Made by a program: the position numbers and the translations under genes
Shown: positions 1 to 64,000 of the stretch, piece by piece
How positions within the stretch are numbered: the first letter of the stretch is position 1
Layout: the number at the start of each line of letters is the position of its first letter
Assembly: GCA_024704765.1 (NCBI GenBank)
Contig: JAKMXF010000066.1
Coordinates: forward strand, 124,001 to 188,000
Reading direction: 5' to 3'
DNA from: Oopsacas minuta
Lineage: Eukaryota; Animalia; Porifera
Length of the DNA stretch: 64,000 nt
Notes under the pieces: generated by a model
What the model saw: only the letters and a program-made list of their open reading frames with translations
What the model was told of the DNA's origin: nothing
The model's database searches: none

Positions 1-558
1 ATTACTAAGGCTGCGAAGGATGGTGCTGTCAAGGGAGCTACTGATGGAGCTCAGAAGGGAATCACAGATCACTTTGCAAACAAATACGGAATGTCTCGAA
101 GTAATTCCAAACCTGAAGAAACAAAGACACTCGGTACAATAGAGCAAAATATCACGGATGAGAAGGAAACGAAGGAAGCTGTTTTTACTCCTGAGCCTAA
201 ATCTACCTCAAAGCTTCCTAACATTAACATTCCTAAACCACATTTCAAACGGAAAACTGGAGGAGGTAGAGTCAAGAGTCATCCCCAGATAGAAGAGCAT
301 CGTAGGAAAATGAGAGAAAAGAAAACAGCTGTAATCCGTACAGAGACTAAATCAATCAGTCAAGAATGGGCGGTAGATGTTTGGTGTGTTGCTAATTTCA
401 GTTATAAGGGAGAATTGCCTTGTGATTTGGAATTTATGAAGGGAGATAAAATTAAAGTTCTCCTCAGAACTGATACAGATTTTGACTGGTGGGAGGGAGA
501 AGCTTATGGGAAGACAGGAATATTTCCTGCAAACTACGTGTCCATTATGAATAAATAA
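1..558 (+). CDS. 3' part of an SH3-domain protein (SH3YL1/Lsb3-like C-terminal SH3); frame is open from base 1, so 5'-partial
   Basis: Frame 1 has no stop from base 1 to TAA at 556-558. The C-terminus ANFSYKGELPCDLEFMKGDKIKVLLRTDTDFDWWEGEAYGKTGIFPANYV carries the SH3 WW and GxFPxNYV motifs; the DFDWWEG segment recalls SH3YL1. Confidence 0.85.
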   Translation: MTKAAKDGAVKGATDGAQKGITDHFANKYGMSRSNSKPEETKTLGTIEQNITDEKETKEAVFTPEPKSTSKLPNINIPKPHFKRKTGGGRVKSHPQIEEHRRKMREKKTAVIRTETKSISQEWAVDVWCVANFSYKGELPCDLEFMKGDKIKVLLRTDTDFDWWEGEAYGKTGIFPANYVSIMNK

Positions 559-2755
559 TATTCTATTCTAGCTCTTTCTATTTTGTCCTGTATTGTAAAT
601 TGTACATAGTTTGGTATAAAAACTGTCAAGTAAATTCCGAGATAGTGGGCATCATATACACAAAAGTCAACTGGTGGGGAAGGAAATTTGTTCGCTAATA
701 TTCGAGATAGCGTACCTTCGCGGTTGCCGTAGGGACGGAATTTCAATTCCCATTCCCACGGCAACCCTGCGTACCATGAATCATTGTAGGAATTATGAAT
801 CTAATCATCAATTTGAGAGTTACTACAGCTTTGTATGAATACCTGATATAGTAGTCATGATTGTAGATATGTTTGTGCTAAGCCCCTGCCCTGAGCATTC
901 GAGGAGATAATACTCTTTACATTCACACATTAAATATTCATAATTACGAGAGCGCTTCGCTTGCTCGCTACGCGGTTGCGAACACTTCGTGTCCGCACTC
1001 GGGTCTATAGCTCTCGAGTACGTAAACTCGTAATCTTAACCGTAGCAAACATGATACTGCCATAATCTTTAAATCTTTTATGAAGTGTTGTTTACAATCA
1101 TATTTGAACTCAGCATATACGATTATCCCAGTATAGCCGTTGAAAGTATGAATCTACTACGAATTTGAAATTTGCTTACCTTACGTACCTAAAAGTAGAC
1201 AAATAATCACATAATGTTGTTTACAATATCATATTTGGACTCAGCACACTCGATTACCCTAGCACAATATTGTTTTGTTGTTGTGTTGTGTTGTGTTGTG
1301 TAATATTTGGTTCTGGACTTTATGAATGACTTTCTATATGGGAGCGTGACACACACAGACACACACAAGGACAAATTGAGATTTAATAATTATAGATGAA
1401 CTGTTAACAATAAATAGGAAAACACATAACTAAATGCCTGTTTAGTATATAACAATTGTAATCTGACAGTAGTGGCTCTCATAACGGCTGTGTTGAGAAA
1501 GAATGATGCTTCGATCCTTTTGGCCTCATGTTACCATTCAATATGGATTATCTATACCGATTCCATGAAAATACTAATAATCCCATTCTCTGATCTGATA
1601 ACAAACTCCATTCTTTTTACAAATGAAGGTTCAGGGATACAGCAGAATAATTCTAACACTTTATACTGTAGATAATAATCCAAGGTAGAACTGAGATGAA
1701 ATGATTAAATTCAGAAATTTGATCAGAATTATATATCAATTGGTTATTTAGTAATTGGATCAAATGTTCTACATTTCAAAGCTAATGGCCTAGACCTGAC
1801 AGTTCGTACAACTTTCAATAGCCTCTTACCAATTCCACATAAAAATAGATAAAAACCTTTGATCCTTCCCTCTTTCTTTTTGGCCCCACCTCGAGAGATT
1901 TTAGATTGATGCTAGAGGATTTAAAACGCTTTGAGTAAATTGAGGGTAAACTTATTCTAAGATTTAGTCATATTATCCTCAGGGGGGGGACTACTATTTA
2001 AGGAATAGGGTACTTATTTCGAATATTAATGAATAAAATCCATTAGTATAAATATTTATACTGGACCAAGGGATTGACTGGATGGTGGAATCTGATGGAA
2101 TTTGACTGAATAGAAACTTGAAAGGAAATTCGGATTCAGCGGAATTTGTTACCTCATTGCAGCTGTTAAGAGCTAATCTCTACGTATATTTAAAGATTCC
2201 AATTATTTCTTTACTTTGTATTCATAAAAAACAACACATAAATTTCTATATGATTAGTTCAAAAGTGTGAAATCAGATTCAGCATATTCTATATATTTAA
2301 GTAGTCAAGCTATATTCATTTCTGTTAACTTTCTGGGTATACACGGCAAATACATAGTTATGCGACATCTCAATTCAAAATAGCATACAGGTGTCCCTCG
2401 CCGTTCCAGGGGGTTACGTTCCTGTAAATTGCCGTGAACGACAAATTCGCGAACGACGAGACTAAAGCTTAATGAGAATAGTGGGGTTACGTTCATAGAT
2501 TTCAGGACAACACACGCATAGTGCTACTAAACACAAAATCAATAATAGATAATAGCGAATTAAATTATAGGGTCTATTCACAAGTTGAGTTGAAAATCAA
2601 GAGTTTAATACTTGGTAGCCTTTGGGCAAAGAATAGAAAACTTTGCTTTTGAAAAATAGTCTTAACACACATAAAAGCTACAGTATTTGAAGTAGTGAGT
2701 TAAATGATATTTATAATGCTAATGGGGAAAATACATATGATGGTAATAGAAAGTA

Positions 2756-2941
2756 CAGTAGAACTCGGATAAGACGTACTCGGCTTAAGACGTACACTCG
2801 GTTAAGACGTACTATTTCTTATATCCCAAAATATCAGTCATCATTATTTGTAATGCAAACATATTCGGATAAGACGTACACTCGGTTAAGACGTACTAAT
2901 TTCTGTTTCCCGAGGGGGTACGTCTTATCCGAGTTCTACTG
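2756..2941. mobile_element. Tc1/mariner (pogo/Tigger-type) MITE, 186 bp
   Basis: TIR CAGTAGAACTCGGATAAGACGTAC at 2756 with its reverse complement ending at 2941; TA on both flanks; internal repeats of CGG(A/T)TAAGACGTAC. Confidence 0.85.
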
Positions 2942-4088
2942 TATAGGAAATAGTTAGAAAAATATGCAGAATATTCTGTCAAATTGCTGAAGTGTGTAGT
3001 GAAAACCACAAATAAATGAGACACGGTACGGATAACAGACAAAACACAAAATATCAACAGCGAATAGTCGAAACCGCGAACGGCGAGGGCTGCCTGTACC
3101 ATAAATCCTTTACTCGACAACGGAGAAACAAACAAACAAACAAAAATTGCAATTTCATAATAATATAGATTATTCCCCAATTCACTCTTAATTAAATTTA
3201 TTGATTAGTACTCTGGATGAGATCTACGACGCCGGTTTTTTGAAACCTCGTCTGATCTGTTGAATATTCAGAGCTTATATAAATTTTACAGTGTAAATAT
3301 GCGAGATAATGTGGGACGTAAGAAATAAGTACCATCTGAATTGTTCTTTCAAATAATATACATACTCCTCCAGTCCTGCTTCTGAAGCTTCCCTCTAAAT
3401 AGAATTTGAACAATTTCCACCAACTACTAAATGTCATTATGTTCTGAAACCCGAGATATCTGGTAATAGAAGTTCAGATAATCGATGGTTTACTACTAGC
3501 TTCATTTAATTTCAAGATTTGGCTCTAGGACTCAAATCTAATCACAGGTATCCCTCAATCAATAACTAGTAGTAGTCAAATTACTAGAATATAGAACCAA
3601 TTATACTAAACTATTTGAAATTAATTGATCAATGTGACTACACAAGCACATGTATGTAGTTACAAAGTGGTGAATTGTAATTGGTTTGTACTTAGTGAGG
3701 TTAAATTTGCATAAGTATTTGAAGTAGATATAGATATTAACATTATTATTGATCTATATTTCAGATAGAAAGAGAGAGAATGGATTACATTCTGTTATGT
3801 TGAATAACTTCTAATGATCTTAATCTACCTCGAAACACCAGGTGTATTGTCTACATCAATCTGGAGGCAGAAACTCAACCTGAAGGTTGGCAAACATTTA
3901 TTTAATTAGCAATAATATGTAGAAAATGTAGCTTGTATAAGTAGTACACGTACGTATATGAAGGATATGAAGCAAAAATTGGATAACTGGGTGATCATAT
4001 CTGACAACCAAGAGGCAAATTTCTAATGGTTTAATCAGCGAAGTAATGGAATCTCTTACAGTTAAATATAGATGAAAAATACACATTA

Positions 4089-4447
4089 GGCCACTGTTAA
4101 TGAGAAACTTGTTTCAGCTTCACATTAGAGCCACCTGAACATGCATGCGGCGGGCGGTTCATTATCATTATCTCATTATTTAGAGAGGCATCAGCTGGAA
4201 AATTGGTTCATTGACTTCATTCATAAAAATATTATAATTATTAAAGTCAAATTTGATATGAGAATAGGCTAGGCTATGAAAAAGATACTTCTATTGTACT
4301 TTAACTAGTTTATATATCTTGTAGACTTGTAGTTGAAATACATTAAGCAAATGGTGAAATAATGACAATAATGACAATATTAGTGCGGTAGCCAACTCAG
4401 ATGCGGGCGGTGGAGCTGAAACATGTTTCCAACTACTAACAGTGGCC
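4089..4447. mobile_element. PIF/Harbinger-type MITE, 359 bp
   Basis: Ends GGCCACTGTTA ... TAACAGTGGCC with extended subterminal complementarity (TGTTTCAGCT / AGCTGAAACA); TTA on both flanks. Confidence 0.8.
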
Positions 4448-4657
4448 TTAACTGGAGCATAGCAAGCTCAGAAAACTGGTCCGGCCATCGCCATTTTAAT
4501 AACTACTGCAAACTTGCCTGCTCTACCGCCAATCAGTAATACGTAGCTACAAATACACTAAGTGGGAAGCAACATTGCATAAACAGTTTAAGTATACATA
4601 ATTTATAGAATCGAGATTTAACAAACATCCCCAACAGATAATAATAGAATGTTAATA

Positions 4658-4826
4658 CAGCAGACTTCGCTTAATAGAGCCACTGGTTAATCGGGTCACT
4701 TGACCAGAAACAGAACCATACAAATAGTGTTAATTTACTCTGGTTAATCGGGCCAACACCTTTATTCCGCTTAATTTGGTCAAAATGGCCTGGTCCCAAT
4801 GTGACCCTGTTAAGCGGAGTCTACTG
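4658..4826. mobile_element. Tc1/mariner-type MITE, 169 bp; truncated relative at about 13718-13797
   Basis: CAGCAGACTTCGCTTAA ... TTAAGCGGAGTCTACTG with TA on both flanks; 13718 begins CAGTAGACTCCGTTTAATAGAGCC, nearly the same left end. Confidence 0.8.
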
Positions 4827-4884
4827 TATATTTTCTGAATATAAATTTGATAGTGTTTGGTTAAAATATATTTCAATGAGTAAG

Positions 4885-5080
4885 AATATGTTTGTCTGTC
4901 TGTTTATAAGCCCGTTGTCAAGGAAAAGATTTACGGTATGCAATTTTGAAATTGTCGCATAACTATGTATTTATCGTGTTTATCAAGGAAGTAAATGGAA
5001 TTCAATAAAACTTCACTAAATGTATTGAACATGCTGAATCCGCAACCGTGTAACTCGAGCAAGCGAAGCGGACTCGTTAA
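4885..5080 (+). repeat. Internal segment of the Helitron-like interspersed repeat (see 43392-43857)
   Basis: TGTCTGTCTGTTT...CCGTTGTCAAGGAAAAGATTTACGGTATGCAATTTTGAAATTGTCGCATAACTATGTAT matches 43415-43500; reverse-orientation relatives near 2990-3170 and 18195-18340. Boundaries approximate. Confidence 0.65.
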
Positions 5081-5245
5081 ATACAGTTTAATCATATTTT
5101 TGTCTACAATATATGTCTTTTAAATAATTTAGATGGAATCTCATGAATATTTGGATAATTATAGGAATAGTTATCATGGGTGTATATCTAGTGTTTTTAA
5201 TTATTCTGATAGAAAAATTCTAGAACTGTATAATCTGGAAAACTG

Positions 5246-5490
5246 GGGCCTTATTAACTAAAATTCTTAAGTCAAATTCTTAGAATTTTGCTTAACTTTA
5301 AGTCAAATTCTTAGAATTAGATTAATTCTTAGAATAATTCTAAGAATTATTCTAAGAATCCGTTAAGTATAGCCAAGTTAAGAATTCTTAACGAAAACTA
5401 AGAATATTTCATGAATTCTTAGAATTATTCTTAGAAATACACTTAGAATTAAGTTAAGAATAATTCTTAGAATTTTAGTTAATAAGGCCC
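5246..5490. mobile_element. Harbinger-like MITE that is almost entirely palindromic
   Basis: GGGCCTTATTAACTAAAATTCT ... AGAATTTTAGTTAATAAGGCCC with CTG on both flanks; interior built from repeated TTCTTAGAATT / AATTCTAAGAA units. Confidence 0.75.
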
Positions 5491-5967
5491 CTGGCCTCTA
5501 TTTTATTCGTTGATCGGCTACTTTTTTATCTGTATTATAGTAGTCTATGGCGGACCCCAGGCTGCAGAATACTGGAGCAGTGTAACCCAAACATAGTTAT
5601 AATATACATTCATTGTAGTTACGTTATTTTTTAGACAAAACTACCTAATGAATATTGTGTCAGTAATTTAATTAAGCAGAATAAATTGGTTATTTTCTGC
5701 TCTAGTCTGCATACTTTATTTGTGGTATTTACAAAAGAAATATTGCAAATATTCTCTAACACATTTATCTTAGTCGCTATTGATTTGGTAAACACTGTTT
5801 TATTTAATATAAGTTATACATAAAGTATAACCTTGAAAGCGGAGCTATATGCATCTACAAACTAATGCACTCTAACAAATCATATAAAGAGAAATAGATA
5901 GTTGAATTGGCAAAATATCGACTTGCAGCTAAACTGTGTATATATTAAAATAATTTAATAGTGCAAA

Positions 5968-7290
5968 ATGTCAAACATTGATTTCTCGCAGCCTCCATTA
6001 ACTATAGACAATCAGCCACGTTTAAGCCCAACTAGATGGCGTGAGGAAGCCGATATTTTAATGCAATGCACTCAAATCACACTTTCTGACCCGAAGAACA
6101 TTGAACAAACTATTTCAGAATCTCCCTTTTCGGATGTAATCTATAAAGTATTAACTGAGCTATATGCTGAGCAAGAATTTGAAAATACCGATTCATTGGA
6201 GCCTACGGAAAGTAGTTCAGGGATTGGAGGGAGTCTGAATAGACTGGAGGATCTCTTTGAACAGAAACACATTAGTAACATAGAAGAAATTTCAGATAGT
6301 AGTCGGGATTGTTTTGACGAGTATCAAGCTAAAACTAATAAAATTAAACAGGTAAGGAAATTTGATCAATACGATGAGATTATGAGTAATATATGGGATT
6401 GGGATCTCGTAATGCTATTTACATTTCTTTGTGTAGTATTTGAATAATGTCGTGAGATTCCCAAAATCAGTTGTATTTTCAAAACTTGTAAAATATTCAT
6501 ACGAAAAATTGCCACAAAAGAATAATCGCCCCGATTTGTTCTCTATAGGTGTACGATATTGAACATAGAAACTTGAAACATTTGTCTGACGAGTACTCAT
6601 TAGGAATATTAAGTGTTATTAAAGATCAGCCGAAATGTATCCCTATGCCGCCACAATACATGATTGATGATATTGTCAAAGGAGCCAATGAGAGAACTCA
6701 ATATATATTTCTACAATTGAGAACTAATGTCGAAGAGGCAGTCATACGAGTTAAGAAAAATTTCGTTGACGGAAGACCCTCAAAAAAACTGAGGAGAAGT
6801 TTCAATAAGCAAGCTACTGAGATTCTGAATGAGTATTTCTACTCTCATCTTGACAACCCATACCCTAGTGAAGAAGTCAAAGCTGACCTTTCTATTCAGT
6901 GTAAAATAACGTTATCACAGGTTAGTATCTCACTTGTTAATTATGAAAGAAAAGTACTGTAGATCTGGAAATTAAATATTTTCGTGATTCGTGTAACATA
7001 GGAAATATAACTCGATTTACGGTACTCTTGGTAAAAATGATCCTAAATTCCGAATATTGAGTCCATATTGTAGTATAATAAGTTCTATTCTGTAGATTAA
7101 CAATTGGTTTGGCAACAAAAGGATTAGATATAAGCGAAACATAGGAAAGGAAAGCCTGGGAGATACGGATGGATTAGCTCCAGAATTGCATCTAGAAGAG
7201 AATAATTCAGATACTTGCTTAGAAGAGTTGTCTACTTCTGATGAAGAAATTGATAATTTCAATAATTATTCCAATGGTTTTTGTATGTGA
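5968..7290 (+). CDS. PBX: PBX/Extradenticle TALE homeobox protein, 3 exons: 5968-6351, 6549-6920, 7096-7290
   Basis: Spliced product reads RRSFNKQATEILNEYFYSHLDNPYPSEEVKADLSIQCKITLSQ|INNWFGNKRIRYKRNIGK, the PBX homeodomain (PYP loop, WFGNKR). Donors CAG|GTAAGG and CAG|GTTAGT and acceptors TATAG| and TGTAG| keep frame (both phase 0). Divergent PBC-like segments upstream (DILMQCTQIT, KIKQVYDIEH, QLRTNVEEAV). Confidence 0.93.
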
Positions 7291-8580
7291 TTCATTTTTA
7301 GATATGTAAAGCACAGTTCATCAGGATAAATTTGTAAGAAGTAAACATTATCTTATGTTACTTATTATATTGTTTACTAATGTTTTTACGATTACATAAT
7401 TGCCTTTTGAAAATTCTTGATTTCTGCTTTTTTGGGATAGTTTTACACCAAGAATTTAAACCAACCCATAGAACATGACCAACGTATCACAATTAAACGG
7501 AGTTGACTATGAATCTGTATGTCATCATTTTAAAGTAGAACTCGAGCAAATTCCTTGTGGATTTACCAAGAACTTGTATCACTTGCTAGGAACCTCTTCG
7601 TATTTGTGAATCAAATAAGATGATGTATCCCCACACTTAATGAGTTTATTTGAATCATTTTGCTCTAAATAGAATGTAATACTACTTCTGCATGATATTA
7701 GTATCACTAAAATATTGTAAATTAAATAAATGCTCAGGTTTTTAGCAAAAATTTCTATCGAGTTGCAGTTCCCCTGGAGAGAGATGCCGATACGTAAACA
7801 ATCTTACTTTTAGGTCATAAATTTATGTACGCATATCGGAACTGCAATTTCCAAAATTGGCGACTATTCATTCTTTACGCTTTAATGGCAAATTTAAAAA
7901 CGTGTACATATTCCAATACAAAAATTTTATTCGATTGGCCTAGCTCAAGTAAATGTTGCTTCGAATGTTCCGCCTTCTTTAGTATTTCAAACGAAATTGT
8001 TATGCAAAAAAACGAAGCAATTTCGCAATTATGAAAATAGAAATATGCTCAAGGATGACAAGACGTGACCCGGCAGTTTTTGGAAACATATGCATACACA
8101 TTGGCGCAACTAGGCCCATGAGTCAGGGTAGGAAAAGATGACGTTATGCCTACCCGCCCTATACTTTTTGTATTACGGTGGAGTCAAATCTGGGTGGGCA
8201 TATGCCCACCCAAAATGGCCCTAGTTGCGCATATGTGCATACATATTACCCCAGGCATGCTAAATCAGCAAAAATAAGTACATAATAGACAAAGAATATC
8301 TCATCCGATCTTCAGGTTCCCCATTTAGTCAGATTCCACCATACAGTCGACTCCATCTGACAAGACTCAAAATAAACACACCCTCTACCAACAAAATTAA
8401 ATTTTACAGTCTTTTACAAACACAAGATTGCTTTAGTCACCTGTAACGGAACCATAATATTATGATGTCCTGACAATACAATATGTGACCCTTCGAAAGC
8501 CAGCTAAATAATTTATCAGTCCCCCAGTAATAACCCCAAATCGTTCAAATAACAAACACAGACAAAATTCAAGTAACAAC

Positions 8581-9753
8581 ATGCCATATTATTTCCCAAG
8601 GAAAAGAGCTACTAAATTGGTAGGCACTTGCACATTAGCAATGATATTGGTAATTGTGTTTATTCACTTCAGAAAACTGCCTGAGATTGAGCTCCAACAA
8701 AAACACATAGAAGAACACAATGAATGGGATCTCCCAGATAACTGGAGTATTCCACCTGCATTAAGAGCTAACAGATATACATGCAACAATTTGTTGAGGT
8801 TGAGACAGGGAAATAGAAATATTACAGTAGATTATCTTACGTTAGGCATTGGAGCTCTTATATTCCTCATTGATAGGTCTAGTAGCTCAAATGAGTACAA
8901 ACTGGAGCTAGCTCGTAACTTAACACTCCTGAAGGATATATTGACTCCTAACGACTTGGTTCACGTTGTTGGCAACATAGAAGAAGTAGATAAACTAAAT
9001 GGGAGTGATATTCGCTTGTTTCTGAGTAAAAATCAATTTGAAATGTTGAGAGGTTTTGGAATTAGTTCTATATCTCTCTCAGCACCTGAAATATTGCACA
9101 GATCTTTACAGCCATTGATACCAGAAATTACACGAGAAGCTGAATCAGCTGGTATACAACTAACTGGGATAGTACCTGTTGAGAATGTTGTGCTACATAC
9201 GAAGGAGCAAGCGCAACCTTTGAGAATGCTAACCACTCAACAAGGCATCAAGGTAGGAGTTCTAGCTTATTGTGCACTAAAGGAATGTGAGATTATGACA
9301 ACGGATCTGACTCATCAACCAGCTGTTTTCTCAAATATCGTACTTTATGATATCCAAATGATTCGTACTAAAGGTGCTAGACTTGTAGTAGTGAGTATGA
9401 ACTGGGGTGTGTCAACTGACAGCCGGTACAATGATGTTTTGAGTAGAAAGCTCGCGATGGCTGGAGCAGATGTTGTAGTGGGACAACATCCGTGGGGTAA
9501 GCTAGGGCATGGATTGTATGCTACTACACTTGTTATTTTCGCTAGTGGAACAATGCTAGGCAACCAAGATTATGTAGATTATATAAGAGAATTTCTATTT
9601 TATAGAATTCGTTATGGTAGACTTGGAGACATGAAGTCAGAGTACAAAGTTATAGACAGAAGTACGTATACTGCAAAGAGTGGATGGATAGAAGTATGTA
9701 GTGATGGAGACATATACTGTATCGAATGTTTAGACATGAGAATACATCTTTAA
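8581..9753 (+). CDS. Type II membrane protein with a degenerate CapA/PGA_cap (poly-gamma-glutamate synthesis protein, metallophosphatase-fold) domain
   Basis: N-terminal hydrophobic anchor LVGTCTLAMILVIVFIHF; GIKVGVLAY, LVVVSMNWG and LAMAGADVVVGQHPW parallel the CapA motifs VxxHWG and AGADxVxGHHPH. Confidence 0.7.
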   Translation: MPYYFPRKRATKLVGTCTLAMILVIVFIHFRKLPEIELQQKHIEEHNEWDLPDNWSIPPALRANRYTCNNLLRLRQGNRNITVDYLTLGIGALIFLIDRSSSSNEYKLELARNLTLLKDILTPNDLVHVVGNIEEVDKLNGSDIRLFLSKNQFEMLRGFGISSISLSAPEILHRSLQPLIPEITREAESAGIQLTGIVPVENVVLHTKEQAQPLRMLTTQQGIKVGVLAYCALKECEIMTTDLTHQPAVFSNIVLYDIQMIRTKGARLVVVSMNWGVSTDSRYNDVLSRKLAMAGADVVVGQHPWGKLGHGLYATTLVIFASGTMLGNQDYVDYIREFLFYRIRYGRLGDMKSEYKVIDRSTYTAKSGWIEVCSDGDIYCIECLDMRIHL

Positions 9754-10021
9754 TTTGTGAATTTATTATGTAAATTAAATCTTATTTCTCTTCTTAATCC
9801 TCTTCCGATATCATGTAATTTGTATTCCTTTAACAATCAGAATTGATTTTCTCATACGCGAATGAACTACAAATATCTAAATTTAACCAAGTCTACATAA
9901 CTAGTTTACAAATATACGAACAACAACAATTATTATGTTTATTATACAAACTGTACTGAGGTGAATACAAATTGTTATAAGAATAAGATGTATTTTTGCT
10001 GCATTACTCTCTTAATATTTT

Positions 10022-10270
10022 TTATTCATTGTACTGTGTTGTATTGTAACTCTTGCATCTGACAGAATGAGGAAGGAAATACCTCTGATATTAGCGATAT
10101 AGAGCAATTAACGTACAAACCTTACTAGATTATTATAGTTAAAGCACAGATACATGACTCAGGGTTGATGCATTGCAATTACCACTAGCAAGTTTGTATA
10201 TATGAACAAGGGTCATAGACACACGCACTGATTCTGTCAGAGTTACAATACAACACAGTAAAATGAAAAA
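10022..10270. repeat. Inverted-repeat (MITE-like) element with arms of about 40 bp
   Basis: TACTGTGTTGTATTGTAACTC..CTGACAGAAT near 10031-10068 is the reverse complement of ATTCTGTCAGAGTTACAATACAACACAGTA near 10231-10260; no clear TSD. Confidence 0.6.
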
Positions 10271-10594
10271 GCTCTAGATTGAGTAGATTCGCCTGTTAAT
10301 TCATAAACAAATCTGTGGATGTTCAAACACCTCATACAAGGTATATTAGAATACGAAGAAGTAGAAAATGTCAAAATCTGTCTTCTATTTTCTATTTGCG
10401 ATCTATGTCGGTAAAATATTTGTATATAATAATGAAATGTTTATCAAGCCTTTTCTTTTGTTACAAACCCAAATAATAGAACATCCGATTACGGTTACAC
10501 TTTAATTATTGACTCATATAATAATAGAGTAAACTGTTGTAATATCTTTACTTATTTATAGATATTAGATATTAATAGTGTGTGGTGCGAATAG

Positions 10595-11638
10595 ATGCTA
10601 TCATATATCACTGATTTCACAGAGTTTGAAAGGGGTTACTTTTGGCTGAATTGTGACAAACCAACAACTCTGTGTAAAATAGCAGTTTGTCTAAGGAGTG
10701 AAAATGAAGATAAAGTATTGAGTACAAGATACTCAAAACCTCATGAAAAGGAACATGCTGAATTAACAGCACTTACATATGTAGTAGAAGAATTAGACAC
10801 AAAACTACGTTTTATCCCACTAGACAATTCTGCAGTGTTAGATGTTATTATGCGGATTAATAATAGTCCATGCGCCAGATGTCAAGATCCACTCATAGAA
10901 CTTTTGTTGGAAATCAAGAACATGATTCCTCGAGTACATTTTAGACTAATTATGTTTTTCTCAAATCTGTATAACAAGAGTGATAAAGGAATCGAACAGT
11001 TTTGCGATTGGATCATGGAATTGGTTGAAAATAAAATTGTTGTCATTGTTTGTCCACTTGTTGTCTATAAAATGGTTGAGAAACCTGAAGATTTTCCAAA
11101 ATCTCAGGTTCATGAAATGGTTGAATTCGGTAGGGATTGTATTGACAATTTCAGGGAATTACTGTCCGATATTGAAGATCGAGAAGGTTCATTTCATGTC
11201 TCGATAAGTCACCAATTCTTTCGAAAAGATTATCAAGTTTACATGAGATTATTTAGTTGGGATGATCCTCATTTTTTCTCGATATATCCAAAAGGTGTGT
11301 CTATTCACCTTTCTAAACTAACGATAAATCCTGAGTTCTACCATCATAAAGCAAAACCACGGAAAGGTTTCCAAACTAATATAGCTGCAACTCAAAGCTA
11401 CACTATCCCCACTGAAACTTACAATAAACCTGACCAAAGCTCTGCAGAACCTTCCCAAAAATCCTACAAGAAACAAGTTCAGAGCTTTAAAAAGCAAAAA
11501 TTTTATAAATACAAGAAAACTCAGAGCTCCAAAGTAGCTTCAGCTGCACCAGCTTCTGCAGGTGTTTACAAGAAAGATAAGATTGCCTCATCAACAGCAC
11601 GGTACATGCCTGCGAAGAAAGCCAAATATGATAACTAA
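10595..11638 (+). CDS. AID/APOBEC-like zinc-dependent cytidine deaminase with a basic C-terminal tail
   Basis: HAE (10754-10762) and NNSPCARC zinc motifs, N-terminal FTEF, TTLC strand and FFSNLY segment follow the AID/APOBEC order FxxxF..T.LC..HxE..SPCxxC..F.x.LY. A TAG just before the ATG could be a splice acceptor. Confidence 0.8.
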   Translation: MLSYITDFTEFERGYFWLNCDKPTTLCKIAVCLRSENEDKVLSTRYSKPHEKEHAELTALTYVVEELDTKLRFIPLDNSAVLDVIMRINNSPCARCQDPLIELLLEIKNMIPRVHFRLIMFFSNLYNKSDKGIEQFCDWIMELVENKIVVIVCPLVVYKMVEKPEDFPKSQVHEMVEFGRDCIDNFRELLSDIEDREGSFHVSISHQFFRKDYQVYMRLFSWDDPHFFSIYPKGVSIHLSKLTINPEFYHHKAKPRKGFQTNIAATQSYTIPTETYNKPDQSSAEPSQKSYKKQVQSFKKQKFYKYKKTQSSKVASAAPASAGVYKKDKIASSTARYMPAKKAKYDN

Positions 11639-12134
11639 ATAAATATTACATATAATTTGCTACTACTAGCTCTATTTAGTAATTCCTAAGTTTCACTTAC
11701 CTTTTCTACTAACGTATAACTTTTCGAATTGAAACTCTGTTTCTCTCTTATATTATTTAAATATATTTATCAATTATTTATTGTTTTCATGTTATTATTT
11801 ATTGATGTGTGTATTAAATAAGATTCTTCTTATTAGAGATTCCTTATATATACTGAGCTATAGTATAGTGTAGGTTTTTGTAATACAAAAACCACATAGC
11901 CTCATTCGAAAAGGTGACGTTCATTAATCCGAAGAAATGGCCTTTCCTCGAAGATAGAAAAACTAATACAAAAAAGCTGTACTAGTATATCTGAGCCATT
12001 CATATAAGTTTTCACTAAAGTAAATGATTTGAAATTTTAATATTGGGAATCATATACTATTAATAAGCTTCAAAAGCACATAATAAATAAGTAAAAAATA
12101 GTCAAGTTTTTGGTAGCTCTAAATAGTTACTTAT

Positions 12135-12866
12135 TTAATCAAAATAATTTGGGAATATTGAAATATAATGTGGGTTATCCCATGTATGTGACGCTTGGTG
12201 AATAGCATTTGTCTCAAAGAAAAATTCATGACTTGTCTTGATATTCCAACTACTGATTACATACTCGATTTTGTTCAATAGTTCCCTGAAGTCTTCTTTA
12301 AGTTTACTGTCCCAATAATGGCTGTCTTCTACATAAGAATATGTTAGATTCCTTCTTCTCGGTACCATTGCACATACAATAATAGGATATAGCCGGATGA
12401 TCACTCCCGATTTGACTAATTTTATAATCCAGTTGCTGTATTCTTTTAGTGCTTGTTCATAGTCTAAATGGCCAAGATAGAAATGCGAGAAAAAAAGATT
12501 AAGAAAAATCAATTCTCCACGCAATAAACCTTGGATTTGAGAAATTATTTGATATATATAACTTTGACAGTCGATACATGAACTGTTATTTAGTTTGATG
12601 CTTAGATGGAACTCAGTATTTCCTGTAACAGGTAATCTACCTAAAGAATGTAATCTCTCTACTCTGCTGTATATGTGATCAAGTACAAATTCTTCAGCAT
12701 GAATATGTTGATCTGGATCATTGAGAGATGATTGAAAAATGGTCGTTGTATTCCCATAATTGATAATGTGTAAAGACATCCTACATACAGTCATTCGAGG
12801 CGGTTCTGATATTTGCCAGTAACAATCACATTCGAAATCGGTGAAATTCCTGATAAACTCGAACAT
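12135..12866 (-). CDS. AID/APOBEC-like cytidine deaminase, paralog of 10595-11638
   Basis: HAEEFVL and LNNSSCIDC motifs, FTDF, MTVC, FFSHFY; shares the C-terminal S/TWDxPHxxSIxP segment with the + strand paralog. Confidence 0.8.
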   Translation of the reverse strand: MFEFIRNFTDFECDCYWQISEPPRMTVCRMSLHIINYGNTTTIFQSSLNDPDQHIHAEEFVLDHIYSRVERLHSLGRLPVTGNTEFHLSIKLNNSSCIDCQSYIYQIISQIQGLLRGELIFLNLFFSHFYLGHLDYEQALKEYSNWIIKLVKSGVIIRLYPIIVCAMVPRRRNLTYSYVEDSHYWDSKLKEDFRELLNKIEYVISSWNIKTSHEFFFETNAIHQASHTWDNPHYISIFPNYFD

Positions 12867-12909
12867 TATCTTTGCTATTAAACTAAAATAAAAGATATTA
12901 TGTTGTTTA

Positions 12910-13068
12910 GGGGCCGTTCAAACGTTACGTAACGCTACAAGGGGAGGTTGGTGGTATGCGACGTGTGACAGCCCCATTCTTTTGTATTACAAAACGGTGA
13001 AAAGGAGGGACACAGAGAAGGGGGTAAACATTTAAGGAATTTTGCGCTATGTACGTTTGAACAGCCCC
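12910..13068. mobile_element. PIF/Harbinger-type MITE, 159 bp, 44 bp upstream of the minus-strand deaminase start
   Basis: GGGGCCGTTCAAACGT ... ACGTTTGAACAGCCCC with TTA on both flanks. Confidence 0.8.
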
Positions 13069-14578
13069 TTAATATTTTAACAAAATCACATACAAAATGT
13101 TAGCACATGGGTCGTATTCTTCCGTTGAGACATCTTTTTAATATTCTGCAATACAGTCTTCGGTCCCGGCCCGACGCAGACTCAAGACTTTATTATAACA
13201 CTATCACCAAATCCAACCTTGAGTAATGTAATTGAAAAGTAATTGTACGTAATTGTAACATGTGAAAAGATTTAGTAATGAAATTGTAATTGTAACGGAG
13301 AAGATGATGTAATATTCATTGTAACGAGCCTTTGGTTAGTCGCTTCGCTATGAACTCGCGCTATGCGCCATATGGTATACTTTTTGTTCCAAATTGGCGG
13401 TCCCTATGGGGCCGTATTTAGGCAAATTAGATTTAGTTAATTTCATTATATCATAAAAAATATTAAATTTACATATGAGAAACTTGAAAATTCGGATTCA
13501 GCGTACTGGATTACTCCTGTGTAGCCGTTTAGAGCAAACCTGTACGTATATTTTGAGATTTGGCTGATTTGTTTACTTTATATTCATAGATCAACAATAA
13601 ATTTATAGTGTGGCCATGTACATGTGCATCCAGTAGGGGCTTATCAAATATTTTGATTGCTATATATGTACACCCTCGCTAATCCGAACAGCACTGCTAA
13701 ATTATGTAATATTGTACAGTAGACTCCGTTTAATAGAGCCGCCGGTTAATCGGGTCACTGCCAGAAATAGAACCATACAAAAAGTGCATATATACTCTGC
13801 GGCATAGGTTTGCTAAATCTTCTTTGAGTTGTGATATCGTCGCCTGTAAATTAGAGTCTGCAGCCCTACAAACTTATTTGTTTGAAACACAATTCCATTA
13901 GGTAGTATCAGGTCTATTTTTACAAAATTTGATATTGGGGAAGGTTTTATTTGCAATAGCAGACTAGCTCAGGGATGCGGGTATACCTATTTAATATCTC
14001 CTTGATTCCACACCAGTATATTGGCATTTTATTAGCTCGAAAATCGGATACGATAGTATACTTTAGGAACATCGCGATTTAATTTACCTTCTTCTAATTT
14101 TCCAGCTAAAATATATGTTTCTTCAATAATACAAAATAAATAATCAATTAGTCAATAGTCTCTCATGCTAATAGTCTAGTCCGGCGGCAAAAATTCCGCT
14201 ATTCTTCTAACTAATCAGGAATATCAGTAATAGTTTGAGTAATATTGCTCAAAAATCTTTTGAAATTTGTATGTCCATTATTGATGTGGTTCAACACTTG
14301 TTGAAAATTAACAATTAACAAGTCAGTGGGTTCAATTATAACTTGAGTATTTTGGAAATTTCCCAAATTAACTTTCTAGCAATGATTTGTCAGATATGTG
14401 AATATTACATAATATCTTTTACCAGAGTAAAATGATAACATTTCTTATAATTAGCATAAATAATGGTTCATGAACTACATCTGATTCTATGAATATTAAA
14501 ATTAATGGTTTTCATACTAACTTTAACGGTATTTAAAGGACATCAATATATTTCCAGTATAATATCAGTATCAGTAAA

Positions 14579-15637
14579 ATGCCTTTCTTGATGCTCTTAG
14601 TCGAATTGTCTCCCGTCATAGTAATACCATATATGGTCATGTTACTGTTCATTGTTTGCTATTTGGCTTATCGTAAATACAAAATTAGAATTCAAATCAG
14701 AAATGTCCCATCTTCAACAATTCTACCAGTTGACCTTGCAAAAGTTAAGAAGAATCTGGAGATAGATAATTTAGTGTATACATTCCTCTTAATCTTAGCT
14801 GTATTAGAATTATCATGCAGTGTAAGTTCAGGGATAGATGCGGTCTGTCAATTAGACCTAAAGAGATCTAACAAATCATCATCTAGTCAAATTGTCGTCA
14901 CAAATTATCGTCAAATTATCTTGGTAATTGCCTTAATATTCCCGGGTCTGGTAATTACTGTAACATCTTTACTTTTGATCATATTAAGGAGAGTATATTT
15001 AAATATTCCATATAAAAATTGGATCAAAGGCTATTTATTGTATATTCTACTCAGATCATGTCTAATATTAATACTAAGTTGTATTACCTTTACCTTAGGC
15101 TTTGCAAAGATTATATCATTCCTGTTCAACATCCTTGATTTCTATATCTACTTTTCTAGCAATCACAAATTCTATCTTTTATTGAAAGGTAGAAGAGAAG
15201 AATCTCGTTTACATTATACACGGAATGACTATCGAAAGAAACGTCGAATTGTCAAACAATATAAGTATGCTCAAATCTTCACTACTACCATATTTTTACT
15301 GTATTTGGTTTGTGGATATTTATTGTCAGTCGATTCAGTGTTTAGTATCTTAATTTACCGAAATACTTTATTGGACATTTTGTCTTTAAGCTTGGGTAAC
15401 ACAATCTCTACTTCATATATTGATATCATTTTCTTAATAAGAATCACATTGACATTTATTGAATACATCGTAGTAATGACGGCTGAAATAATGCTAGCAT
15501 TTGTGTATTTATTTGTTTGTGTTGGTATTGTGTACAAGATTATCAGAGATCAATATAAATACAAATATATAAACGATTGGCTGACGAAACCGTTAATGGT
15601 AAGGTACAGAGAAACATTAGCTTACCCGTCATTATAA
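14579..15637 (+). CDS. Uncharacterised multi-pass membrane protein (about 7 hydrophobic segments)
   Basis: 352-aa ORF with about seven long hydrophobic stretches separated by basic loops (RKYKIRIQIR, LRRVYL, YRKKRRIVK); no family motif recognised. Confidence 0.7.
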   Translation: MPFLMLLVELSPVIVIPYMVMLLFIVCYLAYRKYKIRIQIRNVPSSTILPVDLAKVKKNLEIDNLVYTFLLILAVLELSCSVSSGIDAVCQLDLKRSNKSSSSQIVVTNYRQIILVIALIFPGLVITVTSLLLIILRRVYLNIPYKNWIKGYLLYILLRSCLILILSCITFTLGFAKIISFLFNILDFYIYFSSNHKFYLLLKGRREESRLHYTRNDYRKKRRIVKQYKYAQIFTTTIFLLYLVCGYLLSVDSVFSILIYRNTLLDILSLSLGNTISTSYIDIIFLIRITLTFIEYIVVMTAEIMLAFVYLFVCVGIVYKIIRDQYKYKYINDWLTKPLMVRYRETLAYPSL

Positions 15638-16427
15638 CCAGAGACCAGAATTCATTCAAGCAATTTGATGTAATATAGTATGTTAATTTGTATATGCCAA
15701 ATATGATTATTTTGTAAATTTGATGTGTACATCTCATATTAAAGTGAATCTGATAGTAATCTGTTCCAGGGGGTGATATTATCGGGACGGAAGGTACCAC
15801 GAGCGCCATCACAAATATTTGCTAATCGATCAATTCCCAAGTCTCGGGGTTTTTCAGAGAAGGTTGAAACTCACACAATACCTTGAATCGATCGAGTACT
15901 CTGTCTCGGCCGATCCTCGCCGATTTGGCCGAGGATTTAATATTCCCTTAATTCATGGTATAATAATAACACAATCATCAATGTTTATAGAGTTGGATTT
16001 CTATTATTGTTACGTCATATAATTAGTGAGAATAAAGAGGATGATCCAAATGCATAGAGTAAAGCCATGTATTCATCACTGTCTTACAATTTATCATAGT
16101 CGCTATCAACATTTCCGTGCTGAAGGTTTGCAATAGCACAAAGTGGAAATATTGTGATTAATAGCATACACTACCATTGAGGGAATATTTTGCTCACAAA
16201 TTCAGTATTTTTCACCAAATAGGAACTCGTCCGTAAATTGACCTCAGCTCGGCCGAATTACTGAACTCGGTCGATTGATGCACGATACTCCATTCAGATT
16301 TGATATATGCGATCACTATACAGTGGTAGCTCGTTAATGCGAATGGTTCAGACGAACAATTATTTGCACAAATCTGCTCGCTACAAGAAGAACGTATAAT
16401 TAGTAATTATTTATTTATTTACTTCCG

Positions 16428-16741
16428 CAGGGCTGTATCAATTCTTTTTGAGTTGGCAAAATAGCTTTTTTTGTCTACCAACTCATTCAGCTCATTCAAA
16501 ATAATGTGTGTTGATTTTACCAACTCATTTTTATAACTGATGTATTAGTGAGTTTAAAATATTATAGCTGATGCATTGTTGTTTTGTTTGGAGCAAAATA
16601 CATTGTTACATCGTTTCCCTAGATGATTTCCAATTCTTGGAACAGATAATGTACCTACTTTTCATACCTCCAAGCCCGATTTGCTTTGTCAACTCATTCA
16701 ATTCATTCAATTTATTCAAGAAAATGAGTTGATAACAACCC
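16428..16741. mobile_element. hAT-like MITE, copy of the 38478-38837 family in opposite orientation, right end degenerate
   Basis: Begins CAGGGCTGTATCAA; internal TCTTGGAACAGATAATGTACCTACTTTTCATACC is the reverse complement of sequence at about 38570-38603. Confidence 0.65.
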
Positions 16742-16835
16742 AAAATTTATTTAATTGATCGATTGATTATTTATTATTAATTAATTTTTATTATTTATTT
16801 ATGAAATAATAATTTGATATACATAGTTAACTGTC

Positions 16836-17013
16836 GATACAAGTTGGTCATTTGAGGGAAACTTCGTCACAAATTTTGAACAAGACAACAGGGCATTGCA
16901 GTAGAGCTTCTCTACCCACATGGACTCTGTACAGACTATAACTGAGACGTGTTTGTAATTGATACCGTAGTAAGAATAACACAGTATGTATTTCCTTAGA
17001 AGAACTTAAATTA
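16836..17013 (+). pseudogene. Decayed, internally deleted fragment of an NHL-repeat gene just upstream of the intact paralog
   Basis: ATACAAGTTG..CATTTGAGGGAAACTTCGTCAC.AATTTTG..CAAGACA matches 17350-17400; GACTATAAC.GAGACGTGT.TGTA ... AGAAGAACTTAAATT matches 17560-17635; the intervening sequence is lost and the frame is broken. Confidence 0.75.
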
Positions 17014-17141
17014 CATAACTTCACCAAGTGATTACCTTAGCAACCATCGACCTCAATTGGTATTCTCCAAAAGGAGTATATAAAATGGAGTCTGTATTAG
17101 TAATTAATTCAAACTGGTAACAAACTAAACTCCAATAAACA

Positions 17142-18023
17142 ATGGCGATAAACGAATCAAAGAATTCAAAAGCTACTCGTAAGTATGTTGAAGTGGAAGA
17201 ATGGGTACTGAACTATTCTCTCAAGAAGCAGCCTGTCATAGCTGTAGGGAAGAAAGGGAGAGCTAACAACGAACTATATGATGCTAGAGGTCTAGCTATA
17301 TATGACCCTTATCAGCTGGTATACATAGCTAATTTGGGTCACTGTTGTATACAAGTTGTTACATTTGAGGGAAACTTCGTCACTAATTTTGGGCAAGACA
17401 TACTCAAGGACCCATGTGGTATAGCAGTAACAGAGGATCATGTCTTCGTTACGGACCTTTCTCATAATGCTTTGTTCCAATTCTGTGATTTCAAGCTAGC
17501 GAGGGCTGGTCTCAAAGGATCAGCAGAGGGAAAGTTATGCCGTCCGCGTGGACTTTGTAAAGACTATAACGGAGACGTGTATGTAGCTGATAGTAACAAT
17601 AACAGAGTTTCTGTTTTCTCAGAAGAACTTAAATTCTTAAATAGTTTGGGTACTCAAGAGCTAAGGTTTCCTGTAGATGTAAAAGTAATTCTAAACAGCA
17701 TCCTAGTGCTAGACTGGAACCCACATTGTGTCCACTTCTACTCGAGAAGCGGACACCTGATAAACTCATGCATTTCTCAAGAGATGCATGGGATGGTATG
17801 GTATCCATACTTCTTCTGTTTGGATCCAGCAGGGAATATTCTCATTACCGATTATTACCGTCACGATATCAAGATACTCTCTCCCTCAGGAGAACTAATC
17901 CACACCATAGGGAAGAAAGGATATAGAAGAGGGGAATTAATTTATCCATTGGGTATTTGTATTTCACAATTAGGAACAATTTTTGTTCTATCTAATAAGG
18001 ATAATGTTTTACAAATATTCTAG
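17142..18023 (+). CDS. NHL-repeat beta-propeller protein (TRIM-NHL-like propeller, no RING, B-box or coiled coil)
   Basis: Repeats such as PRGLCKDYNGDVYVADSNNNRVSVF, PCGIAVTEDHVFVTD and PYFFCLDPAGNILITD; terminal LQIF. Confidence 0.88.
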   Translation: MAINESKNSKATRKYVEVEEWVLNYSLKKQPVIAVGKKGRANNELYDARGLAIYDPYQLVYIANLGHCCIQVVTFEGNFVTNFGQDILKDPCGIAVTEDHVFVTDLSHNALFQFCDFKLARAGLKGSAEGKLCRPRGLCKDYNGDVYVADSNNNRVSVFSEELKFLNSLGTQELRFPVDVKVILNSILVLDWNPHCVHFYSRSGHLINSCISQEMHGMVWYPYFFCLDPAGNILITDYYRHDIKILSPSGELIHTIGKKGYRRGELIYPLGICISQLGTIFVLSNKDNVLQIF

Positions 18024-19044
18024 TTGATGTTTGTTGATAAAAAATGATAATTACACAATACTGCCTAAAAATTTGTATCTTCCAGTGTTCTTCGCTTGCT
18101 CATGCTGCATGGCTTGGCGAACACTTAGTTTTTGAGCTCGGCACTTCGTGCCTTGAATTTATTCAAAGGAACAACAATAATTAATTTACATATGATATGA
18201 ATAACTTGAAAGTGCGAAATTCGGAATCAGCGCGGGGTAGTGGATTACCACAGTAAACCGTTGAAACCAAGTTTCTGGGAGTATGGGACAACTGACAAAC
18301 ACACAAACAAACAGACAACAATTGCAATTTAATATTGTTTTGGAATATTTGAGGTGTACATATCATTATTAAACGATATTTATAATATAATTTGTGTTAA
18401 TAAATACAATTTATTAGACAATATTAATAGCCATTAGCCAATTCCTCGATCTAACATCAAACTAGAGTGATTCTAACTTCTAACATTTTAAACCCCTTAG
18501 TAAAACAATACACAACAGAATTAATATAATGATCATAATATAATTCAGGGATGTGGAATAAGACCCAAAGCTGAAGTAGGAATAAGGCCTAAAACTACTA
18601 TTATAGCCATGGAATAGATATATTTTACATATTATGTGGTATCTCATATTTTGTACTCTTGAATTTATTGATGACTTTTCGTGGCATTAGCGTTGGATGT
18701 GGAGCCTGGGAGTTGGCCAGAACTTTCCTTGACGTCCGTACGTGTTGGCGAGTGTCTTTATAACTCACTAAGGATGTTATAGATTGAACATTTTCTTGGA
18801 TTATCTAACTAGATTGGCCTTATCGGAGAATATGAGCATTTCAGTACGCTATTTGGATAGCAGTTCTGAATTATTTCAGGTCTTATTCCTACATTGATTA
18901 TTTTGCGCCTTATATCTAGAATTAGCTCTTATTCCGATGGCCCATATAATTCGTGTAAATAATCATAATTTTGAATGTTAATTCTAATTAATAAATCACT
19001 TTCATAAGACTCCAAGAGTACCCAATCTACAAAATCAAATCACT

Positions 19045-20454
19045 CTAATCAGAAGCAGATATAGCTAGATATCCTATACTACTGTACTGTTTAGCTGCAG
19101 CTATTCTGTCAGGAGCTTGTAGTATCCCTCTACCTACTACCAGTAAGTCAGCAGCATTCTCTCTAACGGCCTGATCAGGATTTGTATACGTCTGCATCAA
19201 GTTATCACTATGTGCATCTATCCTAACACCTGGAGTTAGACACAATAGAGAGCTTGGCTTATTTCTTCCATCCTGACATATCAATCCTACCACACAGTCA
19301 CTATACTCCTTAGCTATCTCTACTGTAGCCTTCACGTAGTCAGCTGATATCAAATTCCTCTCACTACTCATCTCGGTAACCAACAAACAACCTCTCTTCT
19401 CTAAGCTTCCGGTAGATATTAGAACATTTCTAATAGCCATAACAGAACCAGGACCTGCTACAGTATGTACAGTTACGAGATCTGCCCAGTTCAGCAACTC
19501 ATACTGGTGTGTAACAGTATTACCTATGTCAGCTAGTTTCCTATCTTCAAGCAATAGGAAATTACTCTTCACAGCACAAGCTTGCAGTTCTTGTATGAAT
19601 GTAGGAGAGCTATGAAGATCCTTGAGAGAGTCAGTATGTAGCTTTAGCATACAAATGTAATCACCTAATTCACCACACAGCTGTAATACCTCTACACAAG
19701 TAGAAACATCAGCTGATAGAACTAGATTAGTCTTCTTGTCACTGATAATACCGGCTAATCTCTTAGCTACAGGATGTTTCAGCTCCTCTTTACGATGCTG
19801 CAATGTCTTTTTAACAATCTTCTTAGTAAGTGGTATAAAGCTAGATTGTTTGAAGAACAGTCTTACACTCTCTATCTGTTCAAGTGGAGCCTTCTTACAT
19901 TTCTCAATACAATCTAGAATAAGATCAATATTGAGTAGAGCATGTATTGTCATGTCCTGTTTTGATAAATTCTTAATTGCCCCTTGTTGTCTATCTAATA
20001 ACACAATTGTGTGAGAGACTATCAATCCAGCTTCTCTCAGATCATTCGCTACACCCATTACGCTACCTCCACTGCTTACAATGTCCTCTATCATGATACA
20101 ACGGTCTCCCTTCTTGTAGCTGCCCTCTATCTTCTTGCCGGTGCCATGAGACTTCACTTCCGGTCTGCACATTATCATGGGTATCAATTTTGATGTAGAA
20201 ATGACAGAACTTATTGGTAGGGCAGCTAGCGGTACTCCACACATAATATCGAATTCTCCCTGAAGTTCTCTGTCTATCATATCACCCAGCAATTCACAGG
20301 CCTCCTTCATAAGAGGAGGGTAGGAGACCAACAGGCGGAAGTCTACATACACTGGACTAACTGTACCGCTCTTTAGGGTGAATGAACCGAACTGGATTGC
20401 TCCAATATCGTAGATCTTGCAAATGAAGGTATTTAGTAGATCAGAACTAGACAT
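19045..20454 (-). CDS. UMPS: Bifunctional UMP synthase (orotate phosphoribosyltransferase plus OMP decarboxylase), intronless
   Basis: FGSFTLKSG..SPVYVDFR and MIEDIVSSGGS (OPRT); LSADV, LKLH, LLEDRKLADIGNTV, TPGV and LVVGRGI (ODC). Confidence 0.96.
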   Translation of the reverse strand: MSSSDLLNTFICKIYDIGAIQFGSFTLKSGTVSPVYVDFRLLVSYPPLMKEACELLGDMIDRELQGEFDIMCGVPLAALPISSVISTSKLIPMIMCRPEVKSHGTGKKIEGSYKKGDRCIMIEDIVSSGGSVMGVANDLREAGLIVSHTIVLLDRQQGAIKNLSKQDMTIHALLNIDLILDCIEKCKKAPLEQIESVRLFFKQSSFIPLTKKIVKKTLQHRKEELKHPVAKRLAGIISDKKTNLVLSADVSTCVEVLQLCGELGDYICMLKLHTDSLKDLHSSPTFIQELQACAVKSNFLLLEDRKLADIGNTVTHQYELLNWADLVTVHTVAGPGSVMAIRNVLISTGSLEKRGCLLVTEMSSERNLISADYVKATVEIAKEYSDCVVGLICQDGRNKPSSLLCLTPGVRIDAHSDNLMQTYTNPDQAVRENAADLLVVGRGILQAPDRIAAAKQYSSIGYLAISASD

Positions 20455-21795
20455 TTAGTGGTAATTACTATAGAACAGTAGATTGTGTATATGTTATGAG
20501 AGGTGTTAACATTAATGGTACAGTCGAAACCGAGGTTTGTAATTATATATTTGACTGACCTTAGAAATTGCTCATCAATTTTGATGATTATTCTTTATAT
20601 CCAAATCGTCCTAAACTATTACTTGTAAATATTTGGAAAGGATCGGATAGTTTTGAGAAAATTATCAATACTACTTTATTAAATTGATGGATGGATCCTC
20701 CTCCGATCCTCGAAAAGGATATAAATCCCGATCGTACGATCTTTGATCGAAAGATACTAATGCCCTAGTCTTGACGTTTTTACTGTGCCAACTATAGTAA
20801 GTATAGTATAATGGCACAGTTCTAAAATGGTTGACTTTCTTAGTCGGTAGGTATATATGTGTTCGCTCTCCTATTTGCACGGGAATCACACAAATGGAGA
20901 TTAAGCCTCGGGAATTGGCATGTATACTCGTAGTGACATCTAGTTGTTCACCTGGCAATTGAAATTTTATGTGTATATTTTAGCACCTTTTAGGTAATTA
21001 ATCATATTTCCGTACATTTCATGTAAATTCAAAAGAATACTAGAGATTAGGTATCAACTTGTTATCATGGGCTCAACAGACATATAGGGGTAATCAAGTA
21101 CGCTGAATCCGAATTTCGCATTTTCAAGTTTTTCATGTGTAAATTTATTGCTGATTTATGAATATTAAGTAAACAGAATATCCAAATTTCTAAATATTGA
21201 TAGAGACTTTCTCTCAACAGACATGTGGGACCAAACTAAGTTGAATCTGGCGGCCTAAGGGAAATTAGGTCGGCACAGGCGGTGATTTGAGATTTTTCAA
21301 ATTAGTCAATATTATAAAAAATCAGGTTTGTGGGTAATGTTTTCTTCCAATAAACAAATCGTTAGTCGTTAAAACCAAATTATTAAATAGAAAATATAAT
21401 AAATCAATTGATAAATCATGTAGATATCCAAATCTCTAGCATCGTTTTGAAGTATATGCAAAAAGGTGTGAAAATATCATCAATCATTTGATACTATGTG
21501 AATTACTAACTCCCTGATTCTGAAAATGTCCAATTACATCTAACAAGTAACAACAAGTTGAAATCTAATATCTAGCATGCTTTTGTATTTTAGCTCGGAG
21601 TTCTATTATCGAGGGATAATAACTAATTACACAGAATATTAATTTTAACTCAGAATAAAGTATAAGGGATCACTTAACCAGTATATTGACGTATTATAAT
21701 AATGACAAGATATATTTGATAAACCTATGTATCCAGTAATTATAATATCAAGTATATATGTATCAAATTATTGAGTTGAAATATATACAAAACAT

Positions 21796-23403
21796 CTAAT
21801 TATTCTTATGAACTCTACCTAACAGATAATATTGCCTATAAGTAACATACGTATCACTACTACTGATAAATGGCAAGTAAAAAGCACGGAAAATTCTATG
21901 AGAATTTATTTTATCTAAGAATGGATAAGAGTATATAAGCTTCCATTCTTGTGTGTTGTTAATGAAGTCAGGTTCTAACAGGGAATTATCTCCTGTATCT
22001 ATATCAACAATAAAATCACAGTTATTGTAAGCTGTATAGCTTGTTAATTCTTCTAAATTCATATCATTCATATGTTCTGGTATTTCCCTTGAGTCTATAT
22101 TAAACTTCTGCGGGAGTTGTCCACGAAATTCTGATTTCATAAATCCTAAAGTAATTTTACCAGATGGTAGAAAGAAGTTAGACGGAAAGCGATACCATTC
22201 TCTCCCTACACACAATACAGTATTAGGATCAGATACAGGTATATCTTCGAATGAATAATGTATCAGTGAATACAATACAATAGGAGCTCTGTAGCCAGTA
22301 ACAAGTATAGATATACGGGAGAGAGATAGGAGGGAATAGATTATGAGAGAAAGCGCGGTGATTAACTGTCTAACTCTTGTATTTCTGAATATATTAGCCA
22401 GATAGTGAATGACAACGGAACCGTAGAGAGATAGGAGAGGGTAGATAGGATATAAGAATCTCTCTTCTTTGTGAGGCTGAGAGAAGAATATCAACAACCA
22501 GATACAAGGACCAAGAGACGACAATAACAGAATATTAGAATTCTTAATTATAAGAGACTTAATGTTGAGTATATACGAAATAGATATTATTGGTAGATAT
22601 AGTAAGCTGATTAAGAATACTATGTTAAAATTGAGAAGTAAGTTGAGTAGATAGTAAGTTACTGGTTCAGTACCGTATAGTGTGGGACCTGATTTACTGA
22701 AGATGTTGTATAGGATAATATTCATAGGTGCGAATACCAATCTACCAAAGTAGTAACTATCCACACAAATAAGAGCTGATCCAATAATTAATAAACTCAC
22801 AGCTGACATAAAAGCAAATAGCCTAAATCTACGCTGTATAAATATAATGTCAATAGCAATAGGTAAACCCAATGCTGCACTGAAAGGCCAGCCTATAAGA
22901 GCACTAATAGCAATACAGAACACAGATAATTTAAGATTCGTATTCCACCAAGCAGTGTATGCTAGAGTTACGAATTGAAGAGCGAATGTACTGGGAAGGA
23001 ATGCAGTAGTTGATATAAACATTCCTGTATTGACTGCTAATACAAAAGTTAGAGTATGAGATAGAGAAGTGCTGAATCTTCTACGAACTGAGTTAATGAA
23101 GTAGCTCTCTACTAAGATAGAGAATACGGCTAAACAAACTCTGAGGAAATAGAACAATACTATCTTGCTAACATAGTAACGGAGTGGGTATAATGGAATG
23201 GCGTGTAGGATAATATACAAATAAGAACGTATAGCATATACTGGAGAATATTCCCATGTTTGTAGTCCTTGAGAGAATAGAATGTAATGTAATGGCTCCC
23301 AATAGTTGAATGTCTCATCGCAGTCATTAATTATGTTATAAAGAGATGAGAATATTCGTAGAAAAGAGAGGAAAAGTAGAAGACATGTACTCAGGTAACT
23401 CAT
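21796..23403 (-). CDS. ALG9: Alpha-1,2-mannosyltransferase ALG9, intronless
   Basis: INDCDETFNYWEPLHY, QTWEYSPVYAIRSY, FLPSTF, QPHKEERFLYPIYP and CVGREWYRFPSNFFLP are GT22/ALG9 signatures. Confidence 0.95.
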   Translation of the reverse strand: MSYLSTCLLLFLSFLRIFSSLYNIINDCDETFNYWEPLHYILFSQGLQTWEYSPVYAIRSYLYIILHAIPLYPLRYYVSKIVLFYFLRVCLAVFSILVESYFINSVRRRFSTSLSHTLTFVLAVNTGMFISTTAFLPSTFALQFVTLAYTAWWNTNLKLSVFCIAISALIGWPFSAALGLPIAIDIIFIQRRFRLFAFMSAVSLLIIGSALICVDSYYFGRLVFAPMNIILYNIFSKSGPTLYGTEPVTYYLLNLLLNFNIVFLISLLYLPIISISYILNIKSLIIKNSNILLLSSLGPCIWLLIFFSQPHKEERFLYPIYPLLSLYGSVVIHYLANIFRNTRVRQLITALSLIIYSLLSLSRISILVTGYRAPIVLYSLIHYSFEDIPVSDPNTVLCVGREWYRFPSNFFLPSGKITLGFMKSEFRGQLPQKFNIDSREIPEHMNDMNLEELTSYTAYNNCDFIVDIDTGDNSLLEPDFINNTQEWKLIYSYPFLDKINSHRIFRAFYLPFISSSDTYVTYRQYYLLGRVHKNN

Positions 23404-23984
23404 GCTAAATTTACCAATTTATGAGATATGTAATATTAAATCGCCAGATATAATTGAAATGCCAAAATATTAATAATTTAATTGTGTGCATTATTAAAAT
23501 ATTAAATGAAGGATGTTTGCAGAAATGGTCCCATAAGACCAAGTTGGTGGGAGGACCGTTTTCTGAAAATCAAGGAATAAGTTAGTTTGGAGGATCGCTT
23601 TAGAACAGTCGAAAACAGTTTTCCTAAAATTTCTTGCTCAGCTTGTAAAAAATATTTTGTCAAATTTACAATAATAAAATGGTATAATAAAACGTTTTCG
23701 ACTTTAAAGAGTCCGCGCACTTTAAGCGCGGATAACTTAATATAGGTTCTCTAACAAATAATATAATACGGGCATAATCAAACTTTATAAGTAGTATTTC
23801 AGGATTTTCAAATATCATTCGTCCCCTGATGTATTCTATGTTGTATCCCCTAATCCTATGGGTAAAATTCGGAATAATTATCCTACAATTACCCCTGTCT
23901 AACTATTGAAACGTAATCTCTAGCATGAATTTGAAATAAGCGCGAAATGATGTGAAAAATATGATAAATATTGTAAGTATAGAT

Positions 23985-24322
23985 TTGAAAGTGTCAAATT
24001 TAGAATCTACACCTCGATTACCCCTAATTAACAGTTAAAACGAAATCTCTAGCATGATTTTGAATAATATGCAAAAATGTGTGAAAATATGATTATTCAT
24101 ATGATAAAATCTGTGAATTTGTAACTTTCAGATTCTGAAAATCTCAAAATCGGACTTTGCGCACCTAATAATCCCTGACAACATGTTGAAACCTAATCTC
24201 TAGCTTGCTTTTGTATTTACATAGAAATGAGTGAAAATATGATTAATCACCAAAAAGGTGTGAAATATTCACTTTAGAAAAAATTCATACCCGAAGTGCA
24301 AATCTCTGACCCAATGTATGTG
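23985..24322 (+). repeat. Copy of a roughly 350-400 bp interspersed repeat family (other copies near 21425-21590, 38995-39285, 40565-40965, 54975-55345)
   Basis: Shared blocks AAAGGTGTGAAAATATGATTA.TCATATGATAAA.TCTGTGAATTTGTAACTTTCAGA, ACAACATGTTGA.A.CTAATCTCTAGCTT.CTTTTGTATTT and GTGCAAATCTC. Boundaries approximate. Confidence 0.75.
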
Positions 24323-24593
24323 AATACCTCAGGTTAGCTTAAGCATTAAATAGCTAAATTTCTTAATGGTTATTCGCTACGAGACCCAAACCATCAAGAA
24401 ATACTTAAGCTCAACCTGAGGCAATTAGCTGTCGCGTAGCGACCAAGGAAGAGAAGTCCGTTAGTAGACAATAATTTATGGAATAATAGAAACTCACATA
24501 AAATAGAAATACAATTAGGAGAAAGGCTTTATACATAACTTACTGACCACATAATTACTAAACAAAGAGTATAGAAACACACAACTTAGTAGC

Positions 24594-25838
24594 TCAGAAT
24601 AGCTGTATACAATTGGTAGGGTTACGGGATGCAACTATGATCCTATTGTCAAGATCAATGGTAAAACCTGTTGGATGAATGAACTCCCCCCGTTTCTCTC
24701 CTTCCTCACCTATCTTATGGATCAACTCTCCTTTGTAAGAAAACACAAAAACACAATGAGATTCGAAATCAGAAAGCAGAATATTGGATGCTCCATCAAT
24801 GAATATGTAAATAGGCAGTTTGACTGTATTATCTCCACCGCAAGCAATCATTTCCCTTACTGGTTGATGAGAATAATTGTACAGGATCAAACATGGACTC
24901 TGGCGACACAATACTGCGATTTCTTCTGACATCAGTTTGACACAAACGGGCCTATGCAATTTATCAATAAATGAATGGAAGCTGAGATCCAAATTCAAAC
25001 ACTGGACTCTGTTATTCTCTCCATCACTCACGTATATCCGTTTTCTTTCAACAGATACGTCAAGACCTCTTGGGGAACCGAATTCTGTTGCTACATTATT
25101 CTGGAGGAATTTTCCAATAGTAGAATACACATTCAGATGGTTCCCTATTATTTGTGTTACATAGACTTTGTCTTGCTTGATGCATATGCCAGCTGGCCCT
25201 TCCATTTTCTCGTTGAAGAGGAATAGAAACTCGAAGGAAGAATTGAATACTTGCACACGGTTAAAACCCATATCACAAACATACAAATATTTAGTTACTG
25301 GATCAACAGCTAAACCCTCAGGATAAACGAATACAGCAGGATCAGGTATAGATTTACTGTGCTTCCCGAACACTTTAACTGGACTTGTTATGCTACCGTA
25401 ATCCGGTATACCCCTACCTTTAGTGTTAAGCAGTATTTTACCTACATCTTTAAGTTTCAATTCTAATTCATCCTCCCAATCAAATGCTATACTTTTGTAC
25501 GTGTCTTTAGCAGTTTGTAACTTAGTTTCTAATTCTTTTATTCTGGATTCAATTGGAGATAAGCTCTGATCGAGCATTTCTTTATTCTCATTGTCTTTGA
25601 AGGTTGAAATAAGATTATCTTTAGAGATTTTCAGCTGATTTACCTTATCGCATACCCCTTCTCCAGTGTAGTCATCTTCAACCTGTTTTAACTTAGCTAG
25701 AAGTTCGGTTTCTCTAGCTTCTAGATGATGACGGGCTCTAGTGAATTTATCGCGTATTTCTACACGTACCTCCTGCACACGTGAAATAAACGGATCAATA
25801 TCTATATCTTTACTCCCGAGACTACTCAGACTAGCCAT
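24594..25838 (-). CDS. Coiled-coil plus NHL-repeat protein, copy 1
   Basis: Heptad-rich N-terminus, then PEGLAVDP..YLYVCD..FNRVQVF, PRGLDVS..IYVSDGENNRVQ and PTGFTID..NRIIVA repeats. Confidence 0.92.
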   Translation of the reverse strand: MASLSSLGSKDIDIDPFISRVQEVRVEIRDKFTRARHHLEARETELLAKLKQVEDDYTGEGVCDKVNQLKISKDNLISTFKDNENKEMLDQSLSPIESRIKELETKLQTAKDTYKSIAFDWEDELELKLKDVGKILLNTKGRGIPDYGSITSPVKVFGKHSKSIPDPAVFVYPEGLAVDPVTKYLYVCDMGFNRVQVFNSSFEFLFLFNEKMEGPAGICIKQDKVYVTQIIGNHLNVYSTIGKFLQNNVATEFGSPRGLDVSVERKRIYVSDGENNRVQCLNLDLSFHSFIDKLHRPVCVKLMSEEIAVLCRQSPCLILYNYSHQPVREMIACGGDNTVKLPIYIFIDGASNILLSDFESHCVFVFSYKGELIHKIGEEGEKRGEFIHPTGFTIDLDNRIIVASRNPTNCIQLF

Positions 25839-26437
25839 TATGTTATGTATTAAGTCAGTATTTAATATACTTGTAGGTGTATATATATACTTTATGAATG
25901 AGTTCGAACGAATAATACAGTATACAATTACCAGTTATGTGAGATGATGTCATCTTTCAATTGATTACAAGGAATTAAGAGAGGTATGTACTATACAATT
26001 ACTGTAAGGAGGATATTATATTTCCTATTTCTGTTGTAGGAAGATGATGGAATTTGTGTCGGGGGTTGATTGCGAGGTTAAAACTGGATTAGATGAAGGC
26101 TTAGGAGGGAAGTAGGGAGAGAAACCATTAGAGTAAGGGTTTAGATGGGTAACAAGTCGAATGTACATATATATATAACAGCAACGGAGTGGATACAATA
26201 ACATGACATGCTATGTCATTTTCCAGTTAAAGTATTAGCTCATGAAATATATATCTCTAGATTGTATTTAACCTACAGGAAAGCAAAAACAAATCGTTAT
26301 TACTTGTTTTATAGAATATAAGAATATTATTGACTTATAAAATCTGATATTCCATATTTTCTAATAATTTCTTTCAGTATAATGAATAATATATTAACAG
26401 GTTTATCAGTATCTGCTGTACGATGTTTGGAAAATAA

Positions 26438-26562
26438 CGCGACAGCTTAATACCTCAGGTTAGCTTAAGTATTAAATAACTAAATTTCTTAATGGTTATT
26501 CGCTACGCGACTCAAACCATCAAGAAATACTTAAACTCAACCTGAGGCAATTAGCTGTCGCG
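26438..26562. repeat. Long imperfect foldback (hairpin) at the duplication junction; left arm truncated in the 24323 copy
   Basis: CGCGACAGCTTAATACCTCAGGTT..CTTAAGTATT..TTTCTTAATGGTT pairs with AACCATCAAGAAATACTTAA..AACCTGAGGCAATTAGCTGTCGCG. Confidence 0.75.
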
Positions 26563-26721
26563 TAGCGATCAAGGAAGAGAAGTCCGTTAGTAGACAATAA
26601 TTTATGGAATAATAGAAACTCACATAAAATAGAAATACAATTGGGAGAAAGGCTTTATACATAACTTACTGACCACATAATTACTAAACAAAGAGTAAAT
26701 AGAAACACACAACTTAGTAGC

Positions 26722-27966
26722 TCAGAATAGCTGTATACAATTGGTAGGGTTACGGGATGCAACTATGATCCTGTTGTCAGGATCAATGGTAAAACCTGTT
26801 GGATGAATGAACTCCCCCCGTTTCTCTCCTTCCTCACCTATCTTATGGATCAACTCTCCTTTGTAAGAAAACACAAAAACACAATGAGATTCGATATCAG
26901 AAAGCAGAATATTGGATGCTCCATCAATGTATATGTACATAGGCAGTTTGACTGTATTATCTTCACCGCAAGCAATCATTTCCCTTACTGGTTGATGAGA
27001 ATAATTGTACAGGATCAAACATGGACTCTGGCGACACAATACTGCGATTTCTTCTGACATCAGTTTGACACAAACGGGCCTATACAATTCATCAATAAAT
27101 GAATGGAAGCTGAGATCCAAATTCAAACACTGGACTCTGTTATTCTCTCCATCACTCACGTATATCCGTTTTCTTTCAACAGATACGTCAAGACCTCTTG
27201 GGGAACCGAATTCTGTTGCTACATTATTCTGGAGGAATTTTCCAATAGTAGAATACACATTCAGATGGTTCCCTATTACTTGTGTTACATAGACTTTGTC
27301 CTGCTTGATGCATATGCCAGCTGGTCCTTTCATCTTCTCGTTGAAGAGGAATAGAAACTCGAAGGAAGAATTGAATACTTGCACACGGTTAAAACCCATA
27401 TCACAAACATACAAATATTTAGTTACTGGATCAACAGCTAAACCCTCAGGATAAACGAATACAGCAGGATCAGGTATAGATTTACTGTGCTTCCCGAACA
27501 CTTTAACTGGACTTGTTATGCTACCGTAATCCGGTATACCCCTACCTTTAGTGTTAAGCAGTATTTTACCTACATCTTTAAGTTTCAATTCTAATTCATC
27601 CTCCCAATCAAATGCTATACTTTTGTACGTGTCTTTAGCAGTTTGTAACTTAGTTTCTAATTCTTTTATTCTGGATTCAATTGGAGATAAGCTCTGATCG
27701 AGCATTTCTTTATTCTCATTGTCTTTGAAGGTTGAAATAAGATTATCTTTAGAGATTTTCAGCTGATTTACCTTATCGCATACCCCTTCTCCAGTGTAGT
27801 CATCTTCAACCTGTTTTAACTTAGCTAGAAGTTCGGTTTCTCTAGCTTCTAGATGATGACGGGCTCTAGTGAATTTATCGCGTATTTCTACACGTACCTC
27901 CTGCACACGTGAAATAAACGGATCAATATCTATATCTTTACTCCCGAGACTACTCAGACTAGCCAT
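26722..27966 (-). CDS. Coiled-coil plus NHL-repeat protein, copy 2
   Basis: 414 aa, differing from copy 1 at 9 residues (counted from the ORF track). Confidence 0.92.
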   Translation of the reverse strand: MASLSSLGSKDIDIDPFISRVQEVRVEIRDKFTRARHHLEARETELLAKLKQVEDDYTGEGVCDKVNQLKISKDNLISTFKDNENKEMLDQSLSPIESRIKELETKLQTAKDTYKSIAFDWEDELELKLKDVGKILLNTKGRGIPDYGSITSPVKVFGKHSKSIPDPAVFVYPEGLAVDPVTKYLYVCDMGFNRVQVFNSSFEFLFLFNEKMKGPAGICIKQDKVYVTQVIGNHLNVYSTIGKFLQNNVATEFGSPRGLDVSVERKRIYVSDGENNRVQCLNLDLSFHSFIDELYRPVCVKLMSEEIAVLCRQSPCLILYNYSHQPVREMIACGEDNTVKLPMYIYIDGASNILLSDIESHCVFVFSYKGELIHKIGEEGEKRGEFIHPTGFTIDPDNRIIVASRNPTNCIQLF

Positions 27967-28454
27967 TATGTTATGTATTAAGTCAGTATTTAATATACTT
28001 GTAGGTGTATATATATACTTTATGAATGAGTTCGAACGAATAATACAGTATACAATTACCAGTTATGTGAGATGATGTCATCTTTCAATTGATTACAAGG
28101 AATTAAGAGAGGTATGTACTATACAATTACTGTAAGGAGGATATTATATTTCCTATTTCTGTTGTAGGAAGATGATGGAATTTGTGTCGGGGGTTGATTG
28201 CGAGGTTAAAACTGGATTAGATGAAGGCTTAGGAGGGAAGTAGGGAGAGAAACCATTAGAGTAAGGGTTTAGATGGGTAACAAGTCGAATGTACATATAT
28301 ATATAACAGCAACGGAGTGGATACAATAACATGACATGCTATGTCATTTTCCAGTTAAAGTATTAGCTCATGAAATATATATCTCTAGATTGTATTTAAC
28401 CTACAGAAAAGCAAAAGCAAATCGTTATTACTTGTTTTATAGGATATAAGAATA

Positions 28455-29987
28455 TTATTGACTTATAAAATCTGATATTCCATATTTTCTAATAATTTCT
28501 TTCAGTATAATGAATAATATATTAACAGGTTTATCAGTATCTGCTGTACGATGTTTGGAAAATAACAAATACAATTGAGATAGCATATCTACAAACTTGA
28601 GCGTTGCTGAATCTATCTCATCAATACTGTAATAAGTTATAAGATTCTGATGTAGAGAAATAAAATCATTATTCATACTCGTATCCATAAATTTTTTGTT
28701 TTTATCACACAGAAGTAAGATTCTTAGAAAACTAGTCAAGCAATTGATAAATATATAATTCAATCCAGAAGAAATCAAATCTATTAGAAGTACATGATCA
28801 AAACCAGTTTGAGTTAGAAATGCTAGAAATAAACAAGTTGGATTTGGGAGTTTGGTAAAAATTATATTTTTACTTTCCAGCGATACTGTACAGTTTTTGT
28901 CAAGGAAAGAATACAATTCATAAAGAATATAAATGAATCTGAATAGACATTTATCTTCTTGACTACATAAATAGAATATAGGATTTGCTGTAGAGAACGG
29001 TTCAGAAATATAATCAGTGTAGTCACATGCAACAGTTAATAATGAAGAAATTTTCTCCAACAATAAACTACAAGTTTTGTCTAACTTAATAGCAACTAAT
29101 GAATTGTATGCTAAATTATATTTAAAGAGGTCTAAATAGAGTAATAACAAGCTTGTAAATAGCTTTATGTAACGATCCCTAATATGTAGTCTGTAGGTCA
29201 GTTTTCTGGTTTGAGTAATATCTAGAATATTTGTACTTAAATGTGAAATAAATGTTCTGTGGATTGAAATTACGAATTTTATGATATTTTCTAATCGTTT
29301 CTTTCTTTTGAATGCGAATAAATTCAAATATTTATATTGTAAATAAATTAGAACATAACAATATATCCTATTGCAAGGATATTGCATGATATTTGAATTG
29401 AGAATGATAGAAGGAAATGAAAATATGAAAGTATGGCAAATCCTCCGTATTTTAAAATTCAAATTTTGAGAATTTTTATATGTAAGAACATTAGCATTTA
29501 GTTTCACAATACGTAAAAGAGCTTTTGTAAGTAATTGAATTGATTCCAATAATATCAGGTCGAATTTTCTAGAACCAGTTGATGACTTGATAATACAGTG
29601 CCTATGAGAATATACACAAGTCACAATATTATTCCTTAATTCCAAGTTAGAAGGACATATTTTCAACAGGGATTGATAAACTTGGAGACAATATATTCGT
29701 TTCCAAGTGGATACTGTAAAAGTAGAAGTAGAACAAGGTAAAATTGGAGAAGAAGTATAACTAAATGTTCTGTAGAATGTAAACAGAGAAGGATATTGGA
29801 GAATAATACGAGTAACAACTTTATGGGATAAATAACATACACACTGATTGGAGTGAGTAGTTGTAAAGGATTGTATAAACTTTAGAAACTCAAATATTTC
29901 CTCAGGACTACATTCCAGGCCATTGTCGGATGTTCTATAGGAAATGTGTGTTAGGTTAATGAGAATAAATTTCAATTCACTATCCAT
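28455..29987 (-). CDS. LINS1: Protein Lines homolog (LINS1-like), intronless
   Basis: C-terminal PNPTCLFLAFLTQTGFDHVLLIDLISS and SQEDKCLFRFIYIL resemble, as recalled, the Lines C-terminal domain (NPHxxFLxFLxxxxFDxxVLLDFLIS; QDDxLIExL). Confidence 0.72.
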   Translation of the reverse strand: MDSELKFILINLTHISYRTSDNGLECSPEEIFEFLKFIQSFTTTHSNQCVCYLSHKVVTRIILQYPSLFTFYRTFSYTSSPILPCSTSTFTVSTWKRIYCLQVYQSLLKICPSNLELRNNIVTCVYSHRHCIIKSSTGSRKFDLILLESIQLLTKALLRIVKLNANVLTYKNSQNLNFKIRRICHTFIFSFPSIILNSNIMQYPCNRIYCYVLIYLQYKYLNLFAFKRKKRLENIIKFVISIHRTFISHLSTNILDITQTRKLTYRLHIRDRYIKLFTSLLLLYLDLFKYNLAYNSLVAIKLDKTCSLLLEKISSLLTVACDYTDYISEPFSTANPIFYLCSQEDKCLFRFIYILYELYSFLDKNCTVSLESKNIIFTKLPNPTCLFLAFLTQTGFDHVLLIDLISSGLNYIFINCLTSFLRILLLCDKNKKFMDTSMNNDFISLHQNLITYYSIDEIDSATLKFVDMLSQLYLLFSKHRTADTDKPVNILFIILKEIIRKYGISDFISQ

Positions 29988-31177
29988 TCACTAGAGGTCT
30001 ATACTAATATATAATTTAACATTTGGTTAGATAGGTCAGTTTCGAGAAGATGCTAAAACAATGCGGTCACAGAAGGAATGTTGAATGCCATTGTGGGGTG
30101 TACGATTATTACTGAAATTGCATTTGTTAATCGCTTTACTGTGAATAGACATAGCAATATTCATTTTAGCCCTAAACAAAACAGAGAATGTACGACATGG
30201 TCTTCAATCTAAGTGTGTAGACCAGGGATGTAACTGCTTGCTCTCTAAACGGCAGGTTAAACCATTTTGAGTGACAGTAAGAAATTGGGAACTCGAAATA
30301 AGGTTATTCCATTTGTAATGTACGTAGTTTAATAGTTCACGGACGTCGGGCACACTGGTCATAAAAAGTTGATCAGTTCCATCTCTGGTGGTGGATGCCC
30401 CGCTTAATAGATTCCACTATAGGGGAATGAGGCATACTTTAGAGATAATTATGTCTCATGCCATTGAATTTACCCTATAGATGGGGAATTCTACTATAAA
30501 ATTTCTTGAATATTCAATTTTTGAGCTAGATTTGGAAAAGATACACGTATTTATCGCTATGACGAAATAAACCTTTGGGTTTGTCAGTAGAAAATTTCTT
30601 ACAAATTTTGTTGTTGTCTTTTTTTCAACCAACAACCTTAAGGTATGTTAGAATAATCAAATATCATTGAAAAACAGTCGTTGGAGGAAGTGGCTATACA
30701 TTTGACTAAAAATCTCTAGTTAAAAGCCCTTTGAATTTGAAATTATAAATATAGAATGGGGAGTTATCAGGAGATTCGCCAGACCGATCTCCCCTCTTAT
30801 AGGGTTCTACTGACTACTGTATACATTTAGATGTACGTAGAAGTATAGATGTAGACCTGTTGTATGACAGTTTTACTACCTTTATTACTGGTACCATGGA
30901 TACTCTATATCCATGACAGATTTACTACATTACATGACCGAATTGGGACGCATGCATTAGCTCGAATTTAGCATGTTGTCGATAGTTCGACTCAGTTTTT
31001 GACTGTGTTGTCGATAGTTCGACTCATTCAGTTGTATGGCTGTTGTCAATGGGAAATAATTGCTGAATAGATTTGTTTTGAAAAATCACATTTCATGGCA
31101 ATTATAAACAAATTGCTTCACTGGTATAAGAAGCTTTTTGGTTTCTTGATATTATTGTATTATTTACGTCTTCGAAA

Positions 31178-33640
31178 ATGGAATACACATCAGACAGCTA
31201 TAGGCGTAGTAATAGAAAATTCTTACAACAACCGATGGGTTTAAGCAGTGGTTCTCAACCTTTTCTGGCCTTCCCCCCCTCATGAAGTTTAATCTCCCTT
31301 TTGGCCCCCCACCCTCTCTCCAAATAATTTGATATTTATTTGTTTTAATTCAAATTAACTGTAATTAATGCTAACCTTGTAATTGCTTATTAGATTCTAA
31401 TATTTCAATATCTGTACTATAACTTGATGATGATATCCTTAAATCTTCTCTGAAGTCAAGTCGCCTGCGGTGTTTTGACCTAAGAAAATTTGCTGAAGAA
31501 AACGTTTTCTCACAAAAATATGTTGTTGGAAATGGAAGCAAAAGCAATTTTTCAGCTGTTTTTAAAAGATTTGGTGCTACCCCCTTCACTAAAAACCAGA
31601 ATTCAGTTTGTTAGCACAAGAATATTTAGCTTTTGTCTCCTCATTTGCCTGTAAATATAGCAACTCCTCTACTAGTATGTTGTCTAAGTCCATCATATCT
31701 TCTAGTGACATATCCATCGGGGTTAGCAGGTATTTAGGGATTGATGGAACGTCTGAAAAGCGATTTGATGCCATATTATTCACACGTCGATTACGTATTC
31801 ACAATTGAATACATAGTATTTAGTGTCATACAAAAGCAAATTATATTTGTCAGATGTATGCCATCTTTTCGAACCCTTACATTGTAACACTTACAAAGTA
31901 TTAACAATAATTATGTCTGAGTAAGTTTATCGACGTATAATGCAAATGGGTTTTTAAAAGAGCGAGGAATTGAATACAAAGATGTAAAATAAGTGGCGAT
32001 AGCGAGGAGCCTCCTCTGACTAAATTATTTACGCACACCCAGGTATAGATGGTTCTCTCCGAATATGTATCCCCCCTCTTCGGTATTGCCATCCCCCCAA
32101 TGGAGGGATATCCCCCTGGTTGAGAAGCACTGGATTTAACTATTCTAAATATAAAGTGAAAGAAAATACAACATACCTCAGATGTGCTTTATAAAAAAAC
32201 GGGTGTAAAGGGACAGCTAAATTAAAGTTAGAAAATAATTTGATATATCCCAGTTCAATTCATTACCATGGTAATGATGAGTATAAATCAGGAGTTTATG
32301 AATTGAAGACCATATGCAAGAAAAGGGCTCAAACTTCTCAAGACAATTTAAGGGAGATTTTCGATGACGAAACAAGAACGAGTCTGTTTGCAAGTGAAAT
32401 TTCTTCCAATGAGTGTGAGTCTTCTATGTACCGTTCTAGGAGAAAATTGGAACCTAAGATCCCCCTTACAGCTATAGAATTCTCAGTTATGCTACCCGAA
32501 TCTACTTTTGCGACTCACCACAAATTTACTGTCACGACTAATAACCATACTGCTGTTGTCTTTTATCCTCAACACATGAAAAATTACCTATCAGAAATTT
32601 CCAAAATTCAGTCAGATGGGACATTTTATACAGCGCCAACCCAATTCTCCCAATTATGGACGGCATTTGTGGTAATTGATCGACATGCACTCCCAGGCAT
32701 ACATTGTTTAATGACGTCAAAAGATCAAGAACTCTATACTGCAATAATAGCCAAGATCCATTCTCTCCTTCGAGATTTCAAACCGAAAATCTCTATTTCT
32801 GACTGGGAACCAGCATCGCGAAATTGTTTTAAAGAAATTTATCCCACCATTAAAAATCAGGGATGTTGGTTCCACTTTACCCAACGTATCTGGGTCAAAA
32901 CTCAGAAGCTCGGGCTAGTTCAGAGTTTTCATGTAATCCTGAAACTGCCAATTTCATAAGTAATCTCATGGCAATACCATTTCTCCTAGCAAGTTTAATT
33001 CGTCCAATTAATACATTCCTCCAAGTACCGGATTCAACAAATCTAGAATCAGGCAAATTGGAGCAACTTCGTAAAACTTCAAGAAAGGGTGGATTCCTCA
33101 AATAAATCCCGAGGAGCTTTCTATCCATGAAGCTAAAATTACTACCAATAATGCTGCGGAAAGCTATCACGCAAAGCTAAAATCTATCATTAAAACTCCT
33201 CATTCAAGAGTATGGAATTTTCTGAAAACTCTCACAATATGATAGAAGATATAGATAATGAAATGGGGAGATTGAGACTAGGTCATAGCACTTCTAGGTC
33301 GAGGAAATCAAAGCATGTTCTAAAGGATCAACAACGCGAGGTTATTAAGGTAAAGTTCAGAATTGGCGACTTGACTCCTTGGCAGTATCTAAATGCAATG
33401 AGCAACACTATTGGTGGTACCTTTACTGAATTTGAATTCTCTGATACTGATGAGTCAGACACTTCAGACAATGAAAGCGAGAATCCAGTAGTAGAGAATA
33501 TTTGTGTTATATGTCTGATGCCGCGGACAACAACTTAGGTATTTCTACCTTGTAAGCATGCTAATTGTTGTGCAGCATGCAGCGAGAGAATAGAGGAATT
33601 GAATCAGACGTGTCTACTCACTTCATTTATTTCGAAATTG
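31178..33640 (+). pseudogene. MULE transposase pseudogene: FLYWCH-like finger, MULE DDE domain and C-terminal RING finger; interrupted by a hAT insertion, frameshifts and stops
   Basis: DGFK|YSKY...YLRC...GCKGTA...HYH; IQSDGTFYTAP, ISDWEPA..N.F...YP...GCWFHFTQ; TNNAAESYHAKLK near 33140; CVIC...*VFLPCKHANCCAAC...TC at about 33500-33615. Confidence 0.88.
31246..32132 (-). mobile_element. Non-autonomous hAT (Charlie/ZBED5-like) element, 887 bp, nested in the MULE
   Basis: TIRs CAGTGGTTCTCAACC / GGTTGAGAAGCACTG; 8-bp flanks GGTTTAAG and GATTTAAC (6 of 8 identical); residual dimerisation-domain ORF LPFPTTYFCEKTFS...RSKHRRRLD...DLR at 31371-31589. Confidence 0.88.
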
Positions 33641-34604
33641 TTACTTTTACTGAATATGATAGCAATATAAAGGAAATAATTGGACAACTTTCTCATACAG
33701 CCCATGTCAAACCAAATTCTGGTTTGGCACAACGAACTCAGTCCAATTTCTATATAAAAATACGTGGAAGAAAACTGTTCATACGAAAAATGTAAAATTA
33801 TCTTGTTTATGTCTAGTTATGTAATATACCTCTAGAGCAGAAACAGAGGAAACCATTGAAATGCATTATTATCAGTGTGATAAGGACTAAGAGTTGAACT
33901 ATACGATTTCATTACATGATCAAAGGGTAATCATTCTGTAATGCAGGGGCGTATTTGAAGGGGGCTCCATGGAGCCCCCAGTCGGTGCGCCACTGAACTT
34001 CGTCGGAGGAAAAAAGAAAGGGGTATTTTTCTCCATCTTGCTTGTTGTTGTTGTTTAAAAGATATGATTATATTCAATTTTTTGATGTAGTGATTTTACG
34101 TAACTAGTAGTATATACAATATCTAATTAGTAGTAGAAAATATATCAAGATGTCAACAAAAAGACACGCCAGTGACAGACATAAAGTCAAGTGTCATGGA
34201 TGCGACTTATGTTAAGGAATAACAACATATCTTTTGACTACTTTAGATTAAAATATTTGATTTTGCAAACTTTAGCTTATATTCTTTATTATCATTAGTT
34301 AAGTCGGAGGAATTTACGAAAAAACTCGTCGGAGCTGAAGTTATGGAGCCTCCTCCTTTGTTTGGGGCCATATGCCCCTGCTGTCATGTAAGGTAGTCAC
34401 TCTGTCATGGATATAGAGTATCCATGATACCAGTAATTGAGGTAGTAAAACTGTCATGGTAGTAAATCTGTCATACAACAGACCTTTAATCTGGGCACAA
34501 GTACTACTGCTAGAAAATATGTGTATAAATAGTCCAATCGCTTCAATTCTCATTGCAAAGTCCGTGAATATATTCATAAATAATAATACAAAAGTTCTGC
34601 GGCA

Positions 34605-35809
34605 ATGAATTCAAATTTGAGGAGTTATATAGAATACCTGACTAGAGAGAAGCTAGAGCAAAATATGAAACAAGAATCAATGCTCGATATTGGCTATCCA
34701 ATGAATCTGAAAAATACAGAAACCCACGCTGCTGCAAAAATAGAAATACTGAAGTCATTTCCATTTCTCCTCCATTATAGAAACCCAATGATCATGGAAC
34801 CGTTCTGGACTGCACAATTGATGAAGGAAGAAAAGTCACTAATAACAGAGTTGATCGCTCCTTGGGGTGGTACACCAGAAAACACATGGGGATACATAAC
34901 AAGTGGTGGGAGTGAGAGCAATTTAGCAGCAATTAAGTTTGCATTGAAGTTATTCAGACCACGCAAACCAATTCTTGTATTCTCAAAAGAGACACATTAT
35001 TCCATCATTAAGTTCCTAGACTTTTGTGAAAGTTCATTTCTTGACTGTGTAATCGCGCCGACAAACCTCAGCGGCCAAATGGATCACACACAGATATGGG
35101 ATATTCTAGAAGCATGCTACTCACCAGGCACTCCAGTGATCGTGATTGCTACACTAGGGACAACAATGAAGGGAGCAACAGATGATGTACTAAAGATACG
35201 CGAGGTGTTGCTGGAGAAAGGAGTGAGAAAAGATAATTTGTATGTTCACGCGGACGCAGCGCTAAACGGAGGGTTCTGGCACTTAGACAAGGCTAACTAT
35301 CCCTATCAATTAGGAAATGATACTAACTTATTATCCATCAGTGGTTATAAATGGTATGGATCTATGTATGCAGTTTGTTTGCATTTCATCAAGGAAACAC
35401 TGAACAGTCTTACATCGAATATGCAATGACAGATGATCCTGGGATAGGAGGGTGTAGGAACGGATTCAATGTTATTAGCTGGAAAATCAGATTACTGCAG
35501 TTTGATTGGCAACAGGAGTACAACATGTGTCAGGAGAGAGTTAAGCACATAGAATCAATGCTCAGAAAGTTGGACATAGAATCTCTAATCAATCCAGCTT
35601 CTATAATTATTTGCTTCCCTAAACCTCCACAGGAGATTATACAGAAGTACGTACTGCCTACACATTATGATGAACATCTAGGGAATATTTCTCATCTCGT
35701 CGTACTTCCACATGTAACTAAAGATATTGTTGATTCATTTATTTTGGATCTCAATCAACATTTGGGAGATAAGGGTCTAAGGTTCGTATACAGACAGAGC
35801 TTAGTCTGA
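34605..35809 (+). pseudogene. Group II PLP-dependent decarboxylase (bacterial histidine decarboxylase / plant serine decarboxylase-like) split by a frameshift near 35361-35366
   Basis: GYP.N, WGYITSGGSESNL, HYSIIK, TLGTTMKGATDD, YVHADAALNG and SISGYK (PLP lysine at codon 249) in frame 1; IEY...D..IGGCRNG continues in the overlapping ORF 35351-35809. Pseudogene or sequencing error. Confidence 0.8.
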
Positions 35810-36373
35810 ACCATATATATAAAATATCTGTGTAAAATAATTCTACATAAAATAAGAATGTAATTATTGTTAATTGTTTGGCTGATTCTATTGAAAAGAT
35901 CAGATAATTATCATAAATAGAAATTAGTTAAGCAATACATATTTTACGTGGCAACAACTATTTGAAAGCTTCGGACCGGTCGGGTCAGGCCAAAAAACTA
36001 GGTAGTTGTGACCTCCAGACTTTAGTGAGGATAATTATGTACGTACGTACCTGCTATAGGCGCAAACGCTGAAATGAATCTGGGAAGGACTAATTCACAA
36101 AATCGGTTTACATAATTCAATCAGCATCATAGGCGTAGTAAAGTTAAAGTGAGCGTTTGTAAGCGATGGTTGCATTCAAACACAGCTGTGCTGTGCTGAG
36201 CTGGTAAGTTATCAACATGATACGAGTTAGTGTTAATTTCAATAATGAATGTGTGTGTGTACATCTTTCCTCAGTTAATTTGTATCACTAGTGAAGCCCG
36301 AGAAGGTAAATAATAAAATATGTCGGGCTGGCAGACTGCATTTGGGTCATGTTTCCTTCCAATGAACAAACTA

Positions 36374-36520
36374 CAGTTGACATCGGGTACTCGAACCCTC
36401 AGGGGAAATCAAAATCTGTTCGAAATACTGAATGTTTGAGTTAACGGATGCGATAAGTACTAAAGGTAATGATAGCGAATGTTCTAGTTAACCGGCATTC
36501 GAGTTACCGGATGTTGACTG
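36374..36520. mobile_element. Tc1/mariner-type MITE, 147 bp
   Basis: CAGTTGACATCGGGTACTCGAA ... TTCGAGTTACCGGATGTTGACTG with TA on both flanks. Confidence 0.78.
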
Positions 36521-36912
36521 TAATTAGTCGCTAAAACAAATTATTAATATTACTTTTGAAGTAAAGGCAAAATGTGTGAAAATATGATTAATCATATGAG
36601 AGATCTTGTAGAGGGACTGAATTTTAGTGTATAACCAAATTCGATAAAAATGACTATCAGAAACTGAACTAATAATATTTCAACTGACGAAGAAGTATTT
36701 AAGCTCCATCTATAGCATTCTTTGAAATTACAAGGAAAGGTGTGAAGATTAAAATATGTTCCCTGTTGTTTCACAGCCGCCTTATTATAAAGAAATAACT
36801 TGAATGATTCAAAACATAACTAAAAATAGGAAAATCTCAAAGTATTCAAACAGAGGTTGTTGATAGAAAAAAGTATTTGTGACGTAATAATCCATCACAA
36901 AATACACTTAAT

Positions 36913-37326
36913 CTATTGAGCAGGTGGTGGAGGAGGATACTGTACTTGTCCCATATTAATTGGAGTAGTTGTCTGTACAGGGTGAGGGTATCCAGGATAG
37001 TACTGTGTCATCACTACAGGTTGTTGTTGGGGATTGTACAGCTGTTGTTGAGTCTTACCCTTACTCTTACCTTGTGAATAGGCAAACTTGATTATAAAAG
37101 CTGCCAATGCAGCAAGGAATATGATAACACCTCCAGTACAACAACAACAGGCTACTATTACGAAAGTTATTGTAGCAGATAGACAGGCTGCGTCACAACT
37201 ATCATAATAGTAATAGTAGGAGTATCCGTAGTAGGGAGGTGATAAAGCAACAGAGAAAGGCAGAATAGTAGCCAATAGGAGGAGAGTGAGGAAAATATAT
37301 GTAGACATCATACTAGAGTATAGCAT
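36913..37326 (-). CDS. Small membrane protein (signal peptide, Tyr-rich mini-ectodomain, Cys-cluster hydrophobic segment, P/Q/Y-rich tail; Shisa-like architecture), paralog 1
   Basis: MSTYIFLTLLLLATILPFSVA, PYYGYSYYYYYDSCDAAC, TITFVIVACCCCTGGVIIFLAALAAFII, tail ending QYPPPPPAQ. Confidence 0.85.
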   Translation of the reverse strand: MLYSSMMSTYIFLTLLLLATILPFSVALSPPYYGYSYYYYYDSCDAACLSATITFVIVACCCCTGGVIIFLAALAAFIIKFAYSQGKSKGKTQQQLYNPQQQPVVMTQYYPGYPHPVQTTTPINMGQVQYPPPPPAQ

Positions 37327-38477
37327 CGTAATTAATAATATTGTAGAGAAATATTAGACCAGTTATCTACGGTTGATGGTAAATCAAAATGTATTTCCAC
37401 GGAACTACACATTACACTGAATCAATATTATTGAAGCGACTACAAAATCTTTGTATAAATATCAGTAAACGCCATTGAGGCTCGTGAGCGGAGTGATAAT
37501 TATGAAATGTAGTAATTACGGTATGTATTTTGTACTACCCCTACCATATTCCAGTTTGTGAAATTCATTCTACCATTTGCTATATAGCACCAAACAAAGC
37601 TGTGGATATCGACCTAACTTATATGCATTATCGTTCTGTCGATTTATTTTCCGTCTGTTAAAGTAATTTATTACAGTCTCAATCTACGGCAGTTTGATCC
37701 TAGAAATACATTTATGAAATGTTACTTGTGCAACAGTTACACAAATACGAAAATTCCTGGCAGTATGCATAGTTGCTCCACTAGTGAAAAAGCCAAAATA
37801 GTATGTTGCTAATATAAATTAATAGACTGCCGTCATCACATTACACTAAAGGACACTAAAGGAACAAACTCTCTTATACGATAAATCAATATGTAACTTT
37901 TCTGATCATACATCACACAAACATGTAATATTCAAAGTATTTTCACGTCTAGTAAACAGCAGATCTGTTAGATTTCTGACCATATCCGTTCACTAATTCC
38001 AAGAAATATTTGTTAAGTCCACATTACGCTGTTATAGTCATATCAAGTATTGAATTATTTTACTTGCGCTAGTAGACACGATTTTTGCTAATCATTGCTT
38101 GTATGTGTGATGATGTCACTTTGAATTATATAGATCGGACGGCTTGAATCTACATCAGATGTGTTAAATATATTTACACTATATATTTTATCAATTCAAT
38201 TTAGAACATTTGCAAAAAAAGATATTAAACAATTAAAGGAGTATTTGATTAAACCTCTCTAGATTCTAGAAAATCTTAGCTACTAATAACAACTACACTT
38301 TCTATTGTAAAAGCAACATTAAACATTTTCCACTCGTGAAACAACTGTGTATATCACCTAGAATTTTCTTACTCTAATCATACATTAGTATTGCAGGGAG
38401 CTCTACTCAATAATATTTACAAATAATATAAAAATTATTATCAATATGAAAGTAAATCTAGAAGTAATAAATAAATT

Positions 38478-38837
38478 CAGGGCTGTATCAACTCAAAATG
38501 AGTTGGCAAATTCAACTCATTTTATTGAATGAGTTGAATGAGTTGACAACGCAATCGGGCCTGGACTCGGTATGAAAAGTAGGTACATTATCTGTTCCAA
38601 GAATTGGGAATCATCAAGGGCAATGATGTAACAATGTATTTTGCTCCCACCGAAACATCAATGCATCAGTTTTATAATGTTCTAAGCTTATTATTTCAAG
38701 TTAAACTCTTGGTTATAAAAAGAGTTGGTAAAATCAACTTTTTATTTGAGTTGAATGAGTTGGTAGCGGCGAAATTAATTAGTTGGTAAACAAAATATGA
38801 GTTTTTTGCCAACTCAAAATGAGTTGATACAGCCCTG
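38478..38837. mobile_element. hAT-like MITE, 360 bp
   Basis: TIR CAGGGCTGTATCAACTCA ... TGAGTTGATACAGCCCTG with internal GAGTTG repeats; no matching TSD. Confidence 0.75.
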
Positions 38838-39376
38838 CTGAGTGAGTGATTCTAGATTCTAGAATATTCCGAGATTAGATCTTTGAATGAGGGAATAATG
38901 GCGACTAATAGGAAAATAAGATGGATCGTGGCTTCGGATGAATATTAAAAAGGAAAATATTCAGAACGTAAACATGTCCAGCCGACAGACTGTGAGTATG
39001 CCCTGGCGTGAAATTTTGCATCATAAGAAATAATTGCAAAAAGTTTGAAAATATGTATAAGCATTTGATAAATCTGGGAAATTGCAATTTTCTGGCTCTA
39101 AAAATCTCAATTACCCTTGACAAGTGTCAAAATTATTCACCAAAAGGGTCAAATTCGTACACAAGATGCAAATCTAAGGCCCAAATGTATATGAGTCCCA
39201 ATTATTATGTTACTAACGGAGTTACGGAAGTCACAATCGTCCATGCCATTAGGGCATCTCGTTATAGAAGCTGTACTAAAAACAATGTACGTATTTAGAT
39301 TCATAATATAAAACAGAGGTTATAAATAGAAACAAAATATTTGTGATGTAATAATCCATCACAAAATACACTTAAT

Positions 39377-39775
39377 CTATTGAGCAGGTGGTGGAGGAGG
39401 ATACTGTACTTGTCCCATATTAATTGGAGTAGTTGTCTGTACAGGGTGAGGGTATCCAGGATAGTACTGTGTCATCACTACAGGTTGTTGTTGGGGATTG
39501 TACAGCTGTTGTTGAGTCTTACCCTTACTCTTACCTTGTGAATAGGCAAACTTGATTATAAAAGCTGCCAATGCAGCAAGGAATATGATAACACATCCAG
39601 TACAACAACAACAGGCTACTATTACGAAAGTTATTGTAGCAAATAGACAGGCTGCGTTACAACTATCATGATAGTAATAGTAGGAGTATCTGTAGGAGAT
39701 TTGTGATTCAGCAAGAGAGAAAGGCAGAATAGTAGCCAATAGGAGGAGAGAGAGGAAAAGATATGTAGACATCAT
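39377..39775 (-). CDS. Small membrane protein, paralog 2
   Basis: Same membrane segment and tail as paralog 1; ectodomain ESQISYRYSYYYYHDSCNAAC. Confidence 0.85.
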   Translation of the reverse strand: MMSTYLFLSLLLLATILPFSLAESQISYRYSYYYYHDSCNAACLFATITFVIVACCCCTGCVIIFLAALAAFIIKFAYSQGKSKGKTQQQLYNPQQQPVVMTQYYPGYPHPVQTTTPINMGQVQYPPPPPAQ

Positions 39776-41051
39776 TATGACAGTAGTATATACTAACTAA
39801 TGATATTGTAGAAAATAACAGGTCAGTTCAGGCTACGTCTCTCTTTCAACTGGTTATTATTCGATTCTTAAAACAGCTCAAAGCACTGGTAAATACACTC
39901 AATTTCCACATGCATCACTAAAATCGGCTGAATTATGCCTTTTTCATGCATTTTAGGTCAAATTTTGAAATTATTAATGTCAAATTTTGAAATAAATAAT
40001 GACCTCGGTCTATCTTTTATGGGCAGACAAATTGTACAGGGTGATAGTGAACTGTCAGGGCTTTCTACTGAACCCATCTCTGAACTTGTAGCATCAAACT
40101 GACCGAGTCATGACCGTTTGAAGTTGGTAATCATATACCGAGGACAGTATTTCACGAAATGTTGACATTAAAATTTTCGAAATTGGGCCTCTATTCAAGA
40201 ATAAATGTATGAAAAATACATAATTAAGCCGATTTTAGGGATGCACGTGGAAATTGTGTATTTGCTGGGGCTTTGAGGACACTAGTGGAAAATTGTGTCC
40301 ATATGAAGTGTTTTTTCAGTTATGAAGCTAACTAATTGCAAGAAATTTCGTTAGGTCCATATTACCCTGTTTTTAGTCAAATTAATATTGAATTATTAAT
40401 CGCTTCAGATTGTACTACAAATAAAGTGCAGATAAATATACCAAAAGTGACAGAGGAGATAGCACAAAATTTCTCTTCCTATCTCAAAATAAGTAAAGCA
40501 CAAAGGTGTCAAAATATGATAAATAATGTAGATATAGATTTGGAAATGTTAAATTTAGAATCTACATACTCCATTACCCCTTACTAACAGTTAAAATAAA
40601 ATCTCTAGAATGGTTTTGAATAATATGCATAAAGGTGTGAAAATATGATTATTCATATGATAAATCTGTGAATTTGTAACTTTCAGACTCTCAAAATCTC
40701 TAAATCGGACTCTATACAGCCAATAACCCCTGACAACATGTTGAAATCTAATCTCTAGCTTGCTTTTGTATTTTCATAGAAAGGTGTGAAAATATGATTA
40801 ATCACCAAAAAGGTGTGAAATATTAACTTTAGAAAAAAAATCATACCCGAGGTGCAAATCTCCGATCAAAAATGTATATGCATGCCTATTTTCATGTTAC
40901 TAACGGAGTTACCTAAGGCACAATCGTCCTTGCCATTAGGACATCTCCTTATAGAAGCTATACAAAACAATATATTTAAATTCAAATATGAACAGAAGTT
41001 ACAAATAGAAAATCTTCGTGACGTAATAATCCATCACAAAATAAACTTAGT

Positions 41052-41429
41052 CTATTGAGCAGGTGGTGGAGGAGGATACTGTACTTGTCCCATATTAATT
41101 GGAGTAGTTGTCTGTACAGGGTGAGGGTATCCAGGATAGTACTGTGTCATCACTACAGGTTGTTGTTGGGGATTGTACAGCTGTTGTTGAGTTTTACCCT
41201 TACTCTTACCTTGTGAATAGGCAAACTTGATTATAAAAGCTGCCAATGCAGCAAGGAATATGATAACACATCCAGTACAACAACAACAGGCTACTATTAC
41301 GAAAGTTATTGTAACAGTTAGACAGGCTGTATCACAACTATCAGTTCTGGCAATGGATAGAGCAGCAGAGGAAGGCAGATACGCTACCAGTAGTAGGATC
41401 AGAGAGAGAAGGGTTGTAGATGATAGCAT
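41052..41429 (-). CDS. Small membrane protein, paralog 3
   Basis: Same membrane segment and tail; different signal peptide and a Tyr-free ectodomain LSIARTDSCDTAC. Confidence 0.85.
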   Translation of the reverse strand: MLSSTTLLSLILLLVAYLPSSAALSIARTDSCDTACLTVTITFVIVACCCCTGCVIIFLAALAAFIIKFAYSQGKSKGKTQQQLYNPQQQPVVMTQYYPGYPHPVQTTTPINMGQVQYPPPPPAQ

Positions 41430-42093
41430 ATTACTGGAGTTGTAATAATATATGATTTAATGGATACTTGGAATAATTAAGTATTATTATTATAGGTTAA
41501 CCTCTTGCGACAGCGACGTGATTAATCATATGATAAATACGTGCATACGAGAGTTAATTATTCATGATCATGAATCTCCGAATCGTATCTTACAAATGCC
41601 CTGCCAAGATAATGAAAACATATCTTCAGGATCGATTTGAACTTTTCCTCGAAAAGTGTGAAAATAAAAATTCATCACATCGTAAAGTTCTTATTTGAAA
41701 AAGCCTTTAATGTCAATTTTCAGGGTAATTAGAGGGATGCCGCACATCAGCCATGTCAATATTTGTACATGAAATAGCCTTAGATCAACATCCATAGTCC
41801 AGAAATACAGTACAAGACTGTCATAAAGTAAAGGCAAATAATTGTATATTTTGTAGAAATAGTTGAATAAGTTTTCAAGAGGGATTGGAGTAAATGCTCC
41901 AAAAATAGTCCGTGAAAATACGGTACATTCATGTAAATAAACCAAATATTAGTATTAATAACCTAAATGATATCATCAATATTATATAGGTGTAGTAAGT
42001 AGAGAGTTATTAGGGTAGAGCAGATGAAGTAAAGTTACACAATCATTTATTAACATAAAAGTATAAAGATAGCTTAACACGGTTATTATTGAG

Positions 42094-42894
42094 CTAGTAA
42101 TACCGTGTTCTGTGTTGTATTTGAGATCCTCCCCATGCAGGTTCAGGTAAACTCTGCTCTCCGCGAAATACTTCAACATTCTCAACACCGTTCTTAACAG
42201 TTCTACGCACAGTTTCCTTCTTCCCGTCAACAATAGTAGTAGTAGTGGATACAGAATTAACTCCTCCAGAACCTCCACCTGAATAGGACCCACTGAAACT
42301 ACTACTATGAGAATAAGTATTCATACCCTGGTGAGGCTCAAACATATTATGGGAAGTAAAGCTGGGCATACCCATATGCATAAATGGGTCTCTAACAGCT
42401 GGCATACGAGCATCTCTTCTGTCAAAGTTGAAGAATGGATCGTTTTGAAACATTGAAGTATGAGCTGCGAATGGATCCCTACAAAATGGGTCATCACCAA
42501 ATGGAGATGATGATCCGAAGAATTCTTTGAAAATATCGTGAGGGGATCTGAATACGAACGAATGGAATTGAGGAAAGTTTGATCCATGACCGAAACCTGT
42601 ATCAGCATGTCCTGTGTGAAATCCTCTCTCTAATCCATCAGCTCCATAGCGATCATACGTATCCTTCTTCTCAGGATCTGATAATACGTCATAAGCCCTT
42701 GATATTAGCTTAAACATATTCTCAGCTTCTGGATTATCCTTATTCTTATCAGGATGAAACTTTAGAGCTAACTTTCTATAAGCTTTCCTTATCTCCTCTG
42801 ATGTAGCTGATCTGGATAGACCAAGTAGTTCGTAGTAGTCCAGGTGCTCAGAGCTATGATCATTACGTCTGGTGTGATATTTGTGTCTACTCAT
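42094..42894 (-). CDS. DNAJB6: DnaJ subfamily B chaperone (DNAJB6/B2/B8-like); first ATG at 42894
   Basis: J-domain DYYELLG...[17 protein letters not shown]...[18 protein letters not shown]-rich [14 protein letters not shown]-terminal [27 protein letters not shown]. Confidence 0.85.
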
Positions 42895-43391
42895 CTTGAT
42901 AGTTAGTAACAATCTAATTAATCAGAACAAATATACAAGTGATTATGGAATTATAGGGTGAAGTATATTAGAAGAATATCAGCTACAGTATCGTAGTTAC
43001 TCTGATAGCAACTGGGGTCATTATGAAGGTTTACCAATTCAGAGGGGTGTCTTTTTCGAGTAAATTTTATACTTTCAAGCATACACCCTAATCCTAAGTT
43101 ACAGCTCGTTTGACCATAATTTACGGTCAAAAATTTGACCGGTCAGTTGACAAAAGACATGAATTGCATTATAAACTGCAGATTTCAATTGAATAATTTA
43201 TAGATATATAAATCTCACAATTCTGTCAAGCATATTGTGCTTATTAACTAAAATGTCTGATTCGAATTAGAGATGACTTCAGAATTAATTTGAGATCTTT
43301 TTTAAGGAAATTATGTACTTTCTAGATTGAATAGAAAATCTATTTTTAGATTTTTATTTTTATATTACTAAGTGTATTGAGACGTTACTAA

Positions 43392-43857
43392 TCTATATTA
43401 TTAAATCTCAATTGTTGTCTGTCTGTTTGTTTGTTTGTCCGTTGTCAAGGAAAGGATTTACGGTATGCCATTTTGAAGTTGTCGCATAACTATGTATATA
43501 TTGTGTTTTTCAAGGAAGTATATAGAATTCAATAAAACTAAATATATCGAACATGCTGAATCCGATTTTCACACATTTGGATTTATCATATGTAAATTTA
43601 TTGTTGTTTTTATGAATATAAAGTAAACAAATTAGCCAAATTTCAATATATATATATATACAGGCTTGCTCTAAACGGTTACAAACGGGTTTGATCTACA
43701 AATAATTCAATAACATATATGCCATATATTTGTGAATTACATTGTTCTATATATATCTATATTATAATGCTCAAAGGGGCCGTCAATTTGGAGGATAATG
43801 GATACCTTGAGGCGCAATGCGCCGAGTTCATCGCGAAGCGACGAGCCAAAGGCTCGT
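43392..43857 (+). mobile_element. Non-autonomous Helitron-like element; internally deleted copy at 63454-63547 and a 3' end alone at 13324-13369 (minus strand)
   Basis: 5' TCTATATTATTAAATCTCAATTG followed by a TGTC/TGTT microsatellite; 3' GCGAAGCGACGAGCCAAAGGCTCGT with a GAGCC-AAA-GGCTC hairpin. At 63454 the same 5' and 3' ends are directly joined. Confidence 0.6.
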
Positions 43858-44622
43858 GGTATAAAAATCCTATTTTTGTACCCTGTTTACTTTGTGCATT
43901 ATTCAATCAACAGTATGACTCACACGAACCAAATGTCTTGTTAATACAGAGACTTCATATAAGACCTAACCCTTATTTCTTTAATAATGCAGAGCCAACA
44001 GAGATGCCAAATTTCACGGATTGGTGAGACTCCAGGTCAGGTTAGCATATATGGTAATGGTCGTACTTACTCTTAGAGTTAGAATAGTAACTAAACTTGA
44101 GAAAAGTTGTCATACAAAACAATATGTGGCTTATGTACATAGTGAATATGTAATGAGAATATACATTATCAAGTTAATAAGTATAACACCGTTATCCCTG
44201 GTTATTGAGAGCATCAATGCAATTCAGACATCTGTTTAGAGGATAGAAAGTTTTATGAATATTAAAATATCAGACCTTAAGTAGGCTCTTTGACTAGTGG
44301 CACCAAACTATTAGAGATTTACGGCTAGATGGTACAAAAGTCCTAAATGATAGATTGGATTAGATCTCCAATCGTAGTTACAGAATGATTTTGGACCTCA
44401 AAATAAAGAACGAATGCTCAAAAGCGATTTGTGTGTACATTACTCGCTTCCAAGAGTGACAGATTTTGTCAATAATATTCAAAACTTTTACAATATGCAA
44501 ACAATCAATAGATTCTTTATAACATATTCTTATTGGTAAATATTAGTTTTGAGAATATACATACATTGAAAAGTATACTAAACCGTTAGTAAACATGTAA
44601 AAAGTAGAGCCATTAAAATACC

Positions 44623-45996
44623 TTATTTAGCCATCTGTTCCAATGACTGTATATTCCAGATAGGATTATTCGTATCAAACTTAAGATAAGCCTGTACACC
44701 AGAGGAGGGCAGAGAGGAAGGCTGAGAGTCAGGACGTGTACTGGTGCCACTTGAGGATCTGGTAACTTTAGGTGGAGGTTCTGTAGAATCAAATTGTTGC
44801 TGTCTGATAGTTTGATTTGTTGTCAGATTGAACTGGGGTCCTGGGTGAAAGAGAGAGGAAGGGGGAGACATTATATTGATGGTGTGTCCTGGAGCGTACG
44901 GGTCAATTACGAATCCTAACGGACCACTCGCGTTAGAAGGCAGTTCATTAGACAAATTAGGTGTTTCACCATTATATGTAGATGAATAGTAACGTATATC
45001 AAAATCAGCTATAATAATTCCCATATCAATAATATTATATCGCTTATATAGATCATTCAATTGAGATGGCCCAACAGCTTTCAATACATTCTCTATTACA
45101 CGTCTCCCACAGTCATTGAATAGTTTGAATTTACTGTTATCATTCTTTGCATGATCCTGTATTATAAACTCTCCTACTTTCTCCAATACTGGACAGTCCA
45201 GTTTGAACATACAATGACGTTCAAACACCTTATACAAGTCGTCATTGATAATAAAAGCATGGTTGATTCTCCTATACTCCATGTCTACAGGTCCCCATAT
45301 ATCTGGATGGCATATGGCAGGAGGACTATTAGCTTTATGTAATATAGTATTCTGATAATTCTCCTTCAGATTTAGGTTACCGATACAACGTGTAGGCATG
45401 AAGGAGTGTTGGAATTGGAAGAATTCTGTAAGATAGTAGTAACTTAGTCCAGTATTTAAAAGGCGTGTCTTTTCAATATCACTTTCAAAAGAGTGCTCAT
45501 TACATGGAGATATACACGAAGGGATACCTAAGTCTCCTGAAGCAGAGCATAGACCTATTCTATTCTTTCCCAGCTGCACCCCCCATAAGATACCGCCCTG
45601 ACAGAGCATGAGAGAGATAGAGCAGCAAGAGAACCCGATCTCATTCATTAAGGAAGAATCACACATACGAAGACCATCTAAGAACTTGGAATCTAAACCG
45701 GAAAACATATTAGTCATCTCACCCTCCATGAATCTGCGGTCTATTCTATCAGGCCAGTGTATCTGCAGTAAGGAGTCCCTGAGGTTACGAGATACATAGT
45801 CCAGGGCATGGGGGTGTACGAAGGAGCCGTTAGGTGTAAGGTTCACATACTCGCTGAGCAGACAATAGAAAGATATGTTCTTGTGTACGAAGCAGAGATG
45901 TTTGTTGAATGGTATAAGCTTGATACTATCCTGTAGATAAGATGGTGTGTGGTATGCTTGACAGGAGTTTGCTGGGTATTTCATTGGATTTTCCAT
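44623..45996 (-). CDS. TAB1: TAK1-binding protein 1-like (PP2C-fold pseudophosphatase), intronless
   Basis: LWGVQLGKNRIGLC, HSFESDIEKTRL, PTRCIGNLNLKENY..ILHKANSPPAICHPDIWG parallel recalled TAB1 segments (VANVGTNRALLC, STRRIGDYKVKYGY, AKSKPIIAEPEIHG); S/T-rich tail and GVQAYLKF resemble the TAK1-binding end. Confidence 0.78.
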   Translation of the reverse strand: MENPMKYPANSCQAYHTPSYLQDSIKLIPFNKHLCFVHKNISFYCLLSEYVNLTPNGSFVHPHALDYVSRNLRDSLLQIHWPDRIDRRFMEGEMTNMFSGLDSKFLDGLRMCDSSLMNEIGFSCCSISLMLCQGGILWGVQLGKNRIGLCSASGDLGIPSCISPCNEHSFESDIEKTRLLNTGLSYYYLTEFFQFQHSFMPTRCIGNLNLKENYQNTILHKANSPPAICHPDIWGPVDMEYRRINHAFIINDDLYKVFERHCMFKLDCPVLEKVGEFIIQDHAKNDNSKFKLFNDCGRRVIENVLKAVGPSQLNDLYKRYNIIDMGIIIADFDIRYYSSTYNGETPNLSNELPSNASGPLGFVIDPYAPGHTINIMSPPSSLFHPGPQFNLTTNQTIRQQQFDSTEPPPKVTRSSSGTSTRPDSQPSSLPSSGVQAYLKFDTNNPIWNIQSLEQMAK

Positions 45997-47169
45997 CTTA
46001 TTATTGTTTGAAAAATAAATAATAGTAATATGTATAATGCACTAATCATGAATAATACTGGAGTAACACTTGTATATATTCAAGAGGTGGAAAAACTAAT
46101 CGTACGTGTCATGCCATAACTGGTCCGAGCGGGCCATTTACAAACCATTATTCAACAGTCGAATAATTATTAAATTCGACTGTGGAATGTTTTTATTCGA
46201 CGACTAATTACAAGTATTGAATATATGGTTTGGATCTGTTCAAGGCATTTTAGGCACTCCTCGCTTGTTGGAGTGGGTATTTACACTGGTTTAGTGGCTA
46301 CCTGCTTGGAGGTCGTTCTAGATCAGTGGTGTCAAACCTTTTGAATATACCGACCAATTTAAGATTTTCAGCACTCACACGGGCCACAGGATAAAATTAT
46401 ATTACCTTATCGATTTTCATTCGTGTAAGATTGATTTATTATTATTAACAAAGATCCTGAAATCAGTTGAATGGTTAGAATTTTAGTATCACTTCAAAGT
46501 CTATTTTACAATATAGAATTTTAATAATTTTGCAATATTGTAAGTTTATTTCTAATTTTAGTAATTTATGAATTGCATTACTTTAGTGGATTTAGCTTTC
46601 CTTTTACCATTCTCGATAGTTCAACATTTAATTTGCGAAAGTTAAGCTCCAAGATATACCCCCAGCAACCAAGGGGTGCTAAAAATGTCCGCTAATGAGG
46701 GGGACCATGCTGGATGCAAGAGTTCAAATCCTCGCGGCAAATAGTGGAAATTAATGACTGTACAAATTGGTCCTCGGCTTACTTATATGTGGCAGACTAC
46801 AATGTTGGCGAGATAAAAAGTGGCCTTTCACTATTCCAAGAAAAATACTTTTTCCAATACTAAGAGCGCATTGAAAAAGCTCACCGAGTCCATACTTCAT
46901 GAAACTTGCCAATCTTCTTGGGATCCCTGCATTACCCCGAGAAATATTGAATATTTCTCCAAATTCTTCTGACAAAATTGGTGAAAAATTCATATTTATT
47001 GCATATGAAATTAGAAATCCGGAATTCCGAGATAATTATGCAGGGAAATAGCTAGAGAGTGTTGGTAAGTATGGCCTACATAAGAGTAAAGTTGTGTTAT
47101 AGGCTGAGACCTAAGAATTTTTGAACAAAATCTATATACTTTATAAATAATAAATATAATTTCAAGTAT

Positions 47170-48171
47170 TTAAAAGTCCTTTTTCACATCAGGCCAAACA
47201 CCATTTTGACTAGGTAACACCAGCATTACGTAACTATTGTCTCTCAAAGCTGAGCTAGATTTCTTAACTCCATCTAAGAGATCCCAATTACTATAACCAG
47301 AACTGGTTTTACAATAAATCCTAACCATTTTTTGAGAAGATATATTAAAAACACGCTTCATCTTAATCAATAACTCTGTTATAGAGTCTCTACTTGACAT
47401 ACGGATAACTCTGAATTCGTTCGTATCCGGGTATAGGAAGCACCAGACATCTGATGCAGTTAAGTCTATTTCTAAATCATTCGTAGCGTGGGTCATGTCC
47501 GAATAAATCACTAATCTCTTCAAGGCTAGATTACAGTTGATTATCCCATACCAAGCCAGTAGATGTCGCCAGCCCCATTCAGGAAAACAATAGTATGCGC
47601 TACTCTCACAATTGAGAGCATCCAAGCGACTCATGTCCACGGAAATCAAGTTAAATATGGGAGAAGAAACATTTCTATCCCTCAAATCTTCATACCAGTT
47701 TCTGTGAATCATATAACAGATGTCATTTTTCTTAAACGTTAGCGGTTGTATAGTTTTGATAACCTCAGGTGATGGTTGAGGCCTCCTGAGATAGAAATGA
47801 GGAGTAAGATAATCAAGATCATGTACTAGACATAGGTTAATACAGTGAGTAGGGTATAAGGGGAGAGATTCGTAGAACTGTTGGTGTAAGAATTCGCGAA
47901 TATTGTCAATAGAATCGTTCGTGAAAATATTACGTCTTCGCCAATACAAAATATCAAAATCGTGTAGAACCTTCATTTCAAAACTGTAGTTCAATAATTC
48001 ATAATATAACTCGTCACATAATTCGAAAATAACTTCCCTAAGAATATCTGAATCAGATTCTTCAAATTCCTGAGCAAACACTTGAGTTAGGTTATCTCTC
48101 ATTGTAGTTATCGCTTTGTAGAGATCTGTTGTGAAGATAGCGAGTGGATCTTCTTCAAACTTACTAGTCAT
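47170..48171 (-). CDS. Stand-alone DUSP plus ubiquitin-like protein (USP4/11/15 N-terminal module) without a USP catalytic domain
   Basis: NDICYMIHRNWY, SSPIFN, YYCFPEWGWRHLLAWYG, LKRLVI, LEIDL (DUSP); then MSSRDSITELL..MKRVFNI....VRIY and QNGVWP, with a stop six codons after the W. Confidence 0.7.
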   Translation of the reverse strand: MTSKFEEDPLAIFTTDLYKAITTMRDNLTQVFAQEFEESDSDILREVIFELCDELYYELLNYSFEMKVLHDFDILYWRRRNIFTNDSIDNIREFLHQQFYESLPLYPTHCINLCLVHDLDYLTPHFYLRRPQPSPEVIKTIQPLTFKKNDICYMIHRNWYEDLRDRNVSSPIFNLISVDMSRLDALNCESSAYYCFPEWGWRHLLAWYGIINCNLALKRLVIYSDMTHATNDLEIDLTASDVWCFLYPDTNEFRVIRMSSRDSITELLIKMKRVFNISSQKMVRIYCKTSSGYSNWDLLDGVKKSSSALRDNSYVMLVLPSQNGVWPDVKKDF

Positions 48172-51001
48172 TGCTGTAGAGCTGTCGATTACACAAATAT
48201 TCAGTTATTTAGTCAGAGTAGATAAAACTTGTAAGTATCGTATAAAATTAGATTTGACCGGCAGTATAGTTACTTACACCCCAACCTATTACTATCCAAA
48301 TAATGGTCATCATCCTTATAAGAGGTTTAAAGTAAATACAGTCATGTTATGATGATAGTTTTCAAGATAAATATTCGAAGAAAGTGTAGTGTACAACTTT
48401 TAGCTGCAAATGCTGGTCTGATCTGCATGAAGTTCTTTCCAATACTATCATGACTACCCGTTGGAAATTAATTTCTGGGAACAAATAATATAATGACAGA
48501 TCTTCTTAATATTTCAGAGCCCTGTACTTAAGTAGGTTAATATTAGTCCAATATGACCGAATTTTTTGCCTCAATTCGGCCCTAATGAACTAACCTAATT
48601 TCCAATTAATATGTAAACAAAGATGAAGAACAACGGAGCAGAAGTCATAAACAATAGTCTTCAACTAGTAATTATATATTTATTGCTATTGAAATATAAA
48701 TATTTGAAGCTACCAAATGGTAATGACTAACGAGTTATTAGAATAATAGATGTCTTAATCATATCTCAAAATAACATTCGGCCGGTTTAAGCAATGCTGT
48801 ATAATACGTATTTCAGCTCAGAACCCCACGATACATTTCGTACTAGAGTTAGGCCTGGAGTCAATTACTCATACATGTAATATATTACAATTACAATTAC
48901 CGTATCTTTCTCGTTAAGATTACTCTTACAATTACATTACCAAATCTTGTCAAATATACAATTACAATTACTTAATACCCCCGCGTTACGATTACTTTTC
49001 AATCACATTAGTCACGTTTCTATAACCATTGGCTATAACATGGATGAGTTTCTAAAATGCTTCACCACTGAGGGAACACATATCATGAAGACTTGTCCAG
49101 CTATACTAAAAGGTCTCTCTACTGGAGCTGAAGAAACAGAAAAATATCGCTATACATTACAAAAACATCAATTACAATTATCATTACTTTACAAATTGTA
49201 AGCGTCACTATTACTATTACGTAACCCAGGGCTGGCCTACAGCAAAGTATAGAATAAACAAACAAACACAACGTTAGGGTACGTAATACGTATGTAACAA
49301 ATCGAAGAATTAAGTAGGGGTTACTTCAAGTAAGAAAAGCAACACAAATGAACAGAATTAGGTATAGTAAGCAGTAATATCTAATTTCATTGAGCCAATT
49401 TTAGTAATTGGTTCTACGTAATCTATCTCGCAATAGAATAATAGTCTCTCAGCTAAGTTGTATAAATTTCTCAATTGAAATACTAACAAATCAAATGAAA
49501 AATAAATTAAGTTTGAATTATTATCTGTGTTAATCTTTGATACTCAACAAAAACGGAAGAACCTTTCCAAGTAAGTTCTCAAACAACAAGTTTATGTCAA
49601 GGAAGCAATTTTAAATGTAGTGTAAGGCCCAGGTGCTAAAAAGTTTGTAGTTACTCTCGTGGACAATTAGTCCAACCTTTCAATACACCATTTAATGCTT
49701 AAAACTAGATGATAAATATTAATATGTGAACTTACTTACAAACTTTCACTTACGTGATGTTGTTGTTGTTGTGAATCCTATTTTTTGACTGTAAATCATT
49801 TACCTTCGATACCAATGATGTAATCTAATATATTATTCCCAGTAGATTTATATAATTACAAATATTATCAACAGTTAGATATACGTGTAAAATTGGTTAC
49901 TCCATACAAATATCACACCCTCGCTGTTTGCATCAATTCGGTTATGACTTATGAGAGAATCATTAAGCAAGCATTACATATTTACACTAAGAAATGCTAA
50001 CAACAGTATTTCTTGAATCACTATAATTTGATTATAGCAGAGGTCATAATAGTATAATTACAAGGCAGTTTCAGTAAATAATGTTCCATTGAATTGATAA
50101 TGTTATTTCTATGTGAATTATCAGGGGTCACACATTATAAACCAAGCAAGTGGCCCGAATAAATACTTCCCATAGGATTTGTATTAAATTAAGTTCCCTT
50201 ATTTAGGAAATCTCTTTATTATGATTAGGAACAAGATTTCGGTCCAGTCACAATAAGCGGCCCTGACTGTAGATCGATTTCTCTATTTTCTGTATTACTG
50301 TGACCATTTCATGAATTATGAATATTCCATTTTATCATCATCTATCAAATTGTGGTACCAATAAATTCCAGAGATACCAACCATCACGGGCTATCTGTGA
50401 GTCTCACAAATTTCGCGGCTCTAACTGTAAAGTTTCATACGGTATTTAACTCCTTTTTATGCAGGATGCAAAATCTCACAAATTTAAAAGGAATCTCACG
50501 AGTTGGTGAGACGGCCAAGTTGATAACTATAAAATTCCATACATTTAAATTCGGTTCGCTTAGTTACATAGCAAGATTTTTGACAGAGTGAAACTTTGAC
50601 AAAGGAAATAACAGACTTCTTGTATTTTAATAGAGAAGTATGAAACAGTGATCTGATAGTACATACCATGAGGACTATACACGTAACTGCAAATTTGAAT
50701 TTAGTTGCTATTGTGGTTATAATAGCCAATGCACACAGCAAAAACAAGATATCAAATTAACAGGATGATAGGAGGAGTTCAATTCTTGTAATAAAAACTC
50801 TTACGGGGAGAGGCGGTGAAATCTAAAAGCAATATTATAGATAACTTTGATTGATATTGGTAGTATAGACTTTATCTACGTATACACATAGAACGTATAA
50901 ATACATAGAATTATTTACTAAATATACATTAGTTCCTATTTGAACACTTTTTCACAGCAAAAGATATTCCTATAAATTATCCAAACTTGTTGATTGCAAA
51001 C

Positions 51002-52605
51002 ATGGAATACTTATTTGAAAAAATTGCAGAATACTTTAGTCCTAACAAGAACAACACTACAGACATTATGGATAACAATCTCACGATCAAGGAGGGCTAT
51101 GGTTACAAAAGAGGCGCTATTAATACAGATTGGAAGAAGAGACTATTCGTTCTAAACCAGAAATCTCTTACATACTTCAAAGGAGGGGTTAGTTTGAATA
51201 ATAAACATAAACTCTTGCTACATTGAATATACGTAGGAATATTGTACGCATACAGTAAGATTCACGCGGTGATCTGATACAAGCCTTGTAAGATAATGAT
51301 TCATGTAACTGTAACATTTGAATAACTATATTGACTCATTATAATACACATTAAAAAAAACGCAATTTTTCGTTGTATCTGCAGAACAATCCACACTATT
51401 TTCCGTGTTTCTTGTGTTATAACTCGTAAGCGGTGAGGGGTTACAACATTGACGCCAAGTTTTAGGAAACAAAATCAAACCTTGGGTCCACCATGCGAAA
51501 TCTATGTAAATTCCATATGAATACAGTCTCTCCCTCTAAATCTGGGAGACCAGACCCCAGGTGCCCAAACTTAGTGCCAATGGGTTCCAATACATTTGGT
51601 CAGGAAATGCATAAGTTCATTGGGATGAAAATCGTAACTATTTTAAAATTCATATATTGCAGACTCCCGCAGATGGAATCTTGTCTAGAAATGGCTATGG
51701 TGGCAAACCCTCTCTGAACTCCAAAAATTGAGGTTTTGCTTATCATTTCAATTGGACATCGCAATAAACCTACCGCAATTGTTCCCAACCTTTAAACCCG
51801 TGGACCTCTGAAATAAATTTTCAGTAGCGCAATTTCTTTGAAATTTCTTCCTATTATATTCTCATAATTTTGTCACATAGTTTAACAAATTATTCTTTAG
51901 AAATCTATACCGTCAGGGAGTATAGAGCTGAATACTGTACAACATATATCAGATATACAGAAGGATAATATATTCAAAGTGAGTTAATAGAAGTGGTCAA
52001 TCCTTCAATTAAATATATAATCACTATTGTGTTGCAATGAGATGAAACTAAATTGCTGAGGTTGCAATCAAAACAGCATGCAATTAACTAATGGGCTACA
52101 AAAACATTATCATTTATGACCTATAAGCAAGAAGAACTGATCAGCATTCCATCAGACCGGTAGAAAATTTAAATTGGATCCTAGAAGACCTATTTGATAT
52201 TTATTGTGTCGGATAACACTGAAGAAAATCAACACAATTGTTATATATCATAAATATTACAAATAATCTATTACATTCTACATCTTGTAGTTATTTACAC
52301 CTGGAAGAGTTTATGAAATCAGATTAGGTAAGATATAATTAACATTCTATAATCTGTATGGTACCATCATTGATCAGTCAATTTGCTTAATATATTTGAT
52401 ATTCGTAAATATGGAATTAATATTTTTGTATTCGTTTCCTTCTCATGTCCTTGTAACGAATATTATCTCAGTAAACATGATCTAGTAATGACTTTTGATT
52501 TAAATCCTTGATAATAATTATACAACTCCCATAGACTCCCAAGGTGACGCTGTTGCATGGGTTGAAGCACTCAATCAAGCTTCCAAGAGAGGTCCCGTAG
52601 CTTAG
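51002..52605 (+). CDS. PH-domain-only protein, 123 aa, 4 exons: 51002-51187, 51901-51978, 52291-52327, 52535-52605
   Basis: Spliced: IKEGYGYKRGAINTDWKKRLFVLNQKSLTYFKGG|KSIPSGSIELNTVQHISDIQKDNIFK|LFTPGRVYEIRL(D)|SQGDAVAWVEALNQ. All introns are GT-AG with phases 0, 0, 1 and the product is a complete PH fold pattern. Confidence 0.85.
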
Positions 52606-52829
52606 AAATTCTTAAAAGAGAAAAGTTAATAAAGTATCCGTACGATTTCAAGATTATTTTGTTTGAGATTGATTTGATTCATAATTTAATCGTAAAGGAT
52701 AATTTCAATGTATATACATGTATATGTAGTCAAATAAAACTGGTGTATACTTTTGAGATGATTTAGAAGGTTTTCAGAAGCTATTTTGTGTCAGCAAACC
52801 AGTCAGTTACGGAGACTTTATCAATAATA

Positions 52830-53011
52830 CAGTCAAACCTCCCAATAGTATAGTGAACACCCTCAGGACAGAATGTTTTGTTCACCATATCGAGGTGTTC
52901 ACTAACTAGAGGCCACAATTAAATGATTGGTATAAAATTGAGACCAAAGAATAGTGTTCACTGTTCAGTGTTCACTATTTCGAGGTATTCACTAACGGAG
53001 GTTAATCACTG
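52830..53011. mobile_element. Tc1/mariner-type MITE, degenerate
   Basis: CAGTCAAACCTCC ... GGAGGTTAATCACTG with TA flanks; internal GTGAACAC / GTGTTCAC repeats. Confidence 0.6.
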
Positions 53012-55397
53012 TAGTAGTTACCTGATAAATAATGGGAAATATGTAATTTTATGGCTTCTATTAGGAATCCAATACTTGGTAATATGTCCAATTCTAATTT
53101 AATTACTTCTTACATACAAACGGGGAACTTTTGGAAATGGAGTGATAATAAATAGAGCGCATCCCTCGCCCCATATAAATGAACCTCCATAACAAGGAAA
53201 TTGGCAGAATACGGAGAAACGGGTAGCATTTTCGGCTTCTCTGGCAGTCTGCACCCTGTTTGTGGAAGTTATACTGTATTAGCTATTCATTTCTTACACT
53301 AAACAATAACATAACTGGATCAATGTCTGCTGTAGTAATATTTATCAAAGTGTACTTAGCAATTTTTCCCATTATTTATAAATTATAATGTAATTATTGA
53401 GATTTACAGTTTAGTGTATAGATGCTAAATCGTTTAAAATCAAATATTTTAACAGTATGTGAGCGTTCCCCAATTGAAGAATAATATTATGCTAGCAGGA
53501 GAGGATAAGAGAATGGAATAGTTTCAGCTGTAACTACTGAGTTTTGTTTAGATATGTATAAAATAAAACTTAATTTTGCAAATAATATAAACCTCAACTT
53601 ATTGCGCTCAAAATGCTGGTCATTACACACACCGTTCATAAGTTTCAATGTAAATAGGTATAGACATGAAATGATAACACAGTCCTACACTGGTTTAGTT
53701 GTTTTGATTTTGACAACTGATTTATACTAATTGCGAATTTGAAGTCCAATTCATTTTCATCACAATTTGATAGTACGCAACTTGCAAATTTTAGGGCAAA
53801 AATCAGTATACGTATGTGACAATAAATATATTGAGTGGCTTTTCGAATTATAACGTCATTGAGTCTCAATAAAAGAGGAATGAGCTTTGTGTAAGAAAAA
53901 CTGGTCATTTTATTATGAAAATTGGGAATTACACATTAAAAACAACAAAACACAAAAATATTATTTATGGCCTGCAAAATGAATAATTTTACGAATAAGG
54001 GCTGATCCTGTTTCTAATGAAGCACAAATACTGTAGTTTTAAAATCCAATAAAATTGTTGATGATTCGATCATACTCTGGAAAAAGGTTTACAAAAATTT
54101 GGCAATCTTCCTAAAATTTTTGAAAATCCTAGAATTGTGAAATGATGGCGGAAAAATAGACTTCAAATTCGGAATCAGCATGTCTGAAAGTATATAAAAT
54201 GTTTGATACAATACGAATATGAATGAAAAATATAAAATTACAGGCCTGTGTAATAGTTTCGATTAAAATTAAAATATCCCTTAACACAGGGCAGTTAGAG
54301 AAATTCCAGGCCCCTATCTGTTCTTGCAATGAAATATACTAGGGACACAATTACATGTAAATAAGAAATCGCATGATATATTCACATATTACTGAATATG
54401 TATTATTTATATCGAGAAATTTGAAACGCGTTTGGATTTAATGTAATCATGGTCAACTTTAGGTGACGAATTCATTGCGCCTAAACTAACTGAAGGATGG
54501 TCGTTTGAACATATTTAGTCGATGTAATGCAGGGACGTCGCTAGGATTATTCACCTAGGGCGCAATGAAATTACCAGGGGGGCACGAAGTTACTAGGGGG
54601 CAGGACGAGGGGCTAGGTTTTTCACGGGTTTAGCAGAAGGCATGCCAGTAGTGGATCTATACATTTCTAGTCGGGCATCACCATCCAGCTGGAACTGGGG
54701 GTTTGGGTGAGCGAGTCTGGACCTAGCTCCTAGACAACAAGCTATAATTGCTACCACATTAATTACCTTCCTACTGTCATGTTAGTTTGAATCTTGAAAA
54801 ATAACTGCGCAATACACATTTGTTTGGAATATTCTCCGATTGAGGTTGTGCTTTTTGTATATGAATTAGATTGATACATTTGATGAGGGTAACCTCAAAA
54901 ATAGTACTTAAGTCGGTAGATCAATACGTACAAGATATATCCTGATATAAGGTGAGATTACCGGACCCGACTGATTTCAATTCGAAATATGTGTAAAAAG
55001 GTGTGAAAATATGATTAATCATATGATAAATCTGTGAATTTGTAACTTTCAGACTCTGAAATTGTCAAAATCGGATTCTACGCACCCAATTACCAGTGAC
55101 AACATGTTGATACCTAATCTCTAGCTTACTTTTGTATTTTACACAGAAGGGTGCTATAACATTATTAATCACAAAAAAGGTGAAATATTCACTTTAGAAA
55201 AAATTCACACTCGAGGTGCAAATCTCCGACCCAAATGTATATGAATACCAATTTTCGTGCTAAGTGAACTGTTAGATTTCACACGGACGTCGCACATCGT
55301 CCATGCCATTAGGCCAACTCCCTATAGGAGCTACACTAAAAATACACTTACAAGAATTATCAGCAAAACAATCATAGGCGTCATTTACTCAGGTCTT

Positions 55398-58300
55398 CAG
55401 TGGTTTAAAAGGGCAGTTAGTAAAGAATAGCTATTTTGGTGTAAGATAGCCATATGAAATGTATTATTTACATATAGATTATTATATATAAGGAACCAAT
55501 ACATCTTGTCATAACAAGTATATGGCCTAAAATTTCCAAGTTATGACGTCATTGATATATGTGAAATTTTAAATTTTCTTCAATAAATACATTTTACTCG
55601 ACTTTATTGCCATGAAATATATTAATTACATATGGGTTATCCGTATTTGGCCATCACCTTGAACTTAAAATTTTGTTGTAGGGCTTGTATTTATAGAGTT
55701 ATGACGTCACACATATGATGGAATTTATCTTATTGATTTACAAAATATACATTATATTCATACTTAAGTTCATGATAGGCAATTTGTATTGGAGGTTAAG
55801 GTCGTGAATAAAGTCTGCATACTAGTTTTCTGATTGTTCATAGCATTGCAGCATTTAGATCTCGTTGTGTGTCCAGATTGACCACATCGTTCACAAGTCA
55901 AAATTCTTCGATGGTTGACTAAGGTTGGATCACTTTGAGAGGTTAATCTGACGAAGATATCCATAATATTGGTCTCAAAACTAACTTTACGAGCTAAATT
56001 CTCCCGATATTTTCTAACTAATTTGTTGCATGATTCTGTGCCTTCTTCTGAAAATGCCTTTAAGCCATAGCTAGAATTCGACTCACGTATTAACTCCTCG
56101 GAATGGGCCAAGAGCTTGTGCAGGGTTGGAGTCATGCTAGCCCAGGGGAAAGAATCTAAGATCACAAGGTAGGTATCCTTGCACAATTTCCCCAATTCCA
56201 AAGTGTTAACTTTGTGACTTGAATTGAAAACCCGAAGAATGGCTGAAAGCTGAGTATGTATCTTTGATAAGATTGGGCGATATTTTATTGCTACAGTTGA
56301 TAGAATGCATTCAAGGTATTCAGTTTCATCAGAAAAGGCTCTTCTAGCAACATTCCCTGTTGAGGTGGTTCCACCGCTAGAATTAGGCTGGTCAACCTTT
56401 AATCCTGTCTTCTCCTGAATAAATGTTTGAAGGAATTTCATTGACTCCTTGATAACTGGTGAAGTTGGGGACCAGGTAAACTTTTCGATGCGAAGATGAT
56501 ATACCAGCAAATTGAACCACCTAAAATTGGTTTAATTATGTGAAGATAAATTCTGAATGATTAATGGAGTACAAGATTACTTACCTAAATACGCCTGCGT
56601 ATGAATGAAGTGGAGATGCTGGATGTATGTTAATCTCTTAAATTGGTTGATGAGTTAAATTGAAGCGTTCATTAGTCGAAAGAGCAAAGAACGACTCAAA
56701 GTCATCAATGTGCGAAAATAACTCGATTGCATCTGTGATATTTCTGTTGATGGGGAACCCTTCAAGAACTAAATTCCGGTCCTTCAAATCTTTATGTGTG
56801 GGAGTGCACATCTGACAACTGGCTCCTCCAGCTCCAGAGAGAATGGCTGCCATCTTCCCGTCAAACATTGAGCGGATAATATCGACATTGACAACACCAT
56901 TTCTAAAGGAATCCCATTTTGCAACATCGCTGTATCGGGATTAATCATAGTTTCCATGAAGGAACGAATATTTTCTTCGCATTCTGTCGCAGCGCAGAGA
57001 AAAATAGGTCTTTGAGAGAAGGGTGAATTAGGGGATTTATTCTGCCAAACAATCCTGTTTGTTACTGTGTGGATGGAGATGGGCTTGAAACGAAACGGAA
57101 TGAAGTTTTTGGTGAAAGTATTAGTTGTCTGCTGGTTGTAGATAGTGTGACAACCAGAACCATCTAAGCCATCTGCGATTTTAAATGTGAGTGGGAATTC
57201 TTCACTTGTGGGGCGATCTACCATTGACAATATTCTTTCCAGGGTTTTCTGAACTTGAAGAAAATATGGTGCGTGTATACCTATTGGTTTAGCTGGATTA
57301 GGGTATAAAGTTATACTGGATCCCGAAATCATGACATCTCTCAGATTAGCTAGCTTGCTGTAAGATGGGAAATGTATATTGTCTGGTAGAAGTGTTTGAC
57401 GTAGTTGAGTGTATTTTCGTCTGCCCACTTCAAGTAAATCCAGCAGGAATAAGGCTTTATCAACTGGAACATGCTTGTTACTGAGGTTACAGAATCCTCC
57501 GCTGACAATAATCTCTTTGGCTACAGTAGCAACCTGACGATTATTCTCCTCATTTGCCAATAGTTGTAATGAGAGTGCTGCAATGCTTATTTCTGTAGTA
57601 TTCTCAATAACTGAGAGTGACTTAATGCATTCTAGCAGACTTGACAATCGAATACGCTGTTGTTGCAGAGAGAGATCATCAAGATGCTTCCTATGACTCA
57701 CTGAATGAATGGGAACTTCACCATCATCAGAAGACGACTCTAGTAAATCAGAATCACGATTTTTCTTTAACTCAGGTTTCATGGAAATGTTAGAATGCCA
57801 CCATTCTCCTTCTAAACAATCTAAAGATCTCTTCGCCTTCTTGAATCTGTCCCGAATTCTTAACAGCAACGTTTCCAAGAGTTTCGTATTATCTGAGTCT
57901 ATTTCAAAGTGTTCTTTGAAATATTTTGTCGTTTTCAAGACACAATTATTATTGTCTTTCAGGATTCTTGCCAATTCAAGGCGGGACTTTGGGAAAGTTA
58001 ACTCTTCTGTCATTGTTTTCAAGAAATTCCGAAAAATATGTTGTATTATTCAGTAGATTATATATATATAGGTAAGTATAATAAATTTCAAGAACGAAAT
58101 TCAATACTATTTCATTCCATTGTTGTAGTATGCTACAATGGGAATTTCCTAGCAACGAAAAGTTGTAATGGAATGTCATTGAAAATTATAGGTTGCGCAC
58201 TGTTTCGGGTTTTGTGGTTTTAGATTATGTTTTTAGGAATCGTAATGTGTGCATCCGATTAATTTTGCGCTGTTGTTTTGTGTAGTTTATTTTTCCTGAC

Positions 58301-58688
58301 ACTTTAAGTATTCCTCTTTGTAAAAATTCTGTACGGATTTTACTAGATTTTAGACATCTTATGTTCACGAAATATATACAAGATACAGTCATGGAAACAA
58401 GATATTTAGAATTAGCATAGTCGAAATGTATAAAGTATACCAGATTAGTAACATTCGATTATGTAATTGCTCTTACAGGGTCATTTGAAATTGGGGCTAA
58501 ATTTAGAAATCATGAAGCCGCAATTTTCCTATAAATATTTCGCATCTTTGATGAAGCAATTTTACAGCTTCTAGGGTCTCAATCGCTTAGATATTTTAAA
58601 TGAGAATCATTTAAACAATATAAAATGAAATAAAACCATCAAATACGGAATCAATTTTTTGTCTATTCTTTGCTTCTAAACCACTGTG
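55398..58688 (-). mobile_element. Transib/RAG1-like DNA transposon, 3291 bp, 5-bp TSD GTCTT, RSS-like ends
   Basis: The right end read inward is CACAGTG GTTTAGAAGC AAAGAATAG; the left end is CAGTG GTTTAAAAGGGCAGTTAGT AAAGAATAG (first CA missing). GTCTT lies at 55393-55397 and 58689-58693. Confidence 0.88.
55770..58013 (-). pseudogene. RAG1-core-like/Transib transposase; two exons (intron 56521-56584), frameshift near 56900-56915, in-frame TAA at 56638-56640
   Basis: Catalytic motifs DGLDGSG, MFDGK and FSEEGTES; zinc motifs CQMC and TPTLHKLLAH; SPLHSYAGVFR|WFNLLVY spans the intron; C-terminal CERCGQSGHTTRSKC. Confidence 0.88.
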
Positions 58689-59261
58689 GTCTTATCTTTT
58701 CAGTTAACATATAATCTAGTAGAAATTTGGAATATCGTTATACTAGTTATTGGCGTATATACTGGTTTGACCAGCATATAGCTAGCCACATTGACATTAA
58801 ATGTAGACACTAAAGAATTGTACAAAACTAATAAACCAAGAGTGATTATCTACTTCAAGAAAAAGCCAGAGCAACTATGACGTCAATAAACTTAGAAATA
58901 GAGGCTTGTGTCAAATATCAGAAGAATTGTTCAAGATGTGAAAAAGGGACCTCGTCCCTAATTAACAGAATGGAATGGATAGGTTTTCTTAAAGAAATTT
59001 CAAATTTGTTGTTTGTTTCCATTTGCTGATATCCAAAGTATCTAAGTAATACCGCATGAACAACGTTTCATCATTCTAATCACGAATATTATATGAACCA
59101 ATAATACTTAATCCTATCGGGTCAAGGTCTGAAGGATGAAAAATGTAAAGAGAAAGAGAGAAGTTACAGTTTCAAGCAGTAGCAGAGTTGAAATCCGGTT
59201 GTGGTTTTTCGGCGGGTCTGATCGGGTTTTGAAAAGTGAACCCGATTCCAGAGGTATTAAA

Positions 59262-59342
59262 AAGTACTGTGCGCATGTCCATTAAGTACTGTGCGCATGT
59301 CCATTAAGTACTGTGCGCATGTCCATTAAGTACTGTGCGCAT
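59262..59342. repeat. Tandem repeat of a 22-bp unit AAGTACTGTGCGCATGTCCATT, 3 full copies plus 15 nt
   Basis: Exact repeats at 59262, 59284 and 59306, partial at 59328; ends about 145 bp before the ATG at 59486. Confidence 0.95.
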
Positions 59343-59485
59343 AGGGATTCATGTACCATAGTAGGCGTATATTATACAGATTAATTTTATTAGACTGCTT
59401 TTCAGATCTCAGTTATTCACTCTAGTAATCAGTCTACCAGTCTAGATGAATACTTTCTTACTATAATTTGTTCAAATTAGCTGGA

Positions 59486-61414
59486 ATGCCTCGTATTACC
59501 AAGGGCAACGCTAGAGAGCATTTAGCTAAAGCGATTGCAACGTTTACAAAGGTAACGGGAGAATCTGTAGGGGTTGTCTACTCCTGGAGGGGACAATTAT
59601 CAGTTCTGGGAAGCGATACTTACCAGCAGCATGTTGCTGAAACGAAAGAACAAATTTGGCGAAGCTTAACATTTGAACGCTCTGTGATCGGAGACTCATC
59701 AGTTGTTCGAGATGATTATAAAGAAGATGAAATGATGGACCTGATGAAACAAGATCCACACACACATAATGTCCAGGCGTTAAGAAAGATTTTATCATGG
59801 GGAACTCAAAAGATGAACAGTAAGTTTCTTGTTTTTCTTACCCTTAGTTTTGGAAGCCACCCTTTGTTGTTATTTCGTGGGTACAGGGTATGTACTGCTA
59901 TTGAAACAAATTGGTATGTAATACTTAAGTAAGTAATAATTTGGTAATACGTATATCATATTTTAATTGTAGGAAAACCGCGTAATTTTGGGGGGAAAAG
60001 TGAACTCCGGCCAATATTTTGGCCCAAGGAAATTCCATTTCTCAAGCAATCAAAGAATATGGGCAGAACTACTTTGCTATCTGTTATCAAATCGATGCGC
60101 GAATACTTTTCTCCAGATCTATCTGATAGTTTTAGAGACAGGTCACCTATACATTTATCAAAAGAAGATTGTTTAGATTCAGACTTGGATGACGGGAATA
60201 TATATAATCCAACTTATCATTCACCTTCCTCTCCGAATTCCAATGTGGAAATATCTCTAAATACTTCTCCAGAGAAATGCCCATCGTCTCCACTATATCT
60301 TGGTGAATCGATCCATTCAACACCAAATACCATATCAGAACAGCAACCCGATCACTCACCCTTTACTTCCCCTCAGTCTCTTTTGGATACATCTGTAGTT
60401 TCAATGGCAGGATTATCAGCAGCAAAGGCTTTAATTCCATTAAATGTAACATTTGTGAGAATTTTAGACGAAAAAGTAAGGGATGACTGTCTTAAAGAGC
60501 TATCGAATGACAAAACCTTTCTTAGTGATGTGACTATCAACGCCTTTGGGGTAAGCTCTCTCTATGATTTAATTATATTATATTTCAATACCATTTATAA
60601 CCTACGTTCGCACTTCGCTTCGACAAACAACTAAACAACTTTTACCAGGTTACTTAATAAATTATGTTTAGGTTTTGATAAAGAATAATTATCCAGACAT
60701 TGAAGGATTCCAGGATACTATTTTATCTAAGGTAAATCTATTATTTTGCTTATTTTATCATCCTGAAAATAATTGGCATTTCAAATTGCATGTCTTTTAT
60801 CTTGTTAGAATCGCCAATTTGTTAGAGCAGCACTAAATAGTTTTCAAATACACCACGATGGTAAACTACACTGGAAAGTGTCTAGGATTGGCGATGAAGG
60901 AAATATATCAGTATATGATTCGTTATTAATCCGGGGTCTAAGTGAAGAGCTGGACATCCAACTTGCACTGCTTTATCGAAGCGAGACTGAAGATTTAAAA
61001 GTTACAGTTCAAGAGCTACAACAACAAAGAGGGATTTCAGATTGTGGTGTCTTTGCTATTGTAGTTAGTATCGCGTTGGCGAATGGTTTAGAACCAAGTA
61101 TATTGAGATGGAACCAGGGCAATATGAGACGTCACCTGCGTAATTTCATTATTTCTGAAAAATTATCACCCCTGCCTACAATTTCTGAAAGACTCTGTTC
61201 ACGGATAAAGGTTAATAAGAAGTTGGAATATACAATTGAACTTTGGTGTATTTGTCGTCTACCCGAGTTCGCTTTCAAGAATATGGTGAATTGTCAAGTG
61301 TGTACCCAATGGTTTCACAAACCATGTGTTGGCCTACAGGATATTACACAAAAGGTTTCCTCGTTCATTTGTAAAAGTTGTAACAGCAAAAAGAGTTTAG
61401 TAAAGATACTATAA
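59486..61414 (+). CDS. NRF1/EWG-like DNA-binding domain + S/P-rich linker + Ulp1/C48-like cysteine protease + PHD finger; 525 aa, 4 exons: 59486-59819, 59973-60550, 60672-60731, 60809-61414
   Basis: GT-AG introns (phases 1, 0, 0) join the ORF-track fragments into one 1578-nt frame with no stop. RKPRNFGGKSELRPIFWPKEIPF recalls NRF1 RGKPGWGKESCKPIWWPEDIPW; protease motifs LHW, VYDS and QQQRGISDCGVFA; PHD WCIC...MVNCQVCTQWFHKPCVG...FICKSC. Confidence 0.85.
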
Positions 61415-61424
61415 AGTATACTTG

Positions 61425-63203
61425 TTAATTATCTAGAGTGTCATTTGATGGGGAAGCCTCTACTGCCTTCCGTCCTTCTCTATAGTTATTGAGTAATTCA
61501 ATCTTGGATAGAATAGCCCTTAGAACACCAGCAAGAATAGGATGAAGGGTGAATCCTGTACCAGTAGTACATTGTTCTTTAACTTCACCAAACGAGCTAA
61601 GGAATAGCCTTAGAGTATGCATTTTTTCAAAAATCTCATAAACAGACATGTATCAATTTGGTTACCACAAGAGAGACTAGCAATAGCTTTATTCTCGCAC
61701 TCGCTAAGGATAGAAACAGGAAAAATGCCAGAAATAGGTTCTGATCTGGAGAATAGTTCCATAATAGCTTTAGCATTTGGATAAGTCGGATTAATCACAT
61801 TGACCTCATCAATTACATTGTTAGCGTAAATAATGTACTCTGTAATTTCTTCAAACTCTAAAGAATTGACCATGGTGTGAAACTCGCTTTCACCCAATCC
61901 AAATGAATAGTAACTTTTGATCAATTTTCTGGTTTTTAGATCAGATACCAATACCCTGTTTGATAATGGGACAAACGATAACCTCTGATCTTCCAGGTAT
62001 TCTTCAACTGTATTCGGGAGTTCCTTAATTGTCCCCATTGTTATACCATCCATAATTAAGAATTCTGGAGCTTCTTGGCATAATGGGCAAATATAGCTTG
62101 TCTTATAGTTAATGTCTAACATACGTAAGTACCCATTCCATCCATGCTGTAGTATATGATAACTGAAGGTGAGTTCCCTTCCCATTCTCTCAAATTTATT
62201 ATTCTTTGCTCTAAATACAATAAAGAGTAACCAGATCAACTTTCTAAAATGAATTTGATTTAATTGGTTATATAATTATGACTACCGACCGTAATAGATC
62301 ACTTTCAATCGATATGTATTTCTTTTGTTATTTTGGTATTCGATTGAGTACATAACCAACGGACAAAAAGTATCTAAAATACATACCTCATGTATCCATG
62401 TAGTGTATTCCGAGACATCGTCATAAACTCGCTGTATTCAAATAATACTCCATAGTGGATGAAATAGCGATTGTTGACATTCAGCAGTAAATATTTATTT
62501 CCTTCAAACACAGAGGTGCATTTACAACTTCCTTCACAAGTGGATGTATACACTAAAAATTGGGTAAATAAGCTAGCTTGAATATTAAACGACAAATAAA
62601 AATATATACTATGTAGTATATAATTAAATAACATACCTGTATGTTCTTTTAAATCGAGGACATCATTTTCTGTGTATATAATGATTCCCTTTTTTGCTAC
62701 GACTAGACTTTTGGCAACATATTTATGTCCTTGCTCACAATGCAAAATATCTGGTTCAAGATTTGGGGGTAGAAATAATCCTCGTCTTAACTGTCCATTA
62801 TATATAATGGCCTGGTTCTTACTAAGTTTAAAAGGAAGATATTGTTTAGATATGGTAGAATAATCAAGAGGTTTCTGAGGAACGGGTAACTGATCATTGT
62901 ATTCTGCCATGATTGCCTGTAGAATTAACTTTTCTTGACACATACTACTACAATTGTCGCAATACCACTTCATTTCTTTCCTATATAGGCAATGATAGCC
63001 ATTCTTCAGCAAAAAAATTGTATTTGCACCTAATGTGTAGTAAGTACTGCCAGCATGGGATTTGGATTCGGAATTGTTTAAGGTTCGGAATTCCAAACAC
63101 AATTCATATGCTTGATAATGTGTGCAAGAATTCGTATGACAAGACAAGCATTTCATCAGACAAGTTTCGATCAAAACTTTTTTCTTGGTTAATATTACTT
63201 CAC
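61425..63203 (-). pseudogene. KDZ/Zisupton (HMGXB3-related) transposase remnant, spliced, frameshifted near 61650 and 3'-truncated; probably extends 5' beyond 63203
   Basis: Exons 63203-62637, 62552-62387 and 62243 onward join in frame via GT-AG introns. SWIM-like CLSCHTNSCTH, Cys clusters (CEGSCKC) and YICPLCQEAPEFLIMDG resemble the CxC-to-first-Asp region of KDZ transposases; later catalytic motifs are absent. Confidence 0.65.
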
Positions 63204-64000
63204 CTAGAAAATGAAAACACGAATTGAAACACTATAGGATCTGGGAGTACATTTTTCGAATGTTGTGTGCAAATGATTACAAGGCTGCCAAGCAGCGTTT
63301 GATAAAATTGAATACATGGTAGCTAACTTAGCCACCACCTCGCCTAACTAGGCTAAATTCTTTGGTGGCTTAAGGAAAAAAGCTACGGATTTATCGGGAA
63401 TGCTGCCAAGATGTGTAATATAGTATTATGGATTTGTTCGCAGTTGAATTAAATCTATATTATTTAATCTCAATTGTTTTTTGTCCGTTGAATACCCCGA
63501 GGCGCAATGCGGCGATTTCATCGCGAAGCGACGAGCCAAAGGCTCGTATACTTGTATAGCATTAGGCTCTGTTCTGATTCGAGGTTCGGATTAGCGAGGG
63601 TCACTGTAGTTACATATAGGTGTCATACCATTGATTACTTCAAAATCTGACATGAATACTACAGAGCAATCTTGCAAACGCCAAGCCTTCTGTTTATCAG
63701 CAAGCAGATGTACATATTGATATAGTATTGGAATAGTTAGCTCTTCTTGTGAAAAGATTTCAGTGTATACTTCTTTCTTGGGATGACCTAAAAAAGTATA
63801 TTAGGTAGTGTCGTGTTAAATAGTATAACATTCCATGGAAATGGGCCTTTTCAATACGTAACTTACTTGGTACAACTTCAAACTGCTCTTCTGATATTGT
63901 GATATCTACTGGCGAAACATTTGTCTTCGAAATTTCAATTCCTCCAATGTTGAGGGTTGTTGCAGTAATGTCAAATTTCTCCTCAACTATTCTTCGTTTC

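Follow-up and report, generated by a model that had tools for sequence, protein, structure and literature searches.

The gene pair and its surroundings

The window analysed here, a 64-kb stretch of contig JAKMXF010000066.1 of Oopsacas minuta, contains two single-exon genes that face each other across a short spacer. Gene A occupies positions 10595..11638 on the forward strand and encodes a protein of 347 amino acids, its open reading frame being delimited by an in-frame TAG immediately 5' of the ATG, whereas gene B lies on the reverse strand (12135..12866) and encodes a tail-less protein of 243 amino acids that consists solely of the deaminase domain. The two genes converge tail-to-tail, and their stop codons are separated by exactly 496 bp, an arrangement already described in the sequence-only reading and verified here by checking the coordinates by translation. 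The spacer (11639..12134) consists of 75% A+T and constitutes the 3' region common to both genes. Motif matches in and around it provide candidate poly(A) signals for the forward strand (AATAAA at 11638 and ATTAAA at 11813) as well as for the reverse strand (ATTAAA at 12134 and 12036, AATAAA at 11798 and 11777), and a scan of positions 9000-15000 against Rfam gave no match.

Two repeat features flank the pair. A MITE of approximately 165 bp, bounded by terminal inverted repeats of 20 nt (12906..13072), lies 40 bp upstream of the start codon of B, in what is presumed to be the promoter or 5' UTR of this gene, and at least 40 more copies with 75-90% identity are found genome-wide. About 325 bp upstream of A, an inverted repeat (10022..10270) is formed by two 32-nt arms, 94% complementary and 185 nt apart; it was considered as a transposon and rejected, since it is single-copy in the genome.

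In a BLASTP comparison, A and B share 26% identity over 241 residues (E 2e-31), far above chance, so that on sequence grounds they are true paralogs with low identity away from the motifs, as had been proposed. Their representation in public collections differs. The exact protein of A is found in NCBI/UniRef, whereas that of B was not retrieved by exact look-up in a 15-billion-sequence collection, nor did a word-based protein search give any match of similar length; the public annotation of O. minuta does not seem to include B. The kin of B were recovered by tblastn on the loci fetched with A and by profile search. A search for contigs that contain the exact sequence of A, directed at transcript assemblies, gave no match.

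Catalytic motifs, predicted fold and AID/APOBEC affinity

Both proteins retain the residues expected of an active zinc-dependent deaminase. In A, the HAE motif (H54-A55-E56; 10754..10762, forward strand) would supply the first zinc ligand, His54, and the catalytic Glu56, and SPCARC (S91-P92-C93-A-R-C96; 10865..10882) the other two ligands, Cys93 and Cys96. Translation and alignment place the equivalent HAE of B at H56-A57-E58 (12693..12701, reverse strand), with Glu58 as the predicted catalytic residue, and its cysteine motif is SSCIDC (S95-S96-C97-I-D-C100; 12567..12584), so that His56, Cys97 and Cys100 would hold the metal. The sequence-only reading had counted the residue preceding the first Cys as part of the ligand motif; HAE, both Cys and the catalytic Glu are indeed present in A and B, but the zinc ligands are His, Cys and Cys, and the preceding Pro or Ser is not one of them. 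In an alignment of 30 family sequences, the His and both Cys are invariant and the Glu is present in 29. B keeps every family-invariant position except for the near-universal Pro before the first zinc Cys, which is replaced by Ser; the same SSC recurs in family members P0022 and P0030, which belong to the subfamily of B, and in P0013, from another subfamily.

A further diagnostic position lies in loop 7. Tyr126 of A (10970..10972, forward strand), the last residue of FFSNLY, and Tyr130 of B (12477..12479, reverse strand), the last residue of FFSHFY, are matched by Tyr in 28 of the 30 family sequences, and in a profile alignment with PDB chains this Tyr falls on the F/Y of SRLF in APOBEC2 and of ARLY in APOBEC3G, just as the SPCARC of A aligns with the SPCxxC of both proteins. 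In PMC5889660, the loop-7 aromatic is described as projecting into the pocket and as unique to, and strongly conserved across, AID/APOBEC-like deaminases (AADs), while being absent in TadA. In A and B it would narrow the pocket to a pyrimidine. The loop itself is longer in B than in A (about 9 versus 5 residues, from the secondary-structure strings of the two models), and across the family sequence and length vary most in the loops and in the hairpin that strands 1 and 2 form.

AlphaFold2 models were confident for both proteins (pLDDT 90.8 and pTM 0.91 for A, pLDDT 89.8 for B). The predicted deaminase domain of A (amino acids 1-240; 10595..11314, forward strand) runs through helix 1, strands 1 and 2, helix 2 with the HAE motif, strand 3, helix 3 with SPCxxC, strand 4, helix 4 and strand 5, and ends in a long helix followed by two additional short strands. 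In the predicted structures of A (E115-124, H130-145, E149-154) and B (E120-126, H136-152, E156-161), strands 4 and 5 are separated by helix 4, a placement that makes strand 5 parallel to the sheet and that is the helix-4 division topology given for AADs in PMC5889660. Among the best 50 Foldseek matches listed, all were AID/APOBEC chains, for A and for B alike. VIA-align comparisons of A gave Z values of 11.8 for AID, 11.7 for APOBEC3G and 11.3 for APOBEC1, and overall AID/APOBEC structures scored 9.6-11.8, as compared with 6.5 for TadA/ADAT2 and about 6 for dCMP deaminases.

Profile searches led to the same assignment. When the 30-sequence profile was compared with PDB, only APOBEC2, APOBEC3 and AID chains were recovered at E < 0.1, the value for APOBEC2 being 1.4e-6 versus 0.11 for T4 dCMP deaminase and 0.41 for TAD3 in the same search. 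Out of 102 remoter profile matches among 1.84 billion proteins, 96 matched AID/APOBEC Pfam families and only 4 a TadA-like family. The agreement of profile, fold and loop-7 aromatic supports the proposal that A and B are AID/APOBEC-like deaminases rather than Tad/ADAT or nucleotide deaminases. In direct Pfam comparisons, A matches APOBEC3, SNAD4, NAD1 and APOBEC_N at 24-26 bits, slightly below the cut-offs (by hmmscan, APOBEC3 26.3 against 27 and APOBEC_N 24.4 against 25, with a six-frame scan passing the cut-off at 25.5), and B reaches 20.0 bits with APOBEC_N (cut-off 25) and 18 bits with NAD1, both under the cut-offs. Several kin exceed the cut-off of an AAD family: P0002 (26.4), P0010 (33.6), P0011 (31.3), C312_5 (39.9, SNAD4) and C288 (45.9). 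Assignment to a subclade from the best Pfam family was abandoned, as the AID/APOBEC models cross-react heavily, with a single protein reaching hundreds of bits for each of APOBEC2, NAD1, NAD2 and SNAD4; the best Pfam match therefore cannot assign a clade.

By profile and fold, the best matches to A and B are the vertebrate enzymes AID and APOBEC1/2/3, with which they share HAE, SPCxxC, the helix-4 placement described above, the loop-7 aromatic within an [AS]-x-[LIF]-[YF] context, and a domain of about 200 amino acids. Identity between the sponge and vertebrate proteins, however, is only 10-20%; the Trp of the vertebrate SWSPC motif in loop 5 is replaced by Asn (N-N-S-P-C, Asn90 being nearly invariant in the sponge family), and the Arg that ends strand 4 in vertebrates by Asn124 in A and His128 in B, two vertebrate residues whose roles are treated in PMC5889660. 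Moreover, the sponge proteins continue for about 40 conserved residues, including the two short strands, after the long C-terminal helix, A carries a long basic tail ending in KKAKY, and the sponge genes are single-exon. Classical invertebrate AADs, such as those of sea urchin and Lingula and the bivalve proteins KAH3740635.1 and XP_045211247.2 recovered by the family profile, resemble the sponge family in being apparently non-secreted and in their lineage-specific expansions. They are distant, however, with profile E-values of 1e-6 to 1e-13, while most full-length members of the family reach 1e-30 or lower, and no shared clade-specific inserts are evident.

The C-terminal tail of A (amino acids 241-347; 11315..11635, forward strand) comprises 107 residues, 23 of them K/R, with a pI of 10.1, and terminates in KKAKYDN (11615..11635). 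A K(K/R)AKY ending is common to P0002-P0004, P0008, P0010 and P0011, and related endings are found in paralogs C288 and C312_5. This K-K/R-x-K/R type motif looks like a nuclear import signal. When residues 1-35 of A, B and every other family member were examined with a crude hydropathy test, no signal peptide was detected; Met1 is conserved, and N-terminal helices precede strand 1 in both models. The absence of a signal peptide in A and B, noted in the sequence-only reading, was thus borne out.

A fast-evolving family in Oopsacas minuta and its relatives

The Oopsacas family consists of the A/B pair and a tandem array of five active copies on contig C312 accompanied by one catalytically dead member (KAI6650304.1); a gene on C288 (KAI6653235.1) is a more distant, long-branch sister of the family. 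Altogether there are eight active copies, as judged by their sequence, and one dead copy. Searches of the genome pointed to seven to eight paralogous loci. In the LG+G4 tree the family is monophyletic (100/98), and A and B are assigned with good support to two different subfamilies, both of which also contain sequences from other assemblies. The pair is located outside the C312 array, on contig C66. A shares 52% identity with array member C312_2, from its own subfamily, whereas B is the most divergent active Oopsacas member of the core clade (the C288 sister excluded), with 25-33% identity to the others. The terminal branch measures 0.18 for A and 0.35 for B, compared with 0.78 for P0022, the nearest relative of B. 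On this phylogeny, A and B are members of two old subfamilies rather than local duplicates; hence the paralogy originally proposed holds, but the genes do not form a recent local pair.

Among 1.84 billion representative proteins, close relatives were found only in Oopsacas and in four ENA assemblies, one of which shares the local gene order with Oopsacas, including the array locus. The suggestion of a lineage-specific clade is borne out by this distribution. At the syntenic array locus, the flanking G6PD is 93% identical between the two genomes, whereas the deaminases share only about 20-47% identity (21-47% with A and 26-33% with B). Arrays in the relatives comprise 7 to 12 copies. In one other species, the array itself contains B-like genes, and the nearest relative of B is located there; in a further species, B-like genes adjoin a Mutator transposase, and no A-like gene occurs at a distance of less than 10 kb. 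In the seven loci of relatives that were compared (L021-L027), no convergent A/B arrangement was seen, nor was there clear synteny with the 64-kb window, and the tail-to-tail orientation of A and B looks incidental. Estimates of dN/dS, which are rough because dS is saturated for most comparisons, ranged from 0.65 to 1.5 between recent duplicates in the relatives, and from 0.3 to 0.5 for A versus its nearest kin (about 0.3 versus P0002). These comparisons suggest that the family diverges much more rapidly than the genes around it, and that its members undergo duplication and change location from one species to the next. In these searches, this fast-evolving and undescribed family was found only in glass-sponge-like genomes.

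Two features of the genomic background were also recorded. NHL/TRIM-like genes are hugely expanded and adjoin three of the four non-array loci examined, an adjacency that cannot be called significant because NHL repeats are extremely abundant in the genome (1549 first-look candidates). Clear reverse-transcriptase matches in the genome number only 23, seemingly a mixed set.

Putative function and its alternatives

Vertebrate AID/APOBEC enzymes act in antibody diversification and antiviral hypermutation; to our knowledge, few enzymes of this type have been tested beyond vertebrates. The reading that we favour, and regard as probable though well short of certain, is that A and B are intact, non-secreted AID/APOBEC-type deaminases of an old, fast-evolving multigene family that convert C to U and serve mainly against viruses or mobile elements. 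The predicted reaction of both is the deamination of cytosine to uracil, with single-stranded DNA or RNA as the substrate. The defensive role is probable by analogy with APOBEC3, with which the sponge family shares tandem arrays and fast evolution, and with the AID/APOBEC-like enzymes of invertebrates, those of sea urchin and Lingula being presented as innate immune mediators in PMC5956068. The concentration of variation in what would be the substrate-binding loops is also consistent with this role. The tail of A would probably provide nuclear targeting or added nucleic-acid affinity. B lacks a tail and has the longer loop 7, so that its site of action in the cell, the sequence context on which it acts, or both, probably differ from those of A. 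Several observations count against the favoured reading, namely the Ser that replaces the Pro in B, the lack of the Trp and of the strand-4 Arg of the vertebrate enzymes, and the acidic character of the deaminase domains (pI 5.3 and 5.9).

The TadA motif reads EPC, whereas A carries SPC. That the proteins might instead be Tad/ADAT tRNA adenosine deaminases or free-nucleotide deaminases, as the core fold common to all these enzymes and a weak dCMP_cyt_deam_1 match of A (17 bits, E 0.004) could suggest, is barely credible in view of the profile E-values and fold Z scores given above; the grouping that the sequence-only reading had named as decisive against it was not seen. The loop-7 aromatic argues in the same direction, its position in TadA being occupied by a small residue according to PMC5889660. 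It is also improbable that A and B simply represent SNAD4, the secreted and already known sponge-specific clade. PMC5889660 names no sponge clade other than SNAD4, which it credits with lineage-specific expansions; host phylum, expansions and similar Pfam scores are shared, the SNAD4 model is among the best matches (A 26.1 bits, P0010 33.8, C312_5 39.9), and it is the top-scoring model for the nearest non-family proteins. Nevertheless, the same source defines SNAD4 as secreted, with an N-terminal signal peptide, and A and B do not fit because no such peptide was seen in them or in any family member, Met1 running directly into helix 1, while the nuclear-import-like motif in the tail of A points to an intracellular protein. 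Secondary loss of the signal peptide is reported there for SNAD3. Both proteins fall below the 27-bit cut-off of the SNAD4 model (PF18750), B at only 15.6 bits, and the model cross-reacts, giving 438 bits for a triple-domain protein of vertebrate type. More doubtful still is the view that one or both genes are untranscribed relics with a chance open frame. B would be the likelier candidate, given its absence from the public collection, the word search without a match of similar length and the small transposon 40 bp upstream of its ATG; however, its 243-codon frame is open, the invariant positions are kept save for a Pro-to-Ser change shared with its subfamily, its terminal branch is short relative to that of P0022, and its model is confident.

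A rather unlikely alternative concerns function rather than identity: an AID/APOBEC fold with a conserved endogenous role, either in site-specific editing of host mRNA or host DNA, in the manner of APOBEC1 and AID, or in non-catalytic nucleic-acid binding, as proposed for APOBEC2. We know of no demonstrated deaminase activity for APOBEC2 or APOBEC4. The short terminal branch of A and its dN/dS of about 0.3 versus P0002, rough as this value is, are compatible with conserved housekeeping editing and count against a defensive role, and the tail motif of A is conserved across species; the recurrence of the Ser of B in P0022 and P0030 suggests a maintained specialised function, and the family includes a conserved catalytically dead member. 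On the other hand, the catalytic triad, the Glu and the loop-7 Tyr are all retained, and copy turnover, relocation, arrays of 7-12 copies and a divergence much greater than that of G6PD form a conflict-gene pattern that is untypical of housekeeping editors.

If A and B are indeed intact, non-secreted members of a fast-evolving family, intracellular AID/APOBEC-type enzymes would exist in sponges too, besides the secreted SNAD4, which would be relevant to the early divergence that has been proposed for secreted and classical forms. The two proteins offer a natural comparison between a tailed form with a nuclear-import-like signal and a bare domain with a different loop 7, and both genes are small, single-exon and easily expressed. 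More speculatively, and less likely than not, glass sponges may possess an intracellular mutator system of their own, separate from the secreted SNAD4 enzymes and made up of tailed, nucleus-directed members such as A, tail-less members with altered loops such as B and a conserved, catalytically dead coiled-coil partner, perhaps together with NHL/TRIM-like genes. Were this so, the division into tailed and tail-less members would reflect two compartments of action, and nucleic-acid editing as a non-secreted form of immunity would date to one of the first branches of the animal tree.

Classification of the deaminase pair

The two single-exon genes under study, ORF A (10595-11638, forward strand, 347 aa) and ORF B (12135-12866, reverse strand, 243 aa), lie in DNA of approximately 34% G+C in which single-exon ORFs are numerous. 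They converge on a spacer of exactly 496 bp from stop to stop, which is 75% A+T and contains poly(A) signal candidates for both. Coordinates and stop codons match the tail-to-tail pair described in the sequence-only reading, and the paralogy with low mutual identity proposed there was supported by an end-to-end protein alignment (241 residues, 26% identity, E 2e-31). Translation of the exact coordinates placed HAE at 10754-10762, SPCARC at 10865-10882 and FFSNLY, ending at 10972, on the forward strand of ORF A, and HAE at 12693-12701, SSCIDC at 12567-12584 and FFSHFY, with its end at 12477, on the reverse strand of ORF B. Both genes thus carry the HAE and (P/S)CxxC motifs that had been presented as zinc ligands, but the Pro or Ser before the first cysteine is not a ligand. 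Overall, the finding was real and its first interpretation largely right.

Pfam scores of ORF A were all slightly below the cut-offs (APOBEC3 26.3, cut-off 27; SNAD4 26.1; NAD1 25.9; APOBEC_N 24.4, cut-off 25), and ORF B scored lower (APOBEC_N 20.0); the cut-offs were passed by close kin. A family profile, built from an alignment of 30 sequences (alignment A3), was searched against all PDB sequences and matched APOBEC2 (1.4e-6), followed by APOBEC3G, 3F, 3H, 3C and AID. In the profile alignments, the family HAE, SPCxxC and [S]-x-L-Y motifs coincide with the equivalent motifs of APOBEC2 and APOBEC3G. The profile yielded just 152 matches at E <=0.001 (29 at <=1e-30) among 1.84 billion representative proteins; matches outside the family belonged to AID/APOBEC Pfam families in 96 of 102 cases.

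AlphaFold2 models built from family alignments were confident (pLDDT 90.8 and pTM 0.91 for ORF A; 89.8 and 0.89 for ORF B), and both show the order helix 1, strands 1-2, helix 2, strand 3, helix 3, strand 4, helix 4, strand 5 and a long helix, a predicted helix-4 topology. The best 50 Foldseek matches listed per model in the PDB were AID/APOBEC chains throughout. In an independent all-against-all structural search, the ORF A model matched AID (Z 11.8), APOBEC3G (11.7), APOBEC1 (11.3), APOBEC3H (10.7) and APOBEC2 (9.6). Only four of the 102 outside matches fell to a TadA-like family, and the first non-APOBEC PDB matches of the profile were T4 dCMP deaminase (E 0.11) and TAD3 (0.41). Structural similarity to TadA and ADAT2 (Z 6.5) and to dCMP deaminases (approximately 6) lies below a clear drop, and 28 of the 30 family sequences, including ORF A (Tyr126) and ORF B (Tyr130), have the loop-7 Tyr; an aromatic residue at this position restricts the pocket to pyrimidine and is absent from TadA (PMC5889660). 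Therefore, profile E-values, the Z drop and the loop-7 Tyr speak against a grouping with Tad/ADAT or nucleotide deaminases, which would have refuted the sequence-only reading, and profile, fold and loop-7 Tyr agree on the AID/APOBEC-like class.

Family members, phylogeny and relocation

Six-frame searches of the Oopsacas minuta assembly (61,460,524 bases, 365 contigs) found ORF A and ORF B on contig C66, five intact tandem deaminase copies on contig C312, and one further canonical-looking gene on contig C288 (HPE and SPCNNC; APOBEC_N 46 bits). The five copies are adjoined, on the opposite strand, by a 624-aa relative that no longer has HAE or PCxxC and has acquired a long helical tail. This dead member and the C288 gene are identical to database proteins (KAI6650304.1 and KAI6653235.1, respectively). 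A word search with the ORF A protein gave 11 relatives (44-66% identity), all in ENA assemblies, on contigs of 4.5 to 849 kb. Six traced relatives and the B-like proteins P0030 and P0163 led to four assemblies (ERZ25071281, ERZ25766962, ERZ25072730, ERZ25069837), whose source organisms are presumably other glass sponges.

In a maximum-likelihood tree (46 sequences, LG+G4), the family proper was monophyletic (100/98), with the C288 gene as long-branch sister. Close relatives among the 1.84 billion proteins were confined to Oopsacas and a few of the ENA assemblies, which upholds the lineage-specific clade suspected earlier. ORF A belongs to a subfamily of 10 members (100/99), the others being C312_2 from the tandem array and P0002-P0006, P0008, P0010 and P0011. 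ORF B groups with P0022 (100/99) and next with P0030 (93/95); P0022 (236 aa, L024:7786-8493) lies within a 12-copy array of ERZ25069837 and is 45% identical to ORF B. ORF A and ORF B thus belong to two separate subfamilies, each with members from other assemblies, that predate the divergence of these species, and the pair did not arise by an inverted local duplication. Outside the family, the nearest proteins make up a cluster in which many have two domains. At least some of them come from ERZ25070530, which has a tandem array of two-domain proteins (430-480 aa; L028:6500-18500), separate from the arrays of the family and next to an integrase-like gene; more distant profile matches include bivalve proteins (Dreissena and Mercenaria). 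Bigger arrays were seen in relatives, with approximately 12 tandem deaminase genes in ERZ25069837 (L024:1-13500) and seven in ERZ25071281 (L025:4800-14300).

The L025 locus comprises a RUN-PX gene, a 616-aa minus-strand gene, the seven plus-strand deaminase genes and G6PD. It is orthologous to the C312 array, because Oopsacas G6PD (C312:177785-178834) lies directly past that array and is 93% identical to its L025 counterpart. The convergent layout of ORF A and ORF B was not found in the readable loci of relatives. A-like genes adjoin gamma-glutamyltranspeptidase genes in two assemblies (L022, L023), and an NHL gene and reverse-transcriptase fragments in a third; B-like genes lie within an array, or beside a Mutator transposase without an A-like gene inside 10 kb. 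The Oopsacas ortholog of the transpeptidase gene is on contig C188, where genome searches found no deaminase. These differing surroundings indicate, at the level of gene order, that family genes change location between species, and that the tail-to-tail layout is probably incidental.

Genomic surroundings

A MITE-like small transposon (12906-13072), approximately 165 bp long and bounded by 20-nt terminal inverted repeats, lies 40 bp upstream of the ORF B ATG, and at least 40 further copies (75-90% identity) occur over many contigs. Approximately 325 bp upstream of ORF A, a single-copy inverted repeat has 32-nt arms (10022-10053 and 10239-10270), 94% complementary and 185 nt apart. A 390-aa forward-strand ORF (8581-9753), which close to the N-terminus contains a hydrophobic stretch and thus a possible membrane segment, matches PGA_cap (bacterial-type poly-gamma-glutamate capsule synthesis, 47 bits); it shares gamma-glutamyl chemistry with the transpeptidase neighbours in L022 and L023, possibly by coincidence.

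NHL-repeat genes occur near the pair (17142-18023, forward; 24594-25838 and 26722-27966, reverse) and near deaminases elsewhere (L020:1816-3078; L021:820-2055), so that of the four non-array loci examined, three show this proximity: the window, the C288 gene, whose neighbour combines a TRIM-like coiled coil with NHL, and the locus of an A-like pair in ERZ25071281. The transpeptidase locus (L022/L023) does not. Because NHL repeats are hugely expanded in the Oopsacas genome (1549 first-look candidates), this association is a lead only. Between ORF B and the first NHL gene, a 352-aa forward-strand ORF (14579-15637) with hydrophobic, membrane-segment-like stretches had no Pfam match and weakly resembles (27% identity, E 8e-6) an L026 ORF located downstream of a B-like gene.

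Farther away, a MULE transposase domain (32240-32959, forward) was found, as well as two reverse-strand ORFs (55770-56510 and 56784-58022), one weakly matching the RAG1 recombinase core (23.6 bits, cut-off 25) and the other, of 412 aa, belonging to no known family; the former may be what is left of a Transib-like transposase. In the whole 61-Mb genome, just 23 RVT_1 matches reached E <=1e-10, many of them with internal stops; recognisable retroelements are scarce in it.

Divergence and relation to known clades

ORF A has an acidic deaminase domain (pI 5.3) and a basic tail of 107 aa (pI 10.1) ending in KKAKYDN. A C-terminal K(K/R)AKY plus two or three residues is common to P0002-P0004, P0008, P0010 and P0011, and the C288 and C312_5 paralogs have related endings. 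The ORF A ending fits K-K/R-x-K/R, the consensus of classical monopartite nuclear import signals, and could be such a signal or a docking motif. ORF B ends directly past the deaminase domain, and its modelled loop 7 has approximately 9 residues versus 5 in ORF A. Ser replaces Pro ahead of its first zinc cysteine, as it also does in two fellow subfamily members (P0022 and P0030) and in P0013 of another subfamily. The exact ORF B protein was not found in a 15-billion-sequence collection, and a word search with it matched no protein of similar length, while ORF A is present in NCBI and UniRef, which suggests that ORF B has not been annotated.

At the orthologous array locus, the G6PD identity contrasts with 21-47% identity of the array deaminases to ORF A and 26-33% to ORF B. 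Rough Nei-Gojobori dN/dS values were 0.32 for ORF A against P0002 (at dS 1.2, near saturation), 0.53 against C312_2, and 0.65, 1.16 and 1.50 for the youngest duplicate pairs in relatives. The pairs at 1.50 and 1.16 (L023:10001-10903 with 14252-15037; L026 with L027) have dS 0.02-0.04; they may reflect positive selection after duplication, though few substitutions underlie them. Together, these values are consistent with a fold held under purifying selection and with selection that is relaxed or positive once a gene has been duplicated. Catalytic positions, Asn90, Ser91, Pro92, Phe122, Ser123, Tyr126, Trp139, Leu143 and Pro154 are invariant or nearly so in the family alignment; loop 1, the strand 1-2 turn, strand 2, loops 3 and 4 and the loop past the long helix vary most, with loop 1 ranging over 0-12 residues and loop 7 over 2-9. 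The same variation pattern has been described for arms-race clades (PMC5889660).

Animal AID/APOBEC-like deaminases split into classical and secreted clades (SNADs), among which SNAD4 is restricted to sponges and has a signal peptide and lineage-specific expansions (PMC5889660). Like SNAD4, the present family occurs in sponges and has undergone expansions; however, in keeping with the sequence-only reading, no signal peptide was found in ORF A, ORF B or the rest of the family, and on this sequence feature it was kept out of SNAD4. Less probably, it represents SNAD4 after secondary signal peptide loss, as reported for SNAD3 (PMC5889660); Pfam is unable to settle the clade because its AID/APOBEC models strongly cross-react. 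Two features of vertebrate enzymes are absent from the family, namely the Trp of SWSPC and the Arg that closes strand 4, whereas past the long helix it has approximately 40 additional conserved residues that include two short strands. The Oopsacas minuta genome paper (PMC10280926) does not mention deaminases or APOBEC, and no paper joining APOBEC with glass sponges was found in the literature searched. Broadly similar AID/APOBEC-like clades have been described before; ORF A and ORF B are two intact AID/APOBEC-like deaminase genes from a previously undescribed family that is non-secreted, evolves fast and is apparently confined to glass sponges. Their products may be enzymatically active on DNA or RNA, with possible nuclear targeting of ORF A and a putative role in defence.

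Follow-up and report, generated by a model that had tools for sequence, protein, structure and literature searches.

The tandem array described here is the left terminal repeat of a young two-gene DNA transposon of the KDZ/Zisupton type (superfamily Kyakuja-Dileera-Zisupton) in the glass sponge Oopsacas minuta. It lies in a 64-kb stretch of contig JAKMXF010000066.1 (64,000 nucleotides, hereafter the window). The element is 5.1-6.1 kb long and is found at several loci with differing flanks and differing target-site duplications. It contains two convergent genes, each of which starts near one end just inside an array. One encodes an NRF1-like/Ulp1-like/PHD protein and the other encodes a KDZ transposase. 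The element probably encodes a protein that recognises its own ends. We hold with moderate confidence that a dimer of the NRF1-like protein binds the terminal arrays and marks the ends, and that it possibly regulates the genes of the element.

Terminal arrays and boundaries of the element

In the window, Tandem Repeats Finder reports the array with a period of 22, 3.7 copies, 100% matches and a score of 162, the highest among the tandem repeats of the 64 kb. The unit, AAGTACTGTGCGCATGTCCATT, has three exact occurrences in the window, all of which are in the array. Outside the array there are no further copies in the 64-kb window at three or fewer mismatches, and there are 0 matches across 100 shuffles. 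When the whole window is searched, TGCGCATG is confined to 59270, 59292 and 59314. The preliminary description assigned a near-NRF1 12-mer to each 22-bp unit. This is true of the three full units, which hold TGCGCATGTCCA, and not of the fourth, partial unit, which reads TGCGCATAGGGA. Its remaining statements about the array are borne out: TGCGCATGTCCA matches the NRF1 palindrome TGCGCATGCGCA at 10 of 12 positions, each unit contains one perfect half, and the gap from the array end to the ATG, given there as about 145 bp, is 143 bp.

The site in the window unit is GCGCATGTCC. One TGCGC half-site is intact in it; of the other, which is degenerate in the window's subfamily (TGTCC versus TGCGC), just the TG is kept. 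The full two-half-site GCGCATGCGC palindrome is absent from the window's unit. GCGC is uncommon in the window (42 sites in 64 kb) because the sequence is AT-rich (34.5% G+C). From the base composition, we estimate the chance of GCGCATG on either strand of one 22-bp unit at about 5e-4.

The boundaries of the element were placed by comparison with two further loci, L001 and L002, which are the flanked loci of P0067 and P0075 (96%-identical paralogs), and with the window's own contig (L003). L001 and L002 share 6.1 kb bounded by arrays, with the 22-bp units inverted at the far end. Homology between these loci and the window begins exactly at 59251, and the same 11-mer is present at the left end of all three copies (Table 1). 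The window copy is 5,149 bp long, and its array starts 11 bp inside the left terminus. An inverted partner of the array was not found within the window. On the contig, the right end lies 399 bp past the last base of the window, where three inverted units are followed by the tip CATATATTAAA and then by CGATTCCA. This right copy of CGATTCCA is at L003 14915-14922, equivalent to window positions 64400-64407.

Table 1. Features of the window copy of the element (window coordinates)
Feature	Position	Strand	Description
Target-site duplication, left copy	59243..59250		8 bp, CGATTCCA; repeated right after the right terminus
Outermost left terminus	59251..59261	+	11 bp, GAGGTATTAAA
Terminal array	59262..59342	+	three perfect 22-bp units and a fourth unit that diverges after TGCGCAT
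Spacer from array to ATG	59343..59485	+	143 bp
NRF1-like gene	59486..61414	+	four exons, 525 aa; NRF1-like region (about residues 1-160), Ulp1/SENP-like cysteine protease core, C-terminal PHD finger
KDZ transposase gene	61415..64000	-	convergent; cut by the window end

The terminal inverted repeats consist of the 11-bp tip and the arrays of 22-bp units, which are inverted at both ends. The right-end tips of the window copy, L001 and L002 are all CATATATTAAA. Left and right tips are unlike in their first six bases (GAGGTA versus CATATA). The left end has four units in the window copy versus six in L001 and L002, and the right end has three units in the window copy and three to four in the other two. 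Each of the three copies is flanked by a perfect 8-bp duplication: CGATTCCA for the window copy and CCAAAATC and CGATAAAG for L001 and L002. The copies are 97.7-98% identical across most of their length. This identity, together with the intact duplications, points to recent activity of the element. Duplications of 8 bp are also reported for Zisupton (PMC12730594). A TTAA or TA target duplication was considered for the copies examined and rejected. The GAGGTA and CATATA sequences outside the TTAA are conserved in every copy and subfamily, and the perfect 8-bp repeats lie outside them.

The inverted arrays at both ends, the 8-bp duplications and the partner gene with PF18758 identify the array as the terminal repeat of a KDZ-type transposon. 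One of the two readings offered in the preliminary description, subterminal binding sites of a mobile element, is structurally right, as inverted arrays at both ends and 8-bp duplications are found in every copy examined; the binding itself is putative. The same description would have given way to an unrelated genome-wide minisatellite. The 22-mer is indeed multi-copy, but as the end of a KDZ element.

The bin that contains the array has a contig depth about 7-20 times that of its neighbours in runs X1-X3 and about level with them in X4. Contig depth is not copy number, and these values give a hint that ends outnumber element interiors. Judged from position, the NRF1-like gene would have both its promoter and its 5' UTR in the stretch from the terminus to the ATG; the alternative is read-through from outside.

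The insertion site (59220-59247) is a small hairpin-forming sequence, ATCGGGTT (10 nt) AACCCGAT, and the duplication CGATTCCA overlaps its 3' arm. Directly upstream, at 55770-58022 (L003 7299-8528), a gene on the minus strand encodes a product that weakly matches RAG1_RNase_H (PF26100). An earlier note read this gene as part of a Transib/RAG1-like element, and the KDZ element is inserted about 560 bp from the noted end of that element.

The two genes

The exons of the NRF1-like gene are at 59486-59819, 59973-60550, 60672-60731 and 60809-61414. Its product is identical to P0077 (KAI6659012.1 of Oopsacas minuta, from the same contig). Contigs from run X4 join 59819-59973, 60550-60672 and 60731-60809, which are all three introns, with GT..AG ends. 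Spliced forms of the NRF1-like gene family are therefore present in run X4. These joints were taken at 80% likeness and may stem from sister copies, the library type of X4 is not on record, and contigs of this kind cannot show transcription starts.

The last exon contains a PHD finger (PF00628) at 29 bits versus a Pfam cutoff of 24. In the middle region, a family profile searched against the PDB is most similar to SENP1 (E = 0.006), and all seven matches are SENP or Ulp1. The Pfam C48 matches of the paralogs, at 18.6 and 15 bits, are below the cutoff. H, D, Q and C are invariant in the alignment of the protease core (A3).

When the exons were scanned separately, the N-terminal region had no Pfam or PDB match and no usable protein atlas match. 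An exhaustive search with exon 1 returned 63 relatives, nearly all of which are exon-sized fragments, and no canonical NRF1 is among them. The NRF1-like domain is visible only through full-length paralogs and not through the separate exons of the window gene. Three Oopsacas paralogs pass the PF10491 cutoff of 23.5 bits (P0024 and P0069 at 25.4 bits each and P0068 at 24.4 bits). P0067, which represents the window's subfamily and is 96% identical to the window protein, scores 14.8 bits (E = 0.024) versus this cutoff. A profile of eight family members matches the NRF1 structures 8k3d_A (E = 6.1e-6) and 8k4l_A (E = 9.8e-6), and the next match is at 0.55.

The predicted fold gives a similar placement. 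In an AlphaFold2 model of residues 1-175 (mean pLDDT 68), the top match is the NRF1 homodimer 8k4l, with middling scores in both Foldseek (E = 0.03) and VIA-align (Z 6.2, rmsd 7.4, 127 residues aligned). MADS domains come next, at Z 5.2-5.9. This ranking agrees with the NRF1 structure paper, in which SRF is the nearest fold to NRF1 itself (PMC10810270). NRF1 kinship is accepted at the family level on these profile and model matches, and the window's subfamily is placed as a putative divergent member. The label NRF1-like that the preliminary description gave to the gene is thus sound for the family (PF10491 in paralogs, the profile match and the fold) and for its own subfamily the Pfam score falls short of the cutoff.

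NRF1 dimers bind GCGCATGCGC, and the DNA-binding domain alone binds a TGCGC half-site (PMC10810270). In the structure of NRF1 on DNA, the TG of each TGCGC half-site (the central CATG) is read by R206, and the outer CGC by N242 and R244 (PMC10810270). The equivalent of R206 is R100 in the transposon family and is nearly invariant. The residues aligned to N242 and R244 are not conserved in the window's subfamily, which reads LKQSKN versus ANVRSD.

The convergent gene differs between the window copy and its relatives. BLAST alignments show that the window copy is without 829 bp that are present in L001 and L002, with a junction near 61426-61430. The products at L001 and L002 carry PF18758 (KDZ), and one exon frame of L001 has E = 0.001. 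Among the L001 reading frames tested, the sole Pfam KDZ match is at L001:12347-12637 on the minus strand, inside the stretch that is missing from the window copy. The product annotated at L003 has no Pfam match. PF18758 is a feature of the family and not of the window's own copy. Because the 829-bp loss covers the only frame with a Pfam KDZ match, the window copy consists of an intact partner gene and a broken transposase. Such a copy could move only with transposase supplied by another copy.

X4 contigs also have minus-strand joints across the transposase gene at 62210-62387 and 62552-62637 (both CT..AC) and at 63785-63866. Joints are thus present on both strands, and therefore spliced forms of both genes of the element family are present in the X4 contigs, a run whose library type is not on record. 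Within the transposase-gene region, about 55 bp (63492-63547) have a contig depth of 41,000-349,000 versus about 1,000 around them, and dozens of contigs break at 63480/63492 and 63545-63550. This segment resembles a short repeat of very high copy number that sits within the element. A further stretch of about 57 bp (63373-63429) is present in the window copy and absent from L001 and L002, and in contigs that stem from other copies, 63 bp are missing at 63365-63429.

Ends of the related subfamilies

The window copy, L001 and L002 belong to subfamily A. In subfamily A' (L008), the coding DNA is 66-68% identical to that of the window's element and exon 1 is 59% identical at the protein level. 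The unit is the same at 21 of 22 positions, the ends are 84-90% identical, and the target duplication matches at 7 of 8 positions. Subfamily B (P0066, P0068 and P0069; loci L004-L006) has 25-29% identity in the N-terminal domain. Its tips are of the same type, accompanied by a single unit at the end near the gene and two 23-bp units at the opposite end, and a perfect GCGCATGCGC is present in each unit at both ends. In L006, only 7 bases of the duplication are in register.

Subfamily C rests on one decayed copy, L007, which has GCCATGCGC at the corresponding place; its protein, P0065, is 84% identical to P0024. Its full-length members are P0064 and P0024, whose N-terminal domains share 31-33% identity with that of the window; these two were not located on contigs. 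Subfamily D (L009, 33% identity) is represented by a complete element with a perfect 8-bp duplication, AAATCTAA, the tips GAGGTAACAAA and CATATAACAAA, and 7-8 units of AAGTACACAGATCATGATCGTAAG per end. The D unit opens with the same AAGTAC and its palindrome is GATCATGATC, so that the 4-AT-4 shape is kept, and the termini of D are of the same kind. Subfamilies A', D and E come from the ENA assemblies ERZ20067936 and ERZ25071281, for which the species is Oopsacas or another, and L008 and L009 are in different assemblies. A sixth homolog, L010, has a 22-bp array of 2.7 copies with a perfect 12-mer TGCGCATGCGCA about 390 bp upstream. Relative to the homolog, this array is in the reverse orientation, and no complete element was delimited, so L010 adds little to the comparison.

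The preliminary description proposed a search for GCGCAT arrays upstream of homologous genes elsewhere. The GCGC motif is present at the ends of L001, L002, A' and B. Subfamily D departs from this and carries GATCATGATC. Across the family, the palindromes are GCGC-AT-GCGC, GATC-AT-GATC and GCGC-AT-GTCC. The central CATG is constant across subfamilies. For the outer triplets, B has CGC, D has ATC, and A has CGC/TCC. With these differences go differences at the positions that align to N242 and R244: subfamilies B and C have N and K there, D has S and R, and A and A' have K/Q and S/K. This covariation, drawn from four to six subfamilies whose ends share ancestry and whose loop alignments are short, is suggestive of what a co-evolving, element-encoded dimeric binder would produce, and not of a conserved host factor. 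Because the subfamily ends descend from a common ancestor, the shared motif is not fully independent evidence. The preliminary description also held that its motif call and its domain call support each other, and this link appears stronger now that diverged subfamilies are seen with a perfect GCGCATGCGC or a re-specified GATCATGATC palindrome.

The tip on the side of the NRF1-like gene is of the GAGGTA type in L001-L003 and of the CATATA type in L008, L009 and L006. Either the ends or the internal segment appear to have swapped orientation between subfamilies. In the D copy, a satellite of 69 copies of a 31-bp unit (L009 5759-7903) has expanded in the interval that separates the left terminal array from the NRF1-like gene, and its unit holds the palindrome TGAC(A/T)GTCA. 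At L004 15096-16470, a Tc1/mariner-like element with 38-nt inverted arms and a product with DDE_3 abuts the right end of a subfamily B copy. The annotation at L004 merges this element with the subfamily B copy.

Proposed recognition of the ends

In the proposed mechanism, which draws on the motif-domain match and its covariation among subfamilies, the NRF1-like protein would bind, as a dimer like NRF1, to the GCGCATG-centred site in each unit. The units are 22-24 bp apart, or about two helical turns, and bound dimers would be aligned on one face of each end. Lined up in this way, the dimers may flag the two ends to the KDZ transposase and assist in pairing them, much like the Myb-like partner in PIF/Harbinger or TnpA in En/Spm. 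The same binding could feed back on transcription of both genes, since both start just inside an array.

We consider it unlikely that the KDZ transposase itself binds the arrays, with the NRF1-like/Ulp1/PHD protein doing other work (on chromatin or SUMO at the excision or insertion site) and the likeness to NRF1 sites being coincidental. Most cut-and-paste transposases bind their own inverted repeats, and the whole 22-mer is conserved between A and A', beyond GCGCATG. Neither the conserved AAGTAC nor the 11-bp tip resembles an NRF1 site. KDZ transposases have zinc-chelating CxC modules of their own, which are proposed to read DNA (cited in PMC12062965). Against these points, a coincidental GCGCATG in a 22-bp unit has the low chance estimated above, and the motif or a palindrome of the same shape is found in five further subfamilies, all of which encode an NRF1-like domain. 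The shape of the palindrome also suits a dimeric binder of the NRF1 type (PMC10810270).

Recruitment of host NRF1 to the arrays, which would drive both genes by promoter hijacking and leave the element's own protein a competitor at most, is more improbable still. An array precedes each gene, with 143 bp to the NRF1-like ATG in the window and about 400-470 bp to the KDZ ATG in L001, and sites for NRF1 typically lie close to promoters. The consensus in subfamily B is a perfect one of the host type. However, subfamily D has swapped its GCGC half-sites for GATC with the array design kept, and the second half-site is degenerate in the window's subfamily. Such drift fits a co-evolving binder encoded by the element and not a conserved host factor.

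We give very little credence to a host gene with a private, autoregulatory near-NRF1 array and no link to mobility, which is the autoregulation reading of the preliminary description taken by itself. The position of the array upstream of the ATG, the intact gene and the spliced forms in the X4 contigs would all be expected of such a gene, but several loci have a 5.1-6.1 kb unit with this array in inverted form at its far end, the flanks and duplications differ from locus to locus, and the differing 8-bp duplications exclude an origin of these loci by segmental duplication. Least credible is a functionless young minisatellite from replication slippage, which would account for perfectly identical units and their variable number (left 4 versus 6, right 3 versus 4) but not for arrays that are always inverted at both termini or for a unit kept at 21 of 22 positions between subfamilies with coding DNA 66-68% identical.

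Recognition of the arrays by the element's own NRF1-like protein would place the element beside several known systems. The Zisupton/KDZ superfamily of DNA transposons was reportedly described by Bohne et al. in 2012 and Iyer et al. in 2014. The Oopsacas element shares with it the KDZ transposase (PF18758), terminal inverted repeats and 8-bp target-site duplications. It differs in its second, convergent gene (NRF1-like/Ulp1-like/PHD), in inverted repeats made of tandem 22-24-bp units centred on an NRF1-type palindrome, and in its glass sponge host. Zisupton is the one KDZ element that is well characterised, in that its ends and duplications are defined (PMC12730594).

The Myb-like protein of PIF/Harbinger and TnpA of En/Spm bind repeats near the ends of their elements. 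If the proposed binding holds, the Oopsacas element would be alike in that a separate element-encoded DNA-binding protein recognises repeats near both ends and brings the transposase. The transposase superfamily and the DNA-binding fold are unrelated, and the putative Oopsacas binder carries a protease core and a PHD finger in the same protein. Families related to Harbinger have a gene for a Myb/SANT partner (PMC12730594). By this analogy, the arrangement would resemble a two-protein principle that is already known from PIF/Harbinger. A search of the literature, which included the Pfam family name, found no description of KDZ/Zisupton combined with NRF1 or with Ulp1/protease.

The likeness to NRF1/EWG/P3A2 (8K3D, 8K4L; PMC10810270) covers the region for dimerisation and DNA binding, as seen in the profile match (E = 6e-6) and in the predicted fold, the arginine that corresponds to R206, and a DNA site that is a 4-AT-4 palindrome around CATG. 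Unlike these factors, the protein is encoded by a transposon and is without the N-terminal extension or activation domain, and its C-terminal part is a protease and PHD finger. In the window's subfamily, the equivalents of N242 and R244 are changed, and the site has one intact half-site and is tandemly repeated. A doubtful but conceivable extension is that an NRF1-type binder of the transposon co-evolved with the array palindromes and that animal NRF1/EWG would be its domesticated descendant, not its donor.

Little is known of end recognition by KDZ/Zisupton elements, and proteins with Ulp1-type proteases ride in several transposon superfamilies. In the Oopsacas element, the sequence of the ends and a DNA-binding fold of solved structure each suggest the other, and the natural subfamilies are a ready-made specificity-swap set of GCGC versus GATC half-sites. 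If the binding is true, the element would supply a defined accessory end-binding protein for the KDZ superfamily, a natural series for specificity change in an NRF1-type domain, and a concrete candidate for an evolutionary link between NRF1/EWG factors and mobile elements.

In the older or inner units of L001 and L002 (9720-9855 in each) and at both ends of L008, GCGC has changed to GTGC, GTAC or ATGC. This is the pattern expected of deamination of methylated CpG, and it suggests a decay that would destroy the putative binding sites.
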